DNA of 26,451 nucleotides from Candidatus Peregrinibacteria bacterium RIFCSPLOWO2_01_FULL_39_12 (GTDB lineage: Bacteria > Patescibacteriota > Gracilibacteria > UBA1369 > LOWO2-01-FULL-3), in the NCBI GenBank assembly GCA_001787455.1, contig MFXA01000026.1, positions 1 to 26,451 on the forward strand, given 5' to 3'. Made by a program: the position numbers and the translations under genes. Below, piece after piece: positions 1-26,451 of the stretch. Under the pieces are notes generated by a model. That model searched no databases and was not told the DNA's origin. It saw only the letters and a program-made list of their open reading frames with translations. Position 1 is the stretch's first letter. The number at the start of each line of letters is the position of its first letter.

Positions 1-98
1 TCCTTCATTGATATCGCCTCCTCTCTACAAAGATCTTCACACCCACCACAACCTGTACAACTCTCCTCATCTATTACCGGTACAACTTTTTCTGGCAT
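1..98 (-). CDS. 4Fe-4S binding (ferredoxin-like) protein, 3' end truncated by the window edge; not in the ORF track
   Basis: Manual translation from ATG at 98: MPEKVVPVIDEESCTGCGGCEDLCREEAISMK, which contains the CxxCxxCxxxC motif of bacterial 4Fe-4S ferredoxins. Confidence 0.8.
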   Translation of the reverse strand, partial: MPEKVVPVIDEESCTGCGGCEDLCREEAISMK

Positions 99-200
99 AT
101 TATTAAATATTAAAAAATTTTAAAAGGACGCTATTATCATCCAATTTATCGCATAAAATCAAGGTAAAAATGGCTAAGCCGACAAAGCAACATACAATCC

Positions 201-1847
201 TCAGAAGTTCTTCAAATAACACTTTTCACAATACACTATCTCCTTCCTGCTCAAATCATAACTCGATAGCACAGCCTCTCCGCATTTCATACAATTTCTT
301 TTCCAGATTTCTCTTGGATTCCGCATTTCGGAACGTTTTTTCATCCTGCAATTCAAACATTTAGCCGGAACGGGAATAAAATTCCGCCTGTAAAAATCAA
401 GCTCCTGATGCAAAATTTTAAAATTTCCGCCGCATCCCCTACATCCTAAAACAACATCCAAAATATCATCTTTGACATCTCTAATATCGTCAGGGACATC
501 ATAAGTCTGCAAAACAGAACTACGCTCCACATCATCAGCCCAGTTAAACCCCTTTGCCAAAGCCTCTTCTTTAGCTAAAGGAAAATACAAATTTGCAGTT
601 GATTCATTATATCCAAAACAAGACACCTTTGCCGGAAAAAATTGCCCCCATTCACCAGTTTTCTTCATATGCTCGATAATCCGACCAACCATCTCTTTAT
701 ATTCGTTTTCCTTATATTGTTTATTTAAGATGCAATACTCCTTATGCCCAAGTGCCACACATCCGAAAAGATCATGGGAATTTATACAAGTTTCACAATA
801 TCTAAAACCATACGCCTCAACAGAATAAACCGTTGAAAACAAGACATCCCGACCATTGAAAACACTTATAGCATTAAAACAAAGCTCGCTCCCCATACCA
901 AGCAAATCACACTGAAAACAATCTTTGGCTTTTGAAGCGTAAATCACATCCCTCAAATCCTCACTGTCCGTAACATCAAAACACTTGGTGCAATTTTTGC
1001 TGTTTTTAATATAATCCCCCACGCAATCCTGACATCCGACATTATGGGCATACTTAACAATTCTATTTTCACGCATCTCCAAAAACCGCCTGAAAATCAT
1101 ATCAAAATCACTATGTTTGCCGGTAATCATCTGCGTTTTTTTTCTAAAATACTCATTTTTTTCATACTTTTTGTTTTCAATACAAAAAGACTGATTTCTT
1201 AAATTGAAGCACAAAATACATTCGGTACACCCAATCAAATCCTCGGAGAAATAACACTGCGAACAATTATTCGAATTCCACGAAAACTGACAGCCGTACG
1301 AATCGACAACATCCGAACAAAAATAAATAAGCTCATTTCTGTAAGAAAAATCCAAATCCAAACAACTTTTATTCTGATCGCACAAAACTCCATACATAGA
1401 ATCCTCATTCATGTCACCGCCAAAAATCATATAAGAATTTTTATTCCCGTAAGACATATTGCAGTACTCGCTGTTAAAAGCGTTCATATTATGGATAGCA
1501 AGCCGAGGCACACTAAGTTTAAGCTCGTAAAACTGCTCAAAAAACGGCCGATTAAAATCAAAATCTTTTCCATAAGAAACTGCATCCCATTTATCGCTGT
1601 AATAATAATCAGATTTATAAACTTTATATGGAGATTTGGGATGATATAAAGACACCACTATCTCGCCGGTTGGATCACACTTTCTGCGATAAAAAACTCT
1701 GTCATTTCTAAAAGCGAGCCTCTGCATGTGCATGCATCTTGAACAAATATCAAAAGGCTCAAATCCGAACTTATGGAAGTTTTTTATATCCGCATCTTCC
1801 CAAACAAAAGAATTTGAACAAGTTTTACAAACTTTATTTAACGGCAT
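201..1847 (-). CDS. Cys-rich CPR-type hypothetical protein with N- and C-terminal CxxC Zn-ribbon-like pairs and a central repetitive region (paralog 1)
   Basis: 548-aa ORF with CKTC, CSRC...RRKC and C-terminal CRGC, CLNC, CMKC, CEKC. It shares motifs with 4245..6005 (FGxDFDFNxxFFEQ, YCILNKQY, WGxFFP). Confidence 0.85.
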   Translation of the reverse strand: MPLNKVCKTCSNSFVWEDADIKNFHKFGFEPFDICSRCMHMQRLAFRNDRVFYRRKCDPTGEIVVSLYHPKSPYKVYKSDYYYSDKWDAVSYGKDFDFNRPFFEQFYELKLSVPRLAIHNMNAFNSEYCNMSYGNKNSYMIFGGDMNEDSMYGVLCDQNKSCLDLDFSYRNELIYFCSDVVDSYGCQFSWNSNNCSQCYFSEDLIGCTECILCFNLRNQSFCIENKKYEKNEYFRKKTQMITGKHSDFDMIFRRFLEMRENRIVKYAHNVGCQDCVGDYIKNSKNCTKCFDVTDSEDLRDVIYASKAKDCFQCDLLGMGSELCFNAISVFNGRDVLFSTVYSVEAYGFRYCETCINSHDLFGCVALGHKEYCILNKQYKENEYKEMVGRIIEHMKKTGEWGQFFPAKVSCFGYNESTANLYFPLAKEEALAKGFNWADDVERSSVLQTYDVPDDIRDVKDDILDVVLGCRGCGGNFKILHQELDFYRRNFIPVPAKCLNCRMKKRSEMRNPREIWKRNCMKCGEAVLSSYDLSRKEIVYCEKCYLKNF

Positions 1848-1854
1848 ATGTACC

Positions 1855-2760
1855 TTAATTTAACCCCAAATACCACAATCCGACAAGCACAAAAACTAAA
1901 GCGCAAGCCTTGGATAGAAGCCCAAACGCATCAACAGGCTCACGCGGAATCGCCGAAAAAATTCTGGAAAAAACATGCCCGAAAATAAATACAAACAAAG
2001 GCTGTATTCCTATAATCACAGAAGAAAGAGAAACACTCCCAAGCGTTAAAGCATAAGCGAAAGAGACTGAACCGCCCACACCAATAAAAAAACTTAAACT
2101 CATAAGAAACCAGCCAATGCGCGGAACACCCTTCAAATGAGAAAAAACTTTTTTAGATTGAGATGGGAACAAAAACAATAAAAATGCGGGAAGGCTTCCG
2201 CCGGCTAAATAAACAATCATGGCTTCCCAAAAAGAATGGAAATTTGGCGAAATATATTTAAACACAACATCGGAAACCGACCATCCGACAACCGACAAAA
2301 AAATCAAAAAAAATGCTACACTCACCTTCCATTTGGTTTCAATTTTTTTCACTGCGGCAAATAGACTTCCGATAAAAATAAGGACAAAAGCTATAAGTTG
2401 ATTCATCCCCAGCCGCTCGCCAAAAAAAACTGCGGCGATAATGAAAGTTACAATCGGAAGCGTTTGCATAAACAAAACAACCCTGCTTGTCTCCTCGGAG
2501 TTAAGAGCTTTGTAATAAAAATAAAAAGGGACAGTCCAAAAAATACCGGCAAAAAATATCAACCAAAAAGAAGAATTAATTTCGAATTGATATCCGAATA
2601 TAAATATTAAAACAATAACGGGGATAAGCCTGATCGCACAAAAAAACCACGTAAGAGCAGAATCACTGCCGACATAATTTCTTCTGACGCCGGTATCTAT
2701 GACATTCGAACAAGCCCATAAAATTGGCGCAAGTATCGTAAAAAATATCCACTCAGACAT
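1855..2760 (-). CDS. DMT/EamA family transporter
   Basis: 301 aa with about 10 hydrophobic segments in two repeats; YYKAL...E.S.V and FFGERL motifs are typical of EamA. Confidence 0.8.
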   Translation of the reverse strand: MSEWIFFTILAPILWACSNVIDTGVRRNYVGSDSALTWFFCAIRLIPVIVLIFIFGYQFEINSSFWLIFFAGIFWTVPFYFYYKALNSEETSRVVLFMQTLPIVTFIIAAVFFGERLGMNQLIAFVLIFIGSLFAAVKKIETKWKVSVAFFLIFLSVVGWSVSDVVFKYISPNFHSFWEAMIVYLAGGSLPAFLLFLFPSQSKKVFSHLKGVPRIGWFLMSLSFFIGVGGSVSFAYALTLGSVSLSSVIIGIQPLFVFIFGHVFSRIFSAIPREPVDAFGLLSKACALVFVLVGLWYLGLN

Positions 2761-2828
2761 GAGGCGAAATTAACACAAACCTTGTCGCCGCACAAGATTT
2801 GCCACACTAGATTGGGGGCATCCCTCCT

Positions 2829-3092
2829 CTATTTTTTCACTATCCAACCCCAAAGCAAGGTCAAAACATATCCAACCACATACCCTCCTACAAATGCCAT
2901 AACGACAAGCTCTAGTCCCGTAAGCCAATTAAACGCAGTAATTGTGTACCCTGTATCTTGCATGAAATGCATGGAAAGAAGCCAAGTCACTAACTTCTGT
3001 GCAACACCAGCCCCAACAAGCACAACCCAAACAAGATGACACAAACCGGCAACCACGCCTACGAAAAGCCCGACGTTATTTTTACTAACCAT
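2829..3092 (-). CDS. small membrane protein, hypothetical
   Basis: 87-aa ORF with 2-3 hydrophobic helices and a candidate promoter upstream. Confidence 0.7.
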   Translation of the reverse strand: MVSKNNVGLFVGVVAGLCHLVWVVLVGAGVAQKLVTWLLSMHFMQDTGYTITAFNWLTGLELVVMAFVGGYVVGYVLTLLWGWIVKK

Positions 3093-3120
3093 AGAACAGG
3101 GGTTAAAAATTATTAGACTA

Positions 3121-3148
3121 ATTATAGATCTTTAACGGAAAAATACAA
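3121..3148 (-). promoter_or_regulatory. putative sigma70 promoter for the 87-aa gene
   Basis: Minus strand TTGTAT-N16-TATAAT, about 30 nt upstream of the start. Confidence 0.5.
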
Positions 3149-3159
3149 GGAAGTTCACC

Positions 3160-3723
3160 CTACTTCGTAAATTGCACTGTGGAAAGAATCTTATCGTAAA
3201 CCTTTTCATCTTTAGAACTGTAGCTCCCGGAAGAACCAATCTGCAACCCAAATATATAAAAATAATTCCCCTTTTTCAAATAAGTCAGAATATGATTAAA
3301 CCCGGCAGCATCGGCATATTCAACACGTTTAACAGCAGACACTTTAGCAACCTTAATCTTTTTAGTACTTATAATTTTATCCTTATACTGCCCTCCCATG
3401 GCTTCTGAATTTTCTTTATCTCGAACTTTCATCCATTTAGCCAAAGTTTGTTTTTTGTCAGACGTCTTAATCCTACTTGAACCGAAACCATTTCCATTAG
3501 CAGGCATGAAAGAAACAAAGTCCGGAAAACTGTCATCAACAGTCCAATCGGCGGGATATTTCAAAGTTAAACCCATGGTTAATTTGCTGTCATATAACTT
3601 CCAGCTGGCAAAAGACTTTAAAGTGTCCGTTTGCGCATCTGAAGCAAAGTAACCTCGGGAAAAATAAAAAATACCAGCAATAACTGCAAGGACAATTAAC
3701 AGCAAAATAATGACTTTTTTCAT
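3160..3723 (-). CDS. secreted/membrane-anchored protein, PsbP-like fold possible
   Basis: 187 aa with an N-terminal basic plus hydrophobic signal/anchor; LKYPADW and C-terminal YDKILSTVQF patterns resemble PsbP-like proteins (from recall). Confidence 0.6.
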   Translation of the reverse strand: MKKVIILLLIVLAVIAGIFYFSRGYFASDAQTDTLKSFASWKLYDSKLTMGLTLKYPADWTVDDSFPDFVSFMPANGNGFGSSRIKTSDKKQTLAKWMKVRDKENSEAMGGQYKDKIISTKKIKVAKVSAVKRVEYADAAGFNHILTYLKKGNYFYIFGLQIGSSGSYSSKDEKVYDKILSTVQFTK

Positions 3724-3733
3724 GGATGGATTG

Positions 3734-4153
3734 TTATATTTTAACCCAGTCTTTAAAAGATTTTGGCCAGCCTAATAAAAGAAGAAGAGCAAGCGGAGCA
3801 CCCCAATTTGCCGAACGTTCCACAAAATCCCAAATCGGTTCACCTACAATCGGACGCAAAAGCGCAGTCCAAAAGCCCCAGAATATCATCCAAAGTAGAA
3901 GAATACGGATAGGTTTTAAAAGAACCAAAAATGCAAGAGTGGTATCTATAAGCCCAACAATAAACAAAAGTTTAGTCGCCAGAACAGTGTCGGTAATACC
4001 AAAAATGGAAAACCACCCAATCCAGGTTTCCTTACCTTGCAGTGCAAAAACTCCATGCCCCAAAAACTCACCTGCGACCGAAATTCTTAAAACCCATTCG
4101 ATAAGTTTTGTATTCACGAAGATTATTTTACAAATCTTCACATGCAAATGCAA
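3734..4153 (-). CDS. DoxX-like membrane protein; true start possibly GTG at 4117
   Basis: Hydrophobic protein with LRISVAGEFLGHG and a multi-helix layout resembling DoxX-like families. Confidence 0.55.
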   Translation of the reverse strand: MHLHVKICKIIFVNTKLIEWVLRISVAGEFLGHGVFALQGKETWIGWFSIFGITDTVLATKLLFIVGLIDTTLAFLVLLKPIRILLLWMIFWGFWTALLRPIVGEPIWDFVERSANWGAPLALLLLLGWPKSFKDWVKI

Positions 4154-4244
4154 GAAAATAGCGGCAAATGCGACGACAGATACTATGCAATAGCAGACTT
4201 TAAGGAACCCTTAAAACTCTAATCGTCACATTAGTTTTGCCATG

Positions 4245-6005
4245 TCACCCCACCGCATCCAAATAACATTTCTCGCAGTACACAGGTTCAATCCTTTTTG
4301 GATTATATGTCGTCATAATATCAGCACTGCATTTGCCGCACTTTCTTTTCCAAAGAGCCCAAGGATTTCTTAAAGCCATCCTTTCTTTATGCCTTTGACT
4401 CGGGGATTTTCTCGGGATTGGAAGATTCTTCATCTTCAAAAATTTCAATTCCTGCGGAATAATTTTATATGGTTTCTTTGTTGTCTCACAAACTAAAATT
4501 TGCTTGCAGATATCCTCATCAGCTTCCTTCTCATCATCAGGGATTTTGGATTCCGGTCCACTGTACGTTTTGTCAGTTTCATCATCAAACCACTTCCATC
4601 CTCTCTTCAAAACTTCTTCCTTCTTAAAAGGAAAATACTCATACGCAACACTCTCATTATAAGCATACGCAGACAAATTAATCGGGAAAAATTCACCCCA
4701 TTGTTTATTTTTAAGCTCGGCTTCACTCGAACTGGCATAGCCAGATTCTCGTTCGCCTACGCGCTCGCCCCGTAGGCTCGCAACTTTCCCTCCCATATGT
4801 CGAACTATTCGCGGAACAAGTTCTTCATACTCCTCCTTCGTATATTGCTTATTCAAAATACAATATTTCTTATGCCTAAGCGCAATACAGCCAAACAAGT
4901 TTTGACTATTCAAACACAGTTCCGAGTAATAAATATCACTGTTATTTTCCCAACAGCCGGAACAAAAATGACAATTGACCATGTTATACGCAGAACTTGC
5001 CATTTCATGGCACCTTTCACTGCCGGTCCCACCGACAAAATCCCAATCGTAACAATCTTTCGCTTTCCAGCAATTAATCATGTACTTGCAATCCTCCAGC
5101 CCAAAACCGCTATAACATTGATAAGCGTTTCTGCAATCTTTCAAATAATCCCCTAAAGAATTTTCACAATTCACAATTTCCAGATACTTTCGCGGCTGTT
5201 TCTGCAAAAATTCTTCATATTTTTTCTTAAATTCAACAAAACCGCTGTATGTATTTAATTTAAGCTCCAATTTTTTCTTCAGAAAATTTTCGCGGCCGGC
5301 GCATTGCTCATTAAAAATACAAAATTTCTTATTCCTCAAATTCGCACAGCCCATGCAATCATTGCATCCAATCATGTTATAGCACATATACAAATCTCCA
5401 GAATTTATACATTTATGCGAGAAGTTGCAGTTATTGCATTTTTGGATATCGAAACACCCGTAACAATCAATCGAATCGTAAGTGTAATCACAGTCAAAAC
5501 AACGATAATTTCTGTCCGCAAAACGAAGATAGCAACAATCCTCATCCTCATCAGCTGTAAAAACAAGATAACAATTTTTATCGTTCATCGCCAAGTTACA
5601 ATAATCACTGTTTTCATTGTTAATATTATTCAGATTCATTCTCGGCACCTGTAATTGCAGCTCTTTATACTGCTCAAAAAACGACTTATTAAAATCAAAA
5701 TCCTGCCCGAAATCCACAGGATTCCACGAATCGCTCCACCAAATATGTTGATCATAAATTTTGTAAGGCTTATCCGGAGAATACATGGAAATAATTTGCT
5801 TACCCGAACTGTCGCACTTTCTATGGTACAAATTTATTTCATTGCGGAAAGCAAGCCTTTTTTGATGCCTGCATGCGAAGCACAAAGTGGGAACGGGCAT
5901 CTCAAGCTTTTTACCGCCAATAGCAGGCGAAATCATTTGATAAAACTTTAAATCTTCGGCACCAATCGAAAACTGATTTTTACAATTCTTACAGGTAGAG
6001 TTCAT
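4245..6005 (-). CDS. Cys-rich CPR-type hypothetical protein (paralog 2) carrying an in-frame GC-rich insert
   Basis: 586-aa ORF homologous along its length to 201..1847, with extra segment GGKVASLRGERVGERESGYASSSEAEL. Confidence 0.85.
   Translation of the reverse strand: MNSTCKNCKNQFSIGAEDLKFYQMISPAIGGKKLEMPVPTLCFACRHQKRLAFRNEINLYHRKCDSSGKQIISMYSPDKPYKIYDQHIWWSDSWNPVDFGQDFDFNKSFFEQYKELQLQVPRMNLNNINNENSDYCNLAMNDKNCYLVFTADEDEDCCYLRFADRNYRCFDCDYTYDSIDCYGCFDIQKCNNCNFSHKCINSGDLYMCYNMIGCNDCMGCANLRNKKFCIFNEQCAGRENFLKKKLELKLNTYSGFVEFKKKYEEFLQKQPRKYLEIVNCENSLGDYLKDCRNAYQCYSGFGLEDCKYMINCWKAKDCYDWDFVGGTGSERCHEMASSAYNMVNCHFCSGCWENNSDIYYSELCLNSQNLFGCIALRHKKYCILNKQYTKEEYEELVPRIVRHMGGKVASLRGERVGERESGYASSSEAELKNKQWGEFFPINLSAYAYNESVAYEYFPFKKEEVLKRGWKWFDDETDKTYSGPESKIPDDEKEADEDICKQILVCETTKKPYKIIPQELKFLKMKNLPIPRKSPSQRHKERMALRNPWALWKRKCGKCSADIMTTYNPKRIEPVYCEKCYLDAVG
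4713..4793. repeat. GC-rich palindromic (REP-like) segment inside a CDS
   Basis: Hairpins GCCTACG(4755-61)/CGTAGGC(4771-77) and CTGGC(4732-36)/GCCAG(4740-44). About 63% GC over 4715-4784 by hand count. Absent from paralog 1. Confidence 0.6.
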
Positions 6006-6123
6006 GGAGCTTTTAGGTTTAATAAGGGATAATATAGTACTTCAACGAACATTATAATACCTATTCCATCCTAGGAGGCAACTGGCCGTGGAACTCCATG
6101 TAAGAAACTATTGAACTCTTAAC

Positions 6124-6318
6124 ATGATCCACTACCTCTTTAAAAACGAGATAAACATTTATGACGACAAAGTCGCAATAATCTCCCATGAAGACCAAAT
6201 CGGCGTAATAATTCAAAACAAAAACATAGCGGACACACAGAGATCAATCTTCGAACTCGGCTTTGAATACGCAAAAATACTGGAAAAACAAAAGCTATTC
6301 CCATTCCTCTCCATATAA
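6124..6318 (+). pseudogene. C-terminal remnant resembling CPR TrmB-like transcriptional regulators
   Basis: FKNEINIYDDKVAIISHEDQIGVIIQNKNIADTQRSIFEL resembles the C-terminus of these regulators (from recall). There is no HTH, and an in-frame TGA lies at 6112-6114 upstream. Confidence 0.5.
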
Positions 6319-6349
6319 ATTATAATAAAACTATACTTACAAAGCAAAA

Positions 6350-6634
6350 ATGGCAGAAGATATAGAGAAAATTCTAAAATCTCAAAAAAGCTTCCTTAAG
6401 GAAAAATTTCGGGTCAAAAAAATAGGAATTTTTGGCTCTTTTGCCCGTAATGAGCAGTCGGATGACAGTGATATCGATATCCTTGTCGAATTTTATGAGC
6501 CGATAGGTTGGGATTTTTTCGATTTACAAGAATATTTAAAGAATATTCTAAAAAAAAATGTGGATCTAGTAACAAAAAAAGCCCTTAAGCCCCAAATAAA
6601 AACAACCATACTTAACGAAGTAAAATACGCATGA
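6350..6634 (+). CDS. mntA: minimal nucleotidyltransferase (MNT) antitoxin
   Basis: 94 aa with GSFAR...DSDIDILV (GSx10DxD) and VDLVT motifs; ATGA overlap with the downstream HEPN gene. Confidence 0.85.
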   Translation: MAEDIEKILKSQKSFLKEKFRVKKIGIFGSFARNEQSDDSDIDILVEFYEPIGWDFFDLQEYLKNILKKNVDLVTKKALKPQIKTTILNEVKYA

Positions 6635-6965
6635 TGGAAAGAAATTACAAAATGTATATCGATGATATTTTAGAATCGATCGAAAAAATCAAGAATTATA
6701 TAAGGGCTTAAACTATGAAGAGTTTTCAGCAAAAGAGATGATTGTAGATGCCGTTATAAGAAATCTGGAAATCATCGGAGAAGCGGCAAAAAATATTCCC
6801 AACGAAATATGTGAACAATATACAGAAATACCTTGGAAAAAGATGATTGGGCTACGAAATATAGCCACTCATGCATATTTCGGGATTGACTTAGAAATCA
6901 TCTGGGAAATAATCACAAAAAACCTTCCTGAAACAAAAGGGCAAATTAAAAAAATGCGAAGCTAA
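6631..6965 (+). pseudogene. hepT: HepT/DUF86 HEPN ribonuclease toxin, frameshifted by an apparent 1-nt deletion near 6702-6704
   Basis: ATG 6631 gives MMERNYKMYIDDILESIEKIKNYIRA-stop(6709-6711). The shifted frame continues GLNYEEFSAKEMIVDAVIRNLEIIGEA...RNIATHAYFGID, which has the RNxxxH HEPN motif. Confidence 0.75.
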
Positions 6966-7010
6966 GCGAGTATAATTTTTACGAACAACCTATAATATTT
7001 TGAAAACAAA

Positions 7011-7045
7011 GAAAACTGTACCCGTGTCTACTTTTTGGGGTACAG
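7011..7045 (-). terminator. putative intrinsic terminator downstream of tRNA-Ser
   Basis: 8-bp stem CTGTACCC(7016-23)/GGGTACAG(7038-45), followed on the minus strand by TTTTCTTTGTTTT. Confidence 0.5.
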
Positions 7046-7049
7046 ATCA
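7024..7049. mobile_element. possible orphan IS3-family terminal inverted repeat abutting the tRNA 3' end
   Basis: Minus strand TGATCTGTACCCCAAAAAGTAGACAC starts immediately after the tRNA CCA. It begins with TG and resembles IS3/IS150-group ends as recalled. No transposase is present. Confidence 0.35.
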
Positions 7050-7140
7050 TGGCGGAGAGAGAGGGATTCGAACCCTCGACCCACCAAAGGCAGGTACCGC
7101 TTTTCGAGAGCGGCTCCTTCAACCACTCGGACATCTCTCC
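7050..7140 (-). tRNA. tRNA-Ser(CGA), CCA encoded
   Basis: GGAGAGATGTCCGAGTGGTTGAAGGAG-CCGCT-CT CGA AA-AGCGG, long variable arm, GGTTCGAATCC T-loop, acceptor end TCTCTCCG-CCA. Confidence 0.95.
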
Positions 7141-7154
7141 ATTTACAGGTAAAA

Positions 7155-7182
7155 ATTTTATCATAAAAGCCTGTATGCACAA
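7155..7182 (-). promoter_or_regulatory. putative tRNA promoter
   Basis: TTGTGC-N16-TAAAAT with an extended TG, ending 14 nt upstream of the mature 5' end. Confidence 0.45.
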
Positions 7183-7217
7183 AATAAACATAATTTCTGG
7201 ACTGAAAAGCCGGTTAT

Positions 7218-7880
7218 GTGCTAAAAATCACTCATATGGACATACTCAATAAAATTCTTCCGGAAGCGAAAAAGTTTTTTTTGGATGCCAGAGGCAGCCA
7301 TAATTTTGACCATACTGAAAGAGTGTTGAAACTTTGCCTACACATCGGCAAAAAAGAAAAAGCCGATTTGGAAATATTAAAAATCGCCGCCGCGCTGCAC
7401 GATATCGGACGTAAATTTGAAGATAAATCCAAAGGCAAAATCTGCCACGCTGAAAAAGGAGCCGACATTGCGCGAAAAATCTTAAAAAAATACAACTTTC
7501 CTTCACTCAAAATAGAAAAAGTGGTTCACTGTATAGAAGCACACCGTTTCAGAAACTCTATCACCCCGAAAACTTTGGAAGCAAAAGTGCTTTTTGATTC
7601 CGACAAACTGGATAGTATCGGAGCCATAGGCATTGGACGGGCTTTTTTCTTTGCAAACGAAGTCGGAGCAAATCTGCACGAAAATAAAAGCAAAACGGAA
7701 ATTTTAAAAACAAAACCATACACAAAAGACGACACGGCTTACCGCGAATTTATAGTCAAGTTGCGCCATATAAAAAATAAAATGCTAACACGTGAAGGCA
7801 GACACTTAGCCAAAGAACGACACAAGTTTATGGTGGAATTTTTTGAAAGGCTTGGAGAAGAAGTGGAAGGAGTAAAGTAA
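7218..7880 (+). CDS. HD-domain metal-dependent phosphohydrolase (YedJ-like); start may be ATG 7236
   Basis: H..DH, ALHDIGR, AHRFR and DSDKLDSIGAIGIGRAF motifs. Confidence 0.8.
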   Translation: MLKITHMDILNKILPEAKKFFLDARGSHNFDHTERVLKLCLHIGKKEKADLEILKIAAALHDIGRKFEDKSKGKICHAEKGADIARKILKKYNFPSLKIEKVVHCIEAHRFRNSITPKTLEAKVLFDSDKLDSIGAIGIGRAFFFANEVGANLHENKSKTEILKTKPYTKDDTAYREFIVKLRHIKNKMLTREGRHLAKERHKFMVEFFERLGEEVEGVK

Positions 7881-7887
7881 GCAACGA

Positions 7888-8979
7888 TTATCGATTTTTC
7901 AATCTCGTCCCCAGCTGTCCGCATGCACCCGCAATCTTCTGTCCAAAAGAAAAACGCTGAACCGCTTCAATTCCGCCATCCTCCAAAACAGCCTTAAATT
8001 TTGCAATATTTTTTCCGCTGGACGGCTCAAATTTGAAAGGTGTTCGCTTCGCGAACGTTCCTTTATTAGCAAACCCTTCGGGTCTGCTTCCAGTAGGATT
8101 ATATGGAATCAAATTTACAACAAACAAATTTACGAGATATTTTTTAAGCACCTTCACAAGCTCTTTTGCATTTTCAGCAGAATCATTCACATCTTTAATC
8201 AACAAATATTCGATCATCACTTTACGATTGGTTTCTTTTATATAAGCCGCAACTGCCTGCAAAACCTTCTCCAGTGAAAACCTTCGATTAACCGGCATCA
8301 ATTTACTGCGCAATTCATTATTTGGAGCATGTAGAGAAATAGCCAAATTAAACTGGAAAGGTTCTTTCATGAATTTTAAAATCCCGCCTACAATTCCGCA
8401 GGTGGAAATGGAAATATGCCGCGCCGCAATCCCCAATTCTTTATTCAAAAACTTGGCGGCGGATATCATCTCATCATAATTCAAAAATGGCTCCCCCATC
8501 CCCATAAAAGTTACATTTGTCACACGTTGTCCGCTACGCTTCAATAAACGTGAAAATAAAAGCACCTGCATAACAATTTCATCCGACGTTAAATTACGTT
8601 TAAACCCCATATCCCCGGTGGCGCAAAATTCACAACCCATCGCACAACCGATTTGCGAAGACACACAAACAGTATTTCGACTATCGGAATGGTGCATTAA
8701 TACAGCTTCCGCACCTTTAGTGTCCTCAAAACTAACCAAGGCTTTAATGGTTTTGCCATCGCTTGATTCAATCAGTTCGGCTTTTATTCCCAAAGGGAAA
8801 TCAGTATTCAACTTTGCCCGCAAATCTTTGGGAAAAACAGTCACCTCATCCCACGATTCCGCAAAATCATTAAAAATCGCCTTAAAAGCTTGCTTAAGGC
8901 GGAATTTCGGCAAATCAGCGAAAACAGTTTTGAGTTTATTGAGATTCATCTGCAGTAAAATAGCACAAATAGTTCGCAT
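7888..8979 (-). CDS. rlmN: dual-specificity 23S rRNA/tRNA methyltransferase RlmN (radical SAM); likely start ATG 8949; contains an ~18-aa insert
   Basis: CVSSQIGCAMGCEFCATG (CxxxCxxC), MGMGEP, ISLHA, NLIPYNP and ACGQL motifs. Confidence 0.93.
   Translation of the reverse strand: MRTICAILLQMNLNKLKTVFADLPKFRLKQAFKAIFNDFAESWDEVTVFPKDLRAKLNTDFPLGIKAELIESSDGKTIKALVSFEDTKGAEAVLMHHSDSRNTVCVSSQIGCAMGCEFCATGDMGFKRNLTSDEIVMQVLLFSRLLKRSGQRVTNVTFMGMGEPFLNYDEMISAAKFLNKELGIAARHISISTCGIVGGILKFMKEPFQFNLAISLHAPNNELRSKLMPVNRRFSLEKVLQAVAAYIKETNRKVMIEYLLIKDVNDSAENAKELVKVLKKYLVNLFVVNLIPYNPTGSRPEGFANKGTFAKRTPFKFEPSSGKNIAKFKAVLEDGGIEAVQRFSFGQKIAGACGQLGTRLKNR
8035..8088. repeat. 54-bp double-hairpin element in frame within rlmN
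   Basis: Coding strand AGCAGACCC-GAA-GGGTTTGCT (8068-8088) and AAAGG..GTTCGC-GAA-GCGAAC.CCTTT (8036-8064); encodes SRPEGFANKGTFAKRTPF. Confidence 0.65.
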
Positions 8980-8981
8980 AG

Positions 8982-9005
8982 AAAAGTCTGCACGGGCAGA
9001 CTTTT
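8982..9005. terminator. intrinsic terminator, probably ending the csoR-copA transcript
   Basis: Perfect 10-bp inverted repeat AAAAGTCTGC-ACGG-GCAGACTTTT with T-tails on both strands, about 90 nt after the copA stop. Confidence 0.75.
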
Positions 9006-9091
9006 AGATCAATTTATCGGCTTGTATAAGTCATTCAATTATCAGAAATAACATAATCCGAGTTTATTATACGAACCACCAGACGAACTGC

Positions 9092-11413
9092 TTAAAACTT
9101 CACCTTAAACCTCTTCAGCCTAAGCGCATTCAACACGACACTTATCGAAGAAAAAGCCATTGCACCCGCAGAAAAAATAGGGCTCAACAGCCCGAAAGCG
9201 GCTACCGGCACACCAACCGTATTATAAATAAACGCCCAAAAAAGATTTTGTTTGATATTTCGCAAAGTCGCAATCGAAAGCTCGATAGACTCAACAGCCT
9301 TCATCAAATCCCCCTTCACAAGCACTACATCGCCGGACTCAATAGCTATATCCGTTCCGGTACCCATTGCAATCCCAACATCTGCGGTCGCAAGAGCAGG
9401 AGCATCATTTATTCCATCGCCGATCATCGCCACAAACTCCCCCGCGCTTTGAAGCTCCTTCACTTTTTTGGTTTTGCCTTCCGGAGTAATTTGAGCGAAC
9501 ACATTATCGATTCCAACATTTTTGGCGATACTTTGAGCGACAGCGGGATTATCTCCCGTCATCATCAAAGTTTTAATATTCCTTGCATGCAGTAATTTAA
9601 CTGCACCGCCGGCACCCTCTTTTTCTCTGTCCTGAAGCGCAAAAACTCCACGCTCACGACCGTCAATTGCAAAATACAAAACGGTTTTACCGTCTTTTTC
9701 TTTCTCCTCGGCCTGCGAATCCAGCTCGGCGCATCTTACAACTTTTTTATCATGCAAAAATTTCTTGCTGCCAATAAGAACTTCCGTACCACCAACAACA
9801 CCAAAAATACCCTTGCCGATTACGGCTTCCGCACCTTTAACTTTCACAAATTCAACGGAAAAATCCAAAGCATAAGAAACAACGGCCTTGGCTAAAGGAT
9901 GCTCGGAATTGTGTTCAAGCGAGGAAACAAACTGCAAAACTTTTTCCCTGTATCCGGATTTATCTTTCGGAGAAACCCCGTCCAGCTCAAATTTTTTATA
10001 AGAACTTTCCGGAACATCGTACAAAACAAAATCCGTCACTTTCGGCTTGCCTTCGGTAATTGTCCCTGTCTTATCAAAACAAATAACAGTAATTTTGTGC
10101 ATTTTTTCCAAACTGTCGGCTTTTTTGATCAAGATACCCATTTGCGCACCGCGTCCGGAACCCACAACTATAGAAACCGGCGTCGCAAGCCCAAGAGCGC
10201 ACGGACAAGCGATAATTAAAACAGCAACAGCGGGAATAATTGAAGTAGCAACATCACCGCTTACATACCACCATCCCAAAAACGCAAGCACGGCAATTAA
10301 AATAACAATCCATACAAAATATTGCGATACGCGGTCAACAAGTTTTTGGATGGGAGCTTTGCTCATTTGCGCCATTTCGACAAGCTTAACCATTTGAGAA
10401 AGGACAGTATCGCTGCCAATTTTTTTCGCCTGCATTACAAAAGAAGTATTGCCGTTAACGGTTGCACCTATAACACTGTCGCCATCTTTTTTATCAACAG
10501 GCATGCTTTCTCCGGTAATCATGGACTCATCAATAGTCGCAGCACCTTCGAAAATCACACCGTCAACCGGAATTTTTTCTCCCGGCTTAACCATAAGCCT
10601 GTCCCCTATTTGCACATCCTTTATCGGCACATCTTTAAAATGCCCGCCGGAAGAAGCAACATGGGCAAATTTAGCCTGAAGCCCGACAAGTTTTCGTATA
10701 GCTTCGGAAGCGCTACCTTTTGCTTTCGCTTCAAGATAATGCCCTAGCGCGACAAAAGTCGTAATAATGGCGGAATCCATAAAATACTCAGCCCCGCTCA
10801 TCGAATACACAGTATTATAAGTGGAATAAATAAAAGCCGCTCCGACTCCAACCGCAACAAGAGTACTCATATTCGGTCTTCCTTTAAAAATAAAAGGCGG
10901 AATTCCCTGAACAAAAAACTCCTTGCCTGTGTACATAAGAATAAAAAGCGTAACAACAAGCATTGTGTAATGCTCGTACTTAAAATCAATCGCAAAAGCC
11001 AACATCAAAACAAAAATACTGGCAACCATACCAAACACAACTTTATAAAACCTTCTCTTTATATCTTTTTTGCTTTCCATTTGCATATGATCGTGCTCGC
11101 CGGAACCACCATCACCGCCGCCATCACCGTGAACACCCATATCATGACCACCATGACCGCCATGCCCGCTATTCCCTTCATCACTGCCGCCCGAATCCTC
11201 CAATAAATAAGCATGATAACCCGTATCTTTAATTTGCTTAACAATATCTTCCGGAGTAAGCAAAGCATCGTCATACATAACTTCAGCTTTTTCAGCGGCG
11301 AAATTTACAGCTATATGATGAACTCCCTTCATCTTCGAAACATCTTTTTCAATATGAAGAACGCATGAGCCGCAATTCATATCCGTAATTTTGAAAATTT
11401 TCGTTATATGCAT
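9092..11413 (-). CDS. copA: Cu(I)-translocating P1B-1 type ATPase
   Basis: N-terminal MNCGSC HMA domain, [24 protein letters not shown] and MAFSS motifs. Confidence 0.92.
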
Positions 11414-11416
11414 AAT

Positions 11417-11917
11417 TTAACAGCAGTTATCCAATTTTTTAATTATAGAAGAATCTTTGCCAGATTTTTCCTGCTCCTTAACAACATCGTCATGGGTTGT
11501 TCCCTGGAAAAGAAACGTAGCCAAAGAAACCAAAATAACAAACAAAACAGCGATCATCAAAACCCAGTCAAACTTTTTTTCAAGGAGATTAAAAACAAAA
11601 TAAAATCCCGAAATAACAATCGCCAAACGCACAAACCAAAAATTCCTTATACTTCGTTTTTTATAAGCAGCCTCCATTTTATACATAAAACCGGCGACAC
11701 TCATCCCCATCAAAATACCAAGCGAAATCAATGACACACTTTCTCCAATCAGCCACAAAACCAACAAAATAATCCAAGTTGCACTCACCGAGGCGCAAAC
11801 AGCGCAAACATTAAACGGCAGTTTTGGCTGGATATATGGCTTTATAAACGCAACAAAAAAATAAATAACGGGAATTGTGATAAGAGGAATTAAATTTTGT
11901 TCAAGCAAGATACTCAT
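11417..11917 (-). CDS. membrane protein with CAVC motif and C-terminal CC; start moved to ATG 11917
   Basis: The ORF track start (11950) overlaps the upstream gene, while ATG 11917 lies 1 nt after its TAG. Multiple hydrophobic helices; ends LDNCC. Confidence 0.75.
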   Translation of the reverse strand: MSILLEQNLIPLITIPVIYFFVAFIKPYIQPKLPFNVCAVCASVSATWIILLVLWLIGESVSLISLGILMGMSVAGFMYKMEAAYKKRSIRNFWFVRLAIVISGFYFVFNLLEKKFDWVLMIAVLFVILVSLATFLFQGTTHDDVVKEQEKSGKDSSIIKKLDNCC

Positions 11918-11918
11918 A

Positions 11919-13532
11919 CTAGGTAAAAAATTTAAGAATAATAACTCCAAGAGCGATCATGGTTAGCCCGATAATAATTTTAGACATTTTGGATTCCTTG
12001 CGCTCCCATTCCTGAAGTTTTTCAGTAGCTTTCGCATTGCCGGCAAGAGCGAGAATAATTAAAAGAGGCGAAATGAATATAAAATTATACCAAATCATCC
12101 ACCAAAGCCCCTGCACATAAGTTTGCGAAGAAGCCAAAAGCCCGATAACAGCGACATATATTCCTCCGGAACAAGGGAAAGTGCAAAGTCCGACTATAAA
12201 TCCTCCGATAAAAGCCGCCGGAACCGTAGCTTTATAAAGCCACTTTTCAAGAACAGCCTTTGTATTTAAAGGAATTCTTAAACGGATTGGAAACCTCGGA
12301 AACACAATCCCAAGAAGCTGGATAATACCAAGTCCGATAACAAGATAAGAGCCGATATAAGCCATTAAATGAGGCGCCCCACTAATCACTATCGCCTGCG
12401 CGATCCCTATTCCAATCAAAAAATACGCAAGATAAATGGCAAAAATATACACAAGACTAACTTTCCATATACTTCGCGTTGTTTTTTTTATGGAAAACAA
12501 AAACGCTATAAAGAAAAGTAAAACGGCGATAGCGCAGGGATTTATTCCGTCCAAAAACGCACTTGAAGTAATAAGCGCAAAAAACCCCCAAAATCCGGAA
12601 GGAGTGGATAAAATTTGATCCCCACCCCAAGTTTTATGCCAGTCCAGATAAGTTGTAATAGGCTCGTCAATAGGATATGTTTTCACTTCGCCTTTAAAAT
12701 CCCATACCTTGTAATTTTCGGCATGCCCGTGCATTTCATCCTGATAAACAAGAATTTTCTCATATTCATCCGGATGCTCCAGCAAATACCGCATTATTTC
12801 TTCGGGAACATGCCCGCCGATTAGAAGTTTGTCATCCACAAAAGCCTCAATATGGCTTTGCAAATCAAACGGAACATTCCATTTTTCATTATATTCATTA
12901 AGGGTTTGACGGTTTTCCTTCTCATTTATATAGTCTTTATTTAAAACGGAAAATCCATATTCTCCGAAGAAAACGGGATATGTTTGCATGACAAGCTCGC
13001 CGCAATCTTTGCAGGCTTCGTTGAAGAAAACAACAACAGATTTATCACTGAAACCTTTGCCGGCTTCACCTGAGCCGGAATTGCCGGAAACTTCCCTGAC
13101 AACATTTCCCATCAATTCAATCGCAACTTCCGGATTCTCCGGATCGGAAGTTTTTAAATAAATCTCTCTTACAATCTCCCCTGATTGATCGGCATGAGCG
13201 TTTGGATCAAAAGTAACAACCATTTCCCTTTTGGAAGAAGCCGGCATATCGGACAAATCCATTTTCGCAACAGTGCACCCGCAGCTTGTCGAAAGCTTGT
13301 TGATTTTAAGAATTTCACCGCCAACATTTTCAACCGTAAAAGTGGTGGACACCAATCCTTTTTCCGGATATACATCCCCAAAATCATAAGTTAAAGGAGA
13401 AACCTTAACTGACCCGCCGCTGTATAGCTCCGCCGGAGGCGGAGTGACCGAAGCGTGTGCGACATGAGTAGTCGAAAAAACAATAACAAACAAAAAAGAC
13501 ATCAAAATCCACTTTTTAAAACCCTTAATCAT
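11919..13532 (-). CDS. fusion: signal peptide + DUF1573-like domain + thioredoxin-like CxxC domain + CcdA/DsbD-type membrane domain
   Basis: TSCGCT/FDPNAH; CKDC...GGHVP; DGINPCA and FPCSGG in a 6-TM C-terminal domain (the CcdA catalytic Cys pair). Confidence 0.75.
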   Translation of the reverse strand: MIKGFKKWILMSFLFVIVFSTTHVAHASVTPPPAELYSGGSVKVSPLTYDFGDVYPEKGLVSTTFTVENVGGEILKINKLSTSCGCTVAKMDLSDMPASSKREMVVTFDPNAHADQSGEIVREIYLKTSDPENPEVAIELMGNVVREVSGNSGSGEAGKGFSDKSVVVFFNEACKDCGELVMQTYPVFFGEYGFSVLNKDYINEKENRQTLNEYNEKWNVPFDLQSHIEAFVDDKLLIGGHVPEEIMRYLLEHPDEYEKILVYQDEMHGHAENYKVWDFKGEVKTYPIDEPITTYLDWHKTWGGDQILSTPSGFWGFFALITSSAFLDGINPCAIAVLLFFIAFLFSIKKTTRSIWKVSLVYIFAIYLAYFLIGIGIAQAIVISGAPHLMAYIGSYLVIGLGIIQLLGIVFPRFPIRLRIPLNTKAVLEKWLYKATVPAAFIGGFIVGLCTFPCSGGIYVAVIGLLASSQTYVQGLWWMIWYNFIFISPLLIILALAGNAKATEKLQEWERKESKMSKIIIGLTMIALGVIILKFFT

Positions 13533-13558
13533 AGAAATAAATTACAAAAAATAAATAA

Positions 13559-13927
13559 TTACTTGGTAATTCCCATATGCTCTTGCATCTTGTCCAGCAT
13601 ATAAGATTTCCATTGATCGGAAGTTGCAAGTCCGCTGACATCGTCATCGTTCAAATCATTCATCATGGATTCCCAGTTGTAAGCCTTGCCTCCATACGTA
13701 CCGCCCATCATTGACCGCATGCCTTTCCAACCCCAGCCCGCAGTTAAAAGAACACCAATAATACCAATAACCGCAAGCCAAAGAGTCCAGTCCTTAAGCT
13801 CCTTTTCTTTCATAAACTTTATCGCCCAAACAACCAAAAAAACCACGGCGAGAAAAATAATAACACCAAAAACCAGATGAAAATTCCACCAAAAGGCGGA
13901 ACCGTACAGAGAACTTGTATTCATCAT
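13559..13927 (-). CDS. hypothetical membrane protein with a Met-rich C-terminal tail
   Basis: 122 aa, two TM helices followed by MRSMMGG...ESMMND...YMLDKMQEHMG. Confidence 0.75.
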   Translation of the reverse strand: MMNTSSLYGSAFWWNFHLVFGVIIFLAVVFLVVWAIKFMKEKELKDWTLWLAVIGIIGVLLTAGWGWKGMRSMMGGTYGGKAYNWESMMNDLNDDDVSGLATSDQWKSYMLDKMQEHMGITK

Positions 13928-13959
13928 AATAAGATAGATTAAAAAAATAAATTTATATG

Positions 13960-14808
13960 TTATTTTGCAGATTCTTGGATAGGTTCAACAACTTTTCCGC
14001 TTTTTAAATCTTTATACGCAAGACCCATCGCATCAAGCTTGCGCAAAACAAAACTACCATCGCTTTCTATGCTTCCGACACTGCCCCATGCAGAAACAAA
14101 TTGCTCATAATATTTTGCATCCGCAGACAAAATCATGGTGGGAACACTCGTAACATTGTATTTTTCAACAAGCTCATTTCCTGTATCGTCGGAAACATCA
14201 ACAAGAGATTCCTTTGCAACATAAATGCCAAACTTTGAAAGGATAGGTTTTTGCACGGAAAGAACATCGTAACAGTTTTTACAACCGTCATCGACAATAA
14301 ACGTAACGGTAACTTCGCCAAACATTTTACCGGAATCCAAATCAAAATATGGAGGAACAGCCTGCTCCATAACAAGCGCATCCTCATCTACAACAACACC
14401 GCCCAACTTTTTAACGGATTCTGAAAAAGAGGTTTTTATTTTCTCATCAGATTCAAAAATCAAAACAGGCAGTTTTTTTATCGCATATTTTTTAATCAAT
14501 TCTTTGGCATCCTCATCGGCATAAGACATTTGAATATCCTCGGAAATTTCCACATTTTTAGATGCAAAATTGCTTTTGACAACATCCAAAGTTTTACATT
14601 TATCGCAACCAACAGGGGAAATTAAAGTAAGTGCACCCTCCTGCGGACGGGCAAGGTCAAGAGCTTCATCCAATTTCCCATCCACAATAAAAGTAAACAG
14701 TCCCATCGTCACAACATTTACAGCAAGAACAACAATAAGGATAAAAACAAGCGCATTGGAAAAACCCAAAACAGCGCGATTTTTGATAGATTTTTGCATC
14801 TCATTCAT
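13960..14808 (-). CDS. membrane-anchored protein with two tandem thioredoxin-like CxxC domains
   Basis: N-terminal TM; CDKC...KYAIKKLPVLIF and CKNC...KYNVTSVPTMIL repeated modules. Confidence 0.7.
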   Translation of the reverse strand: MNEMQKSIKNRAVLGFSNALVFILIVVLAVNVVTMGLFTFIVDGKLDEALDLARPQEGALTLISPVGCDKCKTLDVVKSNFASKNVEISEDIQMSYADEDAKELIKKYAIKKLPVLIFESDEKIKTSFSESVKKLGGVVVDEDALVMEQAVPPYFDLDSGKMFGEVTVTFIVDDGCKNCYDVLSVQKPILSKFGIYVAKESLVDVSDDTGNELVEKYNVTSVPTMILSADAKYYEQFVSAWGSVGSIESDGSFVLRKLDAMGLAYKDLKSGKVVEPIQESAK

Positions 14809-14838
14809 AAGTTATTTATTATTTTATATTGCATCTAA

Positions 14839-15012
14839 TTAACATCCTCCCACCATATCTGGAGCACCACTAGAAGCCGCCGCGGCTGATCCTCCAAAAG
14901 ATATGTTCGCTTCACCAAGCCTGCTTGTTAAATCAAAAAGCAGATAAGTTTGGTAAGAAAGAACCAAAACCGACGCTATAATGACCGATAAAAAAACTTT
15001 TGATGATACCAT
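14839..15012 (-). CDS. 57-aa membrane-anchored peptide ending PDMVGGC; below the ORF-track cutoff
   Basis: Manual translation: MVSSKVFLSVIIASVLVLSYQTYLLFDLTSRLGEANISFGGSAAAASSGAPDMVGGC*. It fills the gap between two co-oriented genes. Confidence 0.8.
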   Translation of the reverse strand: MVSSKVFLSVIIASVLVLSYQTYLLFDLTSRLGEANISFGGSAAAASSGAPDMVGGC

Positions 15013-15044
15013 ATATAAATTTTGTTAAATATTAGGGAACCTCT

Positions 15045-16214
15045 TTAACATCCTCCAACCATATCGGGACTTTTATCGTAAGGAACAAAACCGGATTTTT
15101 TAGCCTCTTTTTGCAAATCTGCAAATTCTTTCTTGTCCAAATACTGTGTAAGATAACGGATATCAGCGGTAAATTTTGAGATGTCCCCCGCCAATTCCTT
15201 TGCCATGCGCTCCTGCATTTGTTTCGGGAAATACAGCCCTTTTTGCCTCATAAGTTCATAAGCGATATCGGCATCGCTCATTTCCGGATAATTTCTAATC
15301 AAATAAGCGGCAGTCCCCCTCATGGCGATAGAGTGCGCACATCCGCATGTTGGAGAACCGTCTTCCCTGACAAGAGTTATAACGCCGCAACAAAATTCAC
15401 ATGTAACGGTAGGTTCGGTCCCGATCTTTATATAACGCTTCAGCTCCGTATCATTGAGATCAATAGGCGCGGAACCCTGCATAGGAGCCATTTTCGACAA
15501 CTTCCCGATTGAAGTGTTTATTGCGGAAACATTCGAAAAATCCAATCCCAGCTCAGCACCATAAAAAGGATTGACAGTTGGCGTAACAAGAACAGCTATA
15601 TCACGGGAAAATTCTCCGGAAAGCTCAATTTCTTTCCCGCTCTGACCGCCCATAAGCTTTTCGCCAAGCTTAACAGCGAGCACTTGGTTGTTCATAAACA
15701 AAATAGCGACAACGACAATCAAAAGAGTATTTAAAAAATGTGATTTATCAACAGGATGAATTTTTTCATCTTCAAATCTTTCCAATAAAATCAAAATAGC
15801 TACAAGAATTAAAATTCCTGCGACTAATCGGAACCACCAAAAATAAGGAGATACAACCGCAAGCGTGGCGGACATCCCAAAATATGACAAGAAAAATACC
15901 GGACACACCGGACAAAGAAGCGTAAACAAAGAAGTTAAGCCGGACAAAGAACCGATTGCACAAGAAGCAACTCGAGCCCGCCTTACAATAATAAACAGCG
16001 CAACACCGAACCCGAAGAAAACGGAAAAGAAACCAACAAAAAGCATATCAAAAACCGTAACAGGATTCATATAGGCGATTCCATAATTAAAAAACGGGAT
16101 AGTCCAAAGTCCCAGAAAAAAAGTTTGCAAAGCGAACATCACAAACCCGCTGATGATAAGTATCAGCCAAAACCGCAAGCTCGATATAAGTATTTTTAAT
16201 TTATGCATGTACAT
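15045..16214 (-). CDS. membrane protein with CPVCP, CEFCCG and CGCAHS motifs, ending PDMVGGC
   Basis: 389 aa: about 5 N-terminal TM helices, then a soluble Cys-rich domain. Confidence 0.8.
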   Translation of the reverse strand: MYMHKLKILISSLRFWLILIISGFVMFALQTFFLGLWTIPFFNYGIAYMNPVTVFDMLFVGFFSVFFGFGVALFIIVRRARVASCAIGSLSGLTSLFTLLCPVCPVFFLSYFGMSATLAVVSPYFWWFRLVAGILILVAILILLERFEDEKIHPVDKSHFLNTLLIVVVAILFMNNQVLAVKLGEKLMGGQSGKEIELSGEFSRDIAVLVTPTVNPFYGAELGLDFSNVSAINTSIGKLSKMAPMQGSAPIDLNDTELKRYIKIGTEPTVTCEFCCGVITLVREDGSPTCGCAHSIAMRGTAAYLIRNYPEMSDADIAYELMRQKGLYFPKQMQERMAKELAGDISKFTADIRYLTQYLDKKEFADLQKEAKKSGFVPYDKSPDMVGGC

Positions 16215-16647
16215 GTTCTTTTATACAACAAGCCATATTTTTATGTTGATTCAACTTTACCATCATATATATAACTCCACCAATATTTATCAAAACACCA
16301 AAGCCCAAAAACCAATTTTGATAATTCATAAAAGAAGCAAAACCGATAAGACCGAGAAAAGGAAAAATATTCACAAGATAATGAGCACAGCACGCGACCA
16401 TAGCGCCAATATTTACACCAGCCGAAGCTCCAACCATTTTTAAACTGTTTTCTCGTATAACCAGCCTGATTTTTTGGAAGAAATACATCTGCAAAGCAAA
16501 TCCCAGCAAAAGCGGTATAATTAAAAACCATTTATCCACAAAAAACTCCAGGGGATAAAACTTGTCAAAAGTCGTCAAAAAAAGAATCAAATAATAAAAC
16601 CCTGTCATCCCCGCTAAACTAATCGCGCTAAAAATATACGGACTCAC
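16201..16647 (-). CDS. small membrane protein with MVACCAH and C-terminal MACC..HVH motifs
   Basis: 148 aa (GTG start), about 4 TM helices; stop overlaps the start of the next gene. Confidence 0.75.
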   Translation of the reverse strand: MSPYIFSAISLAGMTGFYYLILFLTTFDKFYPLEFFVDKWFLIIPLLLGFALQMYFFQKIRLVIRENSLKMVGASAGVNIGAMVACCAHYLVNIFPFLGLIGFASFMNYQNWFLGFGVLINIGGVIYMMVKLNQHKNMACCIKEHVHA

Positions 16648-16665
16648 AAAAACAAAAGTTAAAAA

Positions 16666-17688
16666 CTAAAAATCCAAAGTCACTTCTCCGACAGGCAAAC
16701 CGCTTATAACCAAAGGACTTGGGGATGTACCTCCCTGAAAAGTTAAAAGACCCGTTACATGATGCCCGCCGGCAGCATCAGAAAACATTTTCCAAGCAAC
16801 CGCCGCTTGTCCATCCAGCTTAGACATCAACTTATAATCAAATCCTGTTAAGTCCTCGTTATGATTATCCAGAGTCAGAACAATAAATATATCTCCACCA
16901 ACCGGATTGATATCATTCAAATCATCACCGTATTTTCCTTTAAGCTCAGAATAATTTTCAGTTGTCACACGTTCAGCCTCAAAATTTATATAATCAACTT
17001 GTTGAGATGCCTTAGTTCCGACACTATCTCCTTCAGACACTTTTTCATCAGACACTTTTTCAGTCCCAACTTCAGGCTTCCCATTAGGATACTTCGCCGC
17101 GAAATCATCCTTATAAAGAACATTTCCGGATAATGTCAGTTCGGTAACATTGCCGCTAACAACATTACCACTGTGTCCATGTGAAGCCGCCGGTTTCTTG
17201 GCATAATTCCCATTGGAAACAGAACTGGTCGTAATTGTAATAAACCTATCAATAGGACCAACCGCATCCGGACCATGCGCAAGAGGATCAAAAACAGCTT
17301 TCACGGTAAATTCTTCACCCGGAGCAACAATACCTCCCCAATTTACGGCTTCATGCATACCAAAAGCCGGGGAAGGAGTAGAATCACTCAAAGTAATTGT
17401 CGCAGTCGTGCACATGCAGGATGTATTCGCGGTTTTAATTATCAAATCGCCATCCCCGTCATTTTTAAATTTGAATAATGGCGAATCCACATTCCCTCCC
17501 TGAATATCGATATCCCCCCAGTCAAAAGTAACATTCCCGAGAGGAACAATTTTACCGCTTTCGGTTTCGTCCAATCGCGTTATATCCACAGAACCACTGG
17601 AACTGCAGGCGGTAGCAACAAAAATAGCCGAAAGGACAGCACCGCCAAATAAAATTTTTCTGGCGTGATTTTTCAAAAATGTTTTCAT
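16666..17688 (-). CDS. putative lipoprotein with a DUF1573-like domain and His-containing C-terminal domain
   Basis: Lipobox-like VATA-C; TSCMCT and FDPLAHG; C-terminal LDNHNEDL and AGGHH. Confidence 0.7.
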   Translation of the reverse strand: MKTFLKNHARKILFGGAVLSAIFVATACSSSGSVDITRLDETESGKIVPLGNVTFDWGDIDIQGGNVDSPLFKFKNDGDGDLIIKTANTSCMCTTATITLSDSTPSPAFGMHEAVNWGGIVAPGEEFTVKAVFDPLAHGPDAVGPIDRFITITTSSVSNGNYAKKPAASHGHSGNVVSGNVTELTLSGNVLYKDDFAAKYPNGKPEVGTEKVSDEKVSEGDSVGTKASQQVDYINFEAERVTTENYSELKGKYGDDLNDINPVGGDIFIVLTLDNHNEDLTGFDYKLMSKLDGQAAVAWKMFSDAAGGHHVTGLLTFQGGTSPSPLVISGLPVGEVTLDF

Positions 17689-17709
17689 ATTAAAATTTTT
17701 AAAAGATAA

Positions 17710-17985
17710 TTATCTACCGGAAAGCTCCCATGATTTTACAATTTCCTTAATAAACTTTTGCCTTTCCACCGAATCTTTGGAAGTAAGTTTTTCCTTGGCG
17801 CAACTGTTTAAATGGCTTTCCAAAATAAGAGGACCAATCCCCTTCAATGAACCCTGAAAAGCCAAACTTTGCGTCAAAACATCCATGCAGTACTTGTCGT
17901 TTTCTATCATTCCCATAAGACCGTCAATTTGCCCTTTGGCTTTCTTCAGCCGATTTATGACTTTCGTTTTAAACGGATCAATCAT
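17710..17985 (-). CDS. csoR: CsoR/RcnR family metal-sensing repressor with a CsoR-type C-H-C signature
   Basis: NRLKKAKGQIDG...KYCMDVL...SHLNSC (Cys33, His58, Cys62). Confidence 0.85.
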   Translation of the reverse strand: MIDPFKTKVINRLKKAKGQIDGLMGMIENDKYCMDVLTQSLAFQGSLKGIGPLILESHLNSCAKEKLTSKDSVERQKFIKEIVKSWELSGR

Positions 17986-18021
17986 GGTTTTAAAATATTT
18001 AAGAATTACTGAGATATACGT

Positions 18022-18038
18022 ATACCCAGTATAGGTAT
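18022..18038. promoter_or_regulatory. putative CsoR operator
   Basis: 17-bp ATACC-CAGTATA-GGTAT pseudo-palindrome overlapping the -10 box upstream of csoR. Confidence 0.65.
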
Positions 18039-18056
18039 TAACACTCGCACAGTCAA
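18028..18056 (-). promoter_or_regulatory. sigma70 promoter of the csoR-copA cluster
   Basis: TTGACT(18056-18051)-N17-TATACT(18033-18028). Confidence 0.75.
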
Positions 18057-18069
18057 TAGGATAAATCCC

Positions 18070-18098
18070 TTGAATTACAAATTCCTTACTGGTAACAT
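18070..18098 (+). promoter_or_regulatory. putative promoter of hppA
   Basis: TTGAAT-N17-TAACAT with an extended TG at 18090-18091. Confidence 0.55.
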
Positions 18099-18126
18099 CT
18101 GGAAAGTTTCTTAACCTAACAAAATC

Positions 18127-20229
18127 ATGACAGACACTCTTTCAACCAACTATTATTTTTATTCCATTTTCGGAATAAGCTTGATCGGCCTTATTGCAGC
18201 CTATTTGCTTACTAGCCACGTTCTAAAACAAAGCACCGGAAACGAAAAAATGCAGGAAATTGCGGAAGCTATTAGGCAAGGTGCTATGGCCTTTTTGAAA
18301 AGACAATACACCACCATCTCGGTACTATCTATTGTTATGGCCGCTTTAATATTCTTCGCGTATTATTTGGGAGGGAAAAACTTATCATACGGATGGCACA
18401 CAGCGGTAGCATTCATGCTTGGCGCTATAGCATCGGGAATTTCGGGATTCGCAGGCATGTACGTATCTGTAAAAGCAAACTTGCGCACTGCCGCAGCAGC
18501 CGAATCAAGCATCAATCAGGCTTTAAAAGTTGCAATAAGAGGAGGAGCGGTTTCCGGAATACTTGTAGTCGCCCTTTCACTTCTTGGAGTTGGCGGACTT
18601 TTTTATTTTTACGGAGGGTTGGATAACCCTACTGAAGTTCCTTTACTTATAGTCGGATTCGGCTTTGGAGCTTCATTCGTTGCCTTATTCGCCCAGCTTG
18701 GAGGAGGAATCTACACAAAAGCTGCAGATGTTGGAGCGGACTTGGTTGGAAAAGTTGAATCGGGAATTCCCGAGGATGATCCTCGGAATCCGGCAGTTAT
18801 CGCAGACCTGGTTGGAGATAACGTAGGCGATTGCGCAGGTCGTGGCGCCGACTTATTTGAATCTACAGCGGCGGAAAATATAGGAGCAATGATACTTGGA
18901 ATCGCACTTTTTCCGACATTCGGATTAAAAGGAATTATATTCCCTCTTGTAGCACGCGCATTCGGACTCATCGCATCAATTATCGGAGTATTAACGGTTA
19001 AAATTAAGGAAAATCAGGATCCAATGAAAGGCTTGAATAAAGGTTACGCAGTAACAACATTCTTTGCGATTTTAGGATTTTTGGCTGCAACATACTTACT
19101 ATTAAACCCGACAGAACAACCTGTTTCCGCATTGCCGGTATGGCTATGGTACTTTTTGGCGGGAATGGTTGGCATCGTAACAAGCATCCTCTTTGTATAT
19201 ATCACCCAATACTATACAGAATACAAATACAGACCGGTTAAAGAAATTGCACAATCATCGGAAACCGGAGGCGCAACAAACATCATCAGCGGATTTGCAG
19301 TAGGGCTTGAATCTACAGGACTTCCGGTATTGGTTATTTCAGCCGCACTTTTGGGATCATATTTCCTTGGAAAATCATCCGGACTTGAATCCGGCGGATT
19401 ATATGGAACAGCTGTTGCGACAATGGGAATGCTGTCTACAGCCGCATATATTTTAGCGATGGACAATTTTGGTCCGATTACAGATAACGCCGGAGGAATC
19501 GTTGAGATGTCAAAATCTCCGGAAGAAATAAGAAAACGAACAGACCGTTTGGATTCAGTCGGGAACACAACAAAAGCATTAACCAAGGGATACGCCGTTG
19601 GATCTGCCGCATTGGCCGCATTCCTTCTTTTCTCAGCATACTTGGAAGAAGTGGGAATAGAATCAATAGATTTGGCAAAACCAATGGTATTTGTGGGAGG
19701 ATTACTCGGCGCAGTTTTAATATTTGTTTTCTCCGCATACGCAATTCGGGCAGTGAGCCGCGCAGCTTACTACATAATCAATGATGTAAGAGATCAATTC
19801 AAAAACCATCCGGGTATCATGCAAGGTACGGAAAAACCGAACTATGCAAGATGCGTAGACATCTGCACGAAAGGCGCATTAAAAGAGATGGTTCTTCCGG
19901 GCTTGCTTGCAGTAATAGTTCCAACAGCAATCGGATTTATACTTGGACCTGAGTCGGTTGGCGCAACCTTAATGGTCGGAACAATCGCAGGAATAATCCT
20001 TGCACTTCTTTTAAACAACAGCGGCGGTGCATGGGACAATGCCAAAAAGTACATTGAAACCGGCGCACACGGCGGGAAAGGCTCATTTGCGCACAAAGCG
20101 GCAGTAGTCGGAGATACCGTTGGAGATCCGTTCAAGGACACGGCAGGTCCATCTTTACACGTACTTATAAAATTACTATCAACTTTGACATTGGTACTCG
20201 CCCCACTCTTCTTGATACTGCATCAATAG
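18127..20229 (+). CDS. hppA: membrane-bound H+-translocating pyrophosphatase, K+-independent type
   Basis: GGIYTKAADVGADLVGKVE, DLVGDNVGD, GGAWDNAKK and GDTVGDPFKDT motifs; GNTTKA has Lys at the K+-dependence determinant. Confidence 0.93.
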   Translation: MTDTLSTNYYFYSIFGISLIGLIAAYLLTSHVLKQSTGNEKMQEIAEAIRQGAMAFLKRQYTTISVLSIVMAALIFFAYYLGGKNLSYGWHTAVAFMLGAIASGISGFAGMYVSVKANLRTAAAAESSINQALKVAIRGGAVSGILVVALSLLGVGGLFYFYGGLDNPTEVPLLIVGFGFGASFVALFAQLGGGIYTKAADVGADLVGKVESGIPEDDPRNPAVIADLVGDNVGDCAGRGADLFESTAAENIGAMILGIALFPTFGLKGIIFPLVARAFGLIASIIGVLTVKIKENQDPMKGLNKGYAVTTFFAILGFLAATYLLLNPTEQPVSALPVWLWYFLAGMVGIVTSILFVYITQYYTEYKYRPVKEIAQSSETGGATNIISGFAVGLESTGLPVLVISAALLGSYFLGKSSGLESGGLYGTAVATMGMLSTAAYILAMDNFGPITDNAGGIVEMSKSPEEIRKRTDRLDSVGNTTKALTKGYAVGSAALAAFLLFSAYLEEVGIESIDLAKPMVFVGGLLGAVLIFVFSAYAIRAVSRAAYYIINDVRDQFKNHPGIMQGTEKPNYARCVDICTKGALKEMVLPGLLAVIVPTAIGFILGPESVGATLMVGTIAGIILALLLNNSGGAWDNAKKYIETGAHGGKGSFAHKAAVVGDTVGDPFKDTAGPSLHVLIKLLSTLTLVLAPLFLILHQ

Positions 20230-20235
20230 GATTCA

Positions 20236-20382
20236 AGGCTTGTATAGCAGCCATGTTGAAGACAATCGCGAGGTTTCGCGGCCACGGACTCGCCACAGGC
20301 GAGGAGCGAAACCGAGCGCTTAGCGAAGCTTCACTCGGCGGGTGAAGCAAGCGTGTCTGAAACGTGGCTGCCATACAAGCCT
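20236..20382. repeat. 147-bp palindromic element with 22-bp imperfect terminal inverted repeats between convergent genes
   Basis: AGGCTTGTATAGCAGCCATGTT (20236-57) versus AACGTGGCTGCCATACAAGCCT (20361-82), 20/22 Watson-Crick pairs, with nested internal hairpins. Confidence 0.75.
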
Positions 20383-21277
20383 ACACCTTTACAATCTTAA
20401 TCCTCTTTTCCATCGATTTGGGATAGTCCTTATAAATCCCGACGCGATAATCCTTGTCTAACTGCAATTGATCATTCCCATATCTTCTAAATGCAGTTTC
20501 GGGATAATATTTAAGTTTCCCAATCGCCTCGAAAACTTTTTGAACATCCGAATACGCAAGAGAATCCTCAAGAAAATCATTATTATCAACTTCATGAAGA
20601 AGAATCAAAACAAGATACAAAGAAATCGTTAACACCCCAATAACAATACCAGCCAATACCTCGCCGGTGCGTAGCGTAAACAGCAAAAATACCAACGCGG
20701 AAGCCAAAGCCGTCAAAATAACCCAATGTATTCTATGAACAACCCGAGGAGCCGAAAACGCAACAGAATGGAGAGTTTTGATTAAACTAATCTTTGCTTC
20801 ATATAAATGATCTAACGCAACCATCCCTTTTGGGTCGGAAACCTTAACCTCGATAGAATCAACAACATCAATCACATCATGAAGCTCCTTGCGTGTTTTA
20901 TTTGCATATTCAAGCAACGGATAATCCACTGCCGCAATAAGATAAGCATCAATCACATCCCCAAGTTTTTTCTTCATCGAAGGTTGAACGGATACACCTA
21001 AACTGAAAAGCGCTATCAAGTAAGCAGTTTCTTCCGCCAAATGAGACTGTAGATTCAAATAATTAGCCGTAGCAGCAGCTATAAAAAAACCGACCAAAAT
21101 AACAAAAATCATAGAAAAGATAGTGGCAAAAGTAGACACGTCAAACCCAACCGCATAGACAGGAACAACAAACGGCAAACCAAATAGAACAACCGGAATC
21201 AAAAATTTAACAAAAACTTTTTTAACGACAAACAACATATCGGCTAAAAATATATCAATTTCAAACACCCATTTCAA
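20381..21277 (-). CDS. membrane protein, DUF4239/bestrophin-like possible; start may be ATG 21238
   Basis: 298 aa: N-terminal TMs, a helical soluble segment, then a second TM pair. Confidence 0.55.
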   Translation of the reverse strand: MKWVFEIDIFLADMLFVVKKVFVKFLIPVVLFGLPFVVPVYAVGFDVSTFATIFSMIFVILVGFFIAAATANYLNLQSHLAEETAYLIALFSLGVSVQPSMKKKLGDVIDAYLIAAVDYPLLEYANKTRKELHDVIDVVDSIEVKVSDPKGMVALDHLYEAKISLIKTLHSVAFSAPRVVHRIHWVILTALASALVFLLFTLRTGEVLAGIVIGVLTISLYLVLILLHEVDNNDFLEDSLAYSDVQKVFEAIGKLKYYPETAFRRYGNDQLQLDKDYRVGIYKDYPKSMEKRIKIVKV

Positions 21278-21279
21278 GA

Positions 21280-22038
21280 CTAATGATGAGCCGTTGTCGC
21301 TATCTTCAAAAAAACCAAAGTTAAAAAGGAAAACACAAGCGCCTGCACAAATCCGACAAAAAGCTCCAAGCCGTAAAAAGGAAGAGGCACCACATAAGGC
21401 ACCAAAAATGAAATAACCAAAAGCAAAACTTCTCCCGCAAAAACGTTTCCAAAAAGACGGAAAGAGAACGAAATCATTTTGGATAATTCCGAAACAAGCT
21501 CAAGGAATCCGACAAAACACCCGATAGGATCTCTAAAAGGATTAACAAAAAATTTACCGCCGTATTTCTTTAAACCAAGGAATGCAAATCCAAAAATCTG
21601 GATGGAAGTGACAGAAATCAATGCGAGAGCGAGAGTCATATTAACATCGGCATAAGTGGATCTTAAAATCGGAACAAACACTTCGTGCCCTTCATGCGTT
21701 TCCCAAATTCCAATACTTCCAAATCCGGGGAAAAGCCCCATCCAGTTTGAAATAATCACAAAGAAAAATATTGTCATCACAAGAGGAAAGAATTTGCGTG
21801 TTTTCTTCTCGTCACCCACTATCCCGTCAAAAAAATTGAAGAATCCGCCAATAAGAACTTCGGCAAGATTTTGAATCCCGCTCGGCACAAGAGCGTACTT
21901 CCTTCTTCTAACAAGCAGAGCTATAACAAGCCAAAAAACAATAGTCATCATGGATGCAATGAGAGTATTGCGAACCTCAAAACTTCCTATATGTGCAATT
22001 GTTTCTGACGCTAATGTTGGTGGTATAAATTCAGCCAT
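21280..22038 (-). CDS. atpB: F0 ATP synthase subunit a
   Basis: SFRLFGNVFAGE with the essential Arg; ELFVGFVQALVFSFLT. Confidence 0.93.
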   Translation of the reverse strand: MAEFIPPTLASETIAHIGSFEVRNTLIASMMTIVFWLVIALLVRRRKYALVPSGIQNLAEVLIGGFFNFFDGIVGDEKKTRKFFPLVMTIFFFVIISNWMGLFPGFGSIGIWETHEGHEVFVPILRSTYADVNMTLALALISVTSIQIFGFAFLGLKKYGGKFFVNPFRDPIGCFVGFLELVSELSKMISFSFRLFGNVFAGEVLLLVISFLVPYVVPLPFYGLELFVGFVQALVFSFLTLVFLKIATTAHH

Positions 22039-22053
22039 ATTATTTATTTATCA

Positions 22054-22323
22054 TTATTTTTTTGACCTTGGTTTGACACGGAATTGAGAACCGGCGATTA
22101 TATCCTTGGTTTTTCTGTAAACAACTATAAGTCCGGATGTCATAGCCAGTACAAATCCGACAAATATGAATATCGGAAACGTATTAAGCCATTTATCCAA
22201 TAACACTCCTCCAACTCCAAAAATCAGTATCGGCACAATAATCATATATCCAAGAGTGAGCGCAAGTCCGTAAGCCGACCAAACTTTCCCGTCAACCTTA
22301 TTTTTAATTTTTTTATCGTCCAT
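22054..22323 (-). CDS. AtpZ/AtpI-like protein
   Basis: 89 aa, two TMs, LGYMIIVPI...GVLLDKWLNT.P pattern; directly upstream of atpB. Confidence 0.75.
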   Translation of the reverse strand: MDDKKIKNKVDGKVWSAYGLALTLGYMIIVPILIFGVGGVLLDKWLNTFPIFIFVGFVLAMTSGLIVVYRKTKDIIAGSQFRVKPRSKK

Positions 22324-22344
22324 ATTTTTCTGGTATTTTGCGGG

Positions 22345-22785
22345 CTACTGTTCCATACTTCCCCTATGTCCACCTCTTCTATTTTTCCTCGACACCTTTA
22401 ATCTGGATAAAGCCCTTTCAAAATAAGCGACAGCTTCGGTATAACCCTCAGCATCCTGCCTCTTTTCTGTCATAAGTTTTCTAGCTTTTTCTTTTGCTTC
22501 CTCGGCGCGCTTCTCATCAATTTCTTCGGCACGTTCAGCCGCGTCGGTTAAAAGCATCATAGATTTTCCATCAACTTCCAAAACTCCTCTCGTCACAGAA
22601 AAATATTCAATATTCCCATCTTTTCTGATTTTTAATTCTCCCGGCTGAATCGCTGAAATAATAGGAACATGATTAGGCAAAACAGTAATTTCTCCCTGAA
22701 CCGTAGGAAAAGAAACACTTTCAACCTCGCTATCATAAATAACTTTTTCCGGCGTAACTATTTTTAAACCCATCTTTTTCTTCAT
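22345..22785 (-). CDS. atpC: F1 ATP synthase epsilon subunit
   Basis: LKIVTPEK, GEITVLPNHVP, AERAEEID motifs. Confidence 0.92.
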   Translation of the reverse strand: MKKKMGLKIVTPEKVIYDSEVESVSFPTVQGEITVLPNHVPIISAIQPGELKIRKDGNIEYFSVTRGVLEVDGKSMMLLTDAAERAEEIDEKRAEEAKEKARKLMTEKRQDAEGYTEAVAYFERALSRLKVSRKNRRGGHRGSMEQ

Positions 22786-22795
22786 ATAAAAATTT

Positions 22796-25082
<2,287 letters not shown>

Positions 25083-25098
<16 letters not shown>

Positions 25099-26451
25099 GA
25101 CAAAAAATCTTTAAGTGCTGATTTTAATCTTTCTTCAAGTTCGGGAGATAATTCCTTCTTCTCTTTTATTTCTTTCAAAATATCGGAATATTTCGCTTCA
25201 AAAAACTTATACAATTTTTCTTCGCATTCCTTAACTTGCATTACAGGAACTTTCTCGAAATAGTCGTTGATTCCCGCATACAAAACCACAACCTGTTTTT
25301 CAACGGAAATTGGAGCATACTGAGGCTGTTTCAAGATTTCGGTTAAACGATCACCTTTATTAAGCTGTTTTTGTGTAGCTTCATCCAAATCCGAGCCGAA
25401 CTGCGCGAAAACGGCAAGCTCACGATATTGCGCAAGCTCAAGTTTCAGTTTTCCTGCAACTTTTTTCATAGCTTTGATCTGAGCCGCAGAACCTACGCGG
25501 GAAACAGAAAGCCCAACATTAAGCGCAGGACGAATTCCTTTATAAAAAAGGTCGGATTCAAGATAAATTTGCCCGTCGGTAATTGAAATTACATTCGTAG
25601 GAATATACGCAGACACATCACCCGCTTGAGTTTCAATGATAGGCAGAGCCGTCAAAGAACCGCCTCCGGATTTTTCATCCAGCTTGCACGCGCGTTCAAG
25701 AAGTCTTGAATGAAGATAAAAAACATCTCCCGGATACGCCTCGCGTCCCGAAGGTCTTCTTAAAAGCAGTGAAACTTCGCGGTACGCCCACGCATGTTTT
25801 GAAAGATCATCATAAATTACAAGCACATCTTTTCCAAGATCCAAAAAATACTCACCCATTGCGCATCCGGCAAACGGAGCAAGATAAGTTAACGACGCAG
25901 GATCGGAAGCCGAAGTCCTGACAATCATCGTATACTCCATGGCTCCTCTTTTCTCCAACTCGGCAACAATTTTCGCAACCTTGGATTCTTTTTGCCCGAC
26001 AGCAACATAAACACAAATCATATTTTCACCTTTTTGATTTACAATCGCGTCAATTGCAACCGCAGTCTTTCCGGTTTGACGGTCACCAATAATAAGCTCG
26101 CGTTGTCCGCGCCCGATCGGAATCATGGAATCAATTGCCTTAATTCCTGTCTGCACGGGAGTATTAACAGACTTTCTTTTAATAACGCGGGGCGCAATCT
26201 TTTCAATCGGATAAAATTTGGACGTTTTTATTTCCCCCTTGCCGTCTTTCGGATTGCCAAGAGGATCAACAACACGCCCAATCAAAGCCTCCCCCACGGG
26301 AACAGACAAAATTTTGCCGGTTGTCTTAACCTCATCACCTTCTTTAATCCCTTTATCGCTTCCCAAAATAATCGCACCCACATTATCTTCCTCAAGATTA
26401 AGAGCAACACCCATCTGCCCGGAGGAAAATTCAATCATTTCCTGCGAAGCA
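25083..26451 (-). CDS. atpA: F1 ATP synthase alpha subunit, 5' end beyond the window
   Basis: [27 protein letters not shown] motifs; the frame is open to the window edge and the N-terminal ~50 residues are missing. Confidence 0.96.

Follow-up and report, generated by a model that had tools for sequence, protein, structure and literature searches.

A shared cysteine-ended tail on neighbouring small and large membrane proteins of a copper-linked operon, recurring in CPR bacteria and DPANN archaea

The window analyzed here is a stretch of 26,451 nucleotides (contig MFXA01000026.1) from Candidatus Peregrinibacteria bacterium RIFCSPLOWO2_01_FULL_39_12, an ultra-small groundwater bacterium. On its minus strand lies a co-oriented gene cluster that is headed by a CsoR gene and closed by a CopA gene. 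Two adjacent genes within the cluster, encoding proteins of 389 and 57 aa, end in the same seven residues. The features are given below in the direction of transcription, and counts of loci refer to the 80 related loci described further on.

17710..17985, minus strand: CsoR-family repressor with C33, H58 and C62 (Pfam Trns_repr_metal, E 2.5e-22; Cu(I)-type x-C-H-C read from the sequence)
16666..17688, minus strand: exported DUF1573 protein, 340 aa, with CxC (Pfam DUF1573, E 2.2e-9)
16201..16647, minus strand: membrane protein, 148 aa, with an M..CC.H motif (M83, C86, C87 and H89 invariant; family in 35/80 loci)
15045..16214, minus strand: large gene, 389 aa, encoding a CPxC membrane module, an anchor helix, a Cys/His-rich domain and the PDMVGGC-stop tail
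15765..16214, minus strand: N-terminal membrane module of the large protein, approximately 150 aa, with SCA and LLCPVCP motifs (hhalign)
15048..15647, minus strand: soluble domain of the large protein, residues 190-389, probably extracytoplasmic (AF2 model)
15333..15401, minus strand: invariant cluster C272-E-F-C275-C276-G ... C290-G-C292-A-H294 (family alignments)
15045..15068, minus strand: large-gene tail codons P-D-M-V-G-G-C-stop
14839..15012, minus strand: small gene, 57 aa, encoding a short N-terminus, a single membrane helix, a tether of approximately 30 aa rich in Ser, Ala and Gly, and the PDMVGGC-COOH tail
14839..14862, minus strand: small-gene tail codons P-D-M-V-G-G-C-stop
13960..14808, minus strand: membrane-anchored double-thioredoxin-fold protein, 282 aa, with CDKC and CKNC (Pfam Thioredoxin families)
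13559..13927, minus strand: membrane protein, 122 aa, with a Met-rich exposed part (read from sequence; no family match; a singleton among the 80 loci)
11919..13532, minus strand: three-part protein, 537 aa, with a DUF1573 Ig-like domain (CxC), a CKDC/GGHVP middle domain and a CcdA/DsbD-like membrane domain
11417..11950, minus strand: membrane protein, 177 aa, with CxxC and a C-terminal CC (C49, C52, C176 and C177 invariant; family in 15 loci)
9092..11413, minus strand: CopA-type P1B ATPase with an HMA domain (Pfam E1-E2_ATPase, Hydrolase and HMA)

The terminus PDMVGGC-stop was verified on the sequence for both the 57-aa and the 389-aa reading frame. In the 57-aa product, a hydrophobic helix (approximately residues 5-25) is followed by the linker and then by the tail; this frame is absent from the gene track of the window. 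The two 24-nt ends, CCC GAT ATG GTT GGA GGA TGT TAA and CCA GAT ATG GTG GGA GGA TGT TAA, are identical at 22 of 24 nucleotides and both mismatches are synonymous, as the initial annotation had stated. Taken alone, 22/24 is weak evidence, since codon usage by itself is estimated to give approximately 20/24 for identical peptides, and it is the comparative data that decide. A six-frame scan of the whole genome (863,781 bases) found no ORFs ending in MVGGC other than these two.

The large-protein family is represented in 505 species genomes from the CPR and DPANN groups, and its members form 318 clusters at 50% identity. Their distribution is patchy, with members in 6 of 253 good genomes sampled from the phylum, and the presence of the cassette in both bacteria and archaea would fit lateral transfer. 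The tail was retained in 66 of the 68 relatives obtained by a word-indexed search, at identities down to approximately 29%, two of which show variant forms, MIGGC and MVWGC. Across the family the terminal Cys hardly ever varies. Among approximately 150 family representatives, the only near-invariant tail positions are Gly(-2) and the final Cys; position -1 can be Asp, Glu or Lys, and at position -4 Gln takes the place of Met in 28, with Trp, Phe or Ile there in a few others.

The 80 related loci were scanned for further tail-bearing ORFs. Two such ORFs were present in 61 loci and three in 6, and the extra ORF was always small, on the same strand and directly downstream of the large gene. Small partners, present in 67/80 loci, are single-pass proteins of 54-118 aa with the same tail. 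A word-indexed search with the 57-aa protein returned only two near-identical proteins, the other relatives being those obtained by scanning the loci. The terminal Cys is the sole Cys at or after the membrane helix in 75/75 small proteins, the tethers are 29-65 aa long and rich in Ser, Ala and Gly, and 12 small proteins have Cys/His-rich N-termini. Helix, tether and tail are kept while the linker sequence drifts: in the strain variants P0216 and P0217 the changes fall mostly in the linker and MVGGC is untouched, with two conservative changes in the helix of P0217. The topology signal was moderate (2.9 versus 1.9 Lys/Arg by the positive-inside measure, 42/75 clearly N-in). The initial annotation had proposed that the tail is a portable C-terminal tag under selection, that the overlooked ORF is a real gene and that its product is a minimal membrane-tethered carrier of the tag; the recurrence of the tail on both partners, the counterparts directly downstream of the large gene and the single Cys of the small proteins bear this out. 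Pfam and NCBIfam scans of the 57-aa and 389-aa proteins gave no match, the family profile had none at E 10 or below among PDB sequences, and no relevant paper came from a search of the literature for MVGGC; the cassette is undescribed in these sources.

The tails of the two partners also change together. QVGGC stands on both partners in 5 loci and MAGGC on both in 2, and in L173 both carry the rare MVGKC, with 4 synonymous differences over the 5 tail codons. Partners differ at position -1 in L169 (MVGAC and MVGGC) and at position -3 in L059 (MVGGC and MAGGC). From these patterns, one site appears to read both tails. Overall, 47% of the tail codons differ within a locus. Identical codons numbered 170 of 320, against 126 expected from codon usage (z 5.2), and because this identity within a locus is more frequent than codon usage predicts, occasional gene conversion may contribute to the co-variation. 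The same excess would suit the view that the shared tail arose by chance or as a side effect of a recent duplication or of gene conversion and that the small ORF is not expressed, as would the RNA record: no RNA run holding the window sequence was found, and only DNA metagenome runs hold it. However, the pair is kept in bacteria and archaea alike, its tail codons showing numerous synonymous differences, and the architecture of the small protein is conserved despite linker drift. We regard this view as scarcely credible, and on comparative grounds it is effectively refuted.

In the large protein, the N-terminal module aligned with a stand-alone GCPSCG membrane family (hhalign probability 95.6%, E 1.3e-8, 150 columns) and has a weak structural likeness to VKOR and DsbD_TM-type bundles; this CPxC module forms part of the large protein in the window, and many other loci encode it in a gene of its own. 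The soluble domain is helical in a confident AF2 model (pLDDT 94.5, pTM 0.91), and its CxxCC...CxCxH motif sits in the loop after the first core helix. C272, C275, C276, C290, C292 and H294 never vary in three family alignments, which contain 19, 98 and 103 members, while E273 is invariant among the 19 and present in at least 90% of the two larger sets. In the same model the tail residues (pLDDT 87-89) are predicted to dock back onto the protein's own Cys/His-rich domain. A complex prediction of the tail-less large domain with the small-protein tether and tail scored 0.14, against a mark of 0.32, a value that speaks neither for nor against binding. The soluble domain gave no Pfam, NCBIfam or PDB sequence match, and Foldseek against the PDB gave nothing significant for either model. 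In AlphaFold DB clusters and the ESM Atlas the matches were confined to unnamed relatives and weak SWIM-type or rhodanese-named entries, and one AlphaFold DB entry with a rhodanese-like name aligns over residues 219-389. Among 48,161 PDB chains the best solved structural match, itself weak, was CcmH (2hl7_A, Z 4.8, rmsd 2.8 Å, 76/82 residues).

The CcmH fold is a three-helix bundle with its CxxC between helices 1 and 2 (PMC3884852). Like CcmH/NrfF (PF03918), the soluble domain is membrane-anchored and probably extracytoplasmic, and in its model a CxxC lies after the first helix; CcmH/NrfF works downstream of DsbD/CcdA and a thioredoxin-fold relay, as the domain would here. Unlike CcmH/NrfF, it is devoid of the LRC motif and has an extra Cys, the CxCxH insertion, an N-terminal subdomain and the tail. 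Homology could not be shown by profile, with no Pfam match at E 0.1 or below and an hhalign probability of 2% for a local alignment in which the CxxC motifs are in register. The search for NrfF homologues gave close enterobacterial sequences only, so the CcmH/NrfF profile was built from gammaproteobacterial loci (86 sequences, from 80 loci). PF01578 and PF05140 (CcmC/F/CcsA and ResB) were not found in the genome of the window, which is 79% complete, and for this reason the domain is not expected to mature cytochromes. Homology to PCYCGC (PF13798) was rejected, with no match in the large protein or the genome and an hhalign probability of 0.7% against true PCYCGC neighbours. A genuine PCYCGC protein occurs as a separate neighbour in 8 DPANN loci.

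The most constant neighbour of the pair is the double-CxxC thioredoxin protein, present in 56/80 loci and mostly directly downstream; at the CxxC and cis-Pro positions, C68, C71, C176, C179 and P114 are found in 56/56 and P223 in 98%. A DUF1573 cluster occurs in 52/80 loci, and DsbD_TM/CcdA and DsbA neighbours are also met. In the window, the 537-aa protein (Pfam DUF1573, E 5.5e-14) has a weak DUF411/CopG match at 12771-12845 (E 0.04) and weak SfLAP and ArsG matches in its membrane part, and it likely imports reducing power. The copper context seen by the initial annotation holds, with a CsoR of Cu(I) signature at the head of the operon and CopA at its end. CopA lies within 8 kb in 18/80 loci and CsoR is found in 12/80; in L166 a Met/His-rich 80-aa protein stands in the place of the small partner and is followed by CopA. 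The regulators heading most loci are BlaI/M56 or HTH proteins and not a copper sensor. Since CopA is already present in 175 of 253 (69%) sampled good genomes of the phylum, its co-occurrence at the genome level is uninformative.

Several known systems resemble parts of this arrangement. MerA, with a terminal Cys pair, and high-Mr thioredoxin reductase, with GC[U/C]G, each use a flexible thiol tail at the C-terminus to bring a metal ion or electrons to a buried Cys active site of their own. The large protein shares the combination of a C-terminal thiol tail and a putative Cys active site in one polypeptide, whereas those enzymes are cytoplasmic flavoenzymes with two adjacent redox residues and no free-standing tail-only partner. 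The Atx1/CopZ-CopA systems likewise pair a small carrier with a larger partner through a common metal-binding motif in copper operons, but theirs is a cytoplasmic MxCxxC in a folded ferredoxin-like HMA domain, and the present motif consists of a lone terminal Cys borne by an unstructured, probably extracellular tether. An HMA/CopZ-type chaperone was rejected, with no HMA match on either protein and a single Cys, not MxCxxC, in the small one. The Scs system is a copper-induced envelope system whose ScsC binds Cu(I) tightly (PMC8900818, PMC10907172). It comprises a DsbD-type importer (ScsB) and membrane-bound or exported CxxC proteins (the thioredoxin-fold ScsC and ScsD), and a similar design is found in the present operon with CsoR, the CcdA-like 537-aa protein and the double-CxxC thioredoxin protein. 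The likeness is one of system design and does not extend to homology of the tail proteins: nothing in Scs corresponds to the Cys/His-rich domain, the terminal-Cys tail or the small tethered arm, and its hosts are Proteobacteria, which have a periplasm.

We propose, giving the idea an even chance of being right, that the tail is a tethered single-thiol arm on the cell surface within a copper-controlled thiol system. The 57-aa protein would span the membrane once with its N-terminus inside the cell, and one Cys would be held outside at the end of the flexible tether of approximately 30 residues. The element (L)P-x-[M/Q]-[V/A]-G-G-Cys-COOH would serve for recognition on both partners, the 389-aa protein bearing it at the end of its putatively extracytoplasmic Cys/His-rich domain. 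The terminal thiolate would be the working group, either capturing Cu(I) or absorbing the oxidation that copper-catalysed thiol chemistry causes at the cell surface. Once loaded or oxidised, the arm would be offered to the Cys/His cluster on the large protein, and the cluster would be recycled by the adjacent double-CxxC thioredoxin protein, with electrons crossing the membrane via the DsbD/CcdA-like 537-aa protein. The operon would act under CsoR control, with CopA at its end. As an additional arm, the small protein would work in trans at the same docking site, which would explain the joint change of both tails. The initial annotation had also suggested that Met and the terminal Cys chelate Cu(I). 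While its portable tag, real gene, tethered carrier and copper context stand, this part is weakened, and a Met-Cys copper chelate is unlikely because Met(-4) is not conserved. Because no neighbour is more constant than the double-CxxC thioredoxin protein, the evidence favours a role in thiol-disulfide exchange no less than direct binding of copper.

Such a role could be played without any metal on the arm, a possibility that we consider real if doubtful. The large protein would then be a CcmH-like oxidoreductase with the terminal Cys as shuttle or resolving thiol, the small protein a dedicated substrate or second shuttle, and the outcome the repair or prevention of wrong surface disulfides, copper being only the inducing stress, as in Scs. 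Copper-induced envelope thiol oxidoreductase systems do exist, Scs being an example (PMC10907172), and the invariant active sites of the constant thioredoxin neighbour, the DsbD_TM/CcdA and DsbA-like neighbours, the CcmH match with its CxxC in the same loop, and the dispensable Met(-4) are all consistent with a pure relay. Yet a single Cys on a tether of 30-65 aa would be an odd substrate for a repair system, and client proteins are not evident. Moreover, contact with metal is suggested by the Met/His-rich and Cys/His-rich segments of partner proteins, and the extra CC...CxCxH ligands beyond the CxxC resemble a metal site.

SoxY, of the Sox thiosulfate-oxidising system, has a C-terminal GGCGG carrier arm. 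Its cysteine carries bound intermediates (PMC5336275), and by analogy the terminal Cys here might ferry a persulfide, polysulfide or other small adduct between enzymes, with sulfur perhaps precipitating or buffering copper. The two arms share one strictly conserved functional Cys by a Gly-Gly hinge at the extreme C-terminus, extracytoplasmic and presented to partner active sites, and rhodanese domains (after the small gene in L027, as read from the C-terminus, and fused to DUF1573 in L169) and the rhodanese-like AlphaFold DB entry are compatible with sulfur transfer. However, few of the loci have a rhodanese, and the 80 neighbourhoods showed no enzymes of the Sox, Dsr or sulfide-oxidising kinds; none of their recurrent neighbour clusters is a Sox enzyme such as soxAX, soxB or soxCD encode, and these organisms have a minimal metabolism. 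The Cys here is the last residue, with the trailing GG missing in nearly all members; an arm of this kind is borne by a tethered protein without any domain as well, the large-protein tail is predicted to be docked in cis and not free, and the context is copper and thiol redox instead of sulfur oxidation. Membership in the SoxY family itself was rejected, the domain being helical and not of the Ig-like SoxY fold that pairs with SoxZ; fold searches gave no SoxY, and a sequence relation was not seen either. We therefore judge a SoxY-type carrier improbable. Lower still do we place a sorting, processing or anchoring signal, by which a peptidase or transferase would remove the Cys or join the C-terminus to lipid or cell wall. 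For it speak the strictly C-terminal position of the motif, its invariant Gly, a loose likeness of V-G-G-C to a lipobox and, as candidate M56/M48-like protease, an M56 peptidase gene directly upstream in 37/80 loci. That gene, though, is paired with a BlaI-type repressor as a usual regulatory pair, and both are absent from the window; N-terminal helices already anchor both proteins, and the model places the tail on the Cys cluster. The lipobox [LVI][ASTVI][GAS]C was rejected, as the motif lies 29-65 residues past the helix and does not adjoin a signal-peptide core, and position -1 accepts Asp, Glu and Lys, which a lipobox does not. A sortase-type signal was rejected too, and no partner was found for the processing or conjugation signal that the initial annotation had offered as an option. 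Ubiquitin-like and ThiS-MoaD carriers were also rejected: the fold is helical instead of beta-grasp, the small protein is a membrane helix plus linker, and no E1-like activating enzyme was found among the neighbours in the 80 loci.

The tethered arm may also be conceived more boldly, in a form that we think unlikely, as a new cell-surface device in which the protein-tethered terminal Cys plays the part of a low-molecular-weight thiol held captive. Loading and unloading would take place at a new Cys/His-cluster domain that is wired via the fused CPxC module and the DsbD-like importer, and the system would move copper or reducing equivalents between surface and membrane, with no characterised counterpart, in organisms without a periplasm or respiratory quinones.

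Much of microbial diversity belongs to the CPR bacteria and DPANN archaea, whose surface biochemistry is mostly unexplored. One terminal Cys offers a short and easily mutated handle on an apparently new copper and thiol defence, and many small genes of the cassette could escape gene callers, as happened in the track of the window. If the arm works as proposed, a tail-only carrier acting in trans would join the few known swinging-arm mechanisms. The pairing recurs in hundreds of ultra-small bacteria and archaea, in which it most likely provides a Cys-tipped arm that handles copper or thiol damage outside the cell.

The small ORF and the large gene lie in tandem on the minus strand, the large gene being 32 bases upstream, and the proteins that they encode share their last seven residues:

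14839-15012, minus strand: small ORF, 57 codons, encoding a short N-terminus followed by a hydrophobic helix, then a linker rich in S/A/G and PDMVGGC-stop
15045-16214, minus strand: large gene, 389 codons, with the same last seven residues

The initial annotation had reported that the 24-nt ends of both genes match at 22 of 24 positions and that the two differences (CCC/CCA and GTT/GTG) are synonymous, and this was confirmed on the sequence. Taken alone, such a match is unremarkable for identical peptides, and the weight of the case therefore lies in the comparison with other genomes. A six-frame scan of the whole genome (863,781 bases in 64 contigs, 38.6% GC, 79% complete) revealed no other ORF ending in MVGGC. 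The small protein of the window has two strain variants that keep MVGGC, with changes mostly in the linker; one of them carries two conservative changes in the helix. Sequence near-identical to window positions 13900-16300 (0.56-0.97 of sampled words) occurs in seven metagenome runs on groundwater or soil, which belong to at least five studies, indicating that the organism or the island is widespread in such samples.

A search of 5.8 billion proteins retrieved 68 relatives of the large protein, none of which (0/68) has a Pfam domain. The sources named are CPR bacteria (Magasanikbacteria, Peregrinibacteria and Paceibacterales) and one Pacearchaeota archaeon. Sixty-four relatives end in MVGGC, two more carry the endings MIGGC or MVWGC and one ends differently, and the match holds at identities as low as about 29%. 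Conservation of the tail at the C-termini of homologues, on which its reading as a functional tag depended, was thus borne out. Scanning one genome per GTDB species for the pattern confirmed an encoded relative in 505 genomes, including those of Buchananbacteria, Parcubacteria and the DPANN Woese-, Pace-, Nano- and Aenigmatarchaeota, and a family profile run against 1.84 billion cluster representatives matched 318 clusters. Among the 147 further representatives listed, 74 end in MVGGC and 28 in QVGGC, others being scattered over MVG[D/S/A/E/K]C, W[V/A]G[D/E]C and M[A/I/S]GGC; representatives that do not end in Cys seem for the most part to be fragments or read-throughs. This spectrum identifies the final Cys and Gly(-2) as the constant features of the tail; Met(-4) is replaceable by Gln or Trp, and Gly(-1) even by a charged residue. 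The family is patchy: in a sample of 253 good genomes from the whole phylum it is present in 6, and in neither of the two same-family genomes. No curated family exists for either protein, and a literature search returned no paper on the tail motif in this sense.

We compared 80 related loci (L001-L080) with the window. Directly downstream of the large gene and on the same strand, 67 of the 80 carry either a single ORF or two, each 54-118 aa long and with the same tail, which establishes the small ORF, first proposed as an overlooked gene, as a conserved one; pairing of the small gene with the large gene is the rule among related loci. The small proteins have a common design, consisting of an optional N-terminal extension, a single helix, an S/A/G-rich tether of 29-65 residues and (L)P-x-MVGGC. 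None of the 75 small proteins has a Cys at or after the helix other than the terminal one, so that the arm has a single thiol and cannot be a redox pair of the CxxC type. Lys and Arg residues flanking the helix (2.9 before versus 1.9 after) give moderate support to a predicted topology with the N-terminus inside and the tail outside. The notion of a portable tag was likewise upheld, the tail being found both on a protein with a Cys/His-rich domain and on a domain-less tethered partner. Twelve small proteins have a Cys/His-rich N-terminal extension, and some partners of this first type begin with MDCC or MECC. A second type, with a conserved W-[ST]-E-N-E-x-M-N-Y-[ED]-M-H-G-x-[VI]-P-A-R before the linker and tail, occurs in DPANN loci L038, L049, L058, L067, L071, L076, L079 and L080. 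In two further loci the large protein ends in MVGDC and the next gene (L166:1202-1444; L167:3672-3914) encodes an 80-aa Met/His-rich exported protein with no tail, followed by a Cys-rich 155-aa protein and then CopA; in L166 this protein stands where the small partner would otherwise be.

The tails of the two partners vary together. A large protein ending in QVGGC has a small partner with that ending too (five loci); the same holds for MAGGC (two loci), and the rare MVGKC is found on both partners in one further contig. The MVGKC pair has synonymous differences in four of its five tail codons, and in the other variant pairs the partners use different codons for Gln, Val, Gly and Cys, so that these pairs are not recent copies. 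Of the 320 tail codons compared between partners of one locus, 170 are the same, where local codon usage predicts 126 (z 5.2), and 47% differ; the modest excess of identical codons may reflect occasional gene conversion. Two pairs are mismatched (MVGAC with MVGGC in the further locus L169, MVGGC with MAGGC in L059). The simplest reading of these sequences would be that one common site reads both tails.

The large protein combines a soluble Cys/His-rich domain (residues 190-389) with a membrane module:

First 150 residues of the large protein, minus strand: N-terminal membrane module with LLCPVCP, homologous to a stand-alone GCPSCG membrane protein

The module matches the GCPSCG protein with a probability of 95.6% in hhalign. 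Since the latter is separately encoded in 24 other loci, the large protein of the window is a fusion, which ties the module functionally to the Cys/His-rich domain. Family alignments show no variation at C272, C275, C276, C290, C292 and H294 of this domain, and none or almost none at E273. AlphaFold2 models were obtained for the full-length protein (98 relatives; pLDDT 84.8) and for residues 190-389 (103 sequences; pLDDT 94.5, pTM 0.91). The last 20 residues of the domain model have a pLDDT of 87-89, so the tail is not disordered in the model and is confidently predicted to dock in cis on the domain. Foldseek found no significant match to either model in the PDB. In an exhaustive structural comparison, the first of 48,161 PDB chains for the domain model was the periplasmic domain of Pseudomonas CcmH (2hl7; Z 4.8, rmsd 2.8 Å, 76 of 82 residues; next match Z 3.7), which was also the only soluble-domain match of the full-length model (Z 5.0). 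CcmH is a three-helix-bundle thiol-disulfide oxidoreductase whose CxxC lies in the loop that follows helix 1 (PMC3884852), and the invariant CxxCC of the large protein is modelled in the equivalent loop. The two CxxC motifs are in register in a local, non-significant hhalign alignment, and the profile comparison with CcmH (probability 2%) lacks statistical support; the likeness is therefore a lead and not a family assignment. Haem-handling CcmC/F/CcsA and ResB were not found in the window's genome (79% complete), and a role in cytochrome maturation was rejected on this ground. An AlphaFold DB entry named rhodanese-like aligns to residues 219-389.

The window genes from CsoR to CopA all lie on the minus strand, in the order CsoR, DUF1573, 148-aa protein, large protein, small protein, thioredoxin protein, Met-rich 122-aa protein, 537-aa protein, CxxC...CC protein and CopA. 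The CsoR has the Cu(I) signature C33/H58/C62. Three members of the operon are as follows:

16201-16647, minus strand: 148-aa membrane protein of an uncharacterised family with the invariant Cys motif M..CC.H
11919-13532, minus strand: 537-aa protein with DUF1573 (CxC), a CKDC/GGHVP middle domain and a CcdA-like membrane domain
11417-11950, minus strand: membrane protein of an uncharacterised family with the invariant Cys motif CxxC...CC

The 537-aa protein resembles a DsbD/ScsB with its parts rearranged; its middle domain has a weak DUF411/CopG match (E 0.04, below the cut-off), and its membrane domain has two PC motifs. Elsewhere in the window, paralogues of about 550-590 aa (201-1847 and 4245-6005, minus strand) cluster together, recur in 2 of the 80 loci and have no Pfam match; palindromic inserts were read in one of them in the initial annotation.

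Recurrent neighbours were identified by clustering the ORFs of the 80 loci and the window. The core gene order is regulator, large protein, small protein and double-thioredoxin protein. The last is present in 56 of the 80 loci, with both CxxC motifs and one cis-Pro invariant (56/56) and the second cis-Pro at 98%. Other neighbours are DUF1573 proteins with CxC (52/80), BlaR1-like M56 peptidases (37/80), BlaI-type repressors (34/80), the 148-aa M..CC.H protein (35/80), DsbD_TM/CcdA proteins (23/80), CopA (18/80), CsoR (12/80) and DsbA-like proteins (11/80). CopA lies within 8 kb in 22% of loci, by a rough estimate several-fold above chance; its co-occurrence at the genome level is uninformative because it is too common (69% of sampled phylum genomes). 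The BlaI-type repressor, which lacks a C-terminal Cys, and the M56 peptidase head the cassette, on the upstream side of the large gene, in 34-37 of the 80 loci (L019-L075). The peptidase has HExxH in 37 of 37 cases and an invariant Cys, which lies within C-x-C..H in 13 of 37, and the pair could be a proteolytic sensor of the stress to which CsoR responds in the window.

Several further Cys-motif families recur beside the 80 loci. The islands of these loci and the window hold at least five more uncharacterised families, each with an invariant Cys motif: the 148-aa M..CC.H, the GCPSCG (with a C-terminal Cys), the HCPLC and the CxxC...CC membrane proteins, and a helical cytoplasmic protein with CC[D/K]E at its end. 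At L169:4620-5420 DUF1573 is fused to a rhodanese domain (Pfam match), and a 194-aa protein directly 3' of the small tail gene (L027:8881-9465) has a putatively rhodanese-like C-terminus. A true PCYCGC protein (PF13798, E 9e-14) is encoded in eight DPANN loci (L038, L045, L058, L064, L067, L071, L077 and L080). Its C-x-C...H-S-R-G-L look resembles the CGCAHS..MRGL of the large protein, but it is a separate neighbour, and the large protein was rejected as a PCYCGC relative for want of profile similarity.

Coincidence is excluded as an explanation of the shared tail. The best explanation, to which we give an even chance, is that the terminal thiol handles copper or its effects: at the cell surface it would capture Cu(I) or absorb copper-driven oxidation, the arm, once loaded or oxidised, would go to the Cys/His cluster for processing, and the thioredoxin protein and the DsbD-like importer would keep that cluster in the reduced state. 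The main rival is a thiol-disulfide relay that is free of metal and has copper stress as its inducer, like Scs, a copper-stress-induced thiol-disulfide system (PMC10907172, PMC8900818); we hold this relay to be possible, if doubtful. A covalent carrier like SoxY (PMC5336275) is improbable, and a processing or anchoring signal more improbable still, each being less likely than the copper arm or the relay.

Known kinds akin to the tail pair are C-terminal thiol arms and copper-linked envelope thiol systems, and it is rather unlikely that the pair is a new kind of device. Collectively, the data show that the tail is a C-terminal element with a single cysteine, under selection and portable, and that it forms part of an extracytoplasmic thiol relay which is often controlled by copper.
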